Part shown: positions 1 to 64,000 of the stretch, in pieces
How the letters are laid out: the number at the start of each line of letters is the position of its first letter
How positions within the stretch are numbered: the first letter of the stretch is position 1
Source: an uncultured candidatus Porisulfidus sp.
Lineage (GTDB): Bacteria > Pseudomonadota > Gammaproteobacteria > Poriferisulfidales > Poriferisulfidaceae
DNA: 64,000 nt
Assembly: GCA_965116025.1 (NCBI GenBank)
Contig: OZ220480.1
Location: forward strand, 768,001-832,000
Reading direction: 5' to 3'
Notes under the pieces: model-generated
Told to the model about the DNA's origin: nothing
Databases searched by the model: none
The model's input: only the letters and a program-made list of their open reading frames with translations
Position numbers and translations under genes: made by a program

Positions 1-79
1 CCGGTAGATGCCAAGGAAGCGAGTTCTCGTGTCCGATGACTCCATTCCGGGAAATCGCGAGAATGGCCGAGAGGATCAT
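1..79 (-). CDS. folA: Dihydrofolate reductase, 5' part (runs off window start)
   Basis: Manual translation from ATG 79-77: [26 protein letters not shown], the DHFR N-terminal signature; TGATG overlap with the thyA stop. Confidence 0.92.
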   Translation of the reverse strand, partial: MILSAILAISRNGVIGHENSLPWHLP

Positions 80-873
80 CAGACCGCGACCGGAGCCGCG
101 ATGCGCGGGTGGCTTCGGTAGTTATCGAGCTGGACGTCCTCATAGCGGAACTCGAGCAAATTCTTGACCTCCGGGTTCAGCCGCAGGGTTGGCAAGGGAT
201 ACGGCTCTCGCGCAAGTTGCTCGCGCGCCTGCTCCAGATGGTTCCGGTACAGGTGCGCGTCGCCGAAGGTGTGGACGAACTCCCCGGGCCGCAGGCCGCA
301 GACTTGCGCCACCATCATGGTCAGGAGCGAGTACGAGGCGATGTTGAACGGCACCCCAAGAAACAGGTCCGCGCTTCGCTGGTAGAGTTGGCAGGAAAGT
401 TTTTCTTCGGCCACATAGAATTGGAACAGAACGTGGCAGGGCGCCAGCGCCATGCGGTCGAGCTCGGCGACGTTCCACGCGCAAACCAAATGGCGCCGGG
501 AGTCTGGCCGCATTTTCAGTTGTTCGATCAGAGCGCGGATTTGGTCGTGCTCGCGACCTTCTCGTCCCGGCCAGCTCCGCCACTGGCGTCCGTAGATCGG
601 GCCCAGCTCGCCCTCCTCGTCGGCCCACTCGTCCCAAATGGTCACTCCGCGCTCGCTTAGCGCGCGCGCGTTGGTCTCACCGCGCAGAAACCACAGCAAC
701 TCATGGATCACGGACTTGACGTGGATTTTCTTGGTGGTGACCAAGGGGAAGCCCTCAGCTAGGTTGTATCGATTCTGGTATCCGAACACCGAGCGAGTGC
801 CGACTCCGGTGCGGTCGGGCTTGTCCACGCCGCGTTCCAGCGCGTGGCGCAAGAGATCCAGATAGGGCTTCAT
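79..873 (-). CDS. thyA: Thymidylate synthase (264 aa)
   Basis: MKPYLDLL...[37 protein letters not shown]; ATG at 873 overlaps the lgt stop. Confidence 0.97.
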
Positions 874-1649
874 GATCGCGCGCTTCGAGCGCGCCAGGCC
901 ATTATCAGGCCAACCAGGGCCAAGGGGACGCAGAGAATCTGGCCCATGGTCAGCCAACCGAACGCCAGATAACCTAGATGAGCGTCCGGCAGGCGGACGA
1001 ACTCCACCGCGAAGCGGACGAAGGAATAGCCGATAGCGAATGTCGCCGCGACGGCGCCGACAGCTCGGGGTTGGCGAGCGAACCACCAGAGAACCGTGAA
1101 CAGAAGGATGCCTTCCAGCGCGGCCTCGTACAGCTGGCTCGGGTGACGCGGCTCGGGCCCCGCCGCTGGGAAGACGACTCCCCACGGAAGATCGGTGGGC
1201 CGCCCCCAAAGCTCACCATTGATGAAGTTCCCGATTCGACCGAAGAACAGCCCGACGGGCACCATCGGAGCGCAGAAATCGACGGTCGTCAGCCAGCCGA
1301 GATTCGTCTTGCGCCGCCACAGCCAGACCGCGACCAGCGCTCCGATCAGGCCACCGTGAAAACTCATCCCGCCTTCCCAAATGCGCAGGATCATCCAGGG
1401 ATCCGCCAGCAAGCGGTCCGAGTGATAGAAAAGGGCGGAGCCGGCCCGACCGCCGAGGATGGCGCCAAGGGCCCCGTAGAACAGCAGGTCGCCGACCTGC
1501 TCAGGGGCGACTGCGGTGTGCGCCCGGCGGGCGTGGCGGATGCCGAGCGGCCAAAATCCTGAGAATCCGAGCACGTACATCAGGCCGTACCAGTGGATCC
1601 GAACAGGGCCTATCGCGAAGGCGACCGGGTCCCAATCAAGTAGCATCAC
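870..1649 (-). CDS. lgt: Prolipoprotein diacylglyceryl transferase
   Basis: [37 protein letters not shown] motifs; conserved lgt-thyA order. Confidence 0.97.
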
Positions 1650-1777
1650 GTCGTCGGCAGTGTTTCGCGCTTGGCTCGGGTTAGTTCACGTGCGGAAACT
1701 CTGGTTCCTATTTTCGATATTCTGTGCCTCGGGCCCACCCGCAAGCCATTCGGTACCGGTCAGAGTCGCTACCAATT

Positions 1778-2467
1778 TCATTTATCGGGCCTGGCCACCC
1801 GCCACGTTCGGCGTGGCTTTTTGGTAGCGACATAGAAGGTGGTACTATCGTCACCTTGTGCTTTGATCGCAGCGATGTCTGGAGGGAGCCACTGGGGCAA
1901 GGCTTCCTCAATCCATCTCCAATCGAATCCGCGCTCGTATGCCTCGTTGTACAGGCTTTCGAACACAAGATCGGCTGTGAGCGGATCATCACACTTGATT
2001 ATGGCTATGGCATCCTGCACGTCGACGATGTGTCCAAAGAATTCACCGGCAATCAGATAGTCAATATCCCCTACGAAATCATGTCTATCGTCTTCGCATT
2101 TCCAATACCAGCGTTTCACATCCTCGCGTTCCCGATACCATAGGCAAGGGTCTCCAAAGTTGGTTTCCTCAAGTGCCTCGGGGGCAGGCTGGTAAAGAGT
2201 AACGGTGTCACTCACAGACCGCTTGGCCTTGGCATCCATGCAGTCGCCGCTTTCCCGCTCAATCTTTTTGCGAACGTCCTGCTCCAGCTGAGTCATCCAG
2301 TAGGACTTCTCCACGGCCTTAACAAAGGCGTTGAGTTTCTCGACATCGGTTTTTGAGGGGTTGAGTTTTGACTCCTCAAGAATCGCCTTGATTGATCTGC
2401 ATCGTGATTTGATACGGTCCAGTTGTTCGCTGGTCGTATAAACCTTCTTTGGTTTTGCGTCAGCCAT
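1778..2467 (-). CDS. Hypothetical protein (low GC); start 2467 or 2503
   Basis: Open 229-241 aa ORF with protein-like composition in an AT-richer islet; no motif recognised. Confidence 0.55.
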   Translation of the reverse strand: MADAKPKKVYTTSEQLDRIKSRCRSIKAILEESKLNPSKTDVEKLNAFVKAVEKSYWMTQLEQDVRKKIERESGDCMDAKAKRSVSDTVTLYQPAPEALEETNFGDPCLWYREREDVKRWYWKCEDDRHDFVGDIDYLIAGEFFGHIVDVQDAIAIIKCDDPLTADLVFESLYNEAYERGFDWRWIEEALPQWLPPDIAAIKAQGDDSTTFYVATKKPRRTWRVARPDK

Positions 2468-2651
2468 AAAGTGCAAAAACCCAACGAGGTTGCGCGTGCC
2501 CAAACATGGTTGCTTCTACGGGTGACCGGCAATGTCCTGCCAGTGCGAAGTATTCAGCGTAACAATGATCGTAGCCGTGCGTGATCTTCGTGCAACCGGT
2601 CACGGGATTCCAAGTCGCGTTGGCCCACTCGACTGGTGATCTGGAATTCAT
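2460..2651 (-). pseudogene. DUF5131 (phage Gp37/Gp68-like) N-terminal fragment
   Basis: EWANATWNPVTGCTKITHGYDHCYA matches the family start (TWNPxTGCxKxSxGCxxCYA) with the middle Cys replaced by Tyr; truncated after about 60 aa. Confidence 0.75.
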
Positions 2652-2744
2652 AATGACGTTACTCAATCTTGGCGAATTTCCACGATTGATCCGGTTAGGA
2701 TATTCTGCGAACAAGTCAGGGTAGGTGGGTATAGAGATCAGCGT

Positions 2745-4550
2745 TCATTCATCTGCCTCGTTCTCTGTTACAACCTTTTTACCCATCGCGCCTTCAACGA
2801 GCTTGGACAGTGCTCGCATGCGTGTGGCGAAGAATGAGTCAAAGTCGTCGTTGCGTAGATGCTCTGGTTCAATGAGATGGGATCGCAAAATATCGTCCAA
2901 TATCGAGCCATCTACGCCTTTATCCTCAATCTTTTTTAGGTATGCGGAAGGGGACTCCCCGCCAATTGATCTGTTTGTTGTCTTGGACAATGGTGTCTTA
3001 TTGATGATGGAATTGAAGTTTCTTGGCAGGATATTCCGTTTCTCGCACCAGTTCCGTGGAAAGATGTGGTGGATATCGATTTGGTGGTCGAAGAATGAGA
3101 TTATTTCCACGGGTTGGCCGGTCACGAAATCTCGGCAATTACGCATAAGCAGTGCGTGAATGCTCTTGTAGGCGGCCGAGGTGCGGGCACGTAGAGAGTA
3201 AAATCGTTCCTGATTGAAAACTGCCTCATCAAGTGTTCGGGGCTTTGGTCCCTGATCTTGGATCCAGCTGACAAGCTCTGGTACGTCCCTAGCGAGACGT
3301 GTTTCAGTGCTGGATCCATAAAGTTCACCTAGAGCAACCGACCAGAACCAGCGTTCAATTTTTTCGCTCGCGGACGGTGTGTGTGCATCTTGGCCAAGGA
3401 TGGCGAAAGTGGATGCGAGACCGACCGTGAGTGTGTTGTAAGGAACGTCTTTATGCCAAATGATTTTGTGCTCATTCAGGAAGGTGGCCGCATTTTTCAT
3501 TCCATCTTCAACTGCGTCGGCATGTCTTCGGTAGTTGGCGAGCGGGAGGGCCAATAATGCATCGCGATTACAACTGATCCCGGGAAGGTTTTTCTTCTCT
3601 ACACCTTTTGCGGCGCATTCCAACTTGCGTTTTCGTGTGTGTAGTAATGTACAAGCTTGCAGAAAATCGTCACCTTTGATTTTGGTGAGCACGTCACGCG
3701 GGCTGGGATATCCGACGATTCGGTCTCTCCGTCCGGTCGCGGAACTGTCATCCGGACCGTACCAATCACTTCGTAGATCGAAATCGCTGGCGGCGAAGAT
3801 GGCTGTAAGTAAGTCGAATACATCCAGTTGCTTACCGCCCACATTGACTTTCTCGAAGATCAGGCAAATTGCTGCGCGGCTGTTGTCTTGGTCGAGTCGG
3901 ATGAGAGGCATTTGGTACATTTCGATTTTTTTGATTATGTCGTGGAATCCTTCTTCAAGATCAAAAAAACCCTTTCCCTTATCCCGCCAGTATTTCTGCC
4001 ATTCGAAAAACCAATCTCGGTTATCAAAGGATTGGTTCAGGGGAAACATGTTTTCCTCAATTTCACGACTACCTGTTGACAAGTCACACTCAATGTTTCG
4101 CCCGAAATTTTCCCGTGTTTTTCGATCCGTTGGCACACTAATAATCGCATCCTCAATGTCTGCCTCAGCACTTAGTGCTTTTCGGATGTCAAGATAGTAG
4201 AACCGATTTATCTTTTCGCCTCGATGATTTCGCGTTTGAACTGGCTGGCTGGCATACATTGACTGGTAGATAGACGTGATCCGCTGTTGACCGTCTAGTA
4301 GCAGTTCGTCTGGGCTGATCTCGCGAGCAAGAACCACTCCAGCGAGAGGGCGAGGTTTGAATCGAAGTTCACACCCCGCCTCAAGGGTTAGCAATGTTCC
4401 AACAGGAAAGCCTTTGGCGATAGATGCGATAAGGCTACGGATATCCTCATCGCTCCAAACGTAATCTCTTTGAAAGTCCGGAAGTTGAAGGTGACCATCA
4501 TGAACGGCACGTAGAAGATCAACAAGACTTTTCTTCGCGATGTCAAACAT
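2745..4550 (-). CDS. GmrSD-like restriction endonuclease (DUF262 + C-terminal HNH/DUF1524-like), 601 aa
   Basis: LQLPDFQRDYVW, LLDGQQR, IFEKVN (DUF262); IDIHHIFP...NKTPLSKTTNRSIG (HNH-type); ATG at 4550; visibly lower GC than flanks. Confidence 0.88.
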   Translation of the reverse strand: MFDIAKKSLVDLLRAVHDGHLQLPDFQRDYVWSDEDIRSLIASIAKGFPVGTLLTLEAGCELRFKPRPLAGVVLAREISPDELLLDGQQRITSIYQSMYASQPVQTRNHRGEKINRFYYLDIRKALSAEADIEDAIISVPTDRKTRENFGRNIECDLSTGSREIEENMFPLNQSFDNRDWFFEWQKYWRDKGKGFFDLEEGFHDIIKKIEMYQMPLIRLDQDNSRAAICLIFEKVNVGGKQLDVFDLLTAIFAASDFDLRSDWYGPDDSSATGRRDRIVGYPSPRDVLTKIKGDDFLQACTLLHTRKRKLECAAKGVEKKNLPGISCNRDALLALPLANYRRHADAVEDGMKNAATFLNEHKIIWHKDVPYNTLTVGLASTFAILGQDAHTPSASEKIERWFWSVALGELYGSSTETRLARDVPELVSWIQDQGPKPRTLDEAVFNQERFYSLRARTSAAYKSIHALLMRNCRDFVTGQPVEIISFFDHQIDIHHIFPRNWCEKRNILPRNFNSIINKTPLSKTTNRSIGGESPSAYLKKIEDKGVDGSILDDILRSHLIEPEHLRNDDFDSFFATRMRALSKLVEGAMGKKVVTENEADE

Positions 4551-4589
4551 CCTGTATGGCACCTTGCATTCAGGTTTGGGTAGCGAATA

Positions 4590-4622
4590 ATTATACCCCC
4601 CCCCCCCCCCCCCCCTTGTCAA
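4590..4622 (-). promoter_or_regulatory. Sigma70 promoter with poly-G spacer: TTGACA-A-G20-TATAAT, upstream of the GmrSD-like gene
   Basis: Perfect -35 (4622-4617) and -10 (4595-4590) hexamers separated by 21 nt, of which 20 are G (C run 4596-4615 on +); 40 nt above the ATG at 4550. Confidence 0.8.
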
Positions 4623-4694
4623 GATGAAGCCTCTTCCCAATGGTGAGCTCGCAAGAGGAGTGTGAGCATATAATTTGTGAGAACGTATTCTCTC

Positions 4695-6713
4695 ATGCCG
4701 AACCGACTCTCCGAATCCTCGAGCCCCTACTTGCGGCAGCATGCCGGCAATCCGGTGGACTGGTATCCGTGGGGCGAGGAGGCGTCGCGCGAAGCGCGCG
4801 AGTCCGGGCGACCGATCCTTCTGTCGATCGGCTACGCCGCCTGCCACTGGTGCCATGTCATGGAGCACGAATCCTTCGAGGACCCAGAGACCGCGGCGTT
4901 GATGAACCGCCTGTACGTCAACATCAAAGTGGACCGCGAGGAGCGGCCGGACCTTGACAAGATCTACCAGACGGCGCAGATGCTGCTGACCCAGCGCGGC
5001 GGTGGTTGGCCGCTGACTTTGTTTCTCACGCCGGACAAGCGGATTCCCTTTTTCGGTGGTACCTACTTTCCGCCGGAGCCCCGCCATGGACTGCCCGCGT
5101 TCCGCCAGATCCTGGAGCAGGTCGCCCAGTGGTACGGAGGGCACGCCGAAGAGCTGGTAGAGCAGAACGAGTCGGTATGCGCCGCGTTGCGAAACATTCA
5201 CCAGCCGCCCCGGGCGGTCGCTTGGCCAGAGAATATCGAGTCGGATCTCATCAAGGAATTGGCGGGGTCGTTCGACGCGCGGGATGGGGGATTCGGCGGC
5301 GCTCCAAAATTCGCGCGACCGGCTCCGGTGCAGTGGCTGCAGTCGAGCGACGACCCCAGGGCTCGGCATATGGCGACGCATACTCTGGCGCGCATGGCCG
5401 AGGGAGGCATCCAGGATCACGTCGGGGGAGGCTTCTACCGATATTCGGTCGACGCTCGCTGGATGATCCCGCACTTCGAGAAGATGCTGTACGATCAAGC
5501 CCTGTTGTTGCCGCTGTACGCCCGGGCTTGGAAAGATGCCGAATCTCCGTCGCTCAAGGCCGCCGCGGAAGGCATCGTCTCGTTCGTCACCCGCGAGCTT
5601 CAGGATGGCGCGGGCGGCTTCTACTCCAGCTTGGACGCCGACTCCGAGGGAGAGGAAGGCAAGTTTTACCTGTGGGCTCCGGAGGAGGTGAAGGCGACGC
5701 TTCCCGAAGAGGACTACCTGGCGTTCGCGTTCCGGTTCGGGCTGGACCGTCCGGCGAACTTCGAGGGACGCTGGCACCTGCACGGGTTTCGCTCTCTACT
5801 GGAGACCGCGGCCCACTTCAAGCGGCCAGTGGAAGAGATCCAGGATATGTTCGAGGCGGATTTTCGGCGCCTGCGCGAGGTTCGCTCGGCCCGCGTCCGG
5901 CCGGGGCTGGACGACAAGATGCTGACCAGCTGGAATGGCCTGATGATCCGGGGCTTGGTCCTCGCGTCTCGCATGCTGGACGAGCCGGATTGGCTCCGCC
6001 ACGCGGAAGCGGCGTTCGACTTCGTTCGGGATCGGCTTTGGGATGGCCAGCGATTGCGCGCGAGCTTCAGCCAGGGGAAGGCGAGCTTGAACGCGTACTT
6101 GGACGACTACGCGTTCATGCTGGAAGCGGCCCTCTTATTGTTGAAGAGCCGATGGAATAGTGAGGATCTCGCGTTCGCGGAACGATTGGCCGAGGTGATC
6201 GCCGATCAGTTCGCGGATCCCGATGGCGGGCTGTTCTTCACGTCGGGCGATCACGAGGAGCTGCTGGTTCGCCCGCGTCTTTTGGCGGACGATGTCACGC
6301 CGTCCGGTTGCTCGGTCGCGTGCGAGGGGCTGACCCGGATTGGGCATCTTCTCGCGCGGGGCGATTGGGTGGACTTGGCGGAACGGACGCTGGCGGGAGC
6401 GCGTGGCGCCGTCGCTCACGCGCCGCAGGAGCACGCCCGCTTCCTGGAGGCCCGGTCCGTGGTGGAACGGCCCCTCCCGCAGATTATTTTGCGCGGGAAA
6501 GAGCCGGAACTGGAGCGCTGGCGAGCCGAGGCCTGGCGCGAAGAGGTCCGGGTGGACTGCTACGCCGTTCCCGAGAACGCGGATCGTCTCCCGACCGCCC
6601 TTCAGGACAAATCCGCGCGAGGCGCGGTGGTGGCCTACGTCTGCGTCGGGCTTTCCTGCGAGGCGCCGATCCGGTCGTTCGAGGCTTTCAGAGAGAGGGT
6701 TCAGGCGTTGTGA
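4695..6713 (+). CDS. Thioredoxin domain-containing protein, YyaL/SSP411 family
   Basis: [54 protein letters not shown]. Confidence 0.93.
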
Positions 6714-7480
6714 GTCCGATTCGCGGCCTGTGGCGGCTCGCGCGTTTGCTGTACCTCATCGGGTCGGGCATGGTCGAGGGAAGTCAGGAGCATATCCGCG
6801 CGCTGGCCTCCACCCCCTCGTCGGCCGAGGCGCAAGCGAGGAACCAGGACTGGTTCCGGCGCGTTCTCGCTTGCCTGAACGTCCAGGTTTCCGTGCATGG
6901 AAAACTCGCCGACGCGCCGTGTCTGGTGGTTTGCAACCATATCTCATGGTTAGACATCCTGGTGCTGGGCTCTGCCGCGCCGGTCGTGTTCCTGAGCAAG
7001 GTGGAAATCGCCCGGTGGCCGCTGATCTCCCGCTTGGCCCGGGCGGGCGGGACCCTGTTCATCCAGCGCGGAGGAGAGGGAGCCGCGCGCCATAGCATCG
7101 ACGAGATGCGCAAGGCGTTCGCGCGTCGGCAAAGCGTCGCGATTTTTCCCGAGGGAACGACGGGAGAGGGTCGCGTGGCGCTTCCGTTCCACCCTCGGCT
7201 TTTCGCGGCCGCGATCGAGAGCGGAACGCGGGTGCAGCCGGTCGCGTTGCGCTATCCGCACTCGCGGGGCGTGCACCCGAAAGTGCCGTACATAGGCAGG
7301 CAGACGCTGGTCGCCAGCATTCTGGGAATTCTCGGGTGCAGGTCGATTCAGGCGGAAGTGACGCTCGGGCCGCCCATCGATCCCGAGGGACTGGAGCGCC
7401 GCCGTCTCGCGGATCAGGCGCGGGCGTTCGTGGTGGGAGTGTTGGAGCGGGGCCTCGGAGACCCGGAACGAGAGCACTGA
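6710..7480 (+). CDS. Lysophospholipid acyltransferase (PlsC family)
   Basis: NHISWLD (HX4D) and IFPEGTT motifs; GTG start overlaps the upstream stop. Confidence 0.88.
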
Positions 7481-7523
7481 AAGAGGGACCCCTCATAAAC
7501 CCGGAGGGAACGCGGGCGGGGAT

Positions 7524-7790
7524 TCAGGCGCCGAGACTTTTGATGCGCGCGTTCAGGCGGCTTTTCTGGCGGGCCGCCTTGTTGCGGTGGATCAGTCCCC
7601 GGCTCACCGCGCTGTCGATCACGGGGGCGGCCTCCCGGAAGGATTGAAGGGCGCGCTCGCGTTCGCCTTGCTCAATCCACTTGACCACGTTCTTGACGAA
7701 CGTGCGGTAGCGCGACGCCAGCGCCATGTTGGCGGAGCGACGCGAGATCTCCTGACGGGCGCGCTTGCGAGACTGAGCGGAATTGGCCAT
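7524..7790 (-). CDS. rpsT: 30S ribosomal protein S20
   Basis: MANSAQSRKRARQ...IHRNKAARQKSRL. Confidence 0.97.
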   Translation of the reverse strand: MANSAQSRKRARQEISRRSANMALASRYRTFVKNVVKWIEQGERERALQSFREAAPVIDSAVSRGLIHRNKAARQKSRLNARIKSLGA

Positions 7791-7898
7791 AGGCGGCGCA
7801 TTATATATGAAACGCTCGACCTCAGTCGCCGAAATCTTGGGGCGAGTCGGAGCGGCTGGATCGACGCGCTCACCGCCCCGGTCGCGAAGGCTTCTGGC

Positions 7899-7927
7899 TT
7901 GACATAGGAAAACGCGCGGATTAGGAT
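7899..7927 (+). promoter_or_regulatory. Sigma70 promoter TTGACA-N17-TAGGAT for the R-M operon
   Basis: TTGACA 7899-7904, 17-nt spacer, TAGGAT 7922-7927; GTG start at 7957. Confidence 0.6.
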
Positions 7928-7956
7928 TGCCTTGCTCCCGAGCGGAAACCCGCCCC

Positions 7957-9132
7957 GTGCCCGACTACAAACGCCTCGCTCTGCCGCGTCCCGTTCCGCT
8001 GGAGGAGGGCCTCGACCAAGCGCTGTCGGTCCTGAACGGGATGTTCGACGCCGACGACTTCCATGTCCTTCGAAACGGTGATCGCGTGGATGTCTGGCTT
8101 CGTCAGGTGAATATGGAAGATTTGGCGGCCGCCGTCGCTCGCGTGGAATCCGAACACGGAAACAAGGACGCGATGCGCGGCGTCTTCCAAGCGGTGGAAG
8201 GAGTCCGCAGCTATGGGCTTAACGGCAACAAGCGTTTGTACGTCGGCTACAACAGAGAGAGGAAGGTAGCGAACCGCAAAGCGAAGGTTCTGCGCCGGGG
8301 GAGTCATTTCTACGCGAACGACCACGCGTTCGAGCGTGGCGATAACGCCCTGCCCGCGTCGATGATGGACCGGATCGTTTGCGCCGACAGCGAGACCGCG
8401 CTCCGGGATCTGCCCGACAACTGCGTCGACTTGGTTTTCACTTCTCCGCCCTACAACTTCGGGCTCGGCTACGGCGCTACCCCGGAAGCCGACAGTGACG
8501 CGATCGACTGGGACGCTTATTTCTCCAAACTGTTCGCCGTCTTCGACGAGTGCATCCGGACGCTCAAGTTTGGCGGGCGAATCGTGGTGAACGTCCAGCC
8601 CCTGTTCTCGGATTACATCCCAAGCCATCACGTCATCTCCCAGTTTTTCATGGAGCGCAAATTGATCTGGAAAGGAGAAATCCTGTGGGAGAAGAACAAC
8701 TACAACTGCAAGTACACCGCGTGGGGAAGTTGGAAGAGCCCGTCCAGTCCCTACCTCAAGTATACGTGGGAGTTCGTGGAGATCTTCTGCAAGGGGAGTC
8801 TCAAGAAGTCCGGCGCGTCCGCCGACGCGGACATTGACGCGGATTCTTTCAAGGAATGGGTGAACGCGAAGTGGTCCATCGCTCCGGAACGGCGGATGCG
8901 GGAATATGGACATCCCGCCATGTTCCCGGAGGAGCTGGCGAGAAGAGTGATGCTCTTGTTCAGTTTTCGGGGCGATACCGTGCTGGACCCGTTCAACGGC
9001 GTTGGGACCACCACCGCTGTTGCGGCGCGCCACGGAAGACATTTCCTAGGCATCGATGCCGTGCGGGAATACTGCGACTCGGCGCGAGAACGGTTGGCGA
9101 AAGTGTGTCGGCAAACCCGACTTCATGTCTGA
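7957..9132 (+). CDS. Site-specific DNA methyltransferase (N4/N6 family, beta class, likely m4C) with N-terminal extension
   Basis: FTSPPYN (motif IV) precedes VLDPFNGVGTT (motif I); HPAMFPEEL. Confidence 0.9.
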   Translation: MPDYKRLALPRPVPLEEGLDQALSVLNGMFDADDFHVLRNGDRVDVWLRQVNMEDLAAAVARVESEHGNKDAMRGVFQAVEGVRSYGLNGNKRLYVGYNRERKVANRKAKVLRRGSHFYANDHAFERGDNALPASMMDRIVCADSETALRDLPDNCVDLVFTSPPYNFGLGYGATPEADSDAIDWDAYFSKLFAVFDECIRTLKFGGRIVVNVQPLFSDYIPSHHVISQFFMERKLIWKGEILWEKNNYNCKYTAWGSWKSPSSPYLKYTWEFVEIFCKGSLKKSGASADADIDADSFKEWVNAKWSIAPERRMREYGHPAMFPEELARRVMLLFSFRGDTVLDPFNGVGTTTAVAARHGRHFLGIDAVREYCDSARERLAKVCRQTRLHV

Positions 9133-9832
9133 TTTTCCAGCGTCGCGTCACGCGATCATTCGATACTACGACATGCTTGTTGGTGGGATCAATGACAAAG
9201 CCATAGCGGAACGGGAACGTGCCTACGGGGGCGTCATCCGTGCTGGAAAAGGCCAGTTGGTGGAATGGATCGCCTCTCACATCATTGGCTTGGCATGGCG
9301 GGAACGAGGCGGCGCTCGGGCCCGGCTCTCGTTTGGCGAAAAGAAGACGTACCTCGTGCCAATCCGGCAGGAGTACGTGGAGCGAATGCCGGAGGACGTA
9401 AGACCATATGTCGCTAATCGCACCGACAAATACGCGTATCGCGCTCAAGTAGATGTTCACGCCTTCATTGATGGCGAATTCGCGCTTGGAATGGAATGCA
9501 AGGCGTACACCGAGAACGCGATGCTCAAGCGCATACTTGTTGATTTTCAGTTATTGAAGTCGATCCGCCCTCATCTTATCTGTTGTCTGTTGCAGTTGGA
9601 AAGTCAGTTGGGAGGCGGCTATTCGAATCCATTGGCGGCCCCGCAAATGGGAAGCCCACGTAGCCATGCGTTGATGTCTTACTTCCCGGAAGTCGACTTG
9701 AACGTTCTCACCCTGCTTGAGGGAGAGCGGCGGATCAATCAACCTATCCACATTCCCAATTACTTTAAAGAACTCCGTCCAGAATGTCTGGATCACGCCA
9801 TCAACCAGGTTGGCGACTTGCTCGCGACTTAG
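9125..9832 (+). CDS. Putative type II restriction endonuclease (PD-(D/E)xK)
   Basis: QVDVH...MECKAY catalytic-like motif; overlaps the MTase 3' end. Confidence 0.72.
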   Translation: MSDFPASRHAIIRYYDMLVGGINDKAIAERERAYGGVIRAGKGQLVEWIASHIIGLAWRERGGARARLSFGEKKTYLVPIRQEYVERMPEDVRPYVANRTDKYAYRAQVDVHAFIDGEFALGMECKAYTENAMLKRILVDFQLLKSIRPHLICCLLQLESQLGGGYSNPLAAPQMGSPRSHALMSYFPEVDLNVLTLLEGERRINQPIHIPNYFKELRPECLDHAINQVGDLLAT

Positions 9833-10067
9833 TTTGACGTCTTCACTCGGCGGTGTTTCCGAAATGGACGCGAGCGCGTCTTCCCGTCGACGAGCTTGCC
9901 GAAGACTGGCTGGGTGGTGAAGTAGAGATCGGCCAATACTTGTCGCTACGTCGCGATCCGGTCCATCTTGGAAGGCGGGCTGATGGTGGGGGTGATGCCG
10001 CTCGGTTAGATGGAACTGGCGATCCAAACCGCTGACCACCGCGTGCGCTGGATGGCGATATCGCGAG

Positions 10068-11495
10068 TCAGCTCGATCCGTTCCCGCCCGCCGGTTTCCC
10101 TCGGCGCGCGGTGGCGCTAAGCAGAGTGGAGATGTTCACCGAAAGCGCTGACAGATGAGACAGGGCGACAGCCATTCTGGATTCCAACGTCGCCAACGGA
10201 TCCTCTTCCTCCGTGAAATCTTCCACTCCCTGGTCCACGTCCCATTCACGCGCGAAACGGACCGCTTCCGAAGGGCTCATCATCCATTGCGCGTTCTCGT
10301 CCGACATCTCTGGATGCGCCATGTTGGTCAGATACGCTTGGCAATGGTAGGCTGGCTTCCCGTTTTTTGCTGGCAATTCATCGATTCCGATTCCAAATTC
10401 GCCTGGCAGACCGCGTCGGGTTCCGATAATGAGCGTTCTTCGCGACCCCCCCGGAACCGGAGCATCCAAGGGCGCGCATTCGAGGTTTGAATCCGGGTCC
10501 GATACTGGCGACCACAGCGCGTCTGGAGTCTTCGCTATCGCCGCGCGCGATTCCGCGCTCAGTCGCGTTTTGGTCACGAAGCCGATCACGCCAAGTCGGC
10601 GCAGCTCTTCTGAGCGCGATTCCGGGTCGTCGCAGAAACTGCCCGTTTCCTCCTGAAAGATCGCGCTGTCTAAATAGACGCGCACGCGCTTGATTTCGGG
10701 GGGTATGTGAGACAGCATGCGCTCCAGAAGCCGTTTTCCACGTTCCTCAATCGGATTTCCATCTCTCAGCATATCCAGGCCGACCGTGGTCCCGAACTCC
10801 GAACAGAACGCGGTCAGTGGCCGGGTATCGGTCTCGCCGCGGTTAGCCAGCGAGTCCCCACGCTGGTTTGGCGACGCGCCCATCGCGTTCAGGCTGAGCG
10901 TCAACTCTTCCAGCTCCGCCTTCTCGATTAGGAACGAGGTCAAGCGCCACGACGCGCCCTCAAATATTCGTGGGCTCGGCGCGGAGCTCGATCCATCCGA
11001 ATCTTCCCGAAAAGAGCTCAGCCACTCGTCCAGGGCGATCATGGACGGAAAGGTGCGCCGGCGTTTGCCCCGAAAGCGAGCTGCCAGCTCCTTTTTCGTT
11101 ATTCCCAGAATATCCGGTTCGCGCTCGCGAATCAGCCGGCACAGGGGACGGTCCGCCTCCAGCGTTTCTATATCCGTGATATCGTCCTTCTCGAACGCGT
11201 CCGGAAGCAACACGGACAGCGCCATTTGCCCGCAGGTCCAGCCTTTCTCGCCCACTGGCATGTCATGCAGGACTTTCGCCTCGCACAGGAGGTCCAGCCA
11301 TAGGGTGAATTTCATGTCGAGAGTGAACTCGCTTAAATCCGGGTCGCCCCGCACTTGGAACGGACTGGAAAAATTCATGCTAACGAGGCTCCAATGAGGT
11401 TTTCGCGGCGCGTCTTTCGCTTCAATCGGATGAATATCAACTAGAATCGCCCGACTACCCAAGGCGAAACCGCCATACGCCATGCCGCCGGACAT
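10068..11495 (-). CDS. Divergent IS1380-family transposase-like protein, apparently catalytically degenerate
   Basis: Colinear similarity to IS1380 Tnp segments (GWT..Q, RPL.AF.SE...LRDGNP, VRVYLDSA, GVIGF, YLTN); first DDE motif region reads LTLSLNA. Confidence 0.6.
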   Translation of the reverse strand: MSGGMAYGGFALGSRAILVDIHPIEAKDAPRKPHWSLVSMNFSSPFQVRGDPDLSEFTLDMKFTLWLDLLCEAKVLHDMPVGEKGWTCGQMALSVLLPDAFEKDDITDIETLEADRPLCRLIREREPDILGITKKELAARFRGKRRRTFPSMIALDEWLSSFREDSDGSSSAPSPRIFEGASWRLTSFLIEKAELEELTLSLNAMGASPNQRGDSLANRGETDTRPLTAFCSEFGTTVGLDMLRDGNPIEERGKRLLERMLSHIPPEIKRVRVYLDSAIFQEETGSFCDDPESRSEELRRLGVIGFVTKTRLSAESRAAIAKTPDALWSPVSDPDSNLECAPLDAPVPGGSRRTLIIGTRRGLPGEFGIGIDELPAKNGKPAYHCQAYLTNMAHPEMSDENAQWMMSPSEAVRFAREWDVDQGVEDFTEEEDPLATLESRMAVALSHLSALSVNISTLLSATARRGKPAGGNGSS

Positions 11496-11823
11496 GGTTG
11501 ATTCTTCCTGCCCATCATAGTACACCCGCTCGCGTTCTCGGATTCCCATGCGCCAAATTCCCGTGTTCGAAGCGCTAGTTGGACACCAAAATTCGTGTCA
11601 ACGGACCAACGATTTCAGGCTTCATATCCGAAGATGCCGCCCTAAACTGCCCAAGGCCTGAAGTCCTTGAATTGAATGATTCGGTGAACATCATCCTTGC
11701 TCGCTACGCTCAATTTTCAATGATGGGCGAGAGTGAATCTTCTAACCCGCATTAGAGTTGAAAGCGGTGGGAGCGCGGGACATGCTGTAAGATTTTCTGT
11801 CCCAAAACGCGCAGGAGGCTCTA

Positions 11824-12367
11824 ATGCCTGAAATTTCGGTCAAGCAACCCACTTTCAACCGTCTCAAGCGCCATGCCGAACCGATTGAAGACACGGGGGA
11901 AAGACGTAATCAATCGCGCCTTGGACGCGTTGGAGCGTGAGAGCGCGCGGGCGGATCCAGAGAAGGTCATGCCGACCGTGGGACACCAGATTGATCCCCA
12001 GGCGTTGCCAGATCTGACGCACACGAAGGTTCTGATCGCAACGGTCGCGGGCCAAAGCGTGGGCAAACCGAAATGGAAAAAGCTACTGAGAACGATGCTG
12101 GCCCACGCCATCAAGCGGGGTTCGGATATCGACCGGCTAAAGGAGGTCAGCCACGCCATGGTTCAAGGCCGAAAGGAAGATGATGGATACCTGTATTGCG
12201 AAGAAATGGGCATCTCGCTCCGGCCATTGAACGCCAATGCTTCCTGCCGAACGCTGGTGGCGGTCGCCAAGAGTCTCGGGACTGGGCTTGAGGTCGCGTT
12301 TATGTGGGGCTCCGAAGAAGGTGTTGCTCGCCCGGGCGAGATAGGCTGGTTTCGCTTGGGTGAATAG
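11824..12367 (+). pseudogene. Frameshifted hypothetical protein (small N-terminal RHH/SeqA-N-like segment)
   Basis: ATG 11824 gives MPEISVKQPTFNRLKRHAEPIEDTGE; removing one A at 11900-11902 continues into DVINRALDALE of ORF 11873-12367. Confidence 0.6.
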
Positions 12368-12521
12368 TCGTTGACGGGCCGTTGGCTTGGGTGAGACGGC
12401 GCGTCTCCTCGGGCACGGTTTCCGTGCGGAGACACCGTCGAGACTCCCCCGGATGTCGTTGAATGGCTTCAGGCTATTTCGCGATATTGCTCACTCCATT
12501 ATTCTAAAGAGGGACATTCCG

Positions 12522-13286
12522 ATGATTCAAGACGTTCGGACGCTTCTGGATCAATACCGGGTTTGGCTGAAAGACAGAACCGGTCTCCGAGAAATTGATG
12601 GCTGGGTAGAGATCACCACGCCCTATCTCGATCACCACAATGACTATCTCCAGGTTTACGTCAAGCGCGCGCGAGACGGCTTTGCGCTGACGGACAAAGG
12701 GTATGTTCTGGAAGACCTCAAGATGTCTGGATGCGAGATAGACAGTCCAAAGCGGAAGGCGCTTATCAGAATGACGCTAAATGGATTTGGCGTGCTGTTG
12801 AATGGACAGGCGCTGGAAGTCAAGGCGTCAGTGGACGACTTCGCGTTGCGGAAGCATAATCTCGTTCAGGCGATGCTCGCGGTCAACGACCTTTTTCATC
12901 CGTCCGCGTCCTTGACCACGAGCTTGTTTCACGAGGACGTGACGGCTTGGCTCGATCTTTCCCGAATCCGCTACACACCAAGCGTCAAGTTCACGGGCAA
13001 GAGCGGTTACGATCATCGCTTCGACTTCGTTATACCAAAGTCGGAGTCCGAGCCCGAACGCGTGCTACGAGTGATCAATCGCCCAAATCGCGACGCGGCG
13101 CAGGCGATGGTGTTCGCGTGGATAGAGACCAAGGAGGCGCGTCCAGCCGAGACCCGAGCTTACGCGCTGTTGAACGACTCCGAGAAAACCGTCTCCGAGA
13201 GCGTGCGGAACGCGATGCGCAGCTATCAGGTGGATCCGATTCTATGGTCGCGACGCGACGATGCCGTAAACGCTCTGATCGCGTGA
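12522..13286 (+). CDS. DUF1828/DUF1829 domain protein
   Basis: EITTPYLDHHNDYLQVYV, LVQAMLAVNDLF, FTGKSGYDHRFDFVIP. Confidence 0.82.
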   Translation: MIQDVRTLLDQYRVWLKDRTGLREIDGWVEITTPYLDHHNDYLQVYVKRARDGFALTDKGYVLEDLKMSGCEIDSPKRKALIRMTLNGFGVLLNGQALEVKASVDDFALRKHNLVQAMLAVNDLFHPSASLTTSLFHEDVTAWLDLSRIRYTPSVKFTGKSGYDHRFDFVIPKSESEPERVLRVINRPNRDAAQAMVFAWIETKEARPAETRAYALLNDSEKTVSESVRNAMRSYQVDPILWSRRDDAVNALIA

Positions 13287-13400
13287 TCCGCCTTTTTCAA
13301 GGCTTTGTGGTTGGGCCCACGTAGCTTTCTTCCAAGCAACCAAGGGTCCGTCTGCCTGACGCTGATTCGTATGCCGCGCGTTCTCTCTCGGTCCTGCTCG

Positions 13401-14585
13401 CTATTCCGCCACCCGTTTCGCGCGCAGCCACCGTGGCCCATCTAAGCGTCCGTCCGCCTGATGGATGAAGAATCTTCGCACCGCCCGGTAGCGGCCCGCC
13501 AGCTCCATCGCCAAGTCGCCCGCTTGCCGGAAGCCTTGCCACCCTCCGCCGAAGCCTAAGCGGAAGCCTTCTAGCAAGCACTGCGTCGCCCGCACCGGGC
13601 CCTTGCGGCGGCGCTCGTACGCTCGGATGGCGCGCATGCTGAGCGAGTGAATCTCGATTTCTTCCTGCAGCACGGCGGCATCCATCAACCCCAGGTTTTG
13701 GCCCAGTCCCGCCAGGGGGTGCACCACGTGCGCCGCGTCGCCCGCTAGCGCGACGCCGTCCGCGCACCAGCGCGGCGCGCAACCCCGGCCCAGTGGAAGC
13801 TTTTTGCGGGGCCCGCGAAGGCTCATCGCGCCCAGGCGTCCTCCCGTTGCCTCCATGAGCGAGATCTCGAATGCTTCCGAACTGGAATCCATCAACTCGT
13901 CGGCCCGGGTCGTCGACCACACCAGCGAATAATGACTGTTGAACAGCGGTAGCAGGGCGATCGGGCCATCCACGGTGAAGCGTTGCCATGCCGTTGGCTC
14001 GCCCGGGCGCTCGGTCTCGATCTCCGCGATGAGTGCCTGCTCTTGATACGGACGATAATCCCATTCAAGGCCAGCTAGCGAGCGGATTCTGGAATCAGCG
14101 CCGTCCGCCGCCACGACCAGGCGAGCGTCCAGTCGCTTCCCGGATTCCAGGGTCAAGGTGATGCCGGAGGCGTGGCGCTCGATCCGGGCGGCCGAGTCCG
14201 GATTCCGTAAAGTCACTCCGGCCTCTCGCGATGCCTGGTGCAACGCCCGCACCAGGACGGAGTTTTCCACGATATGCCCGAGTTGCGGCCGATTGATGTC
14301 GGATGCCAGAAACTCGATTCCGTCATGGTCGGTCTCTCCCCAAACCCGCATGCGGGTCCAAGGCGCGGTCCGGTCCAAATCCATGCGTCGCCAAGCCCCG
14401 CAGGTTCGGAGGATCTCCTCGGAGGCTGGGGTTAGCGCGAGCGTTCGGATCTCTGGCTCCGGGCCGGGCGCTTTTGGCGGGAGCTCCTGCCGCTCGACCA
14501 GCTCGACCTTCAGCCCGGACCGGGCCAGCAACGCGGCGGTGGCCAGTCCGACCGCGCCGCCGCCGACGACGATGACGTCAGACAT
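13401..14585 (-). CDS. ubiI: UbiI/VisC-like FAD-dependent ubiquinone hydroxylase
   Basis: VVGGGAVG, AADGADSRIR, LAGDAAHVVHPLAGLGQNLG; follows ubiH. Confidence 0.8.
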   Translation of the reverse strand: MSDVIVVGGGAVGLATAALLARSGLKVELVERQELPPKAPGPEPEIRTLALTPASEEILRTCGAWRRMDLDRTAPWTRMRVWGETDHDGIEFLASDINRPQLGHIVENSVLVRALHQASREAGVTLRNPDSAARIERHASGITLTLESGKRLDARLVVAADGADSRIRSLAGLEWDYRPYQEQALIAEIETERPGEPTAWQRFTVDGPIALLPLFNSHYSLVWSTTRADELMDSSSEAFEISLMEATGGRLGAMSLRGPRKKLPLGRGCAPRWCADGVALAGDAAHVVHPLAGLGQNLGLMDAAVLQEEIEIHSLSMRAIRAYERRRKGPVRATQCLLEGFRLGFGGGWQGFRQAGDLAMELAGRYRAVRRFFIHQADGRLDGPRWLRAKRVAE

Positions 14586-15816
14586 AGGCTTTTCCTTCTC
14601 TCTCGGTTTTCAGGGCTAGATCCGCTTGGGGCAGATCGGCCCCCATCCCAAAGCGAACGAGCCGGGTCCGGAAACGCGGCACGCTTTCCAACGCGAACAG
14701 GGTGGCGGCGCGCAGGCCCCGGATCAAGGGGTTTCGCGCCACGAACCCGCGGGCGAGCAGATCCGTGAAGCCAGCCACTCTTCGAGCGTCCTCGTCGCGC
14801 GTGCGCGCGTACCGCTCCAATAGTTGGGGCGCGCCCGGGTCGGTTCCCTCGCGCCGGGCCTCCCCGAGGATTTGGGCCAGCCACGCCGCGTCTCGGACGA
14901 CCAAGTTGAATCCCTGCGCCGCGACCGGGTGAAAGCCGTACGCCGCGTCTCCGATCAGGATGCCGCGGTCGCCCACCCGTCGCTGAACTCTCCGGAACGT
15001 CAGGTCATAAAAGTTTCGGGGGCCCGCCCCCTCGACTTGTCCCGCTCGCGTCCCCAGCGCCCGTCGCAGCTCTTGGAGGAATCTGTCGTCCGGCCAGACC
15101 CGGGCCCTCCGGGCCGTCTCTCGAGGCAGGGCCCATACCAAGGCTCTCCGGCCCGAGGGGTGGGGCAACAGGGCCAGAGGCCCGTCGTCCGTGAAGCGTT
15201 CGTATGCCCAGCCGTCCGCCGCGCGGTCCATCTCCACCTCGGCCACGATCGCGCTTTGGTCGTAATCCACTTCTTCCGCGCGCAATCCCAGCGCGTCGCG
15301 CAGGGTCGATCTGGCTCCGTCCGCCGCGATCAGCAAGCGGGCGCTCACGACTTTCCGCGCGTCATCCCGCTGGATTTCCAGCTCGACGCGACCGCTCCGG
15401 GACTCGACTCGCTCGACGGAGGTTTGGGTCAGGAACGCGCAATTTGGAGATCCATCGACCGCCTCGCGCAGGATCTTCGCCAGGACTCCCGCGGGGACCA
15501 CATAGCCCAAGGCTGGCAATCCCTCATCGCTAGCGCGCAGGCGGGTCGATCCGAAAGCGCCGCGCTGGGAGACGTCGATGCGCGTCACCCGCGCGCATTC
15601 GGGCGCGAGTCTCTCCCACGCCCCGATGGCGTCGAGGATGCGGCGGGAGCTTTCGGACAGGGCCAGGCCGCGCGGATCGGACAGGGCCGCCCGTCCGTCG
15701 CCGCGCTCCAGGATCGAGATTCTCCAGCCGGAAGAGCTCAACAAAACGGCCTGCGCCAGCCCGGCCAGTCCTCCGCCGGCAATGATCAGCTCGGGGTCGG
15801 GTCCCGTTTCGCTCAT
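14578..15816 (-). CDS. ubiH: 2-octaprenyl-6-methoxyphenol hydroxylase UbiH
   Basis: IAGGGLAG, VSQRGAFG, ALGYVV, AYERFTDDGPLALLP, HPVAAQGFNL; pepP-ubiH-ubiI order. Confidence 0.85.
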   Translation of the reverse strand: MSETGPDPELIIAGGGLAGLAQAVLLSSSGWRISILERGDGRAALSDPRGLALSESSRRILDAIGAWERLAPECARVTRIDVSQRGAFGSTRLRASDEGLPALGYVVPAGVLAKILREAVDGSPNCAFLTQTSVERVESRSGRVELEIQRDDARKVVSARLLIAADGARSTLRDALGLRAEEVDYDQSAIVAEVEMDRAADGWAYERFTDDGPLALLPHPSGRRALVWALPRETARRARVWPDDRFLQELRRALGTRAGQVEGAGPRNFYDLTFRRVQRRVGDRGILIGDAAYGFHPVAAQGFNLVVRDAAWLAQILGEARREGTDPGAPQLLERYARTRDEDARRVAGFTDLLARGFVARNPLIRGLRAATLFALESVPRFRTRLVRFGMGADLPQADLALKTEREGKAYV

Positions 15817-17125
15817 GACGCCTCTGACCCCACGAGACGGCAGATCTCGTCTGGATCGGTCGGCAGGTCCGCGCTCAGCACGTCGGGCCCGTGGCGGGTC
15901 ACGGCCACGTCGTCCTCGATGCGCACTCCGATGCCGTGGAATCGTTTCGGCACGCCTTTGGCGCCGGGGCGGAAATACAGCCCGGGCTCGACCGTGGTCA
16001 CCATGCCGGGTCGCAGGGTTCGCCAGTTGCCATTGACGCGGTACTCGCCGACGTCGTGCACGTCCATGCCCAGCCAGTGGGCGGTCCCGTGCATGAAGAA
16101 GGGTTTGTACGCCTCTTTTTTCCATAAAGTTGGCCATCGTCCCTTCAGCACGCCCAGATGCGTCAGCCCTCGGGTCAGAACCCGGGTCGCCGCGTGGTGA
16201 ATCTCGTTCCAAGGGTTGCCGGGCGCGCATTGATCGATGGCGGCCCGTTGCGCTTCCAGGACCAGCTCGTAGATCTCCCGTTGCGCGGGCGTGAACTGGC
16301 CGTTCACCGGCCAGGTGCGGGTGATGTCGCTAGCGTAGCCGGCGAGCATGCCGCCGCTGTCGATCAGCGCCAGGTCGCCTTCCTCAGTCCGGCGGGAGTT
16401 CTCGGAATAATGGAGCGTGCATGCGTTGGGGCCCGAGGCCACGATATCAGGGTAGGCGAACCGCATGCCGTGGCGCCGGGTCTCGTACCTCAGCTCGGCC
16501 TCTAGCTCATATTCGTGAAGCCCAGGCCGGGCTTTCGCCATGGCGCGCCGGTGCGCCCCGCCCGTGATCACGGCCGCCCGGCGCATCAGCGCGATCTCGC
16601 TTCGGCTTTTGCATAGCCGCATCTCATGGATGTCGCGGTCCAGCAACCGACATTCTTCTGGAGGGCGATGCCCGGAGCGGCTCCCCAAACGCAACTGGTC
16701 GATCCAGCGAGCGATCCGTCCGTCGAGCTCCCGGTGCCGCCCCAGCGCGTAGCACAAGGTTTTCCGCCCTTTCAGCAGGTCCGGGATCATGTCGTCCAGC
16801 CGGCCGAGCGGATAGGCGGCGTCCGCGCCGTACCGCGCGCGGGCCTCTTCCGGTCCCGCGCGCGCGCCCTCCCATCGCTCGCGAGAGGGGTCGCGCTTTT
16901 GGCAGAACATCAGAAACTCTCCGTCCGGGCGCCCCGGAAGCAACGCCGCGATGGCGCTTGGCTCGGGGAAGCCGGTTAGGTAGAGGAAGTCGCTGTCCTG
17001 GCGGTACGGCCAGTCGACGTCGCGGCTTTGGACGCGGGTCGGGGCCGAGGGGATCAGCGCCACCGCGCTCGGTCCGATCCGCCGCATGAGTTTCTTGCGC
17101 CGCCGCGCGTATTCGGCTTCGGAAA

Positions 17126-17129
<4 letters not shown>
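15813..17129 (-). CDS. pepP: Xaa-Pro aminopeptidase
   Basis: YRQDSDFLYLTGFPEP, YASDITRTWP, HWLGMDVHDVG, TVEPGLY, GVRIEDD. Confidence 0.95.
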
Positions 17130-19274
<2,145 letters not shown>

Positions 19275-19354
19275 TTATAAAAGGGATCGCGCGCCAGCGC
19301 GCCGCGAATTCCGACGTTCGCCCGCGGGGGGCTGGCGCCAAGGCGCCCCTGAGG

Positions 19355-19627
19355 TCAGGCCGGAGGCTGGGCCGCCGGGTTAATCGACACGTAGGTGCGA
19401 CTCTCGCGCCCGCGCGAGCGGAACTCCACGACGCCGTCCACTTTGGCGAACAGGGTGTGGTCGCGTCCGCATCCCACGAAGGGCCCGGGCCGGCAACGGG
19501 TGCCGCGCTGCCGAATCAGGATGGTTCCGGCGCGAACGCGCTCCCCGCCGAATCGCTTCACGCCGAGTCGCTTGGACTCGGAGTCGCGTCCGTTTCGGGA
19601 ACTGCCGCCGGATTTCTTGTGCGCCAT
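19355..19627 (-). CDS. rpmA: 50S ribosomal protein L27
   Basis: [24 protein letters not shown]. Confidence 0.98.
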
Positions 19628-19634
19628 CCTCGCC

Positions 19635-19946
19635 TCAGACCTTGATGTCCTGGATCTCGAGCTCGGTCCAATTCTGTCGGTGCCCAGTGCGGGTTCGGGA
19701 GTTTTTCCGTCGCCGGAACTTGACCACCCGAATCTTCGGGGACCGGCCGTGGCGCGTCACTTGGGCGGCGACGCGTCCTCCCTCCACGAGCGGCGCGCCG
19801 ACATGGGCGCTCCCGTCGTCCGACACCAGCAGGACGCGGTCGAATTCGACCCGCTCGCCTGGCTCGCGCGCGAGCCGCTCCACTCGAATGATATCGCCGG
19901 GTTGGACGCGATACTGCTTTCCGCCTGTTTCAATGACCGCGCGCAT
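19635..19946 (-). CDS. rplU: 50S ribosomal protein L21
   Basis: [12 protein letters not shown]...GHRQNWT. Confidence 0.97.
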
Positions 19947-20017
19947 ATGGTTTCGTGGGGACCGTCGGGGGCGCGTATTCTAGCCAAATCCGGGGAGAAT
20001 GGCAAACGCGACCGCGC

Positions 20018-21157
20018 TTAGGCGATGAAGATGAAATCGAAGTCGTCGACGGTCAGGTCGCCCGCGTTGAAATCCTTCAACGTGATGGTGTCTCCCTCAT
20101 CGCCATAGCCGACGACCGTGTCCTTGCCTTTTTGCGAGATTCTCAATTTCCCGAAAGCGTCCTCGTCCAAGAGGTCCGGATCGTCAAAGAGGGGGGCTGG
20201 ACCGTCGAGGTGGAGTTGGATGATATCTCCACGACCAGATTCCCGGGCCGCCAAGAAAGCTTCGTACGTAGGGAGATAGTCACTGCTTCCGCTAAAGCCG
20301 AAGCCAAAGTCATTGATGACGTCGTTCCCATCGCCCTCGCGAAACACGAAGGTCTCGGCGCCCCAGCCACTTTCCATGACATCGTTGCCTTTGCCGCCAT
20401 TCATGATGTCGTCGCCCCAGCTGCTTTCCAGGATGTCGTTGCCCTTTCCGCCGTTCAGGGTGTCGTCGCCCCAGCCGCCTTCCAGGATGTCCTGACCCTT
20501 CCCGCCATACAGCGTGTCGTCGCCCCAACTGCCATCCAGGATGTCCTGGCCCTTCCCGCCATACAGCGTGTCGTCGCCCCAACTGCCATCCAGGATGTCC
20601 TGGCCCTTCCCGCCGCGCAGCGTGTCGTCGCCCCAGCCGCCGTTCAGGGTGTCGTTTCCATTATGTCCTTGCAGAACGCTGTCGCTCCAGCCAGCTACCA
20701 GCACGTCGTGGCCATTTCCGCCGGTCAACTCGCCATCGCCTTCCCGAACGACGCCGCCCCCCGTCTCCGCGACGGTCTCAACAAAATGAAAGTCCTCCGC
20801 CGTCAGGAGGTGATTCCCGTTCTCGTCGATCAGGTCCGCGACGTCGCGCAGGATGATCTTGTTGCCGCTGTCGTCCCACCGAATCGTGATGACGCTTTCC
20901 GAAGCGTCCACATCGAAGCGCAGGTCGTCGAACGTCCCGTCGAGTTGCGTGAACCGAATCATGTCGCCTTTCTCGAAGTCGAGGATGGTGTCGACGCCGT
21001 TCCCCCGGTCCGTCTGGAATATGAAGAGGTCCTTCTTATCGGTGGCCTGATGCGTCTCGTTCCAGTACTGAAGCTCCGGGTTCGCGTAGAGGCGCTCAAG
21101 CGTGTAAGGCGAATAGTTTTCGCTGGTGGCTTTTTCGCGGTCTCGGAATATCGCCAT
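20018..21157 (-). CDS. RTX-repeat calcium-binding protein (Trp-containing nonapeptides)
   Basis: Tandem GGxGxDxLx nonamers alternating GGWGDDTL/GGKGQDIL; no signal peptide; acidic C-terminus ending LTVDDFDFIFIA. Confidence 0.88.
   Translation of the reverse strand: MAIFRDREKATSENYSPYTLERLYANPELQYWNETHQATDKKDLFIFQTDRGNGVDTILDFEKGDMIRFTQLDGTFDDLRFDVDASESVITIRWDDSGNKIILRDVADLIDENGNHLLTAEDFHFVETVAETGGGVVREGDGELTGGNGHDVLVAGWSDSVLQGHNGNDTLNGGWGDDTLRGGKGQDILDGSWGDDTLYGGKGQDILDGSWGDDTLYGGKGQDILEGGWGDDTLNGGKGNDILESSWGDDIMNGGKGNDVMESGWGAETFVFREGDGNDVINDFGFGFSGSSDYLPTYEAFLAARESGRGDIIQLHLDGPAPLFDDPDLLDEDAFGKLRISQKGKDTVVGYGDEGDTITLKDFNAGDLTVDDFDFIFIA
20365..20725 (-). repeat. 54-bp (18-aa) tandem RTX repeat units
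   Basis: Repeated gtgtcgtcgccccaactgccatccaggatgtcc... units. Confidence 0.85.
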
Positions 21158-21201
21158 GATTTTTCTCCTCGCTGGTGGTGGATCGATCTCTGATGGCTCC
21201 G

Positions 21202-21228
21202 AGTATACCCCCCCCCCCCCCCTGTCAA
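21202..21228 (-). promoter_or_regulatory. Sigma70 promoter with poly-G spacer: TTGACA-G15-TATACT, upstream of the RTX gene
   Basis: -35 at 21228-21223, G15 (C run 21208-21222 on +), -10 at 21207-21202; 45 nt above ATG 21157, which has an AGGAG SD. Confidence 0.75.
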
Positions 21229-21346
21229 GTCAAGTCAGGCGGCTTCGCGCGGTCCTGGACGCCGTGGCGAAATCTCGCCTGAGCGACCTTCGGGGGAAGC
21301 CTCGCGCGCTCTTTATAATGAGGCCGTTCGCGTGGTATGGAAACCG

Positions 21347-22237
21347 ATGTTCAACAGTCTGTTTCTCGATGATGTCGCTGGCAACAAGAACGAGCGCCAG
21401 CAACTCGACCACCTCCTAACGATCACGGCGCCGCACGAGCGCGTCATCCTGGCGGGCATTGGCGCGATTTTGCTGGCGCTCGCGGCGTGGGCGCTGTTCG
21501 GCGCCGTCGCGCGCGACGTCACGGTCACCGGGGTTTTGCTCAAGCCCGGGGAGCGCCACGAGATCGTCTCGACCGAGCCAGGGCGCCTGGTGAGATTTCT
21601 GGTCGCGCCCGGGGACGTAGTGGAGCAGGGAGGGGCGCTCGCCCGCCAGACCGTGCCGGAACTGGAGCGCGAGGTGGCCGCCTTGCGCGACCAGGTCGAT
21701 ATGCTGGAGACGAGGGCTAGGCGGGTTGATGGCGACGACGCTCATTCGGCGCTGGCGGCGGCTCGGGAAGCGTTGTTTCGAATGGAGGCGCGGCGCGGCG
21801 CGAGAGAGACGATCGTCAGCCATTTCAGCGGCGAGGTCATGGCCTTGAGCGCGGCTCCGGGAGACTATCTGCCCGCTGGGTCGGTCGTCGCGCGGATTCG
21901 CGAGCGCGAGGCCGACGAGTCGCTTCAGGTGGCGTTGCTGGTCGACTCGCGCGTCGCGAGACGTCTCCAGGCCGGGATGCCGGCCCGAGTTGAGGTGGTG
22001 ACAGCGGGCGGAGAAACGCGCGAGGTGGAAGGAGAGGTCGAATCCATGATTTCTGATCCTCCGCCAAGATGGCTGTCCGAATTTCTGTCCGCGGACGAGG
22101 GTCTCGCGCATCGCGTCAATATCGCGCTCCGCCCCGATTCGAACGGCCTGGACGCGCCGGATGGCGCTCCGTGCCGCGCGCGGGTCGCGTTCGACCAGCA
22201 CCCGCTCGTCGCTTTCTTCGATCCTGAACGGCTCTGA
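21347..22237 (+). CDS. NHLP bacteriocin-system secretion protein (HlyD-like membrane fusion protein); start 21332 or 21347
   Basis: QLDHLLTIT, single N-terminal TM, biotinyl-like VAPGDVV hairpin, coiled coil; precedes two NHLP ABC genes. Confidence 0.8.
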   Translation: MFNSLFLDDVAGNKNERQQLDHLLTITAPHERVILAGIGAILLALAAWALFGAVARDVTVTGVLLKPGERHEIVSTEPGRLVRFLVAPGDVVEQGGALARQTVPELEREVAALRDQVDMLETRARRVDGDDAHSALAAAREALFRMEARRGARETIVSHFSGEVMALSAAPGDYLPAGSVVARIREREADESLQVALLVDSRVARRLQAGMPARVEVVTAGGETREVEGEVESMISDPPPRWLSEFLSADEGLAHRVNIALRPDSNGLDAPDGAPCRARVAFDQHPLVAFFDPERL

Positions 22238-22249
22238 TGGCCGTCTTGA

Positions 22250-24472
22250 ATGCCTTCTTCCACCACGCGCGAATGCTCCGAATCCGGTAAGCCGCGGCGA
22301 GCGGGGCGCGAGAGGCGGCGCGTGACCACGCCGCTTCTGCTGCAGATGCATATGACCGAGTGCGCCGCCGCGAGTCTGGGCAGCGTGCTCGCCTATTTCG
22401 GTCGCTGGGCGCCGCTCGCCGAATTGCGGGACGCGTGCGAGATCAGCCGCGACGGCTCCACCGCCGCCGGCATCAAGCGCGCCGCTGAGCGCTACGGCCT
22501 CGAGTGCGCGGGCTTTTTCGGAAAGATCCATCAAGTCAAGAAGCGGCCCCTTCCGCTGATTCTGTTCTGGGAATACAACCACTTCCTCATCCTGGAAGGC
22601 CACGACGAAAAATGGTTCTACCTCAACGATCCGGCCACCGGGCGCCGCAAGCTGTCCAGGAAGAGGTTCGAGGAGGGCTTCACCGGAGTGGCCCTGCAGT
22701 TCAAGCCGGGACCGGAGTTTCAGCCTGGGGGCGTTCGCCCTCGGATCCTGGAGCGCGTCCCGTCCTGGTTCCGGGGCGCCGGGCCGGCCTTGGCCTATGT
22801 GGCCGGGTGCGGGCTGGCGCTGACCGCGCTGGCCCTCGTGACTCCCGCGTCGCTGGCCATTTTCGTGGACCAGGCTCTGGGGCAAGGCGAGCCCTGGGGC
22901 TGGATCGTGGCGGGCGCGATGGCGGGCGCGGCCGTTCTGGTGTATGCGCTGACCTGGCTGAAGCGGCGATGCCTGCGGCGCTTGGCCGCCCGGATATCGA
23001 TCATCGCTTGGGATCGATGCCTGACTCGATTTCTGCGGTTGCCGATCGACTTCTTCCACCACCGCTTCGCGGGAGAGTTGACCGCCCGCGTTCTGTCGGT
23101 CGACAAGATCGCCAAGACTCTCTCGAATCATTTCGTCGATCTCCTGATCGAGCTCGGAATGAGCCTGGCGTTCCTGGCCGTCATGCTGGCGTACGAGCCG
23201 ACGCTGGCGTTGATCGTTTTGGGCCTGGCCGCGATCAACGCCGCTCTGACGCGCCTGATCGCTCGATTCCGATCAGACGCGAGCCACGCCCTGCAGCGGG
23301 AGCAGGGCCTGTTGCTCGGCATCGGGACGATGATGCTGCACCACACGGACACGTTGCGGATGACCGCCTCGGACGATCGCTTTTTCTCTCGCTGGAGCGG
23401 GCATCAGGCCCGGGAGCTTGCCGCGCGCCAGCGTTTCTCCGAACTGAGCCACGTCAACTCGTCCCTGCCAGGCATGTTCTCGATCTTGGGGAGCGTGGCG
23501 GTCCTGGCGGTTGGCGCGACCAAGGTGATGGATGGCGAGATGACGCTCGGCATGCTGATGGGGTTTTATGTCGTGGCCGCCATGTTCTTGGAGCCCGTCG
23601 GGCGCTTCGTCTCGTTCTCGGACGATCTCCAGGCCCTTTCGACGGACATGCAGCGTCTGGAGGATATCACGAAAGCCTCGGAAGATCCGGGGCTGGCGCG
23701 TCGCGATGATTCGTCGGGCTCCCTCGCCACTCTGAACGGGCGCCTGCGCTTGGCGGGCCATGTGGAGCTGCGCGACGTCAGCTTTGGCTACAACCGCGGC
23801 CGTCCTCCTCTGATCAAGAATTTCAACTTGACCATAAAGCCTGGGCAAAGGGTCGCGGTGGTCGGATCCAGCGGATCGGGAAAATCCACCCTGGCGCATC
23901 TGGTTTCCGGCATCTACCAGCCATGGTCCGGGGAGATCTTGTTCGATGGCCGCCCTCGACGCGAGATACCCGACGCGGTGCTGTCGCGATCCCTGTCCAT
24001 GGTGGACCAGAACGTCATTCTCTTCACCGCGACCGTGCGCGAGAACATCACGTTGTGGAATCCGGCCATTCCGGACGACATGCTGGTTTCCGCGGCCCGC
24101 GACGCCCGCGTTCACGACGATATTCTCGGTCGTCCGCATGGCTACGCGACGCGAGTCGAGGAGGATGGGGACAACTTCAGCGGGGGTCAGCGGCAGCGGC
24201 TGGAAATCGCGCGGGCGCTGGTCGGCAACCCGACCGTGCTGATTCTCGACGAGGCGACCAGCGCGCTCGACGCGGCGACGGAGGACTTGGTCGATGACGC
24301 GCTACGCCGCCGGGGAATCAGCTGCTTGATCGTGGCGCATCGGCTGAGCACGGTTCGAGACTGCGACCAGATCATCGTGCTCGAGAAGGGCGAGGTCGCG
24401 CAACGCGGCTCCCATGAGGAATTAATCGCGGACAAGGACGGGGTCTACTACCGGCTCGTCCAGGCGGGCTAG
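22250..24472 (+). CDS. NHLP-family ABC exporter with C39 peptidase, permease and ATPase domains
   Basis: QMHMTECAAA (catalytic Cys), WEYNHF (His), LNDPA (Asp); GSSGSGKST, FSGGQRQR, LILDEATS. Confidence 0.93.
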   Translation: MPSSTTRECSESGKPRRAGRERRRVTTPLLLQMHMTECAAASLGSVLAYFGRWAPLAELRDACEISRDGSTAAGIKRAAERYGLECAGFFGKIHQVKKRPLPLILFWEYNHFLILEGHDEKWFYLNDPATGRRKLSRKRFEEGFTGVALQFKPGPEFQPGGVRPRILERVPSWFRGAGPALAYVAGCGLALTALALVTPASLAIFVDQALGQGEPWGWIVAGAMAGAAVLVYALTWLKRRCLRRLAARISIIAWDRCLTRFLRLPIDFFHHRFAGELTARVLSVDKIAKTLSNHFVDLLIELGMSLAFLAVMLAYEPTLALIVLGLAAINAALTRLIARFRSDASHALQREQGLLLGIGTMMLHHTDTLRMTASDDRFFSRWSGHQARELAARQRFSELSHVNSSLPGMFSILGSVAVLAVGATKVMDGEMTLGMLMGFYVVAAMFLEPVGRFVSFSDDLQALSTDMQRLEDITKASEDPGLARRDDSSGSLATLNGRLRLAGHVELRDVSFGYNRGRPPLIKNFNLTIKPGQRVAVVGSSGSGKSTLAHLVSGIYQPWSGEILFDGRPRREIPDAVLSRSLSMVDQNVILFTATVRENITLWNPAIPDDMLVSAARDARVHDDILGRPHGYATRVEEDGDNFSGGQRQRLEIARALVGNPTVLILDEATSALDAATEDLVDDALRRRGISCLIVAHRLSTVRDCDQIIVLEKGEVAQRGSHEELIADKDGVYYRLVQAG

Positions 24473-24475
24473 CCG

Positions 24476-27385
24476 ATGCCGCTTCCAGAAATCGGCTCTC
24501 TTGAGCGCTTGGCCCTCCAGTCAGGCGCACCGACGCCTTGCGCCGGAAACCTGCCGATCGATCTGGATGATCCGCGACGCGCCTGGTTCATCGAGAAGGG
24601 CGCGGTCGATCTATTTCTGGTCGAGCGCCAGGATGGCGAGGACCAGGCGTCTCCGCAACATCTGTTTCGCGCCGACGCCGGGCGTCTCTTGCCGGGCGTG
24701 GCTCCGCAAATAAAGGGCACGGCGTTCAGCTTGAGGGCGAAAGGCTTGCCGGGCACGGTGCTGCGCCGCCTTTCCACCGAGCGCCTGAGCGCGATCTCGA
24801 GCGCGGAATTGGCCGAGCGGATCGACGCGTGGATCGCGGATCTCTCCACCGAGCTTTCCCGAGACGCGGGGCGCCGGCCGCGACCCGATTCGCCCATCCA
24901 GCCCGGCGAGCTCTCGCTCAACGCGGGTGACACGCTCTCGTCCCGGCAGGGCGTGGCGTGGATATCGCGGCTGCCTCAGGGCGCGGGACTGTTTCTGGGG
25001 TTGATCGATCCGGCCGAGAGCGATTTGCCCGACAGGGCCGCCACGCCGCTCACGCCGGCGACCTGGCTGACGTTGATGGAGACGACGAAAGTTTCCGTCC
25101 GCTCCTCCCGAGAGCTCGCCGAAGAGGGGCTTCTTCTGCCGGCCTTGGCGAGCTTCCACGGGACCGCGTTCGCTCATGAGCGGCTCAATCGCGATTTGGC
25201 CGCCGCCGATCAGGCGAATCTGGAGCGGGACCGCGTCACGAACCGCCGTGGCGACGAGGATCGCGCCCGTCGCCACCTGTTCAACCTTTATGATCGTCCG
25301 GATCAAGGAGCGGCCGACGCGAAGGGCGAGGCCTTGCTCGAGGCGCTGAAAGTCATCGGGGAGCGTGAGGGCATCGAATTTCAGTGGCCCGCCAGGCCGG
25401 GCGCCACCGATTCGGTTCCCGCGCTCGGCGACGTCCTGGACGCTTCCGGGGCGCGCGCCCGGCAGGTGCGGCTCGCTTGGGAAGAGCGATGGTGGGTGGG
25501 AGACGGCGGCGCGATGCTGGCGTTTCGAGAAGCCGACGGGCGGCCCGTGGCTTTGCTGCCCGGGGCGCTCGGGCGCTATCGGGAAGTGGAGCGAGCGGGC
25601 TCGCGCGGCGTTCGGGTGACTCCCCAGCGAGCGAAGGCGCTCGGTCCTGACGCGTGGGTGTTCTACCAGCCGCTGACGCCGGGCGAGGCGCGGCCGCGGG
25701 ATCTGTACCGACTCGTCCGGAAGGGCTTGGCCGCGGACTTCCTGCGATTCGTGGCCGCTGGCCTGATCGGTGGGCTGGTCATGCTGGCGCCCGCCGCCAT
25801 GGTCGGTTTCGTCGCCGACGAGGTCATTCCGACGGGCGAGGTCGGCTTGCTGCGCTTGGCGGTCGCGACCTTGGCCGCGCTCGCCTTGGCCGGGGCGCTG
25901 CTGCATATCCTTCAGGGCATGGCGCTCATGCGTCTCGAGGGGCGCGGCGCGTTCCGACTCGAGGCCGCGTTCTGGGATCGGTTGCTCCGATTGCCCTTGA
26001 GTCTCCTGCGCCGCTACCCGGCGGGCGATCTCGCCATGCGGGGCATGACGTTCCAGACTCTTCGCGACGCCGCGCGGGACGTGGTCGCCACCGCGGCGCT
26101 GTCCATCGTCTTCTCGCTTCCGGCCTTTCTTCTGATCTTCTATCACGACGCGACGCTGGGGATCGTCACGGTCGTTTTCGGATTCTTCTCTCTGGCCGTG
26201 ACCCTGGCGCTGGGCCTGCGGCAAGTCCCTCCGCACGACCGGGTGACGCGAACCGTTCATCGCATGGCCGGCCAGCTGTTTCAGTTCACGAACGGCATTT
26301 CCAAACTGCGGGTCGGTGACGCGGAGGGAACCGCCTTCGCGGTGCTGGCGCGAGGATACCGCGAGCGGAAGCGCGCGGAGTCCGGGCTGGGAGCCCTGGA
26401 AGACCATTCGCGGGCGTTCGGGGCCGCGGTGCCGCTGCTGGGCGGCGCCGCGCTGTTTCTGATGATGGAGCCGGGCCGGGAGGGCGTCGAGGTCGGGGAC
26501 TTTCTGGTCGTCTATCTCGCGTTCATGGTGTTCCAGGTGGCGGTCGCCAAGCTGGGCTCCTCGTTCGGCGCGGTCGCCGCCATCGTCTCGGCTTTCCGGC
26601 AGATCCGCCCGTTTCTGTCCGCGACTCCGGAGACGAGCTCCGAGGGAGAGCGGGTCGAGAGTCTGGGAGGCGAGGTGGCGCTCGACCATATCACGTTCCG
26701 GTACGACCCCGAAGGTCCCCTGATTCTCGACGATGTCACGATTCGCGCCCATCCGGGCGAGTTCGTCGCCATCGCCGGGGAATCGGGGGCGGGCAAGAGC
26801 ACGATCTTCCGAATCGCCCTCGGCCTGGACCAGCCGTCGTCCGGCGCGGTGTACTACGACGGGCGCGACCTGAGACGCCTGAATCTCAAGCAGCTGCGCC
26901 GGAAGGTCGGCGTCGTGCCGCAGGACGTGCAGCTTCACCCGGAGGATATCTGGGACAACATCGTCGGGGATCAGGAAGGCGTGGGGGCCGAGGAGGCCTG
27001 GGCGGTGGCCCGGGCCGCCTCGGTCGAGCGCGACATCCGGGCGATGCCCATGGGAATGATGACCTGCGTCGGGGGTGGCGGCCTCACGTCCGGAGGCGAA
27101 AGCCAGCGCATCATGATCGCGCACGCGCTGATCGAGCATCCTCGGGTCATGCTGCTCGACGAGGCGACGAATTGGCTCGATAACGACAATCAGGCCAGAA
27201 TCATGGACAATCTGGCGAATCTTCGATCCACCCGGATCGTGATCGCCCATCGCCTCTCGACCTTGCGCCAGGCGGACCGAATCTACGTGATGCGGGAGGG
27301 AAAGGTGGTCGAGATCGGGACGTTCGAGACGCTGATGGAGATCAGCGGAGTCTTCTGGAATCTGGTGCGGCGGCAGATCGCCTGA
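24476..27385 (+). CDS. NHLM-system ABC transporter permease/ATPase, second subunit
   Basis: N-terminal cNMP-like region, WWVGDGGAMLAF, six TM segments, GESGAGKST, SGGESQR, LLDEAT; C-terminus LVRRQIA. Confidence 0.9.
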   Translation: MPLPEIGSLERLALQSGAPTPCAGNLPIDLDDPRRAWFIEKGAVDLFLVERQDGEDQASPQHLFRADAGRLLPGVAPQIKGTAFSLRAKGLPGTVLRRLSTERLSAISSAELAERIDAWIADLSTELSRDAGRRPRPDSPIQPGELSLNAGDTLSSRQGVAWISRLPQGAGLFLGLIDPAESDLPDRAATPLTPATWLTLMETTKVSVRSSRELAEEGLLLPALASFHGTAFAHERLNRDLAAADQANLERDRVTNRRGDEDRARRHLFNLYDRPDQGAADAKGEALLEALKVIGEREGIEFQWPARPGATDSVPALGDVLDASGARARQVRLAWEERWWVGDGGAMLAFREADGRPVALLPGALGRYREVERAGSRGVRVTPQRAKALGPDAWVFYQPLTPGEARPRDLYRLVRKGLAADFLRFVAAGLIGGLVMLAPAAMVGFVADEVIPTGEVGLLRLAVATLAALALAGALLHILQGMALMRLEGRGAFRLEAAFWDRLLRLPLSLLRRYPAGDLAMRGMTFQTLRDAARDVVATAALSIVFSLPAFLLIFYHDATLGIVTVVFGFFSLAVTLALGLRQVPPHDRVTRTVHRMAGQLFQFTNGISKLRVGDAEGTAFAVLARGYRERKRAESGLGALEDHSRAFGAAVPLLGGAALFLMMEPGREGVEVGDFLVVYLAFMVFQVAVAKLGSSFGAVAAIVSAFRQIRPFLSATPETSSEGERVESLGGEVALDHITFRYDPEGPLILDDVTIRAHPGEFVAIAGESGAGKSTIFRIALGLDQPSSGAVYYDGRDLRRLNLKQLRRKVGVVPQDVQLHPEDIWDNIVGDQEGVGAEEAWAVARAASVERDIRAMPMGMMTCVGGGGLTSGGESQRIMIAHALIEHPRVMLLDEATNWLDNDNQARIMDNLANLRSTRIVIAHRLSTLRQADRIYVMREGKVVEIGTFETLMEISGVFWNLVRRQIA

Positions 27386-27485
27386 TACGGTCTGGCCTCG
27401 TGCCGGAGGCGCGTCATTCGAGGCGCCCCGTTGGCGCGTTTTCCGCTTTCCCTTTGGCGGCGGAGCGCGGTCGCCCGGCGAGCGC

Positions 27486-27773
27486 TCAGAGATGGTGGTT
27501 CAGACGTAGCTCCACGATGCTGTCGCGGCGCGCCGGATAGATCTGCCGGTTTCTCTCGTCCGCGCTGAGCGCGTGGAAGCCCTCCGCGTTCTTGGACCAG
27601 CGCTCTCGAAGCCTCTTCGTGGCGGGCATCGCATCGAAGGAAAAGTCCCGCGCCCGGATCCGCTCGAAGCCCGCCTCCTCAAGGGTCGCGACCACCCCGC
27701 TCCATGGTTCCAGAGGCGGCATGCGCCAGCCGTATCGCGCGCTCGCGCGCATGGCTTCTTGCTCTTCGGACAT
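27486..27773 (-). pseudogene. Possible C-terminal fragment of a SAM-dependent methyltransferase
   Basis: LEEAGFERIRARDFS resembles a class I MTase C-terminal motif; no GxGxG motif present. Confidence 0.3.
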
Positions 27774-27787
27774 GGGCGCGCCGCTCC

Positions 27788-27815
27788 TTGACAGAGCCAT
27801 CTCGACGTGGACAAT
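27788..27815 (+). promoter_or_regulatory. Candidate sigma70 promoter TTGACA-N16-GACAAT for the alkB-like/ycaO genes
   Basis: Perfect -35; GAGGAGG SD at 27842-27848 before ATG 27854. Confidence 0.4.
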
Positions 27816-27853
27816 GCCAAGATGCTGGCGGACGGACTGGCGAGGAGGCCGTG

Positions 27854-30265
27854 ATGGCGGAAGTCAGGGCAGAGGCGGGCGGCCTGAAGGGAAAGGCTCT
27901 CGATCCCTCGATCGGGAACGCCTTGCCGCACTTCCTGCCCCTCTTAGTTTTTCCGTTGCTCGCGCTCGCCGCGACGCATGGCGGCTGGTGGACCGCGGGG
28001 CCGCTCCTCTTCATCGCGCTGGTGAAGGTTCTTGATGGCGCGTTTGGGGAAGAAGAGCGGAATATGGACCCGAGCGCGCCGCTGGCGGGCCGCCTGCCTT
28101 GGTACGAGGCGCCGCTCTGGCTGTGGTCGATCCTGTGGCCTCTGACGCTGGTCTTCTCGCTCTGGCAGATTCTCGTCGCCGACCATTTGGCCATTTGGGA
28201 AATCGCGCTGGTGGCGCTGGCGCTGGTCAACGTCTCCCAAGCGGTTTTCATCATCGGCCATGAGCTGATCCACCGGCAGGCCACGTGGGAACGCTGGCTC
28301 GGCGAGTTTCTGCTGGCCTCCGCGTCTTATCCGCATTACGCGACCGAGCATGTCTACGTCCATCACGTGCTCGCCTGCACGCCGATGGATTCCGGGACCG
28401 CTCCCAAAGGCGTGAGCTTTTGGCAACTCATACCCGGAGATTTGAAGAACAGTCTTCTCGAGTCTTGGCGATTCGCGCGCGACCGTCTCGCTCGCCGGCG
28501 CTTGCCCGTCTGGCATCACGCGAATCCGTTCTGGCGCCACATCGCCGGAGTCGGGGCGTGGTACGCGCTGGTGTACTGGATGGGCGGGCCGTGGGCGTTG
28601 CTGATCTACGTGGCTCTTTGCTTCAGCGTGATCCTCTTTATGAAGATCATCAACTATGTCCAGCACTACGGCTTGCAACGCATTCGCTTGCCGAGCGGTC
28701 GATACGAGAAAGTGCGGCCGTGGCACTCCTGGAGCGCCTCGAGCAGGCTCACGAACTGGCTTTTCTACAACATGCAACGCCATGCCGATCACCATATCGA
28801 GATGATTCGGCATTATCCGTTGTTGCAGCACTATGGCGAGGACGAGTCCCCCAAGCTGCCGGGAAGCTACCTGCGGATGATCGGGCTGGCCGCGTTCCCC
28901 CGACGCTGGTTCAAGACGATGGACCCGCTGGTTGATCGCTGGCGCGAGAAGTTCTATCCGGAGATCAAGGACTGGCGCGCTTACGAGAGTCGGGCGTATG
29001 CCGCGTACCCGGACGCGTTCGAGACGATTCGCGAAATTCTCGATACCGCGCCCCTTCTCGCCGACTGGGTAGACGAGTCTCCGGAGTTGCTGGAAAACTT
29101 GCGGAGCAGGGAATTCACGGACCTGGACCTTCCGGGCGGCTTCGGGCCGGACGCGGAGTTCGAGAGGGTCGCTCGGCGCGGCCTCGCTCGCCTGTACTGG
29201 ACCCGCGAGTTCGGAGTCTCCGAGATGAGGGAGCGGATCGCGGAGATCCCGTTCCAGGGAATCCGGGAGGCGGTGGAGATCGCGCGGCGCTGGTCGAACG
29301 ACAAGACGTTCCAGATCTGCATGCATACGGCGCGCGGAAGCCTGTCGCCAGCTGAGGCCGCGACGGCGCTGTCCAACGTCGCCGAAGCCTCGATTTCCGC
29401 CTCGCTGGTGGCGGCCCAAAAAGTTCTCTCCGATCTCTACGCGTGGCGAGTCGAGGAGGGGAGCGTGGCCGTGGCGATATCGGGAGAGCTGGGCGGTGGC
29501 GAGACGACCCCTGGGGTCAAGTTCCGCCCCGTGATCGTGCATCAAGGAGCGGCCTCGGAATCCCACGACTACGAAGCGGCGTGCGGTCGATTCGTCGAGG
29601 CGCTCCGTTCTTTGTCGCGCGTCAATTTGCTGCTCGCGCCGGTCGCGAAGGACGAGGAGGAGAGAATGGTCTATTCCCTCGCTGAGTTCGTGGAGCGCTG
29701 TCGGTCCGCCACGTCCGCCGAGGACGCGCTCGAGCTAGCCCGGACGCGGCTCGTTTTTGGGGCTAGAACCTCCGAGACCGGAAGGCGACTCGCCGAGACG
29801 CGGCAGGAAGTCCTGACCCATGGCGCGGCGCGGGACGCGCTGCTCGCTGAGGCGCGCGAGAGGGACGGACAAGTCGCCGAATCCGGATCGCCCTCGATCC
29901 GCGACATGCGTGGCGGCGGCCGGGATGTCGAGCGCGCCGCCAGATTCCTGCAGCTGAAGCATGTGGACGACGTCCCTGATCTTCTAGCTACCGACGCGAT
30001 CTTGATTTTCCGGGTCGCGGGCGAAAGCGGGGTGGTTCCCGCGGATCTCGCGGAACGCCTGGAAAGCGCCGCGAAGATGTGGCGGAACCTGCGGGGCATC
30101 CTGCGACTGGTGAAGAAAGATCGCGCGTCGGCGGAAGCGGCGACTCCAGAAATCAAGGAGGTGATCGCCCGCGCCTGCGGACAGGACGATTTTGACGATT
30201 TGACCAAGGCGATCCGCGAGACCGCCTCTCAAGCGGGCGCCGACATTGACGCGCTGACGGCATGA
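27854..30265 (+). CDS. AlkB-like membrane di-iron monooxygenase/desaturase fused to a degenerate GlnE-like adenylyltransferase region
   Basis: His boxes HELIH, EHVYVHH, NYVQHYGL, MQRHADHH; C-terminal half has LSNVAEA, AVAISGELGGGE, RGGGRDVERAARFLQL, resembling GlnE segments. Confidence 0.8.
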   Translation: MAEVRAEAGGLKGKALDPSIGNALPHFLPLLVFPLLALAATHGGWWTAGPLLFIALVKVLDGAFGEEERNMDPSAPLAGRLPWYEAPLWLWSILWPLTLVFSLWQILVADHLAIWEIALVALALVNVSQAVFIIGHELIHRQATWERWLGEFLLASASYPHYATEHVYVHHVLACTPMDSGTAPKGVSFWQLIPGDLKNSLLESWRFARDRLARRRLPVWHHANPFWRHIAGVGAWYALVYWMGGPWALLIYVALCFSVILFMKIINYVQHYGLQRIRLPSGRYEKVRPWHSWSASSRLTNWLFYNMQRHADHHIEMIRHYPLLQHYGEDESPKLPGSYLRMIGLAAFPRRWFKTMDPLVDRWREKFYPEIKDWRAYESRAYAAYPDAFETIREILDTAPLLADWVDESPELLENLRSREFTDLDLPGGFGPDAEFERVARRGLARLYWTREFGVSEMRERIAEIPFQGIREAVEIARRWSNDKTFQICMHTARGSLSPAEAATALSNVAEASISASLVAAQKVLSDLYAWRVEEGSVAVAISGELGGGETTPGVKFRPVIVHQGAASESHDYEAACGRFVEALRSLSRVNLLLAPVAKDEEERMVYSLAEFVERCRSATSAEDALELARTRLVFGARTSETGRRLAETRQEVLTHGAARDALLAEARERDGQVAESGSPSIRDMRGGGRDVERAARFLQLKHVDDVPDLLATDAILIFRVAGESGVVPADLAERLESAAKMWRNLRGILRLVKKDRASAEAATPEIKEVIARACGQDDFDDLTKAIRETASQAGADIDALTA

Positions 30266-30367
30266 CTCGGAAGCGCCCCGCGCCGAAATTCGCGCGCGCG
30301 TCGAGCTCGAGAATCGTGGAAACCGGCCAGCTCCCTTAGAGCGGCCGACGGCATTGGATCTTCTGGC

Positions 30368-32785
30368 GTGAAGCGTGGCGCGGACGGGCTATGCCGGGAC
30401 GCGATCCCGCGTGACCAGGCCCAGCCAGCGGGAAGATCAGGCGTGGACGGAAAGCCTGATGACGAAGCGTCGCCGCGAGCGGCTCCCAGCCGTGGAATTC
30501 TGAGCGAAGTCGCGGCCGCCGAGATAGGCCCCATCGAGAGGCCCGCGATCACTCCGCACCTTGAGTTTCGCGAGATCGACGCCGGACGGACGCTCTTGGT
30601 TTCCGAGCGTTTCAACACGTTGCTTCGCGAGCCAATCCACGCGGAACTTCTCCCGTTGCTCGATGGGTCTCGCTCCCGCCGCGACATCATCGCCGCGCTT
30701 TCGCCCGCGCGCTCGGAATCGCGGGTTCAGGCGGCGTTGCGGGCTCTGGCCTCCCGGGGCTATATCGTTTCTGGAGAGCACGCCATGGATCGCGGGTCCG
30801 CGGCGTTTTGGACTTCTCTGGGGGCCTCTCCCCGATACGCTGAGGAGCGTCTCGCGGAATCGAGAGTGGAAGTCGTGGGCGATGACGCCGAGCTGGCCCG
30901 CCGGCTTGGCGCCATGGGCGTGAGCGTTGGCGCGGGCCGTCCGACTCTGGTCGTCGTCTCGTGCGCCGACTATCTTGATGAGCGGCATGCCGCCGCGAAT
31001 CGGCGGCACATCGAATCGGGCGTGCCGTGGACGCTGATCAGACCGAAAGGAATCCGCCCTTTATTCGGACCGATTTTCCGGCCGGCGGAAGGGGGGCCTT
31101 GCTGGGCTTGTCTGGCGTACCGTCTCCGGGGACATCAGGAAGTCCATAACTTCTTGCGCAACCTTTCTGGCGAGGAGGCGGCTTTCCTGCCCAATGTCGC
31201 TGAGCCCGCCGTCTTGGCGGCGATCTACGGTCTGGCCGCGGCCGAAATCGCCAAGTGGCTGGTTTTCCGAGAAAAAGCGCCGCTTCACGAGCAGGTCATC
31301 TCCATGGATGTCGCCCGCCTCGAGAGCGCGCGCCATCAGGTGGCGCGTCGTCCGCAGTGTCTCGAGTGCGGCGACGAGGCGTTGTTCCGCGCCGACCGCC
31401 CGGCGACTCCCGCGCTCTTGAAGCCGAGCCCGAAAAACGTCCGCGACAGTGGTGGCGCGCGCTCGGTGTCCCCGGAGGAGACCTTGGGCAAGTATCGCCA
31501 CCTGATCAGCTCGGTCAGCGGGGTCGTGTCGTGGCTGACGCGCGTTACGGAGGATGGCGATCCGTGGTTGCATGTCTACTGGGCCGGAAGCAATTTCGCG
31601 CTGAGAAGCGACAGGCTGAGCTCGCTGCGACGTAGCCTGCGAAACAAGAGCGCGGGCAAGGGGAGCACGCCTCGACAGGCCGAGGCGAGCGCGCTTTGCG
31701 AGGCGGTCGAGCGTTATTCCAGCGCGTTCCATGGCGACGAGATCCGTCGCCGAAAGCGTTTCGTCGATTTTCTCAAGGCGGGCGAATTGGAAGCCATCCA
31801 TCCGAACGAGGTCCAGCTGTTCAGCGACCGTCAGCTGGAGAACGCCGAGCGAATCAACGCTCGGGGCCATCCCTATAACTTCGTTCCGGCGCGGTTTGAC
31901 CCAGAGGCGGAAATCGATTGGTCACCCGTATGGTCGCTGACCCAGGGCCGGCATCGCTATTTGCCGACTTCCGTGCTCTACGGAATGCCTGACGAGAGGC
32001 GAGGAGATTCGGATCTGAAGGCGGATTCGAATGGTTGCGCGGCTGGCAATACGCTGGAAGAAGCTATTCTTCAGGGCTTCTTCGAATTGGTCGAGCGAGA
32101 CGCCTTCGCGGTCTGGTGGTATAACCGGCTACGCCTGCCCGAGGTGAGCCTGGAGAGCTTCGATGACGAATATCTCTCGACCGCGCGCGCTCGCTACCAG
32201 GGTTTCGGCCGGGAGATGTGGGTGCTGGACGCCACGCATGATCTCGGGATCCCGACTTTCGTCGCGGTCTCGAGGCGAACCGACAAGGAAACGGAAGACA
32301 TCATCTACGGAGCGGGCGCGCATTCCGATCCGCATATCGCGGTCTCGCGCGCGGTATGCGAGCTGAATCAGTTTCTGAACTGGGCCCAAGGGTCGGAGCG
32401 CGGCGGTTGCGGCCATGACGTAGACGATCCGATGTGTCTCTGGTGGTGGCGAAACGCGAAGCTCTCGGAGCATTCCTATTTGGCGCCGGATGGCGATTCC
32501 ACCCAGCGTGGAAAATCGGACTATCCCGTCCCCGACACCACGGATGTCAGAGAGGATATCGAATGGTGCCGCGCCTTGGTCGAGAGCAAGGGCCTGGAGT
32601 TTTTGGCGCTCGACCAGACTCGTCCCGATATCGGTATGCCGGTGGCGAGGGTCATCGTGCCCGGCCTGCGCCATTTTTGGGAGCGCTTCGCGCCCGGTCG
32701 CCTGTTCGGCGTGCCGGTCGAGATGAAGTGGCGCGAAACTCCTCTCGCGGAAGCGGATCTAAACCCGGTCCCGGTTCTCGTGTGA
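30368..32785 (+). CDS. TOMM leader-binding/E1-like-YcaO fused cyclodehydratase (start uncertain)
   Basis: GPCWACL and CLEC Zn motifs, SAGKG, CEAVERYS, DSNGCAAGNTLEEAILQGFFELVERDA, RVIVPGLRHFW, C-terminal PVPVLV. Confidence 0.93.
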   Translation: MKRGADGLCRDAIPRDQAQPAGRSGVDGKPDDEASPRAAPSRGILSEVAAAEIGPIERPAITPHLEFREIDAGRTLLVSERFNTLLREPIHAELLPLLDGSRSRRDIIAALSPARSESRVQAALRALASRGYIVSGEHAMDRGSAAFWTSLGASPRYAEERLAESRVEVVGDDAELARRLGAMGVSVGAGRPTLVVVSCADYLDERHAAANRRHIESGVPWTLIRPKGIRPLFGPIFRPAEGGPCWACLAYRLRGHQEVHNFLRNLSGEEAAFLPNVAEPAVLAAIYGLAAAEIAKWLVFREKAPLHEQVISMDVARLESARHQVARRPQCLECGDEALFRADRPATPALLKPSPKNVRDSGGARSVSPEETLGKYRHLISSVSGVVSWLTRVTEDGDPWLHVYWAGSNFALRSDRLSSLRRSLRNKSAGKGSTPRQAEASALCEAVERYSSAFHGDEIRRRKRFVDFLKAGELEAIHPNEVQLFSDRQLENAERINARGHPYNFVPARFDPEAEIDWSPVWSLTQGRHRYLPTSVLYGMPDERRGDSDLKADSNGCAAGNTLEEAILQGFFELVERDAFAVWWYNRLRLPEVSLESFDDEYLSTARARYQGFGREMWVLDATHDLGIPTFVAVSRRTDKETEDIIYGAGAHSDPHIAVSRAVCELNQFLNWAQGSERGGCGHDVDDPMCLWWWRNAKLSEHSYLAPDGDSTQRGKSDYPVPDTTDVREDIEWCRALVESKGLEFLALDQTRPDIGMPVARVIVPGLRHFWERFAPGRLFGVPVEMKWRETPLAEADLNPVPVLV

Positions 32786-32822
32786 TGGGGCGCGGCGCCC
32801 CGCGATCAGCTGGGCCGCATGC

Positions 32823-33929
32823 ATGAGCGTCGCCGAGCAATGGCCCAACACAGAGCGCCGCCTCCTTCGCGAGGCGGATTCCTTAGGGGCGTTGCTGGAA
32901 CGGCTTCGAAAGCATGTCTCGCCCGTATTGATTGGCGACGAGGAGTGGGCCGGCGTGCTGGAGCGCGCTTATGAGTTGCCCGTGACGATGGCAGCCTTCC
33001 CTTTCGGCTTCGAGATTCCGTTAAGCGATTCTCGACCGAGAGCGGATCTGGGAGTCTCGCTCGTCGGCGGCAGTCAGTCGGCGGAATTTTTCGAGACGAG
33101 GGAGAAACTCGAGGATCGCGATCCGTCAGCCTCGGGCATCGCTTGGTTGCTACGCGAGATGAAGCCGGAAGACTCCCCATTGCGTCGCGTCGTCGGCCAG
33201 AAGATGCTGCTGGAATACGACATCGACAGGATGCCGGACGGGACGCCTCCGTCTCCAGGCGTCTTTCTGTATCCCGACGAGCGAGTTCTGGCTGGTGACG
33301 GCTCCGACCGGAATCTCCAAGGCTTGAGGACGGTGGCCGACGCCGTGGCTTCCGCGACGGGCCGGGAATTGAGCGAAGCCGAGCGTCGACGAATCGATCA
33401 GGTGTATCTGGCGATGAGGCCAGACACGGAAATGCGAGCGATCGGCGCCTTCCCGTCACGCGCGAAAGCCACTCGATTGACGGCCACGGGATTCCAGAAA
33501 GCCGAGGATGTCGCGGGGTTTCTGGAGCGCGCGAACTGGCCTGGACGGCGCGCGCTGGCGGCATCGACCATATCACGTTTCGAGCGCCGCGAGGCGTTTT
33601 CCTATATGGGAATCCACTGCGACGTGACGGAAAATGGCGTGGGCTCAAATCTCGGAGTAAGTTTTTTCGCCCAGGAAGGGCAGTGGCTCAAGGACATTCG
33701 GCATTGGACCCCTCTCATCGATGGCCTGCTCGCGGAGCGATTCTCGATCCCAGAGAAGTTGCCTGAGTTGTTCGCTTGGTCCGGCTCGACGGCTTTCTCC
33801 GGCGAATCTGGCTCGTTCGCGCTCGTGCGCGGCATCCACCACATCAAGCTGACGCTGGTCGATGATCGGGTCGAGCGCGTCAAGGCGTACGTTTTCTTCC
33901 TGATCTTCGCTTGGCCTTTGACCCAATAA
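32823..33929 (+). CDS. Hypothetical RiPP-cluster protein (possibly ABBA prenyltransferase-like fold)
   Basis: Intact 368-aa ORF directly after ycaO; FGFE, LEYD, HHIKL...KAY pattern. Confidence 0.6.
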   Translation: MSVAEQWPNTERRLLREADSLGALLERLRKHVSPVLIGDEEWAGVLERAYELPVTMAAFPFGFEIPLSDSRPRADLGVSLVGGSQSAEFFETREKLEDRDPSASGIAWLLREMKPEDSPLRRVVGQKMLLEYDIDRMPDGTPPSPGVFLYPDERVLAGDGSDRNLQGLRTVADAVASATGRELSEAERRRIDQVYLAMRPDTEMRAIGAFPSRAKATRLTATGFQKAEDVAGFLERANWPGRRALAASTISRFERREAFSYMGIHCDVTENGVGSNLGVSFFAQEGQWLKDIRHWTPLIDGLLAERFSIPEKLPELFAWSGSTAFSGESGSFALVRGIHHIKLTLVDDRVERVKAYVFFLIFAWPLTQ

Positions 33930-34203
33930 GCGGGAACCCTTTCGAGAAACGCCCACGCGCGACAGGATCTTTACGGCCTCGCTGTCCACGCTCCTCGCGT
34001 TTTGAGGCGAGGCGGGCGAGCGTGTTGCCCTCGACCTCATGGGTGAGAACCAAAGAGACGGGCGGCCAAAGCACCCATTTCCCGGGGACAGCACCGAACA
34101 AGGCTTTCGGAGGCTGCCCGCGGCGTGAGCCGCAATGCTGTCCATGACGGATTGTATCGCACAGCCTCGCTCCTGACTTCGACGGTCCAATCGGTTTTCC
34201 CGT

Positions 34204-36100
34204 GTGCGCAACGAATTGGATCACGCGGAAGCCCTTCCTTCATATGTCATGCGCTCGCGTTCACGGCGGGCGTGGTCACGATTCGAGCGGCGGGTCGGGT
34301 GTGCCGCCCTAGAATTGGTGAATCCCACAGGGCGAAGGCGGGGCGTGAGGCGAACCCGCCGCCTGGACGACGAGCGCCGGCGGCTCGCCGCCGCCGGAAC
34401 GCTGGCCGAGGCCGCGCCCCGCTTCGACCGCCCGGCCCGCTCGGTCGCCGGCGGCGGCGTCCTCGCCGCCCTTCCCGCCCTGCTCCGGGAAGGACTGCTG
34501 GAGCCCGCCCGCCGCATGCTCCGCCTGCCCGACGGCTACTACGGACTGTCCGCCGTCCTGCTCACCTGCGCTTTCCTGACCCTCTCCCGCGCCCGCGCCC
34601 CCGAGGCCCTGCGCCACCAGGCGCCCGGAGAGTGGGGCCTCCCGCTCGGGCTCGACCGCTGCCCCGAGGTCAAGACCCTGCGCCAGAAGACGGCCCTGAT
34701 CGCCGATGCCGAGGAGACCGTCCACGCTTGGCAGAGCGCCTTGGCGCGCGCCTGGATGGAGGACGAGCGCGACGACTGGATGACCTTGGCCGTGGACGGC
34801 CACGTCAAGGTCTACCACGGACGAAAGGGGCGCTTGCCCAAGGGCTTCGTCTCGCGCCAGAAGCTGTGTCTGCCGGCGTCCGCCAGCTACTGGGTCAACG
34901 TCCTTGGCGGCAAGCCCCTGCTGTGCCTGCATAAGAAGCTGGACCCGAAGCTGACGCGCGCCCTGGAGGAGGACGTCCTGCCCGAGCTGGAGCGGATGGG
35001 GCGGGTGCCGGCGGACGCGCCGGACCTGCGCCAGGGCGGGCGCCCCGTGGCCACCCTGGTGTTCGACCGCGAGGGCTGGAGCCCGCAGCTGTTCGCGCGC
35101 CTGGCGCGCCGCGGCGTCGCCTGCGTGACGTGGCGCAAGGGCTCCCGGGAAGACGACTGGCCGCGCGCGGAGTTCCGCTCCCGCGCGGTTCCGGTTCACG
35201 GCCCGGTCGGGAGGGGCGGCTCGCTGACCGTCTCGCTGGCCGAACGCCGGGTCGAGCTGCGCGACGGCCTTCAGGTTCGGGAGATCCGCCGCCTGCTGGA
35301 GAGCGGGCGGCAGGCGGCGCTGATCACGACCCATCCGGACATGCCGACCGAGGAGGTCGCCGGCGCCATGTTCTCGCGCTGGTCGCAAGAGAACTTCTTC
35401 AAGTACATGCGCGAGGAGTTCCGGCTCGACGCCTTGCCGGAGCATGCCGTGGAGCCGCTCGACCCGGAGACCCGGGTGGTCAATCCCGAGCGGCGGGAGG
35501 CGCGGAAAGAAGTCGAGCGCATCAAGCGGAGGCTTCAGTCCGTCGAGACGCGGGTCCGCGGGAAGCGCGCGAAGGGAATGGACGCGACCGGGCTTGAGGC
35601 CGAGGCGCGCGCGCTTCGGAAGCGTCTTGAGGAAGAGACGCTCCGCCGCGACCGGCTACCCGCCCACGTGCGCGCCGGGGAGCTCCGTGAACTCTCCCTG
35701 TAGGCGTTTCCTCATTTCGCCCGCCCACGTGCGCGCCGGGGAGCTCCCGAAGGAGCGGCGGCTCGACGCCTTGCCGGTCGCCCGGCGCCTGTTCGCCGAT
35801 CTCATCCGCATGATCTGCTACCGCGCCGAGACCCGCATGATGGCGGCCTCGGTCGCGGCGCCGGGGCGGAAGCCCCTGACGCGCAAAGCGCTCGCCGCCC
35901 TGATGCGGGCCGACGCCCATCTCCGGCCCGACCCGGAGCGCGGCGTCCTTGAGGTCGAGTTGCTCGGCTTCGCCAACGCCGCCGCCGAGCGAGCCCTCCG
36001 CCCGCTGCTCGACGAGCTCAATCGAACCGAAACCCGCTACCCCGGAACCGACCTCCGGCTCGTCTATCGCGTCGCCGACGAACCGTCCGAAGAGCGATAA
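34204..36100 (+). pseudogene. DDE transposase interrupted by a 61-bp insertion
   Basis: GLDRCPEVKTLR, AVDGHVKVYHG, VFDREGWSP, MFSRWSQENFFKYM; two frames (34204-35703 and end of 35444-36100) rejoin exactly if 61 bp are removed. Confidence 0.85.
35659..35747 (+). CRISPR. Orphan repeat-spacer-repeat unit (28+33+28 bp), candidate off-target type I-E spacer integration
   Basis: Identical CCCGCCCACGTGCGCGCCGGGGAGCTCC at 35659-35686 and 35720-35747 around GTGAACTCTCCCTGTAGGCGTTTCCTCATTTCG; the duplication is directly visible, the CRISPR origin is inferred. Confidence 0.55.
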
Positions 36101-36206
36101 CGCGTCATCCTATAATGCACTAGGTCAGGATGTCTGAAATGAGGGCGTGTAAGATAAATTACACGGGCGCGGCTCGCGCAACGAAATTGTCAAGGAGGAT
36201 GACGGC

Positions 36207-37643
36207 ATGGCTAGAACGATATGGATAAAAGGCGTGAAGTACACGGTCGGATATTCAACTAAGGGAACAGAAGGGGATGACGAGTTCGATGCGGGAGCAG
36301 CGTACTTCGTTTTTGGCTACGGCGGCGATGACATTATCTATGGTAGGTACAACGATTATATATGGGGGGGCGAAGGCAACGATACGATTTACGCGGCGGG
36401 CAAGTCTCAAAAGCCTTTAGGGACGAGTACTTACGATGCTGGAGGCGTGATATCTGGCGGTAATGGCAATGACAAACTTTACGGGGGGAGTTCCATAACT
36501 GGCGGGCCGGGGAACGACCTGATGCGGAGTTACGATTCATCTGCCAAGATGAGCGGCGGTGAAGGTGATGACACGATGCATGGCGGTAAAGGCGATGACA
36601 CGATGCATGGCGGTGAAGGTAAAGACACGATGAAGGGTGGCCTAGGCGATGACACGATGAATGGCGGCAAGGGCAAAGACTGGATGAAGGGCGGTGAAGG
36701 CAACGACCAGATGCAGGGCGGTGAAGGTAAAGACATAATCTTCGGCGGTGCGGGCGATGACCTGATCTTCGGAGATCGTATGCTAATCAAGACCATGTCG
36801 GTAGGCAGACCGAGCGAGTGGCAACATAGAGATGTCATATATAGAAACTTCAGCGAAAAAATCGGGGAGTGGATATACGAAGACGAGAAGTGGATATACG
36901 AAGAAGGGGAGTTTAGACACCAAGACGGATCAACACCGCTCCCTGAAGGGATGCATCGAATCTACGAAGGGGGAAATTACCCATACCCGAAACAGCCCGA
37001 TGGTGCGGCTGATATCCTGCATGGCGGTAAAGGCAATGACACGATGATTGGCGGCCCAGGCGCCGACACGATGAATGGCGGTAAAGGCGAGGACACGATG
37101 AATGGCGGCCCAGGTGCCGACACGATGAATGGCGGCAAGGGCAATGACCGGATGGAAGGCGGCCTAGGCGATGACACGATGGATGGCGGCGCGGGCAAAG
37201 ACCGGATGGATGGCGGCCTAGGCGATGACACGATGGATGGCGGCGCGGGCAATGACCGGATGGAAGGCGGCCTAGGCGATGACACGATGGATGGCGGCGC
37301 GGGCAATGACCGGATGGAAGGCGGCCTAGGCGATGACACGATGGATGGCGGCGCGGGCAATGACACGCTATTTGGCGGCAAGGGCGATGATCGCTTTGTC
37401 TTCGGCCCGAATAGTGGACACGATACGATTTATGATTATGAAGACAAGGAAATGATCGTGTTCGCGTCCGAGTTGGGCTTGAGTTTTGAGGACTTGATAA
37501 TCAAGGATGAAACAGACCCTATCTACCAGGGAGCGGCAGAGCCTTTTGTAAGAATAACCGGCTCGCATGCAAATGACTGGAGCGTGACGCTGGTCGGCGT
37601 AGCTTCGGACTTGACCGAATCGGACTTTGATTTTCTAGGATGA
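36207..37643 (+). CDS. RTX-repeat calcium-binding protein
   Basis: Two blocks of GGxGxDxMx nonamers; AAGGAGG SD; C-terminus DLTESDFDFLG. Confidence 0.88.
   Translation: MARTIWIKGVKYTVGYSTKGTEGDDEFDAGAAYFVFGYGGDDIIYGRYNDYIWGGEGNDTIYAAGKSQKPLGTSTYDAGGVISGGNGNDKLYGGSSITGGPGNDLMRSYDSSAKMSGGEGDDTMHGGKGDDTMHGGEGKDTMKGGLGDDTMNGGKGKDWMKGGEGNDQMQGGEGKDIIFGGAGDDLIFGDRMLIKTMSVGRPSEWQHRDVIYRNFSEKIGEWIYEDEKWIYEEGEFRHQDGSTPLPEGMHRIYEGGNYPYPKQPDGAADILHGGKGNDTMIGGPGADTMNGGKGEDTMNGGPGADTMNGGKGNDRMEGGLGDDTMDGGAGKDRMDGGLGDDTMDGGAGNDRMEGGLGDDTMDGGAGNDRMEGGLGDDTMDGGAGNDTLFGGKGDDRFVFGPNSGHDTIYDYEDKEMIVFASELGLSFEDLIIKDETDPIYQGAAEPFVRITGSHANDWSVTLVGVASDLTESDFDFLG
37018..37395 (+). repeat. 27/54-bp tandem RTX repeat block
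   Basis: Near-identical ggcggcctaggcgatgacacgatggatggcggcgcgggcaatgaccggatgga units. Confidence 0.85.
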
Positions 37644-37957
37644 GGCTCGCGCTGTTCGCGCTGGCGTTCTGTCTCGCGGGGAGCGCGGCGGCGGCGCCAC
37701 CGGAGTTTTGCCGCCAGCACGAGTTTGGCGACAGCCGACCCTATTTTGAATACGCCATGGGCTTCTTTTGGGGGCGTAAAGCAGGATGGGACGTTACTAG
37801 GAATATCGAGTATTGGAACCTATTTGTGGCTACATTTGATTCTGACTTAAAGGACGAGGACGGCATGACAAGGAATGGAGACGCTTGCACACTGCTTGGA
37901 AGGATGGACGGCTTTGTACAAGGATGGCGCGACCGCAAGGAGTTGCTAGGCGAATAG
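37640..37957 (+). CDS. Small secreted hypothetical protein
   Basis: Signal-peptide-like MRLALFALAFCLAGSAAAA; ATGA overlap with the RTX stop; two Cys in the mature part. Confidence 0.6.
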   Translation: MRLALFALAFCLAGSAAAAPPEFCRQHEFGDSRPYFEYAMGFFWGRKAGWDVTRNIEYWNLFVATFDSDLKDEDGMTRNGDACTLLGRMDGFVQGWRDRKELLGE

Positions 37958-38132
37958 CCCGGAAGTGGAAATTCCGCCCTAGTGGAAAGTGGAAATCGCG
38001 CCCTAGCGTCGGGTGCCCTGTCGGCTTGATTGATGCCCCGTGTAGTGGTGCGCGGCGGGCCTGGGATATGCAAACATTTTTGATTGGCTCGAAAGTGGAG
38101 CGGGGGTGGGGAATTGGCTCGCGGCTACGCTA

Positions 38133-38161
38133 TTGACTGATAGGCCGCGAGCGTCTAGGAT
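38133..38161 (+). promoter_or_regulatory. Candidate promoter TTGACT-N17-TAGGAT before a small ORF (ATG 38169) and the terminase relic
   Basis: Hexamers at 38133-38138 and 38156-38161. Confidence 0.4.
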
Positions 38162-38545
38162 GGCGGGCATGGCAACGATTGACATTCGCATACCTGGTTC
38201 CACCGCGCTATCGAGCCTCGCGGAGAATGGGCTGGGCTTCACCCCGTCGGGAGGGAGGCCGCGCAAGAGCGCGGACGGGCGCGTTAGCGTCCAGCGTCTG
38301 AGATACCGATCTCAGACGCCATGGCGACATCACGCCTAAAAGGACTTGCCCGCGACACGGCGGGCTGGATAGAGACCCTCGAAGTACCTGAAGGCCCCGG
38401 ACGCGGGGAGCGGGTCACTTTACGCGCTTGGCAGCGCGAGTTCCTACGCGGGGCACTCGCGCCCGACACTCGGATAGCCGCCGTGAGCATGGCTCGCGGA
38501 GCGGGCAAGAGTACGACCTGCGCGGCATTGGCCGCCGCCGCCCTA

Positions 38546-39710
38546 GTGTAGTGTAATCTAATTAGAGATATTTATACTTGCTTGGCGCGGAGGGGCGCCA
38601 GCTTGTCCAGGATCTGCTCGGGCGTCTTGCTCCACGAGAACGGCTTCGGGTCGGCGTTGTGATGATCCAGAAAATCGTGGATCGCCCGGGTCAGCTCCCG
38701 CACGCTTCGGAACACCCCCCGCCGCACGCGCCGCTCCGTCAGCTCCCGGAAGAACCGCTCCACCAGGTTCAGCCAGGACGCCGAGGTCGGCGTGAAGTGG
38801 ACGTGGAAACGCGGCCGCCGCGCGAACCATTCCCTCACCTTGCGATGCTTGTGGGTGGCGTAGTTGTCCACGATCAGGTGGACCTCCAGCTCCTTCGGGA
38901 CATGCCCGTCGATCTCCCGCAGGAAGCGCAGGAACTCGACATGCCGATGGCGCTGGTAGCAACGCCCGAGCACCGTGCCGTCCACGGCGTTCAGGGCCGC
39001 GAACAAGGTGGTGGTCCCGTGCCGCTTGTAGTCGTGCGTCATGGTTCCGGCGCGCCCCTTCTTCATCGGCAATCCGGGCTGGGTGCGATCCAGCGCCTGG
39101 ATCTGCGACTTCTCGTCGACGCACAGGACCAAGGCATGCTCAGGCGGGTCCAGATACAGCCCGACGACGTCGCGCAGCTTCTCGACGAAGCGCTCGTCGG
39201 TGGACAGCTTGAACGTTTGGACCAGATGCGGCTTCAGCCCGTGCGCGCGCCAGATCTTGTGAACGGTGGCGTGGCTCACCCCGGCGTGCTGAGCCATGCC
39301 ACGGGTCGACCAATGCGTGGCCTGTTCGGGAGCGTCATGCAGGGTGTCCTCGACGATGCGCTTGACCACGTCGTCGCCGTAGGTCCGCTTGCGCCCTCGC
39401 CCAGGACGGTCGGACAGCCCGGCCAGGCGCCGCTCGGCGAAGCGGTTCCTCCACTTCGCCACCGTGCTGGCGCTCGCGTCCAGTTGATCGGCGATGTCGA
39501 TGGTGCGCCGGCCCTCGGCGGCGAGCAGCACGACGCGAGCGCGAAACGCGTCGCGAACGCTGGAGAGGCTCGAGCGAGCCGTCTCGCTCAGGGCGGCGAG
39601 CTCCTCGGCGCTGAGCTCGATGGGAATGGCGCGGCGCATGCGATTCTCCTCCTGATCGCGGCAATCCGGCGAAGTGTAGCATAAATATATATTATTGACG
39701 TACACTACAC
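38546..39710 (-). mobile_element. Complete IS630-family insertion sequence (1165 bp)
   Basis: Terminal inverted repeats GTGTAGTGTA...TACACTACAC with further shared ATATTTAT; TA duplication at 38544-38545 and 39711-39712. Confidence 0.93.
38572..39639 (-). CDS. IS630-family transposase
   Basis: LCVDEKSQIQAL, THDYKRHGTTTLFAAL, IVDNYATHK, SWLNLVERFF. Confidence 0.96.
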   Translation of the reverse strand: MRRAIPIELSAEELAALSETARSSLSSVRDAFRARVVLLAAEGRRTIDIADQLDASASTVAKWRNRFAERRLAGLSDRPGRGRKRTYGDDVVKRIVEDTLHDAPEQATHWSTRGMAQHAGVSHATVHKIWRAHGLKPHLVQTFKLSTDERFVEKLRDVVGLYLDPPEHALVLCVDEKSQIQALDRTQPGLPMKKGRAGTMTHDYKRHGTTTLFAALNAVDGTVLGRCYQRHRHVEFLRFLREIDGHVPKELEVHLIVDNYATHKHRKVREWFARRPRFHVHFTPTSASWLNLVERFFRELTERRVRRGVFRSVRELTRAIHDFLDHHNADPKPFSWSKTPEQILDKLAPLRAKQV

Positions 39711-40734
39711 TAGTTGGGCCGCTCGCTCAGTCCTGATCGAGCGTCCTGGTGGTGGCGGCCAGTTTCGCGCAGGCCGTCCGAACGGGCGGGCTGGCGCGCG
39801 ATTTCTTGGCGCCGTTCATCGAGCGCGACCGGAAGGCGTGGCGCATCCAGGACAGCGCCAACAGGTTCGAGCTGGAGTATTTGCCCGCCGGCATTCGCCT
39901 GCGGTGTTGCGGAACGAATCCCCGGACGCTTCACGGGCTGGCCCCGGCCCTGTCGATCCTTGATGAGGCCGCCCAGTGGCAGGTCAACGAGAGCGAGCGG
40001 CTGTGGAACGCGATCTTGACCGCGAGCGGCAAGCAGGGGGCTAGCCGCATTCTGGCCATATCGACGGCGCCGACCCGTCGGGATCATTGGATGTCGCGCC
40101 TGCTCCGCGAGGGCGGGCCGGGGATCTGGACGCGGCTGTATCAGGCGAAGGATGACGCGCTGACCTGGGCGAACGTGAAGCGGGCCAATCCCGGCCTGTC
40201 GAGCGCTCCGACGCTGGCCGCCGCGATCCGCGCGGAGCTGGAACACGCCCGGCGGGATGAGGCGTCGGCGCATGGCTTCCGGGCGTACCGGCTGAATCTC
40301 GGAACCAGCGAGCAGGGGCGGCAATTTCTGATCGACGCGAACACGTGGGCGGCGTTGCCGCTCGGCTCGGAGCGCGAGGGGGAGCCGATCTGGGGCGTGG
40401 ACATGGGCGGGGGGCAATCTTGGAGCGCCTGCGCGGCGTACTGGCCGGACACGGGCTTGCTCGATTGCATGGCGGTGGTCGGCTCCGACCCGACGCTGGA
40501 CGCGCGGGAGCGGGCCGACCGGGTGGAGTCCGGACTCTACCTGACCATGCGCCGCCGGGGGGAGCTGGCGATCATCGAGGGCAAGCGCGTTCCCGACCCG
40601 CTCGACCTGCTCCGGCTCGCGCTGGAGCGCTACGGGGAGCCGCAGGCGATCGTGGCGGATCGCTACCGCTTGCAGGAGCTGGCGGACGCGGTGGACGCGC
40701 TCGGACTTCGCCCGGCTCCGGTGAAGCGGGGGAT

Positions 40735-40758
40735 GGGGGGGGGGGGGGGGGGGGGGGG
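40735..40758 (+). repeat. G24 homopolymer at the terminase/IS-remnant junction
   Basis: 24 consecutive G. Confidence 0.85.
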
Positions 40759-40939
40759 ACTAAGGCCGATCTTCTCGGGGAGCTCCTCAAGGAGCGTGTC
40801 GCGTCCAGCTGGGGGCAGGTCAAGCCCCACGGCGTCAAGCGAAAGGCGAGTTCCTACCTTATTCAGGCGCATGGGCATCTGTCCCGCCAGGTCCGCGACT
40901 GGACCCCCCAATTATGCCCAATTCCGTCTTAAAGCAACA
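40759..40939 (+). mobile_element. Probable IS4-family 3' end remnant
   Basis: ELLKERVASSWGQVKPHGVKRKASSY resembles IS4 Tnp C-termini (R..PR.VKR..S.Y), followed by CTTAAAGCAACAGTAT, similar to IS4-type ends. Confidence 0.45.
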
Positions 40940-43002
40940 GTATCGTCGCTAGCCGCCCGGACGGACGGACAGGCTTGCCGCTTCAGGAGGGTTTTTCGGT
41001 CCACGGCGACCAGCAGGGGTGGCAGAAAGAAGAGATCGGCGACCAGCGCGAACGCGATGATCAACGCCGTGAGCAAGCCGACCTGCATGGTGGGGACGAA
41101 GGGCGACAAGACCAGGATCAGAAAGCCTCCGACCAGCGCGAGCGAGGTGGTGAGCAGCGCGGGCCCGGCGGTTTGGAACGCGTAGCGGACCGCGTCGTCG
41201 GGAGTGGCGCCGCGCTCGCGGCGCGCGCGACGGTATTTGCTCAGGAAATGAACCGTGTCGTCCACCACGATGCCGATGGTCATGGCCAGCACGACCGACA
41301 GCGCCAGCCCGACCTCTCCCACCGCCAGCCCCCAGATGCCAAATCCCATCGCCCCAGGCACGAGATTGGGCACGAGGCTGACGAGGCCGAGGCGGAGAGA
41401 GCGAAGGGCGACGATCAGAAAGAGGGAGATGCCGAAGAGTGCCACGGCCGTTCCGAGCAGCATGGCCCGAATGTTGCGTTGTCCGATGTGCGCGAAAAGC
41501 AGCGCGGGCCCCGATGCCTCAACCCGGACGACGTTTGGCGCGTGGTCGCTCAGCCACGCGCGCGCGCGTCCAGCTCCAGCGTCTCGCGCGAGGAAAGCGT
41601 CTTCGCGGTCACGGTCACGCGCGTGGCGGATCTCGATATGTCGATTTGGTTGTTGAGATCGAGCCCCAAGGGGAGCGAGAGCTCGTAGAGCAGCAAATAT
41701 TGCGCCGCGAGCTCTCGGTTGTCGGGCAATCGATAGGCATCCGGGTCGTCGCCGTGCATGCTTTTGTTGAGTTGTCGGAAGGTGTCGCTGATGGTTAGGA
41801 CATGCCTGGTCTCCGGCTGGGCCCGGTACCAGTCGGCGAAGGTGGCCAGGTCCGCGAGGTACGCGGGGTTGGAGATCTCGCCCGGCCCGCGCGAGCTGAG
41901 CGAATACTCGATCACCGTGTTGTCGCTCAGACGCTCGTCCAGGAAGTCCGAATCCTGCCGGAACTCGATGCTTTCGTCAAAAAAATGCACGAGAACGTCG
42001 TTGAGCTCGTTGTGCGGGATGGCGGCCGACCCCCAGAGCAGTGGCGCGCGCCAGCGCAGCGTGAACTCCGCGAGAGCCGCCATCATCGGGTCGCGTCGCC
42101 GGGTTGTGGGGGCGCGCATGGGAAGGAGGGAGAGCAGCGCGGGCAGGAACGTGACCGAAAGCAGGAACGAGGCGCCGACGCCCAGCTGCCACGAACGTTC
42201 CGAGGTGGCGGTACGGGGGCACTTCGGAGAAGTTCATGGTCAAGAAGCCGAACGCCGTCGTCGCGCTGGCCAGGAAAATCGGGCTCAGATTGATCTGGAG
42301 GGATTCGACGATGGCGGTGCGTTTCGAGTCCCCCGCCTGAACGCGTTGTCGCGTAGCCACCAGAAGATGCATGCAACTGGCCACGACGACCATCAGCACG
42401 ATGGTTGGGGCCGGGGCCGTGGGAGGAGTGAACGGCAGTCCGATCCATCCGCCCAGTCCCATGGAGACCAGGACCGAGAAAACGATCACGAGCCCGGTCG
42501 CGGCGACCAGGTTGCCGGCGAGCCGTGGCTCGCTCAGGGCCGTCTCTCGGATTCTGGCGCGCGCGTCCGCGTCGCCTAAGGTTCGCGGGTCGACGAGGTC
42601 GCGCACGAGCAGATCGTCGCCGCCCGCCGTCGCGCGCTGGAAGTTGGTGATGGAGTCCACCCGTCGGGAATGTGGCGCGAGCCACGCTCGCTTGGTCAGC
42701 CAAATGGTGGCGGCGAGCGCCTGTTCCGACGCGAAGTTACCCGCTTCCGGAACGATCATGAACCGGACGTTGTCGTTTTTCCCGCAGGTGTTTTCCAGGA
42801 GCTCGAACGCCAGGAGCTGGGGGTTGTCCTCGCTGAAGAACATCCGGTAATTCGTGGAGGTCTTGAGAAGCATGCCGCCGCTCGCGGCGGCTGCGACCAG
42901 CGTCAGGGTAGCGGTGATGATGGGCCAGCGGGCCGCGACGACCCGCTCCCCGAACCGGGTCGCGAAAGGTGGAGAGAGGGAGTCGGTCGCGCTCGTCATC
43001 AC
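40912..43002 (-). pseudogene. MMPL/RND-family transporter, fragmented
   Basis: Three frames (41977-43002, 41550-42119, 40912-41463) carry MMPL motifs (FSEDNP, ASATTAFGFL, NLVP, GIVVDDTVHF); internal deletions apparent. Confidence 0.85.
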
Positions 43003-43190
43003 GCGAACGCCGACATGAACAGTTTTTTGGGAAGGTTACCGTCGAGGCGCGGCGGAACGGGACGCGGCGGCCAAAAACTTCTGGTGAGAGAAGACGCGAT
43101 ACGAGCGCTCCACGCCAGAAGTTTTTTGCTTACAAAGTCGCTTCCGAATCCAGCCCGTCTATCTCGAGAAAGCAGGCGGGCATGATGATT

Positions 43191-43444
43191 TTAGAGGCAG
43201 CAGCAAAGGCTGGCGGCGATCGACTCGAGTTGCTCCTCGTCCAGCTCCGGACCAGCCGGCAGGGCGAGATGAAGAGTCGTCATATCGCTCTCGTGCGCCT
43301 TAGATCTCGAAATTGTCGGGCGCCTCGATATTGAGCTTCTCGGCGATGGCCCCCCTTGGGGTCATCCATGAGCCGATTGCGGAACTCCGCGTCCTCGCAT
43401 GCTTTCTCTGTGAGATGGCGGCGCATCTCTTCCGAACGTTGCAT
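43191..43444 (-). pseudogene. NHLP-leader (proteusin) precursor peptide with core LCCCL and two frameshifts
   Basis: Repaired translation: MQRSEEMRRHLTEKACEDAEFRNRLMDDPKGAIAEKLNIEAPDNFEIKAHESDMTTLHLALPAGPELDEEQLESIAAS-LCCCL*. Confidence 0.85.
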
Positions 43445-43700
43445 TGCCGCTTCCGCAAATGATCCCCTAATGATATCCTCCTCGCTAGGTGGACTATATC
43501 CGCGTTTTGGCATCTAGCTCGAACCCGAAATGGTCGCTTTAGTCAACGCGGCCGCGACGTTCTCGATCCAAAGCGATTCCTTTTCGCCCGACGCGCGGGC
43601 GGCGAGGTTGGCTTCCCGCCCGGATCTCGGGGAGCCAAAGCTGGTACGGTCGGTAGAGAATCCGGGCCTCCCCCGCGGGTCGGAAGTAGAATACGCCTTC

Positions 43701-44525
43701 ATGCGGCTGGACTTCACCAAGATGCATAGTTTGGGCAACGACTTCGTCGTGCTGGACGCTTGGGCGCGCGAGATTTCCTTGACGCCGTCGCAGCTGCGGC
43801 GGATCGCGGATCGCCGCGCGGGAGTCGGCTGCGATCAGATCTTGTTTCTGGATCCCGACCCGGATGTCGATTTCGCCTACCGCGTTCACAACGCCGACGG
43901 CCAGCCAGCGGGGCAATGCGGCAACGGCGCGCGGTGCTTGGCGCGCTACGCCGCCGACCGCGGATACGCGGACTCCGAGCGCCAGCGCGCGCGCGCGCCC
44001 TCGGGGGAGGTGGCGCTACGGCTGCGCGACGATGGCTCGGTGAGCGTCGACATGGGAGTCCCGCGTCTAGAGCCGGACGAGATCCCCTTCTCGCATCGGG
44101 GCCGCCAGTCGTCCTATGCCTTGGAAGTGGGCGGCGAGGATCTCTCGCTAGGCGCGGTGTCCATGGGAAACCCGCACGCGGTGCTCACCGTCGACTCCGT
44201 CCCCAGCGCGCCGGTGCGCGAGCTGGGCCCCCGCGTCGAGACCCACCCGAAATTCCCCCGGCGCGCCAACGTGGGCTTCATGGAGATCTCCACGCCCCGG
44301 CACATCCGGCTGCGCGTGTGGGAGCGCGGGGTCGGGGAGACCCCGGGCTGCGGCACCGGCGCCTGCGCGGCCGTGGTCGTGGGCCGGCTGGCGGGAGAGC
44401 TGCGCGAGGACGTCGCGGTGTCGCTTCCCGGCGGCGACCTCCAAGTTCGCTGGGAGGGAGAGGGGCGGTCCGTGACGTTGCGCGGAAGCGCGGAATACGC
44501 TTATACGGGGAGTCTGGAGCTATGA
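43701..44525 (+). CDS. dapF: Diaminopimelate epimerase
   Basis: FTKMHSLGNDF, QCGNGARC, SMGNPH, ERGVGETPGCGTGACA. Confidence 0.97.
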   Translation: MRLDFTKMHSLGNDFVVLDAWAREISLTPSQLRRIADRRAGVGCDQILFLDPDPDVDFAYRVHNADGQPAGQCGNGARCLARYAADRGYADSERQRARAPSGEVALRLRDDGSVSVDMGVPRLEPDEIPFSHRGRQSSYALEVGGEDLSLGAVSMGNPHAVLTVDSVPSAPVRELGPRVETHPKFPRRANVGFMEISTPRHIRLRVWERGVGETPGCGTGACAAVVVGRLAGELREDVAVSLPGGDLQVRWEGEGRSVTLRGSAEYAYTGSLEL

Positions 44526-45208
44526 GCGCGAAGCCTAAAGCCGCCGCGCGCGACCGCTTGTCCGACGAGCGCGTCCAGGAGTTTCTGGAGGAGCGCCCCG
44601 ACTTCCTGGCCGATCATCCAGAATTGCTGGCGCGAATGCGGTTGCCGCGCGACGAGGACGGGACCATCTCGTTTCAGGAGCACCGGATTCGTCGGTTGCG
44701 CGAGGACAACGAGCGGCTGGAGGAGCTGGTGGAGATCGCCGCGAGCAACCAGGAGCTGATCGACCACACCCTGGCGCTGGCGACGGAGAGCCTGCAGGAT
44801 CGTCCGGCGAGCCTGGGCGCGGCGATCCAGGCGCAGGAGAAGCGCCTGCTTCGGCACTTCCCGAACGCAGGCTGGGCGATCCGGATTCGTCCGGAGATCC
44901 CGCGCGTCGCGGCCCGGTACCGGGTGCCCGAGCGCCCGCCCTTGGCGCGCGCGGTCATGGCCGCGTTCCGCAAGGGTCCGCAGGTGCTGGCGGATCGCGA
45001 GACCGTCGCGGCGCTGTGGCCGGGGTCGCGGGCGGATTCGGACGCTTTGGTGATCGCGCCCTTGAAGCGCCAGCGGCGGTACGGCGTTCTCTGTCGAGAG
45101 TTGCCGCCCGGCGCGGACCGGGACGGCGACACGACCTTGCTCCAGCGGGTGGCCGATCTGACCGCGGCGCTGATCTCCCGATTCTGCGACCCCCGGCGCG
45201 GCTCGTGA
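44522..45208 (+). CDS. DUF484 (YigA-like) protein
   Basis: FLEERPDFLADHPELL; conserved dapF-yigA-xerC order. Confidence 0.8.
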   Translation: MSAKPKAAARDRLSDERVQEFLEERPDFLADHPELLARMRLPRDEDGTISFQEHRIRRLREDNERLEELVEIAASNQELIDHTLALATESLQDRPASLGAAIQAQEKRLLRHFPNAGWAIRIRPEIPRVAARYRVPERPPLARAVMAAFRKGPQVLADRETVAALWPGSRADSDALVIAPLKRQRRYGVLCRELPPGADRDGDTTLLQRVADLTAALISRFCDPRRGS

Positions 45209-46113
45209 GCGAGCCCGCGCGAGCGCCGGAGCGCTGGCTGGAGGAGTTCCGGGCCAAGCTGCGCTGGGAGCGCAACTATTCGGAGCACACCGTAGCGGGC
45301 TACGCGCGCGACGTCCAAAAATTCCTTCGCTGGCTGGAGGAGCGGTCGGTCCCGGTGGATCAGGCGCGCGACGGCGAGGTCCAGCGCTACGCCGCGGGCC
45401 TGTTTCGGCAGGGACTGTCTCCGCGGTCCATCCAGCGCGGCCTGTCAGCTCTGCGCGGGTTTTTCGACCATCTGGTCGCGACGCGCCGCCTGGAGGACAA
45501 CCCGGCGCGCGGGATTCGCGCTCCTCGTCCGCCCCGGCCGCTCCCCAAGGTCTTGGAGGTAGACGAGGTGACGCGTCTGCTCGACGCGCGCCCGGACGGG
45601 CCGCTGGGCCGTCGCGATCTGGCCATGCTCGAGCTGCTGTATTCCAGTGGAATGCGTCTTTCCGAGCTGGTTGGGCTGGACCGCGAGGATCTGGACCTGG
45701 CGGCGGGCGAGGTGGTCGTGCTCGGCAAGGGCCGGGTGGAGCGCAAGCTTCCGGTCGGACGCATGGCGCTGAAGGCGCTGCGCGACTGGCTTGGCGTTCG
45801 GGAAGAGCTGGCGAGTCCCGGGGAGGCCGCGCTGTTCGTCGGGCGGCGCGGGCGGCGCTTGTCGGCCCGTGGCGTGCAGTTGCGCTTGCGCCGGTTCGGC
45901 CGCGCCGCGGGCAGCGAGCGCCCCCTGCATCCGCATCTGTTCCGCCACTCCTTCGCCAGCCATCTGCTGGAATCCTCCGGCGATCTGCGCGCCGTGCAGG
46001 AGCTGCTGGGGCATCGCCGCGTCAGCACCACGCAGGTCTACACCCATCTGGATTACCAGCATCTCGCCCAGACGTACGACGCGGCGCACCCGCGCGCGCG
46101 GCGGCGAAAATAA
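45205..46113 (+). CDS. xerC: Tyrosine recombinase XerC
   Basis: LLYSSGMRLSEL, GKG, HPHLFRHSFASH, LLGH, TQVYTHLD, HPRA. Confidence 0.95.
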   Translation: MSEPARAPERWLEEFRAKLRWERNYSEHTVAGYARDVQKFLRWLEERSVPVDQARDGEVQRYAAGLFRQGLSPRSIQRGLSALRGFFDHLVATRRLEDNPARGIRAPRPPRPLPKVLEVDEVTRLLDARPDGPLGRRDLAMLELLYSSGMRLSELVGLDREDLDLAAGEVVVLGKGRVERKLPVGRMALKALRDWLGVREELASPGEAALFVGRRGRRLSARGVQLRLRRFGRAAGSERPLHPHLFRHSFASHLLESSGDLRAVQELLGHRRVSTTQVYTHLDYQHLAQTYDAAHPRARRRK

Positions 46114-46128
46114 CTCCGGCGAGATTTA

Positions 46129-46497
46129 ATGATGGCCGCGCGCGTTCCCACGGAGTTGCACCTGCATCAGCGATCCCGCGTCCTGGAGGTCGCGTTCGGC
46201 GAGGAGCGCTTTCGGCTGGGTTGCGAGTATTTGCGGGTCCACTCGCCATCCGCCGAGGTGATGGGTCACGGCCCGGGACAGGAGACCCTGCAGGTCGGCA
46301 AGGAGGACGTCGCGATCGACGCCATCGAGCCGGTCGGCAACTACGCCGTGAAACTGGTGTTCAGCGACGGCCACGACACGGGCATTTACACTTGGGACTA
46401 TCTGTATGATCTGGGCCAGAGCTACGAGGCGCGCTGGCGGCGCTATCTGGAGCGCCTGCGGGAGGCCGGGGTCGAGCGAAAGACCGTGGAGAACTGA
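46129..46497 (+). CDS. DUF971 / gamma-butyrobetaine hydroxylase N-terminal-like protein
   Basis: EYLRVHSPSAEV, VGNYAV, FSDGHDTGIYTWDYL. Confidence 0.88.
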   Translation: MMAARVPTELHLHQRSRVLEVAFGEERFRLGCEYLRVHSPSAEVMGHGPGQETLQVGKEDVAIDAIEPVGNYAVKLVFSDGHDTGIYTWDYLYDLGQSYEARWRRYLERLREAGVERKTVEN

Positions 46498-46501
46498 GGC
46501 G

Positions 46502-47233
46502 ATGGCGCGGTTCGGCTACCGGCACGTCGATCCGGACGAGAAGACCCGGCTGGTGGGCGAGGTGTTCGAGTCGGTGGCGTTCCGCTACGACCTGATGAAC
46601 GACCTGATGTCCTTCGGACTGCATCGCGCCTGGAAGCGCGCCTTCGCGCTACTGGCGCGGCTTCGGGAAGGCCAGCGCGCGCTGGACCTCGCCGGTGGCA
46701 CGGGCGACCTCGCCCGGCTCGTTCGCCCCCGAGTCGGCCCGGAAGGGCAGGTGGTCCTGTGCGATATTGGCGAGAGCATGCTGGCGCGCGGGCGGGACCG
46801 GCTGCTCGACGAGGGGGTGACGGACATCCCGGCGGTGCGGGGAGACGCGGCGGCGCTGCCGTTCGAGTCCGGCTCGTTCGACCGCGTTCTGGTCGGGTTT
46901 GGCCTGCGCAACTTCGCGGACCCCTCGGCGTGCCTGCGCGAGACGCGCCGGGTGCTGCGCCCTGGCGGCCTCGCGCTCGTGCTGGAGTTCTCCCGCCCGG
47001 CCGCCTGGCTGGAGCCGCTCTACCGCGCCTACACGCACCGGGTCTTGCCGAAGCTGGGCGAGGTGGTGGCTGGTGACCGCGACGGCTACCGCTATCTGGC
47101 CGAGTCCATCGCCGTGCACCCGGACCAGCGGACTCTGCGCGAGATGATGCGCGCGGCGGGCTTCCAGTCCTGCCAGTATTTCAACCTGAGCGCCGGCGTG
47201 GTCGCGGTCCACCGCGGCGCGCGAATCGACTGA
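46502..47233 (+). CDS. ubiE: Ubiquinone/menaquinone C-methyltransferase
   Basis: YDLMNDLMSFGLHRAWK, LDLAGGTGD, FGLRN, YRYLAESI. Confidence 0.95.
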   Translation: MARFGYRHVDPDEKTRLVGEVFESVAFRYDLMNDLMSFGLHRAWKRAFALLARLREGQRALDLAGGTGDLARLVRPRVGPEGQVVLCDIGESMLARGRDRLLDEGVTDIPAVRGDAAALPFESGSFDRVLVGFGLRNFADPSACLRETRRVLRPGGLALVLEFSRPAAWLEPLYRAYTHRVLPKLGEVVAGDRDGYRYLAESIAVHPDQRTLREMMRAAGFQSCQYFNLSAGVVAVHRGARID

Positions 47234-47247
47234 GACGAGACCGGCCG

Positions 47248-49008
47248 ATGCCGCGCTGGACGGCCTTGAGGGCGCGCGTCCGCGCGCGACCGCATGGGGT
47301 CGCGGCGCTCGGCGTGGGCCTGGTCGCCGCGTACCTGTGTCTGGTCAACCTCGACTACGCGCCGTTATGGCACGACGAGGCGCCCGCGGTCATCATCGCC
47401 AAGAGCTTGCTGGAGCGCGGCGATATCGTCGGGTGGGATGGCCGCAACCTCGTCGGGGGCATGGACGGTCGCACCCTCAACGACGATCTGCGCGACGTGC
47501 TGCCGCCGCTGATGTACGCGGTGAACGCCGCGGGCCTGGCGCTCTTCGGCGTCAACGAGACAGGCGCGCGGGCTCTCCACGCCCTGACCGGGCTCGCGGC
47601 GCTGCTGGTTCTGTTCCTGATCCTGCGCCAGCGTCTGCCTCGTCATCCGCGGCTGCAGCTCCTCATCTTCAGCTTCGCCGCCTTGTCGGCGCAGCTGTTG
47701 CTGTATTTCCGCCAGTCGCGGTATTTCGCGATGATGGTCTTCCTGTCGCTGCTCATGTTCTGGCTGCACGGCCGCTACCGCGAGCGCCGCGACCCTTGGA
47801 CGCTCGCGGCCCTCGCGGCGGTTTCCGCGCTGGCGTTCCTCAACCATTACACCAGTGGCGTGGCCGCCATGCTCGCGCTCGCGACCTACCACGTCCTATG
47901 CCACCGCCGCGACACCGCTCGGCGCGAGTGGGCGCTGTTCGCGACGTTCGGCGCGCTCGTCGCGCTCGTCGGCCTCGGGTATCTGAGCTGGATCGGGGTT
48001 CTCGGCGGCGAGCGCGCCGGCTTCTCGGGCTTCGCGGGCCAGCTCACCGAAGAGATGACGCGGGTGGCCGCGGCCGGATCGTTCGCCGCCAGCCAGGGCC
48101 TCAAGCTCTGGGTCTACGCGCGCGAGCTGTTCGCCGCCGACTGGATTTCGTGGCCCATCTTTCTGTGGCTCGTCGCCATGCTCTTTCTCGCCGCGCGCGG
48201 GAAGGCGGTCTGGCCGCGCCGCGCTGAGGGCGATCCTGGCTCCCCTCTTCCAGAAACCGCGAGGATCATTCTGTTCGGGGGATTGCTCGCGCTGTTCTCG
48301 GCTCTCCTCTCGCCGCAGTCGATCAAGCTGCACGCGATCGCCGACCTGCGCTATTACGTCGCCGCGCTGCCCCTGTTGCTGGCCATGAAGGGGCTTTTCG
48401 TGGAGTGGCTGTGGCTACGCCACGCCGCCCTGGGCGCGGTCGCGCTCCTCGCGCTGCTGCTCACCAGCGCCGGCGCCTGGCCGTTCAACCTGATGTCGGT
48501 CATAACCGGAGAGCGCACTTTGGGCTGGCATCTGCCCATGCTCGTCCGCGAGATTCATCGGCCCTATCGGGACGCCAACGCCACCATCTCCGACTATCTG
48601 CTACGGCACGCCAAGAAGGACGATCTCGTCTACGTGGACAGCTTCGCCGATCGCGAGACTCTGACCTTCTACGCCGGCCACCACGTGCTGTTCTCCGGCG
48701 TCCTCAGCGCGGACACGCCCCTCCCGGAATCCCGGACGCGCCGCCTGCGCCCCACGCTGTTCCTGGACGCGATCCTGGAGCGCCCGCCGGACTGGGTCAT
48801 CCGATACTACCCGCATCGGTCTCCAAGCGGACGATTCGAGGATCTGGACCTCGGGCGAAGAATCGCCTACGGTCCGCATGACTACGAAGTGGTGGCCAAG
48901 CCGAACGTCTTCTCCTACCCCACGCAACGCCCAGAACTGAACATGCGCTCCTTCGCGCCGCTCGAGAGGAACGGCGTTCCCTACATCCTGCGCCGCGTCC
49001 GGGAGTAG
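47248..49008 (+). CDS. Multi-TM GT-C glycosyltransferase (ArnT/PMT-like)
   Basis: LWHDE after TM1, PPL, GVNETGAR, RQSRYF, many TM segments. Confidence 0.75.
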   Translation: MPRWTALRARVRARPHGVAALGVGLVAAYLCLVNLDYAPLWHDEAPAVIIAKSLLERGDIVGWDGRNLVGGMDGRTLNDDLRDVLPPLMYAVNAAGLALFGVNETGARALHALTGLAALLVLFLILRQRLPRHPRLQLLIFSFAALSAQLLLYFRQSRYFAMMVFLSLLMFWLHGRYRERRDPWTLAALAAVSALAFLNHYTSGVAAMLALATYHVLCHRRDTARREWALFATFGALVALVGLGYLSWIGVLGGERAGFSGFAGQLTEEMTRVAAAGSFAASQGLKLWVYARELFAADWISWPIFLWLVAMLFLAARGKAVWPRRAEGDPGSPLPETARIILFGGLLALFSALLSPQSIKLHAIADLRYYVAALPLLLAMKGLFVEWLWLRHAALGAVALLALLLTSAGAWPFNLMSVITGERTLGWHLPMLVREIHRPYRDANATISDYLLRHAKKDDLVYVDSFADRETLTFYAGHHVLFSGVLSADTPLPESRTRRLRPTLFLDAILERPPDWVIRYYPHRSPSGRFEDLDLGRRIAYGPHDYEVVAKPNVFSYPTQRPELNMRSFAPLERNGVPYILRRVRE

Positions 49009-49024
49009 CCCGCGGGCCCCGGGC

Positions 49025-50005
49025 TCACCCCTCGTCGGCATCCACCCCCAGGAAGGTGCCGCCGTTTCGCCGGGTCAGTTCCCGCATCAAGGTGGCGAAG
49101 CGACTGGTCGTGTCCGCGTATTTCGGGTCGATCTCCTCGATTCGCCCCCGAGTGAAGAACCCGACCGCGTGGATGCGGACCTGCCGCTCGCCGTCCCGGT
49201 GGTTGAGCCGGTCCACCTTGTCGACTTCCTTTTGGATGTCGCCGGTGTGCTCGTCGCCGAAGATGTACAGGCTGATCTTGTCGGACTTCATGCGAAAGGT
49301 CTTGATGGCCTCCTCGATTCCCTCGACCGGGCTGGAGTTGCTGTAGGGGCTCCAGGAATCGAAGCGTTTCAGGAGGACCGCCCGGCGCGCCGGCGTGTCG
49401 GGAATCCACCGCCTCCGGTAGCCCTCGAACATGTACGAGCCCATGTCGTTCATCACCTGGATCCCGCGCACCTTCGGGTAGGCGTCCAGCAGCGACACCA
49501 TCTGCCGCTTGGCCGCCTTCCAGGCGAAGCGCTTCATGCTGCCGGACGTGTCCACGATGAAGATGACGTACTCGCTGTCGGCCGGGACGCCGCCGATCAC
49601 GTCCTCCTCCGACGGCGCCAGCTCCAGCTTTCGCATCTCCTCGTTGAGGCTCTGCAGCGCGGTTTTCAGACTGGCCTCGACCAGCGCGCTGGCCCGGGCG
49701 CTGGCCTGGGCCCCGGCGCTCGCCCGCCGCGCCTCCTCCAACGCCTTTTGGTCTTCCCGCAGCCTCTCCCTTCGCTCGGCCAGGCGCGCCCGCTCCGCCT
49801 GCCGCTCGGCGGCCAGGCGGGCCTCGACCCGCTCCACCCGGGCGAGCTCCTCCCGCAGGGACTCGATCCGGGACTGAAAGTCCACGACCGGCTCGCCGTC
49901 GGCGTGCTTGGTGATCAAGAGCAGCAGCACGATGGCTCCGAAGCCGCAACTGACCACGTCGAGGAACGACAGATGGTTGTCGGCCGCCCGGCGCCGGCGC
50001 CTCAT
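49025..50005 (-). CDS. VWA-domain protein with ExbD/TolR-like N-terminal TM and coiled coil
   Basis: SFLDVVSCGFGAIVLLLLI; VDTSGSM MIDAS; FGDE. Confidence 0.85.
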   Translation of the reverse strand: MRRRRRAADNHLSFLDVVSCGFGAIVLLLLITKHADGEPVVDFQSRIESLREELARVERVEARLAAERQAERARLAERRERLREDQKALEEARRASAGAQASARASALVEASLKTALQSLNEEMRKLELAPSEEDVIGGVPADSEYVIFIVDTSGSMKRFAWKAAKRQMVSLLDAYPKVRGIQVMNDMGSYMFEGYRRRWIPDTPARRAVLLKRFDSWSPYSNSSPVEGIEEAIKTFRMKSDKISLYIFGDEHTGDIQKEVDKVDRLNHRDGERQVRIHAVGFFTRGRIEEIDPKYADTTSRFATLMRELTRRNGGTFLGVDADEG

Positions 50006-51060
50006 GGCCAGTCCTCCGCGGGCGCCAGGAACTGCCCGCCGGTGCGCATCGCCAACCTCCAGTAGGCGCCCGCCGCATGCGGGTCGCCTTCCAGCGGCAG
50101 CAGAACGACGTTGAAGGGCGGATTCGCGATTCTATCCGTAGCCGCCTGAAAGAACTCCATGCGCTGGTCCGCGCTGACCAGATTCTTCCGTTTCGGAAAG
50201 ATCCGGCCCAGGACCGTTTTCCCGCGCGTCGGGAGGCCGTCCGTGATCAGGTAGACCGCGTCCGGCCGGGGCCGCGTCGACAGAGCCTTCTCGAGAGTCG
50301 AGTCCAGGCGAGTTCCTCCCGACGGAACCCAGCCCCGCGCCGCCGCGATCACCTTCTCCATGCTCTCCGCGTCGTCCGCCCTCAGCCATCCGTCGCCCGG
50401 CAGCAGGCGCGCCGGGGCCTCGCTGAAGCCCCAGACCTGATACTGCGCGTCCCGCGGCAAATGCGCGAGGGTCCACTCGAGAATGGACCGGGCCCAGCGC
50501 CATTTGTGGCTCTCGATCTGGTGCTGGATTGGAAGGTATTTATTGCGGATGATCGTGGCGACGCGCGTGGCCTGCATGCTGGCCGAGCGGTCCAGCAGGA
50601 TCAGGATTCGGCGGCCCTCGACCCGAAAGCCCGCTACATACTGGCGCTGGCCCTCGCCTTCCCGCGCCAGCAGCTGCCGGCTCTTCTTCGCTTCCTGGAT
50701 CTTCCGCTTCAGCTCGCGCAACTCTTCTTCCAGACGGGCCGTGTTGGACGTTTCCGGTCGCCGGGCGCGGAGCTCGGCGCTGGCGGTGATGGCGGCCACG
50801 CGGCGTTCCGCCAAGCTCCGCGACTCGCGTCTCGTCTGCTCCGTCTCTCGGCGATGATCGTCGATTCGCTCCTCCCGCTCCTGGATGGACCGCTCCAGAA
50901 TCCGCAGATCGGCCTCGCCGCTCTCCGAAGCCCGCGCGACCTCGGTCAGGTTGTGGTCGATGATCAGGAACAGCAGGACCGCGGCGCCCAGCCCGCAGGA
51001 CATGACGTCCAGGAAGGCCAGACCGAACGGGTTCAGGAAATGGGCGCGGCGCCGGGACAT
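50002..51060 (-). CDS. Second VWA-domain protein with ExbD/TolR-like N-terminal TM
   Basis: AFLDVMSCGLGAAVLLFLII; LDRSASM MIDAS; LITDGLP. Confidence 0.85.
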   Translation of the reverse strand: MSRRRAHFLNPFGLAFLDVMSCGLGAAVLLFLIIDHNLTEVARASESGEADLRILERSIQEREERIDDHRRETEQTRRESRSLAERRVAAITASAELRARRPETSNTARLEEELRELKRKIQEAKKSRQLLAREGEGQRQYVAGFRVEGRRILILLDRSASMQATRVATIIRNKYLPIQHQIESHKWRWARSILEWTLAHLPRDAQYQVWGFSEAPARLLPGDGWLRADDAESMEKVIAAARGWVPSGGTRLDSTLEKALSTRPRPDAVYLITDGLPTRGKTVLGRIFPKRKNLVSADQRMEFFQAATDRIANPPFNVVLLPLEGDPHAAGAYWRLAMRTGGQFLAPAEDWP

Positions 51061-51972
51061 CTAGATCGAGAGCGCGACGCAACGGCGGGATCGCCCATCC
51101 TCCGGCAAGCTGGCTCCCAAGTCGAGGCAGGCGTCCGGCGCGGGGTTCTCGCGCAGGGGGAAGCCCAGCCCCCGCTCCGGCAGCGGCAACGCCCGCGCCA
51201 GCGGGGGCAGCAGCAGCAGCCGCAGCCCCTCCGTGTCGAGAGCGGGCTTGGGCCAGCGCGCCTGGAAGACGTTCTGGTCCAGCGTCACGACCCGGGAGTC
51301 CAAGCTGAGCCGCATCCGCTCGTACCCTCCGGAGAAGGCCCGGCGCATCTGCCCGAACAGGCGCTCTCGGTTGGCCGCGAGATTGCGGTGCATGTCGAAG
51401 CGGTGGCGCGCCGCGAACGCCTCGGCCACGCTCTCCATCCACTGGACGAAAAGGTGGTAGAACCCGAAATTTCCGTACTCCCGAACCTCCTCCAGCCGCG
51501 CTTGGTCGTCCTGGACGTCGACCACGCTGACCCAGCTCCGGCCACGTCCGAGCTCGATGATCCCGTAGCGGCCGGGCGAAAGGTCCCGCGCCGCCAGCAG
51601 CGCGGTCGGGATCGCGCCGCGCGGCTCGTAGCCCAGCGCCTCCAGCACGCCAAGCAAGGATTCGAGGCGCGCCCGCTCGATTCCGGCCCCGACCAGCAGG
51701 TCGAGCGGTCCCGCGCCCTCCGACAGGAATCCTCGCAGCTGGAAGTACGCTAGATCGGAGGAGGACGGGCCCCGGCTCGCTTTCGGCTCCGGGGCCTCGA
51801 GGTACTCGTTGCTCTCGCGGTCGTCCCCCACGGGCCGCAACAGCTCGCCCGCTCCCTCCCCGAACCGCCACGCGCCGTCCTCGTCCTGTCGGGCGGAGCA
51901 CCATTCGGTCCGCCATTCGGCTCCGTCGGGCCGCGCCAGCGCGTAGCTGTCGATCCTAATCGGCGGGTTCAT
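51061..51972 (-). CDS. Hypothetical protein
   Basis: Tightly packed ORF within the operon; no motif recognised. Confidence 0.6.
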   Translation of the reverse strand: MNPPIRIDSYALARPDGAEWRTEWCSARQDEDGAWRFGEGAGELLRPVGDDRESNEYLEAPEPKASRGPSSSDLAYFQLRGFLSEGAGPLDLLVGAGIERARLESLLGVLEALGYEPRGAIPTALLAARDLSPGRYGIIELGRGRSWVSVVDVQDDQARLEEVREYGNFGFYHLFVQWMESVAEAFAARHRFDMHRNLAANRERLFGQMRRAFSGGYERMRLSLDSRVVTLDQNVFQARWPKPALDTEGLRLLLLPPLARALPLPERGLGFPLRENPAPDACLDLGASLPEDGRSRRCVALSI

Positions 51973-52840
51973 GGGTCGTCCGGGCGCTCTCCCGCAGATA
52001 GCGCAACAGATGGGTCTGGCAATGCTCCTGGGAGTCCAGCACCAGCGACTCCTGGGCTTCCTGCAACTTATGCAGCAGCAGCATGATGAACAGGCTGATC
52101 AGCAAGGCCACGAAGGTCGAGTTGAAGGCCACTCCGAGACTCTCCGTGACTGGCCCGATGTTGCCGCGGGTGGCCTCCTCGGCCTGCGCCAGGGCCGCGC
52201 CGATCCCGCGCACCGTCCCGATGAAGCCGAGCGAGGGGATCGCCCAGGTCAGATAGCGCACCAGGGCCAGCTCGGTCTCCAGGCGGTCCGATTCCATCTC
52301 GCAGCTGGCCTTCATGGCGGCGGTCGCGTCCGCCACGGAGCGCGTGGTGAAGAAGCGGTCCAGGCAGGCGTCGGCGGCCCGGTACAGCACGGTGCCCGCG
52401 TAGCCCAGCTCGCGCGCGCGCTCGCGGACGTCGGCGAAGCGCGCCCGGTCCTCGGCCTGGGGCAGGATCAGGTCGGCGTCCCGAGTCTCCAGAAAGCTGT
52501 CCTCGCCGCCGCGGCCGCGCTGCCGCAGCAACCCGCGCCCGAAACGCAGCTTCTGCAGCTTCATCCACATGATGGCGAGCGCCCAGAGCAGAGCGACGAA
52601 GCAGGCCTCCTGCTCGTAGTCTTTGATGACCACCGCGACCCGCGCTCCGAACGTCGCTTCGGCGACGTCGGCCCGCTCCTCGGCGACCGCCTGGCGACGC
52701 AGCTCCTCCTGAGCGGTCGGTCGCACGACGAGCTCGTACGTCGCGTGCGTCAGCGCGAACGACAGCGCCAGCGCCAGAACCTGCCAGAGGGCCTCGCGCT
52801 CTCGCCAGCGCCGAACCAGATTCGCCAGACTAGATGTCAC
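51956..52840 (-). CDS. MotA/TolQ/ExbB proton channel family protein
   Basis: WAIPSLGFIGTVRGI, LGVAFNSTFVAL. Confidence 0.9.
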   Translation of the reverse strand: MTSSLANLVRRWREREALWQVLALALSFALTHATYELVVRPTAQEELRRQAVAEERADVAEATFGARVAVVIKDYEQEACFVALLWALAIMWMKLQKLRFGRGLLRQRGRGGEDSFLETRDADLILPQAEDRARFADVRERARELGYAGTVLYRAADACLDRFFTTRSVADATAAMKASCEMESDRLETELALVRYLTWAIPSLGFIGTVRGIGAALAQAEEATRGNIGPVTESLGVAFNSTFVALLISLFIMLLLHKLQEAQESLVLDSQEHCQTHLLRYLRESARTTHEPAD

Positions 52841-53057
52841 TGGGCATGTCCACGGCCTCGTCGAGAGAGATCTTCTCCTTCGGAAGCAACTCCCGGATCG
52901 TGACCGGCGGCGCCTCTCGCTCTCGCTTGATGTCGTCCTCGGTCAAGGTCTCGACGATCCGCCGTCCCTCCTCTCCCTCCGCCCCCGGTTCGGCGGGCTC
53001 CTCGGCCCACGCCAGAGCCGAGGCCGCGCAGAGGAGCGCCCACCCGGCGCCCCTCAT
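52830..53057 (-). CDS. Small secreted acidic protein
   Basis: Signal peptide MRGAGWALLCAASALAWA; ends EKISLDEAVDMPSDI; overlaps neighbours. Confidence 0.6.
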   Translation of the reverse strand: MRGAGWALLCAASALAWAEEPAEPGAEGEEGRRIVETLTEDDIKREREAPPVTIRELLPKEKISLDEAVDMPSDI

Positions 53058-54868
53058 GGCGCCTCCAGGTAGTGGGCCAGCCGGAACCCCACGTCGTCCC
53101 GGGGCCCGCGGCCATAGCGACGATGGGTCAGGCTCAGCTCCTTGCGGCTTGCGTCGCGCCAGCCGAAGCCCCGGATGACATGGTGCGGGCCGCTGGCCTC
53201 GCCCAGGGGGTTGACCCGTTCCAGCTCTCGGCCGGCCGAGATCCGAAGTCTTTCCAGAAACACGTCGTGCACCCATTCCGCCACGTTGCCCGGCAAATCA
53301 TACAACCCCCGTCGGGACGGCGGGAAGCTCCCGACCTCGGCGCTGGCGGCGTGTCCGTCGTCGTACCCCTCCAGCGTCGGCTGGACGATGGCCGTGGCGG
53401 AGGCGTCCGCCAGGTTGCCGAAGCGATTCGGGGGCGGCAGAAAATCTCCCCAGGCGTAGCGCCTCTCGGAGCGGGTCAGCCAGACCCACTCGGCCTCGCT
53501 CGGCAGGCGATATCCGGTCGCGCTCGAGTCGAATCCCTCGACTTTCCCGTCCCGAGTCCGGTAGAACGGCGCGATGCCCGCCCGCTCGCTCATCCAGTTC
53601 GCGAACAGCGCCGCGTCTGCCCAGCTGACCCGAGCGACCGGCTGGCTCGCCCGGTCCAGGCGCTCGCCCAGGACCTCCCCGGACTCGTGCGCGCTCCGAA
53701 ACTTCAGGAACAGCTCGTTGGTGACCTCCTTGTCCATGATCGCGAACGGTCGCGTCAGACGAACCGGGACGCGCCGGCGCGTGGTCGCGATCTCGAACGA
53801 CTCGTACGGTCGGAACTCGACGAAGACCAGCCCGAGGTCGCGCTCCCGCTTGCTGCGCCGGTCGCGCTCGGCCTCGGTCCGCGACCGCAGGACCGCGGAG
53901 AGGATCTTCGGTTCCTCGGGGTGGGGCGTGACGGTGTATTTCCCCGGCAGATAGTCTGGCGCGGACACCTCGATGACGTGCGCCTTCTGCGGCAGTCGCA
54001 ACTGGCGCCGAGTCTCGATTCGCCCGTTCACGCGGACCGTCGCGTTGGCCGGGTTCGGGCGCAGATCCAGCGAGCCGTCGCGGGGAGTCAGCGTCACCGC
54101 GTGCTCGCGCGGTCCGGACGCGAGCTTCAGGGTCCGGCTGTTCGGGACGTGGCCGGGCAGCGCCACGACGACCTCCACCTCGGCGCCTGGCGCGAACCGG
54201 AACCGCTTCGGCGCGCGTCCCTTCCAGGCGCCGTCGATCAGGATGTCCGCGCCTTCCGGCGCGCTCGCGACCGCGAGCGTGGCCGGCGCCACCACCTCGC
54301 TTAGGGGGATCTCGATCTCGGTCAGCCGCCCGTACCCCTCGACTTCCACGGTCCGCCGGGCCTCTTCGAAGCCTTCCGCGCGAACCCGCGCGACATGGAT
54401 TCCGGGCGCGAGGCCCTCCAGCGTCTCGCCGACCTTTCCGGCGCGCTCGCCGTCCACCAGAACCTCCCCGTCGGTCTCGGGGGTCGTGGAGACCCGGAGC
54501 TTGCCCGGCAGGGGATCCAAGGTCACCCGCACGACGCCGCGCGCCGTCTCCGCCTCGAACTCGACGCGCCGGGAGCGGTGCCCTTCCGCCGACACGTCCA
54601 CGACATGCCGGCCGCTCCAGAGCAAGGCTTTCTCGCCCACCATCACGTGCGGCCCCTCGACGCGCGCCGTGGCCTCAATCGGGTCGGTCTCGAAGCCGAC
54701 GAGGTGGATCCGCTCCGCGACCAGCCAGGCGCTCCCCGCCAGCGCCGCGAGCGCGAGAGTCGCCGCCGCGATCCTCCGGAGTCGGAGTCGCGGCGGGCGC
54801 TTCCGGGGCGCTCTCTCTCCCGGCGGTCGGTAAGGCCGCGTCGAGATCGGCTCGTGGTCCAGAATCAC
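53054..54868 (-). CDS. PEGA-repeat + FGE-sulfatase (SUMF1-like) domain protein
   Basis: N-terminal TM, VASAPEGADILIDG PEGA repeats, EVTN, PVARVSWADA, YRLPSEAEW, LPGNVAEWV, VGFRL. Confidence 0.88.
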   Translation of the reverse strand: MILDHEPISTRPYRPPGERAPRKRPPRLRLRRIAAATLALAALAGSAWLVAERIHLVGFETDPIEATARVEGPHVMVGEKALLWSGRHVVDVSAEGHRSRRVEFEAETARGVVRVTLDPLPGKLRVSTTPETDGEVLVDGERAGKVGETLEGLAPGIHVARVRAEGFEEARRTVEVEGYGRLTEIEIPLSEVVAPATLAVASAPEGADILIDGAWKGRAPKRFRFAPGAEVEVVVALPGHVPNSRTLKLASGPREHAVTLTPRDGSLDLRPNPANATVRVNGRIETRRQLRLPQKAHVIEVSAPDYLPGKYTVTPHPEEPKILSAVLRSRTEAERDRRSKRERDLGLVFVEFRPYESFEIATTRRRVPVRLTRPFAIMDKEVTNELFLKFRSAHESGEVLGERLDRASQPVARVSWADAALFANWMSERAGIAPFYRTRDGKVEGFDSSATGYRLPSEAEWVWLTRSERRYAWGDFLPPPNRFGNLADASATAIVQPTLEGYDDGHAASAEVGSFPPSRRGLYDLPGNVAEWVHDVFLERLRISAGRELERVNPLGEASGPHHVIRGFGWRDASRKELSLTHRRYGRGPRDDVGFRLAHYLEAP

Positions 54869-55644
54869 CGGATCTTCTCGGCGCACCGGATATCCAGGAC
54901 GGGGGACTCTCCGGGGCGCACCCGCAGGGCGGCGCGGGCGTCTCGATATCCGGGCCGGCTGGCGACGACGATATAGTCGCCGGGCCGCAGCCGCAGGACC
55001 TGCCGCTCCAGCGGCCCGATCTCCCCGATCCCGTAGATCTCCACGCGGGAGCGGCCGTCCGAGGTCAGGGTGACCGAGACCGGCGACTCGGCCAGCTGGA
55101 GCGTGGCGGCGGTCTCCGCGCGCGCGGCGGTGATTTTCCGGTCCTCCAGCTTTCTCTCCTTGAGGAAGGCGAGCCATTCGCGCGCGCGCGCGCGGCCGAC
55201 CTTGTCATACAGTCCGTCTGGCAGATTCAGCGCCGCCAGCCGGCGATGCGCCTCAAGATATGGGGCGACCCGCGCGCGGCCGTCGTGGGCCTCCTTGTTG
55301 CGCGGAGACGCGGCCTGCGCCTTGAGGTAGGAGGCGTCCGCCGCGGCCCAGTCCTCGCGCTCCCGGGCCGCCCGCGCTTGGCCCAGCAGAGGCCGGGCCT
55401 TCTGGAATTGGAGCTCTGTCCGCGCCTGGAGGAGATAGTCTTGGGCTCGTGGTCCGTCCACGCGCGCCCACAGCCGCGCCGCGAGGGCCCAGTCCTCGTC
55501 GAGCGTCGCGCGAAACGCTTGGTCCCGAACGCTCTCGCCGGCGGCGTCGCCCGCGGCTAGAGCCGCGGCCAGCGCGAGCGCGAGAGGTTTCAGTTCCGCC
55601 CGCTCCGCTCCGCCCGGTAGACCTCGTTGAGGATCTCGTGCCAC
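54865..55644 (-). CDS. Exported helical-repeat protein with C-terminal PEGA-like domain (start uncertain)
   Basis: Hydrophobic N-terminus; TLTSDGRSRVEI...LRPGDYIVVASRPGYRD. Confidence 0.65.
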   Translation of the reverse strand: MARDPQRGLPGGAERAELKPLALALAAALAAGDAAGESVRDQAFRATLDEDWALAARLWARVDGPRAQDYLLQARTELQFQKARPLLGQARAAREREDWAAADASYLKAQAASPRNKEAHDGRARVAPYLEAHRRLAALNLPDGLYDKVGRARAREWLAFLKERKLEDRKITAARAETAATLQLAESPVSVTLTSDGRSRVEIYGIGEIGPLERQVLRLRPGDYIVVASRPGYRDARAALRVRPGESPVLDIRCAEKIR

Positions 55645-56768
55645 TGCTGATACTGCTCCTCGACCGATCCGGAGAGCGTGCGAGTCTGGTTCTCCACCTG
55701 CACGACCTGGGGCTCGACCTCCATGTTGAGCGACAGCCCAAGCTCGGTGAGCGCGGCCTCGTGCACCTCCGTCGCCGCGTAGTCCTGATAGGCGTCGTAA
55801 GCCCCGTAGGCCCCGGCGACTGTGAGGACCTGTCCGAGCTGCCTTCCCTCCGTGCTTCCGGAATCGACCGCGACGGCCACGCCCGCGATGACGGCCAGGG
55901 CGCTCAGGACCCCCTGCGTCACGCTGGCCGCGACGCCCTCGTCGTGCGCGCGCCGCTCGTAGAAGCTCTGCCGCGCCCAGTCCCGATACGAATCGTCAAT
56001 TTTCTCCGAGAAGCTTTCCGAGTATTCCTGCAGAGTCTCGATGAACATGTCGTCGCGCTCCTTGATCTGCAGGACCAGCTGGTACATCGTGTCCTCCTCG
56101 GCCGGCAGCGAGACCAGCCGGGCGCGCCCGTCCTTCTCCTGGACATGGTGACGGAACGCCTTCGGCGCGAACTCCTTGGCGAAGCGCAACTCCGCCACGC
56201 CGCGGATCTCCCGCATGGCGGCCGCGCCTTGACGGTCGCGCTCGAGAAGCAGGTCTCGCGCGATTCGGTCGAAAATCTCGTCCAGCGGGCGCGCCGCCTC
56301 CTCGCCGGCGTAGTCGACGTCCCGGAACTCGTGCTCGTAGACGCGGTCGAGCCACTCCGCGCCGGTCGCGTCGCGGGCGCGGATCCGCAACTCGATCTCA
56401 GTGCCGTTGGACTTCAGGATCTCGCCCTCGATCCGCAGGTCCGCGACCGCGCTTTCCGGCATCACCCACACATGCCGCCAGCCGCCGCCGCGCAGCATCG
56501 CCTGGCGCAGCTGCTGGGGAAAATACAAGGTCTCGGCCTTCCGCACCAGAGGAAAGGTCTCGCCTTCGGCCACCTCCTCCGGGTCGGCCTCGCCCGTGAA
56601 ACGGACGATGCCGGCGTCCAGGTGCAGCTCTTCCGGAACCGGCTCCGGCGGCGGCTCTTTCGCGGAGTCGCCGCCGAGCAGGGACCCGACGCCGCCTCCC
56701 ATCTGGCATCCGCCGGCCAAGGCCAAGGCCAAGGCGAGCGGGATTATCCTTTTTTCAGGGTTTCGCAT
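55590..56768 (-). CDS. Hypothetical lipoprotein
   Basis: Lipobox LAGGC after a hydrophobic stretch; 392 aa. Confidence 0.75.
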   Translation of the reverse strand: MRNPEKRIIPLALALALAGGCQMGGGVGSLLGGDSAKEPPPEPVPEELHLDAGIVRFTGEADPEEVAEGETFPLVRKAETLYFPQQLRQAMLRGGGWRHVWVMPESAVADLRIEGEILKSNGTEIELRIRARDATGAEWLDRVYEHEFRDVDYAGEEAARPLDEIFDRIARDLLLERDRQGAAAMREIRGVAELRFAKEFAPKAFRHHVQEKDGRARLVSLPAEEDTMYQLVLQIKERDDMFIETLQEYSESFSEKIDDSYRDWARQSFYERRAHDEGVAASVTQGVLSALAVIAGVAVAVDSGSTEGRQLGQVLTVAGAYGAYDAYQDYAATEVHEAALTELGLSLNMEVEPQVVQVENQTRTLSGSVEEQYQQWHEILNEVYRAERSGRN

Positions 56769-58396
56769 TTCTCTCTCAGTCGCTCGCGAACTTCGGGGTC
56801 TTTCTCTCGCCGCGCGAGATCGCAGACCTGGCGCGTGACGATGTCCTCGTCCGTCTCGTAGTCGTCCGGCTCGCGGGCCTCCCCGGTCTGGGCGCTCCCC
56901 GGGACCCCGCCGCCCTTGTTGGATTCGGCCGTTTCCTCCCGGGCGTCTTCCGGGCCCTCCCGACCGGCTTGGCGCTCCTCGCTCTTCTCTCGCCCCGCTC
57001 CGCCGACTCCGGCTCCACCGCCTCGCCGCTCCTCTCGCTCCCGACGGGCCTCGTAGCGGGCGTCGAGCAGGATCTGGTCGACGCGGCCCAGCGCCGCCTG
57101 GGCGCGAGCGAGGCTGGCGGCGCGTTTTTCCTCGACGCTCTCGCCGCCCGCGAGCTCGGGGTCTCTCCCTCCCATTCGCCGCGCGGAAGCGCTTTCCGCG
57201 TCCACGCCGTCATCAGGCGTCTCGCCCATCGCTGCTCGCTCCGCGGGCGCGCGTTCTGGCGTGGCGAGATCCTCAGGGGACTCGCTCCGCGTGGGTGCTT
57301 CGGGAGCTTTCGCCTCGGCGGTCTCTTCGGCTTTCGGACTCCGCTCCGCTTGGGCCTCTTGGCCGTCGAGCAGGATCTGGTCGACGCGGCTCAGCGCGTC
57401 TTGGGCGCGCTCAAGGCTGGCGGCGCGCTCTTCCTCGACGCTCTCGCCGCCCGCGAGCTCGGGGTCTCTCTCTCCCATTCGCGGCGCGGAAGCGCTCTCC
57501 GCGTCCTCGTCGTCATCGGGCGTCTCGCCCATCGCTTCCCGCTCCGCGGGCGCGCGTTCTGGCGTGGCGAGATCCTCAGGGGACTCGCTCCGCGTGGGCG
57601 CCTCAGGAGCTTTCGCCTCGGCGGTCTCTCCGGCTTTCGGACTCCGCTCCGCTTGGGCCTCTTGGCCGTCGAGCAGGATCTGGTCGACGCGGCTCAGCGC
57701 GTCTTGGGCGCGCTCAAGGCTGGCGTCGCTCTCTTCCTCGGCGCTCTGGTCGCCCGCGAGCTCGGGGTCTCTCCCTCCCATTCGCCGCGCGGAAGCGCTT
57801 TCCGCGTCCACGCCGTCATCGGGCGTCTCGCCCATCGCTGCTCGCTCCGCGGGCGCGCGTTCTGGCGTGGCGAGATCCTCAGGGGACTCGCTCCGCGTGG
57901 GCGCTTCGGGAGCTTTCGCCTCGGCGGTTTCTTCGGCTTTCGGACTCCGCTCCGCTTGGGCCTCTTGGCCGTCGAGCAGGATCTGGTCGACGCGGCTCAG
58001 CGCGTCTTGGGCGCGCTCAAGGCTGGCGTCGCTCTCTTCCTCGGCGCTCTGGTCGCGCGCGAGCTCGGGGTCTCTCTCTTCTTTCTCCAGCGCGGTGGCG
58101 CTCTCCGCGTCCTCGTCCTCAGGCTTCTCGCTCGCCGCCTCTCGTTCCGGCGGCGGCTCGTCCGGCATGGCGAGATCCTCGGGAGGCTCGCTCCGCGGGG
58201 GCGCCTTGGGGATATCCCTTTCGACGGGCTCCTCGACTTTCGGACTCAGCCCCGCGCGATTCTCGTCCGAAATCAGGCGCAGGGCGATTCGCTCGCCAGA
58301 ATCGGAGGCGACGGGGAACGGGGAATCCGCGGCGTGTCCGGCGCCGCCAAGCGACGCCAGCAACCCCAGCGAAAGCGCTCGCGCGTGCATGTGCAT
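56744..58396 (-). CDS. Secreted acidic low-complexity protein with 101-aa repeats
   Basis: Signal peptide; repeated LERAQDALSRVDQILLD; C-terminal DEDIVTRQVCDLARREKDPEVRERL. Confidence 0.75.
   Translation of the reverse strand: MHMHARALSLGLLASLGGAGHAADSPFPVASDSGERIALRLISDENRAGLSPKVEEPVERDIPKAPPRSEPPEDLAMPDEPPPEREAASEKPEDEDAESATALEKEERDPELARDQSAEEESDASLERAQDALSRVDQILLDGQEAQAERSPKAEETAEAKAPEAPTRSESPEDLATPERAPAERAAMGETPDDGVDAESASARRMGGRDPELAGDQSAEEESDASLERAQDALSRVDQILLDGQEAQAERSPKAGETAEAKAPEAPTRSESPEDLATPERAPAEREAMGETPDDDEDAESASAPRMGERDPELAGGESVEEERAASLERAQDALSRVDQILLDGQEAQAERSPKAEETAEAKAPEAPTRSESPEDLATPERAPAERAAMGETPDDGVDAESASARRMGGRDPELAGGESVEEKRAASLARAQAALGRVDQILLDARYEARREREERRGGGAGVGGAGREKSEERQAGREGPEDAREETAESNKGGGVPGSAQTGEAREPDDYETDEDIVTRQVCDLARREKDPEVRERLREKCETLKKG
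57062..58200 (-). repeat. About four tandem 303-bp repeats
   Basis: gtcgagcaggatctggtcgacgcggc recurs at 57062, 57365, 57668 and 57971. Confidence 0.92.
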
Positions 58397-58481
58397 GGTT
58401 TTCGGTATTATAACGGGCGAATCCCCCGCCCCTCTATAATCGGTTCCCTAGAACCCCGCCGCCCCGGCGGGCCGAAGCCGC

Positions 58482-59042
58482 ATGCTCGCCTCGCTGTCCG
58501 CCCTCGTCGATCAGGCTCTGCGCACCGACGAGCGCGCGCGGGCGCGCCTGCGCGCGATGGGGCGGCGCTCGATCCGGCTGGAACTCGCCCCGTTGCCCGC
58601 CGTCGGCTTGCGCGTGGACGACGGCCGGCTGGCCGTGGAACCCCCGGACGAGCGGGCGGACCTCGCGGCGCGCGGACACGTCTTGGCGTTCGCCCGGTAC
58701 GCGATCAACGGCCGGGCCGATGGGGTCCGCGTGGAAGGCGACGCCGAGCTCGCGCGGGACTTTCGGGACTTCGTGGTCGCCCTGGATATCGACTGGGAGG
58801 AACTGCTGTCGCGGGCCATCGGCGACGTTCCGGCTCGATTGATGGCGCGGACCTTCGGAGAAGGACGGCGCGCGGCCCGGAATTTCCACGCCGCGGCCGA
58901 GAGCGACGCTAGCGACTGGCTGCGTGAGGAATCGGGTCTGTTGCCGAGCGCCGACGAGCTGGACCGCTTCGCGCGAGTGGTGGACCGACTCCGCGATGAT
59001 CTGGAGCGATTCGAGCTGCGGCTCGACCGCGTCCGGTCATGA
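58482..59042 (+). CDS. ubiJ: Ubiquinone biosynthesis accessory factor UbiJ
   Basis: VRVEGDAELA, IDWEELLSRAIGDV, VDRLRDDLERFELRL; precedes ubiB. Confidence 0.88.
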   Translation: MLASLSALVDQALRTDERARARLRAMGRRSIRLELAPLPAVGLRVDDGRLAVEPPDERADLAARGHVLAFARYAINGRADGVRVEGDAELARDFRDFVVALDIDWEELLSRAIGDVPARLMARTFGEGRRAARNFHAAAESDASDWLREESGLLPSADELDRFARVVDRLRDDLERFELRLDRVRS

Positions 59043-60576
59043 CCCGACGGGGAGACGCCGTCGCGCGGCCGCTCTACATCTCATGGGTGCTGTTGCGCCA
59101 CGGCATAGACGAGATCGTCCTGTCTCGCTTCCGGCTCGGTCGCGTGACGTTGCGCCTGTTGCCCTGGCGCTGGTTTCGCCGGCCGCGGCGACGTTGGCCA
59201 GAGCGCGTCCGCCGCGCGCTGGAGGAGCTAGGGCCCATCTTCGTGAAATTCGGACAGATGGTGTCGACCCGGCGAGATCTGCTGCCCGCGGATCTGGCCG
59301 AGGAGCTGGCTCGCCTGCAGAATCGGGTGCCGCCGTTCGACGGCGCGGTCGCCCGGGACGTCATCGAGCGGTCTTTGGGACGAACGGTTCAGGAGATGTT
59401 CAGCGAGTTCGACGCGACGCCGCTCGCCTCGGCGTCGGTCGCCCAGGTGCACGCGGCGCGGTTGGGGGAGAGCGACGTCATCGTCAAGGTGTTGCGCCCG
59501 GGGATCGAGCGGACGATTCGCCGCGACATCCGGCTGATGCGCGCGATGGCCCGGGTGGCCGAGCGCTGCTCGGCGGAAGCCCGGCGCTTGCGTCCGGTCG
59601 ACCTGGTGGCCGAGTACGAGAGCGTCATCTTCAACGAGCTGGACCTGACCCGCGAGGCGGCGAACGCGAGCCAGCTGCGGCGAAACTTCCAGGACAGCCC
59701 TCTGCTGCGCGTGCCGGAGGTGCACTGGAACCACACCGCGCGGAACGTCATGACCATGGAGCGCATGCGCGGCATCCAGATCTCAGACCGCGCGGAACTG
59801 CTGCGCCACGGTGTCGACCTGAAGCTTCTGGCGGAGCGCGGCGTCGAGATCTTCTTCACCCAGGTGTTCGACCACAATTTCTTTCACGCCGACATGCACC
59901 CCGGCAACATCTTCGTCTCTCGGGAGACTCCGGAATCCCCGAAGTACAGCGCCGTGGATTTCGGCATCATGGGCTCGCTGTCGTCGTTTGACCAGCGCTA
60001 CTTGGCGCTCAACCTCGCGGCCTTCTTCGACCACGACTATCGGCGCGTCGCCGAGCTGCACGTGGAGTCCGGATGGGTTCCGCCGGGCACGCGGGTGGAG
60101 GATTTCGAGGCGGCCATCCGCGCCGTGTGCGAGCCGATCTTCCAGCGCCCGTTCTCCGAGATCTCGTTCGCGAACTTGCTGTTGCGGCTGTTCCAGACCG
60201 CGCGCCGGTTCCAGATGGAGGTGCAGCCGCAACTGGCGCTGCTGCAGAAGACCTTGGTCAACATCGAGGGACTCGGGCGGGATCTGTACCCGGATCTAGA
60301 TCTGTGGACGACCGCGAAGCCTTTCATCGACCGCTGGGTCCGCGAGCGGATCGGGTTGCCGGCGCTGTTTCGCTTGGCGCTCCATCGCCTGCCGCGACTG
60401 ATCGAGAACGCGCTCGGGGACTCCGCCCTAGCCCCGCCGAATCCCGCGCCCGCGCTCCGCGCGCGGCTCGACGAGTCCCGGCGCGCGTTGCGGCGCGCCC
60501 GCGTCTGGCTGGCCGCGCTCGCCACCGCGCTGGTGGCGCTGGGGAGTGGGTTGGCGGTCTCGCTCTGGGGAAGCGG

Positions 60577-60580
<4 letters not shown>
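59039..60580 (+). CDS. ubiB: Ubiquinone biosynthesis kinase-like protein UbiB
   Basis: LGPIFVKFGQ, ASASVAQVH, VKVLRP, FFHADMHPGNI, VDFGI. Confidence 0.96.
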
Positions 60581-62757
<2,177 letters not shown>

Positions 62758-62788
62758 TGGGCGAGCCCCGCGGTCGGGAAGGTCGGCG

Positions 62789-63859
62789 GTGAGGCGCCGG
62801 GAATTTCTGGGAGCGGGCGCGGTCGCCGCGACCGGGCTCGGGATGGCCGGGAAGGCCACCGCCGATAAGCCCCTGCGCTGGAAAATGGTGACGACCTGGC
62901 CCAAGAATTTCCCCGGATTGGGCACCGGCGCGGAGTTTTTGGCGCGGTCCATCGGCGAGATGTCCGGCGGGCGACTCCAGATCCAGGTGTTCGGCGCCGG
63001 AGAGCTGGTGCCCGCGTTCGAGGCGTTCGACGCGGTCGGCCAAGGCGCCGCGCAAATGGGCCACGGCGCGGCCTACTACTGGAAGGGAAAGAACCCGGCC
63101 TTCCAGTTCTTCTCCACCATGCCGTTCGGCATGACGGCCAACGAGATGAACGGCTGGCTGCTCAAGGGCGGTGGCATGGAGCTGTGGGAGGAGGCCTACG
63201 CCCCGTTCGACATCGTGCCCTTGGCCGCCGGCAACACCATGGTGCAGATGGGCGGCTGGTTCAAGCGCGAGATTCACGGGATCGAGGATCTCCAGGGTCT
63301 GCGCATGCGCATCCCGGGGCTGGGCGGCGAGGCGTTGCGCCGGGCCGGCGGCACCCCGGTGAGCCTCAGTGGCAAGGAACTGCTCGTGTCGCTGCAGACC
63401 GGAGCGATCGACGCCAGCGAGTGGGTGGGACCGTGGAACGATCTGGCGTTCGGCCTGCACCGCGCGGCGAAATACTACTACTACCCCGGCTGGCATGAGC
63501 CCGGGACCACGCTGGAGTGCCTGGTGCACCGCCCGGCGCTCGAGTCCCTTCCGAAGGATCTGCAGGCCATCGTGCGGCACGCCGCCCGCGCCACCAATGA
63601 GGACATGATGGCGGACTTCACGGCGCACAACAACGACGCGCTGAAGGCGCTGGTCGAGAAACACGGGGTCGCGCTCCGGAGGTTTCCGCCGGAAGTCCTG
63701 GCCGCGCTGCGCGAGCACGCCGACGCGGTGGTCGCGGAGCTGGCCGAGACCGACGATCTCGCGTGGCGGATCCACGCCAGCTACCAGGCGTTCTACGCGC
63801 GGGTGCGGGAGTGGACGGACATCTCCGAGCGGGCGTATCTGGACGCGCGGGTGGTGTAG
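62789..63859 (+). CDS. TRAP transporter substrate-binding protein (DctP/TakP-like) with Tat signal
   Basis: RRREFL Tat motif; WKMVTTWPKNFPG, AYYWKGK, MRIPGLGG, YYYPGWHEP. Confidence 0.92.
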   Translation: MRRREFLGAGAVAATGLGMAGKATADKPLRWKMVTTWPKNFPGLGTGAEFLARSIGEMSGGRLQIQVFGAGELVPAFEAFDAVGQGAAQMGHGAAYYWKGKNPAFQFFSTMPFGMTANEMNGWLLKGGGMELWEEAYAPFDIVPLAAGNTMVQMGGWFKREIHGIEDLQGLRMRIPGLGGEALRRAGGTPVSLSGKELLVSLQTGAIDASEWVGPWNDLAFGLHRAAKYYYYPGWHEPGTTLECLVHRPALESLPKDLQAIVRHAARATNEDMMADFTAHNNDALKALVEKHGVALRRFPPEVLAALREHADAVVAELAETDDLAWRIHASYQAFYARVREWTDISERAYLDARVV

Positions 63860-63897
63860 AATAGGCCCGATCCCGAGAATCTGGCCAGAATCCCGGC

Positions 63898-64000
63898 ATG
63901 AACCAATTCCTAACGGACCCTTCCCTCGCGAGCTTGGCGCTCTACTACGGCGCGTGCTTCCTCAATTTCGTGGGTGCGCTCTGGATGGCGATCTCCGTTG
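63898..64000 (+). CDS. Membrane protein, 5' fragment (runs off window end)
   Basis: ATG 63898: MNQFLTDPSLASLALYYGACFLNFVGALWMAISV. Confidence 0.4.
   Translation, partial: MNQFLTDPSLASLALYYGACFLNFVGALWMAISV

What the first reader, a model, noticed from the sequence alone, without database searches (positions are those of the whole stretch)
35659..35747. Candidate natural 'neo-CRISPR': a 33-bp insert with a 28-bp duplication disrupts a transposase
Seen: a perfect 28-bp direct repeat (CCCGCCCACGTGCGCGCCGGGGAGCTCC, 35659-35686 and 35720-35747; the flanking bases differ, so it is exactly 28 bp) brackets a 33-bp, more AT-rich insert starting with G. Deleting 61 bp restores one continuous transposase frame (DRLPAHVRAGELPKERRLDALP); the insert adds a TAG and a frameshift. 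Established: E. coli type I-E Cas1-Cas2 inserts 33-bp spacers whose first base is the PAM-derived G, duplicates a 28-bp repeat (61-bp unit), and can integrate off-target at repeat-like sites. By eye the 28-mer matches GTGTTCCCCGCGCCAGCGGGGATAAACC at 13/28 positions, including the CC.CG.GC..GC.GGG core and the terminal CC. Inference: a fixed off-target adaptation event in a wild genome that inactivated a mobile element and could seed a new array. No cas genes lie in this window.
Basis: partly seen in the sequence, partly recalled or inferred. Interest (0 to 1): 0.85.

Follow-up and report, generated by a model that had tools for sequence, protein, structure and literature searches.

The report
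Stray CRISPR-style spacer insertion scars
A 33-base foreign insert flanked by a duplicated 28-base target, seen twice in this bacterial genome, has the geometry of a type I-E CRISPR spacer integration made outside any array, although the genome carries no type I-E system.

Summary
A perfect 28-bp direct repeat (35659-35686, 35720-35747) brackets a unique 33-bp insert that starts with G.

- **Empty site.** A 97%-identical paralog of the transposase, and an insert-less copy-A-like contig in public run X8, both carry the site without the 61 bp. The 61 bp is therefore a derived insertion and is polymorphic.
- **Second unit.** A whole-genome scan found a second, unrelated 28+33+28 unit 177 kb away, between fur- and folP-like genes. 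These two are the only solitary perfect repeats of 24 bp or more in the 2.02-Mb genome.
- **Resident system excluded.** The only Cas1 belongs to a type I-G system with 37-bp repeats and mostly 34-38-nt spacers, which cannot give 28/33.
- **Match to type I-E.** A congener (G010) has a full type I-E operon. All 58 of its spacers are 33 nt and start with G, behind 28-bp repeats. Both duplicated targets match I-E repeats at 13-15 of 28 positions (top 0.4-2% of genome 28-mers). They carry GCGGG or GCCGG at positions 16-20, where the published I-E ruler anchor lies.
- **Gaps.** No protospacer and no I-E remnant were found.

Best reading (about 0.8): off-target integrations by an I-E-type Cas1-Cas2 now lost or off-chromosome. 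They are scars, not working arrays.

The parts
35659..35686 (+). First copy of the duplicated 28-bp target (the 'neo-repeat'). It is part of the transposase coding sequence.
   Evidence: perfect repeat; copy B has a single copy; the empty allele in run X8 joins 35658 to 35720 with 28 ambiguous bases.
35687..35719 (+). 33-bp spacer-like insert. Its first base is G, its GC content is 51.5%, and it is unique in the genome.
   Evidence: It is absent from copy B and from the X8 and X10 contigs. No source was found.
35720..35747 (+). Second copy of the duplicated 28-bp target.
34357..35658 (+). Upstream part of a 5'-truncated Transposase_29 (PF21804) remnant, copy A. It corresponds roughly to residues 183-615 of the intact 742-aa copy B.
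35748..36100 (+). Downstream part of the same transposase remnant, shifted out of frame by the 61-bp insertion.

Best explanation
The 61 bp is the product of one full-site spacer integration by a type I-E-like Cas1-Cas2 integrase at a non-CRISPR, repeat-like site. The proposed steps are as follows. The integrase carried a 33-nt prespacer with a PAM-derived G at one end. It attacked the two strands 28 bp apart. Gap repair then duplicated the 28-bp target on both sides of the insert. The same thing happened a second time in this lineage, at G000:C1:980866-980954. The integrase is not encoded in the present chromosome. It was either lost or supplied from an extrachromosomal or unassembled element. 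The resident type I-G system did not make these units. They are inert scars (single-spacer 'neo-CRISPR' units), not working arrays.

Shown: the structure, the empty site, the second unit, the geometry match, the resemblance to I-E repeats, and the absence of I-E genes.
Inferred: the enzyme, and where and when it acted.
For: 1. Exact 28-bp duplication plus 33-bp insert.
2. Empty sites.
   - Paralog copy B (97% identical) has one 28-mer and no insert.
   - 79 of 80 distant homolog loci are open through the site; the 80th was not evaluated.
   - An insert-less contig in run X8 is copy-A-like. It has 8 differences in 34800-35658 and 0 in 35720-36056, against 31 and 6 for copy B. It has A before the 28-mer, so the duplication is exactly 28 bp.
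3. A second solitary unit with identical 28/33 geometry and an unrelated sequence lies in a core intergenic region. These are the only solitary perfect repeats of >=24 bp in the genome.
4. Congener G010 has a complete I-E operon. Its array has 58 of 58 periods of 61, 58 of 58 spacers of 33 nt, and 58 of 58 spacers starting with G.
5. Resemblance to I-E repeats, in the orientation that puts G first.
   - Unit 1 matches the E. coli, G010 and G020 repeats at 13, 15 and 15 of 28 positions. The fractions of genome 28-mers doing as well are 0.022, 0.0037 and 0.0038.
   - Unit 2 matches at 13, 14 and 15 of 28 (fractions 0.022, 0.011, 0.0038).
6. Goren et al. 2016 (PMC5039180, passages read) report that a GCGGG motif in IR2 anchors a ruler placing the spacer 8 nt downstream of the motif's end.
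   - Unit 2 has GCGGG at positions 16-20 of 28 (0.29% of genome 28-mers).
   - Unit 1 has GCCGG there (>=4 of 5 matches in 3.9% of 28-mers).
7. The resident system is type I-G with 37-bp repeats. 32 of its 37 spacers are 34-38 nt and none is 33. Off-target pairs are spaced by the system's own repeat length in P. furiosus (PMC6698737, passages read).
8. No I-F Cas1 in 41 related genomes.
Against: - G000 has a single Cas1 (Cas4g/Cas1g).
- It has no I-E Cas1, no tblastn trace of the >=100-aa ORFs of L024, which cover G010's cas operon, and no I-E-like orphan repeat (best 21/28).
- Only 1 of 15 congeners and 2 of 41 relatives (counting G000) carry I-E. G010 is distant: 50-70% amino-acid identity in syntenic genes.
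- G010, which has an active-looking I-E array, has no solitary 28/33 unit.
- No protospacer was found for either insert, so the PAM is untested. Searched:
  - phages and plasmids;
  - Viral contigs, both inserts;
  - Genome contigs and metagenome contigs, unit 1's insert only;
  - the own genome;
  - 52 other genomes of the order at <=3 mismatches.
- Identity to I-E repeats is only 13-15 of 28. By eye, from the sequences, IR1 is poorly kept. The 28-mers do not fold into the I-E hairpin.
- Unit 2 has no empty-site comparator.
- The X8 contig lies wholly inside the IS, so its locus is inferred, not shown.
- The primary neo-CRISPR paper could not be read.
Confidence: 0.8

Rival explanations
1. 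The resident type I-G adaptation module (Cas4g/Cas1g plus Cas2) made both units by off-target integration.
For: It is the only Cas1-Cas2 encoded in the genome. It has a 38-repeat array, so it has been active.
Against: Its repeats are 37 bp. 32 of its 37 spacers are 34-38 nt, the other five are 43-71 nt, and none is 33. Where studied, off-target pairs are spaced by the system's own repeat length (PMC6698737). No solitary 37+~36 unit was found in the scan. Both units are exactly 28+33.
Confidence: 0.04
2. The origin is not CRISPR-related. Candidates are filler DNA captured during repair of staggered breaks, a footprint of an excised element with a long target duplication, or an unknown integrase.
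For: No cognate integrase gene is in the genome. No protospacer was found. The I-E-bearing congener lacks such units.
Against: Two independent events share the exact 28/33 geometry but have unrelated inserts. The inserts are unique, and by eye they show no terminal inverted repeats. Both inserts start with G. Both targets sit in the top 0.4-2% of resemblance to I-E repeats and carry the ruler anchor at positions 16-20. No other solitary perfect repeats of comparable size exist in the genome.
Confidence: 0.1
3. Unit 1 was made in another host that had type I-E and arrived here by horizontal transfer of the IS copy. On this view G000's lineage never saw an I-E integrase.
For: Unit 1 sits in a mobile element. 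The two IS copies differ by about 3%. The IS was not found at the DNA level in 40 relatives.
Against: Unit 2 lies between fur- and folP-like housekeeping genes, not in a mobile element. Run X8 holds copy A's unique right flank with 0 differences at a depth (143.5) similar to the insert-less copy-A-like contig (170.2), and no piece there covers the insert. That suggests the same locus exists empty in the population. The nearest transposase relatives elsewhere are <=61% identical.
Confidence: 0.05
4. It is an assembly or sequencing artefact.
For: The genome is a single-contig assembly of unknown method. Run X9 may be its own source, so X9 is not independent support.
Against: There are two perfect units with a biologically specific geometry. 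Run X9's independent k-mer contigs give depth 92.7 over the insert bin. The listed pieces, which stop at 35652 or skip the insert, cannot explain that depth. A 28-bp repeat is shorter than the word length of the contig builder as I recall it (31, not from a call), so collapse or expansion is not expected.
Confidence: 0.01

Closest known systems
Off-target ('non-canonical') spacer integration giving neo-CRISPR loci (Nivala, Shipman & Church 2018, Nat Microbiol 3:310). The paper was not held. It is known here only from citing papers and recall.
   Same: A repeat-length target duplication brackets a spacer-length insert outside any array, at a site that resembles a repeat. The geometry is type I-E (28+33).
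   Different: No cognate cas1-cas2 is in the genome. There are two single-spacer units and no growing array. One unit is polymorphic in natural samples. By recall, the natural candidates reported before (Yersinia pestis, Sulfolobus islandicus) were in genomes that carry the cognate system. bioRxiv 148544 says only 'circumstantial evidence in two other species'.
Canonical type I-E CRISPR array (E. coli K-12 locus L109; congener G010 locus L025)
   Same: The unit is 61 bp: a 28-bp repeat, then a 33-nt spacer beginning with G. A GCGGG-type motif ends 8 nt before the spacer-side junction.
   Different: The repeated sequence is host DNA that matches I-E repeats at only 13-15 of 28 positions. It has no 7-bp stem hairpin, no AT-rich leader and no cas genes. 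Each unit has only two repeats.
Target-site duplications of IS elements and casposons
   Same: A direct duplication of the target flanks inserted DNA.
   Different: The insert is 33 bp, non-coding, without terminal inverted repeats by eye, unique, and different at the two sites. By recall, a 28-bp duplication is far longer than the usual 2-15 bp of IS elements and casposons.
Resident type I-G CRISPR-Cas of the same genome (G000:C1:~339954-351900)
   Same: It encodes the only Cas1-Cas2 integrase present.
   Different: Its repeats are 37 bp, most of its spacers are 34-38 nt, and its period is 71-75. The geometry does not fit.

Membership tests
Off-target type I-E Cas1-Cas2 integration product (neo-CRISPR unit) | Direct duplication of the target of exactly the I-E repeat length (28 bp) | tested here: met
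   The empty allele with A before the 28-mer fixes the length at 28. Unit 2 is also 28 bp.
Off-target type I-E Cas1-Cas2 integration product (neo-CRISPR unit) | Insert of I-E spacer length (33 nt counting the PAM-derived first G) | tested here: met
   Both inserts are 33 nt and start with G. In G010's array 58 of 58 spacers are 33 nt and start with G. In the E. coli K-12 array 12 of 12 repeats are followed by G.
Off-target type I-E Cas1-Cas2 integration product (neo-CRISPR unit) | An unmodified (empty) copy of the site exists | tested here: met
   Unit 1: copy B, the X8 and X10 contigs, and 79 of 80 homolog loci open through the site. Unit 2: not testable, because the intergenic region has no orthologue in relatives and the 28-mer has 0 metagenome hits.
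Off-target type I-E Cas1-Cas2 integration product (neo-CRISPR unit) | The target resembles the repeat, with the IR2 anchor (GCGGG) ending 8 nt from the spacer-side junction | tested here: inconclusive
   Unit 2 is exact (positions 16-20). Unit 1 has GCCGG, 4 of 5. Overall identity is 13-15 of 28, with genome fractions of 0.0037-0.022. IR1 is poorly kept.
Off-target type I-E Cas1-Cas2 integration product (neo-CRISPR unit) | Cognate I-E cas1-cas2 in the same genome | tested here: not met
   One Cas1 only, of type I-G. No TIGR03638 match in G000. No tblastn trace of G010's I-E genes. I-E is present in congener G010.
Off-target type I-E Cas1-Cas2 integration product (neo-CRISPR unit) | Insert derived from a protospacer next to an AAG-type PAM | tested here: inconclusive
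   No source sequence was found for either insert.
Functional type I-E CRISPR array | Repeats forming the Cas6e hairpin, a leader, and adjacent or genomic I-E cas genes | tested here: not met
   The MFE is -5.5 and -5.9 kcal/mol, weaker than shuffles, against -13.9 (z -3.5) for the G010 repeat. There are no I-E genes.
Off-target product of the resident type I-G system | Duplication of about 37 bp with an insert of about 34-38 nt | tested here: not met
   Observed 28 and 33. For the native array.
IS or MITE insertion with target-site duplication | Insert with terminal inverted repeats, present in several copies | tested here: not met
   Each 33-mer occurs once in the genome. The two inserts are unrelated. 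By eye there are no inverted termini.

The most novel reading that the evidence does not exclude
A natural bacterial population is caught with polymorphic, recent off-target integrations made by a type I-E adaptation module that its chromosome does not encode. The module would be plasmid- or phage-borne, or recently lost. If so, solitary repeat-length/spacer-length units are 'fossil footprints' that record past or transient CRISPR systems. They would also be the raw material from which new arrays arise in the wild.
Probability: 0.35. Interest if true: 0.8.

Novelty: new member of a known kind. Interest (0 to 1): 0.68.

Why it matters
By citing papers and recall, off-target spacer integration has been shown in engineered E. 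coli, with only circumstantial natural examples. This case offers two clean natural examples:
- an empty-site control for one of them;
- apparent polymorphism in environmental samples;
- agreement with the published I-E molecular-ruler anchor.

They lie in a genome that lacks the cognate integrase. That makes two questions testable. How often does Cas1-Cas2 damage host genomes in nature? Can integration scars reveal CRISPR systems that a lineage has lost or only met in trans? It also suggests a simple genome-wide screen: solitary repeat-length plus spacer-length units.

Tried and rejected
**Protospacer searches, all negative or at chance level**
- blastn of both 33-mers against phages and plasmids gave best E-values of 3-4 for unit 1 and 0.07-0.3 for unit 2.
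- Exact scans of viral contigs for both inserts found nothing.
- Exact scans of genome contigs and metagenome contigs, for unit 1's insert only, found nothing.
- The own genome gave matches of at most 15 nt.
- The 52 other genomes of the order gave nothing at <=3 mismatches.
- The native I-G array and the I-E arrays of G010 and G020 gave matches of at most 11 nt.

**Other negative or uninformative steps**
- Unit 2's 28-mer had 0 hits in metagenome contigs.
- An empty site for unit 2 in relatives could not be tested. fur and folP are not adjacent in them, and the intergenic region does not align.
- Rfam (permissive E-value threshold, up to 10) found nothing relevant at either unit. It barely recognised the true G010 array, so it is uninformative here.
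- The IS was sought as DNA in 40 relatives. Only short chance hits came back.
- Five other period-61 clusters in G000 are copies of a multi-copy element whose whole 61-bp unit is tandemly repeated. They are not CRISPR-like.
- A 23-bp solitary repeat at G000:C1:743094 is an internal coding repeat.
- G010 was scanned whole for solitary 28/33 units and has none.
- Runs X1-X7 held only small shares. X7 was laid and showed only distant IS relatives, so I draw no conclusion about habitat or strain from them.
- In runs X8 and X10, no listed piece covers the insert.

**Unavailable sources**
- The Nivala et al. 2018 paper was not held under its DOI or PMC id. What I say of it comes from passages in citing papers and from recall. 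Its off-target site motif and its supplements could bear on the site comparison and were not seen.
Full report
**The observation.** The window holds CCCGCCCACGTGCGCGCCGGGGAGCTCC twice, at 35659-35686 and 35720-35747. The copies are perfectly identical, and the bases just outside them differ. Between them lie 33 bp, GTGAACTCTCCCTGTAGGCGTTTCCTCATTTCG, which occur nowhere else in the genome. The insert is 51.5% GC. The transposase copy around it is 72% GC and the genome is 62.7%. The upstream reading frame ends at the TAG inside the insert.

**The 61 bp is an insertion.** The window is G000:C1:768001-832000 of a 2.02-Mb single-contig genome.
- A second copy of the element lies at C1:420155-421875. 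It is about 97% identical and has one copy of the 28-mer (one mismatch) and no 33-mer.
- That copy encodes an intact 742-aa protein of Pfam family Transposase_29, which reads ...DGLPAHVRAGELPKERRLDALP... through the site.
- 80 homologous loci from other genomes (<=61% identity) were examined. 79 have an open frame through the site. One had its best match on the other strand and was not evaluated.
- The window's copy (copy A) also lacks the first ~182 codons. It is a remnant for two reasons, and the order of the two lesions is unknown.

**Read-level evidence** (Logan contigs, not raw reads).
- Three runs of one study (X8, X9, X10) hold the stretch.
- In X8, a 1269-nt contig (depth 170) joins 35658 directly to 35720. 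The join is ambiguous over 28 bases.
- That contig differs from copy A at only 8 places in 34800-35658 and at none in 35720-36056. Copy B differs at 31 and 6 places over the same spans. It is therefore a copy-A-like allele without the 61 bp.
- It has A before the 28-mer. The duplication is therefore exactly 28 bp, and the terminal G belongs to the 33-nt insert.
- The depth of X8 and X10 in the insert bin (14 and 46.1) equals the 5-base overlap of the insert-less contigs (170.2 x 5/61 and 561.9 x 5/61). No listed piece covers the insert there.
- X9 has depth 92.7 in that bin. The listed pieces cannot explain this, so I infer a contig with the insert. The piece itself is among the 93 rows not shown, and X9 may be the assembly's own source.
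- In X8, copy A's unique right flank (36027-36593) is present with 0 differences at depth 143.5. The simplest reading is that the same locus exists without the insert.
- This is inferred, because the empty contig lies wholly inside the element. A precise deletion between the two 28-mers could also produce it.

**A second unit.**
- I scanned the whole genome for perfect direct repeats. Outside the native CRISPR array there are 38 pairs with length >=20, gap >=15 and period <=150.
- 35 of them are parts of tandem or coding repeats (periods 54, 108, 90 and so on).
- Three are solitary: the unit in the window, a 23-bp coding repeat, and a second 28+33+28 unit at C1:980866-980954.
- The second unit has repeat CCGCTCTCCCCGCGCGCCCAGTCCAGAG and insert GACGCGGCCCGAACGGCGCTCTTCTTGTTCGAC. 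Both are unrelated to unit 1.
- It lies 79-167 bp upstream of a fur-like gene, in the intergenic region shared with a divergent folP-like gene. That is core chromosome, not a mobile element.
- A relaxed scan at periods 60-62 found no further units. It found only five copies of an unrelated element with a whole-unit 61-bp tandem repeat.

**Which enzyme.**
- The genome has one Cas1. It is a Cas4g/Cas1g fusion next to Cas2, Csb1, Csb2 and Cas3g, which makes it type I-G.
- Its array has 38 repeats of 37 bp. 32 of its 37 spacers are 34-38 nt and none is 33.
- In P. furiosus, off-target integration pairs are spaced by the system's own repeat length (PMC6698737, passages read). A 28-bp duplication therefore does not fit the resident system.
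- Among 41 related genomes (counting G000), type I-E Cas1 (TIGR03638 above cut-off) occurs in two: congener G010 and same-order G020. Within the family it occurs in 1 of 16.
- Type I-F Cas1 occurs in 0 of 41.
- G010 has the full operon cas3-cse1-cse2-cas7e-cas5e-cas6e-cas1e-cas2e. Its array of 59 repeats has a period of 61 every time. With the 28-bp repeat convention, 58 of 58 spacers are 33 nt and 58 of 58 begin with G. That is exactly the geometry of both solitary units.

**Resemblance of the targets to I-E repeats.** I compared each 28-mer, without gaps, with three repeats: G010, G020 and E. coli K-12 (fetched). The background was all 4.04 million 28-mers of G000, with mean 7.6-7.9 matches and sd 2.3-2.4.

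| Target and orientation | vs E. coli | vs G010 | vs G020 |
|---|---|---|---|
| Unit 1, G-first | 13 (0.022) | 15 (0.0037) | 15 (0.0038) |
| Unit 1, opposite | 9 | 9 | 12 |
| Unit 2, minus strand | 13 (0.022) | 14 (0.011) | 15 (0.0038) |
| Unit 2, plus strand | 12 | 13 | 10 |

Entries are matches out of 28. Brackets give the fraction of genome 28-mers doing at least as well. Unit 2's insert starts with G on either strand.
- The reference repeats were chosen after seeing the data, and three were tried. These fractions are therefore indicative, not formal P-values.
- Goren et al. 2016 (PMC5039180, passages read) report that GCGGG in the second inverted repeat anchors a ruler that places the spacer 8 nt downstream of the motif's end, that is at positions 16-20 of 28.
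- Unit 2 (minus strand) has GCGGG at exactly 16-20, as do 0.29% of genome 28-mers. Unit 1 has GCCGG there; 3.9% of 28-mers match at >=4 of 5.
- The first inverted repeat is poorly kept in both. Neither 28-mer folds into the I-E hairpin, whereas the G010 repeat does.

**What speaks against the I-E reading.**
- G000 shows no I-E gene, no remnant and no orphan I-E repeat.
- G010 is a distant congener, with 50-70% amino-acid identity in syntenic genes.
- G010 itself, tiled and scanned whole, has no solitary 28/33 unit.
- No protospacer was found for either insert in any collection searched. The PAM cannot be checked.
- Unit 2 has no empty-site comparator.
- The primary paper on neo-CRISPR loci was not available. 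I know it through citing papers, which say that off-target integrations were detected in E. coli overproducing Cas1-Cas2 and that there was circumstantial evidence in two other species. The rest is recall.

**Reading.**
- Two independent insertions have unrelated sequences but identical 28/33 geometry. Both start with G. Both sit at sites that resemble I-E repeats where the ruler anchor lies.
- These features are hard to explain by repair filler, by an element footprint or by the resident I-G integrase.
- I put about 0.8 on off-target integration by an I-E-type Cas1-Cas2.
- Where that enzyme came from is open: an I-E island since lost, or a module on a plasmid or other element not in this one-contig assembly.
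- The perfect identity of both repeat pairs and the apparent polymorphism of unit 1 suggest the events are recent. That favours an extrachromosomal or very recently lost source, but this is inference.
- The units are scars. Without Cas6e or Cascade, and without a hairpin, they are unlikely to yield working guide RNAs or to grow into arrays now.

**Novelty and score.** Off-target spacer integration is a known phenomenon, so this is a new member of a known kind. Unusual here are the absence of the cognate system, the second unit, the empty-site and population evidence, and the fit to the ruler anchor. Interest 0.68.

Noticed in passing
G000:C1:980866-980954 (L107 4867-4955), outside the window: A second perfect 28+33+28 unit with unrelated repeat and insert lies in the intergenic region 79-167 bp upstream of a fur-like gene and next to a folP-like gene. 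It may affect fur expression.
   Followed up: yes
G000:C1:64501, 86665, 147960, 1322473, 1833121 (outside the window): Five copies of a dispersed element each contain a whole-unit tandem repeat of about 61 bp (for example CGGCAGGATGACGAAGAGGATCGGGGGA...). It is not CRISPR-like because the 'spacer' part is repeated too. Its nature is unknown.
   Followed up: partly
window 36207-37643: Directly downstream of the transposase remnant lies a 478-aa protein made of RTX-like GGxGxD nonapeptide repeats (27-bp period). A contig of run X9 carries one extra 27-bp repeat behind 36566, so the repeat number varies between samples.
   Followed up: no
G000:C1:850362-850642 (outside the window): A third, heavily deleted fragment of the same transposase element (79-91% identity in pieces). 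The integration site region is deleted there, so it is uninformative.
   Followed up: partly
window 35001-35015: Six clustered substitutions separate copy A from copy B. The otherwise copy-A-like contigs of runs X8 and X9 carry the copy-B letters there, which suggests gene conversion between the two copies or strain variation.
   Followed up: no
G000:C1:342277-342700 (L108), leader-proximal end of the native type I-G array: The first units have irregular periods (88, 108, 80, 80 instead of 71-75). Apparent partial repeat fragments sit inside the long 'spacers'.
   Followed up: no
L107 4303-6024 compared with relatives: The fur-like and folP-like genes are adjacent only in G000. In all 15 congeners they lie far apart or on different contigs, so the junction that holds unit 2 is a lineage-specific rearrangement.
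   Followed up: partly
L024 5190-9064 (G010): Synteny between G010 and G000 breaks just upstream of G010's type I-E locus. A 31-aa stretch there is 97% identical to G000:C1:580157-580249. This hints that the I-E locus sits at a mobile or recombination-prone junction.
   Followed up: no
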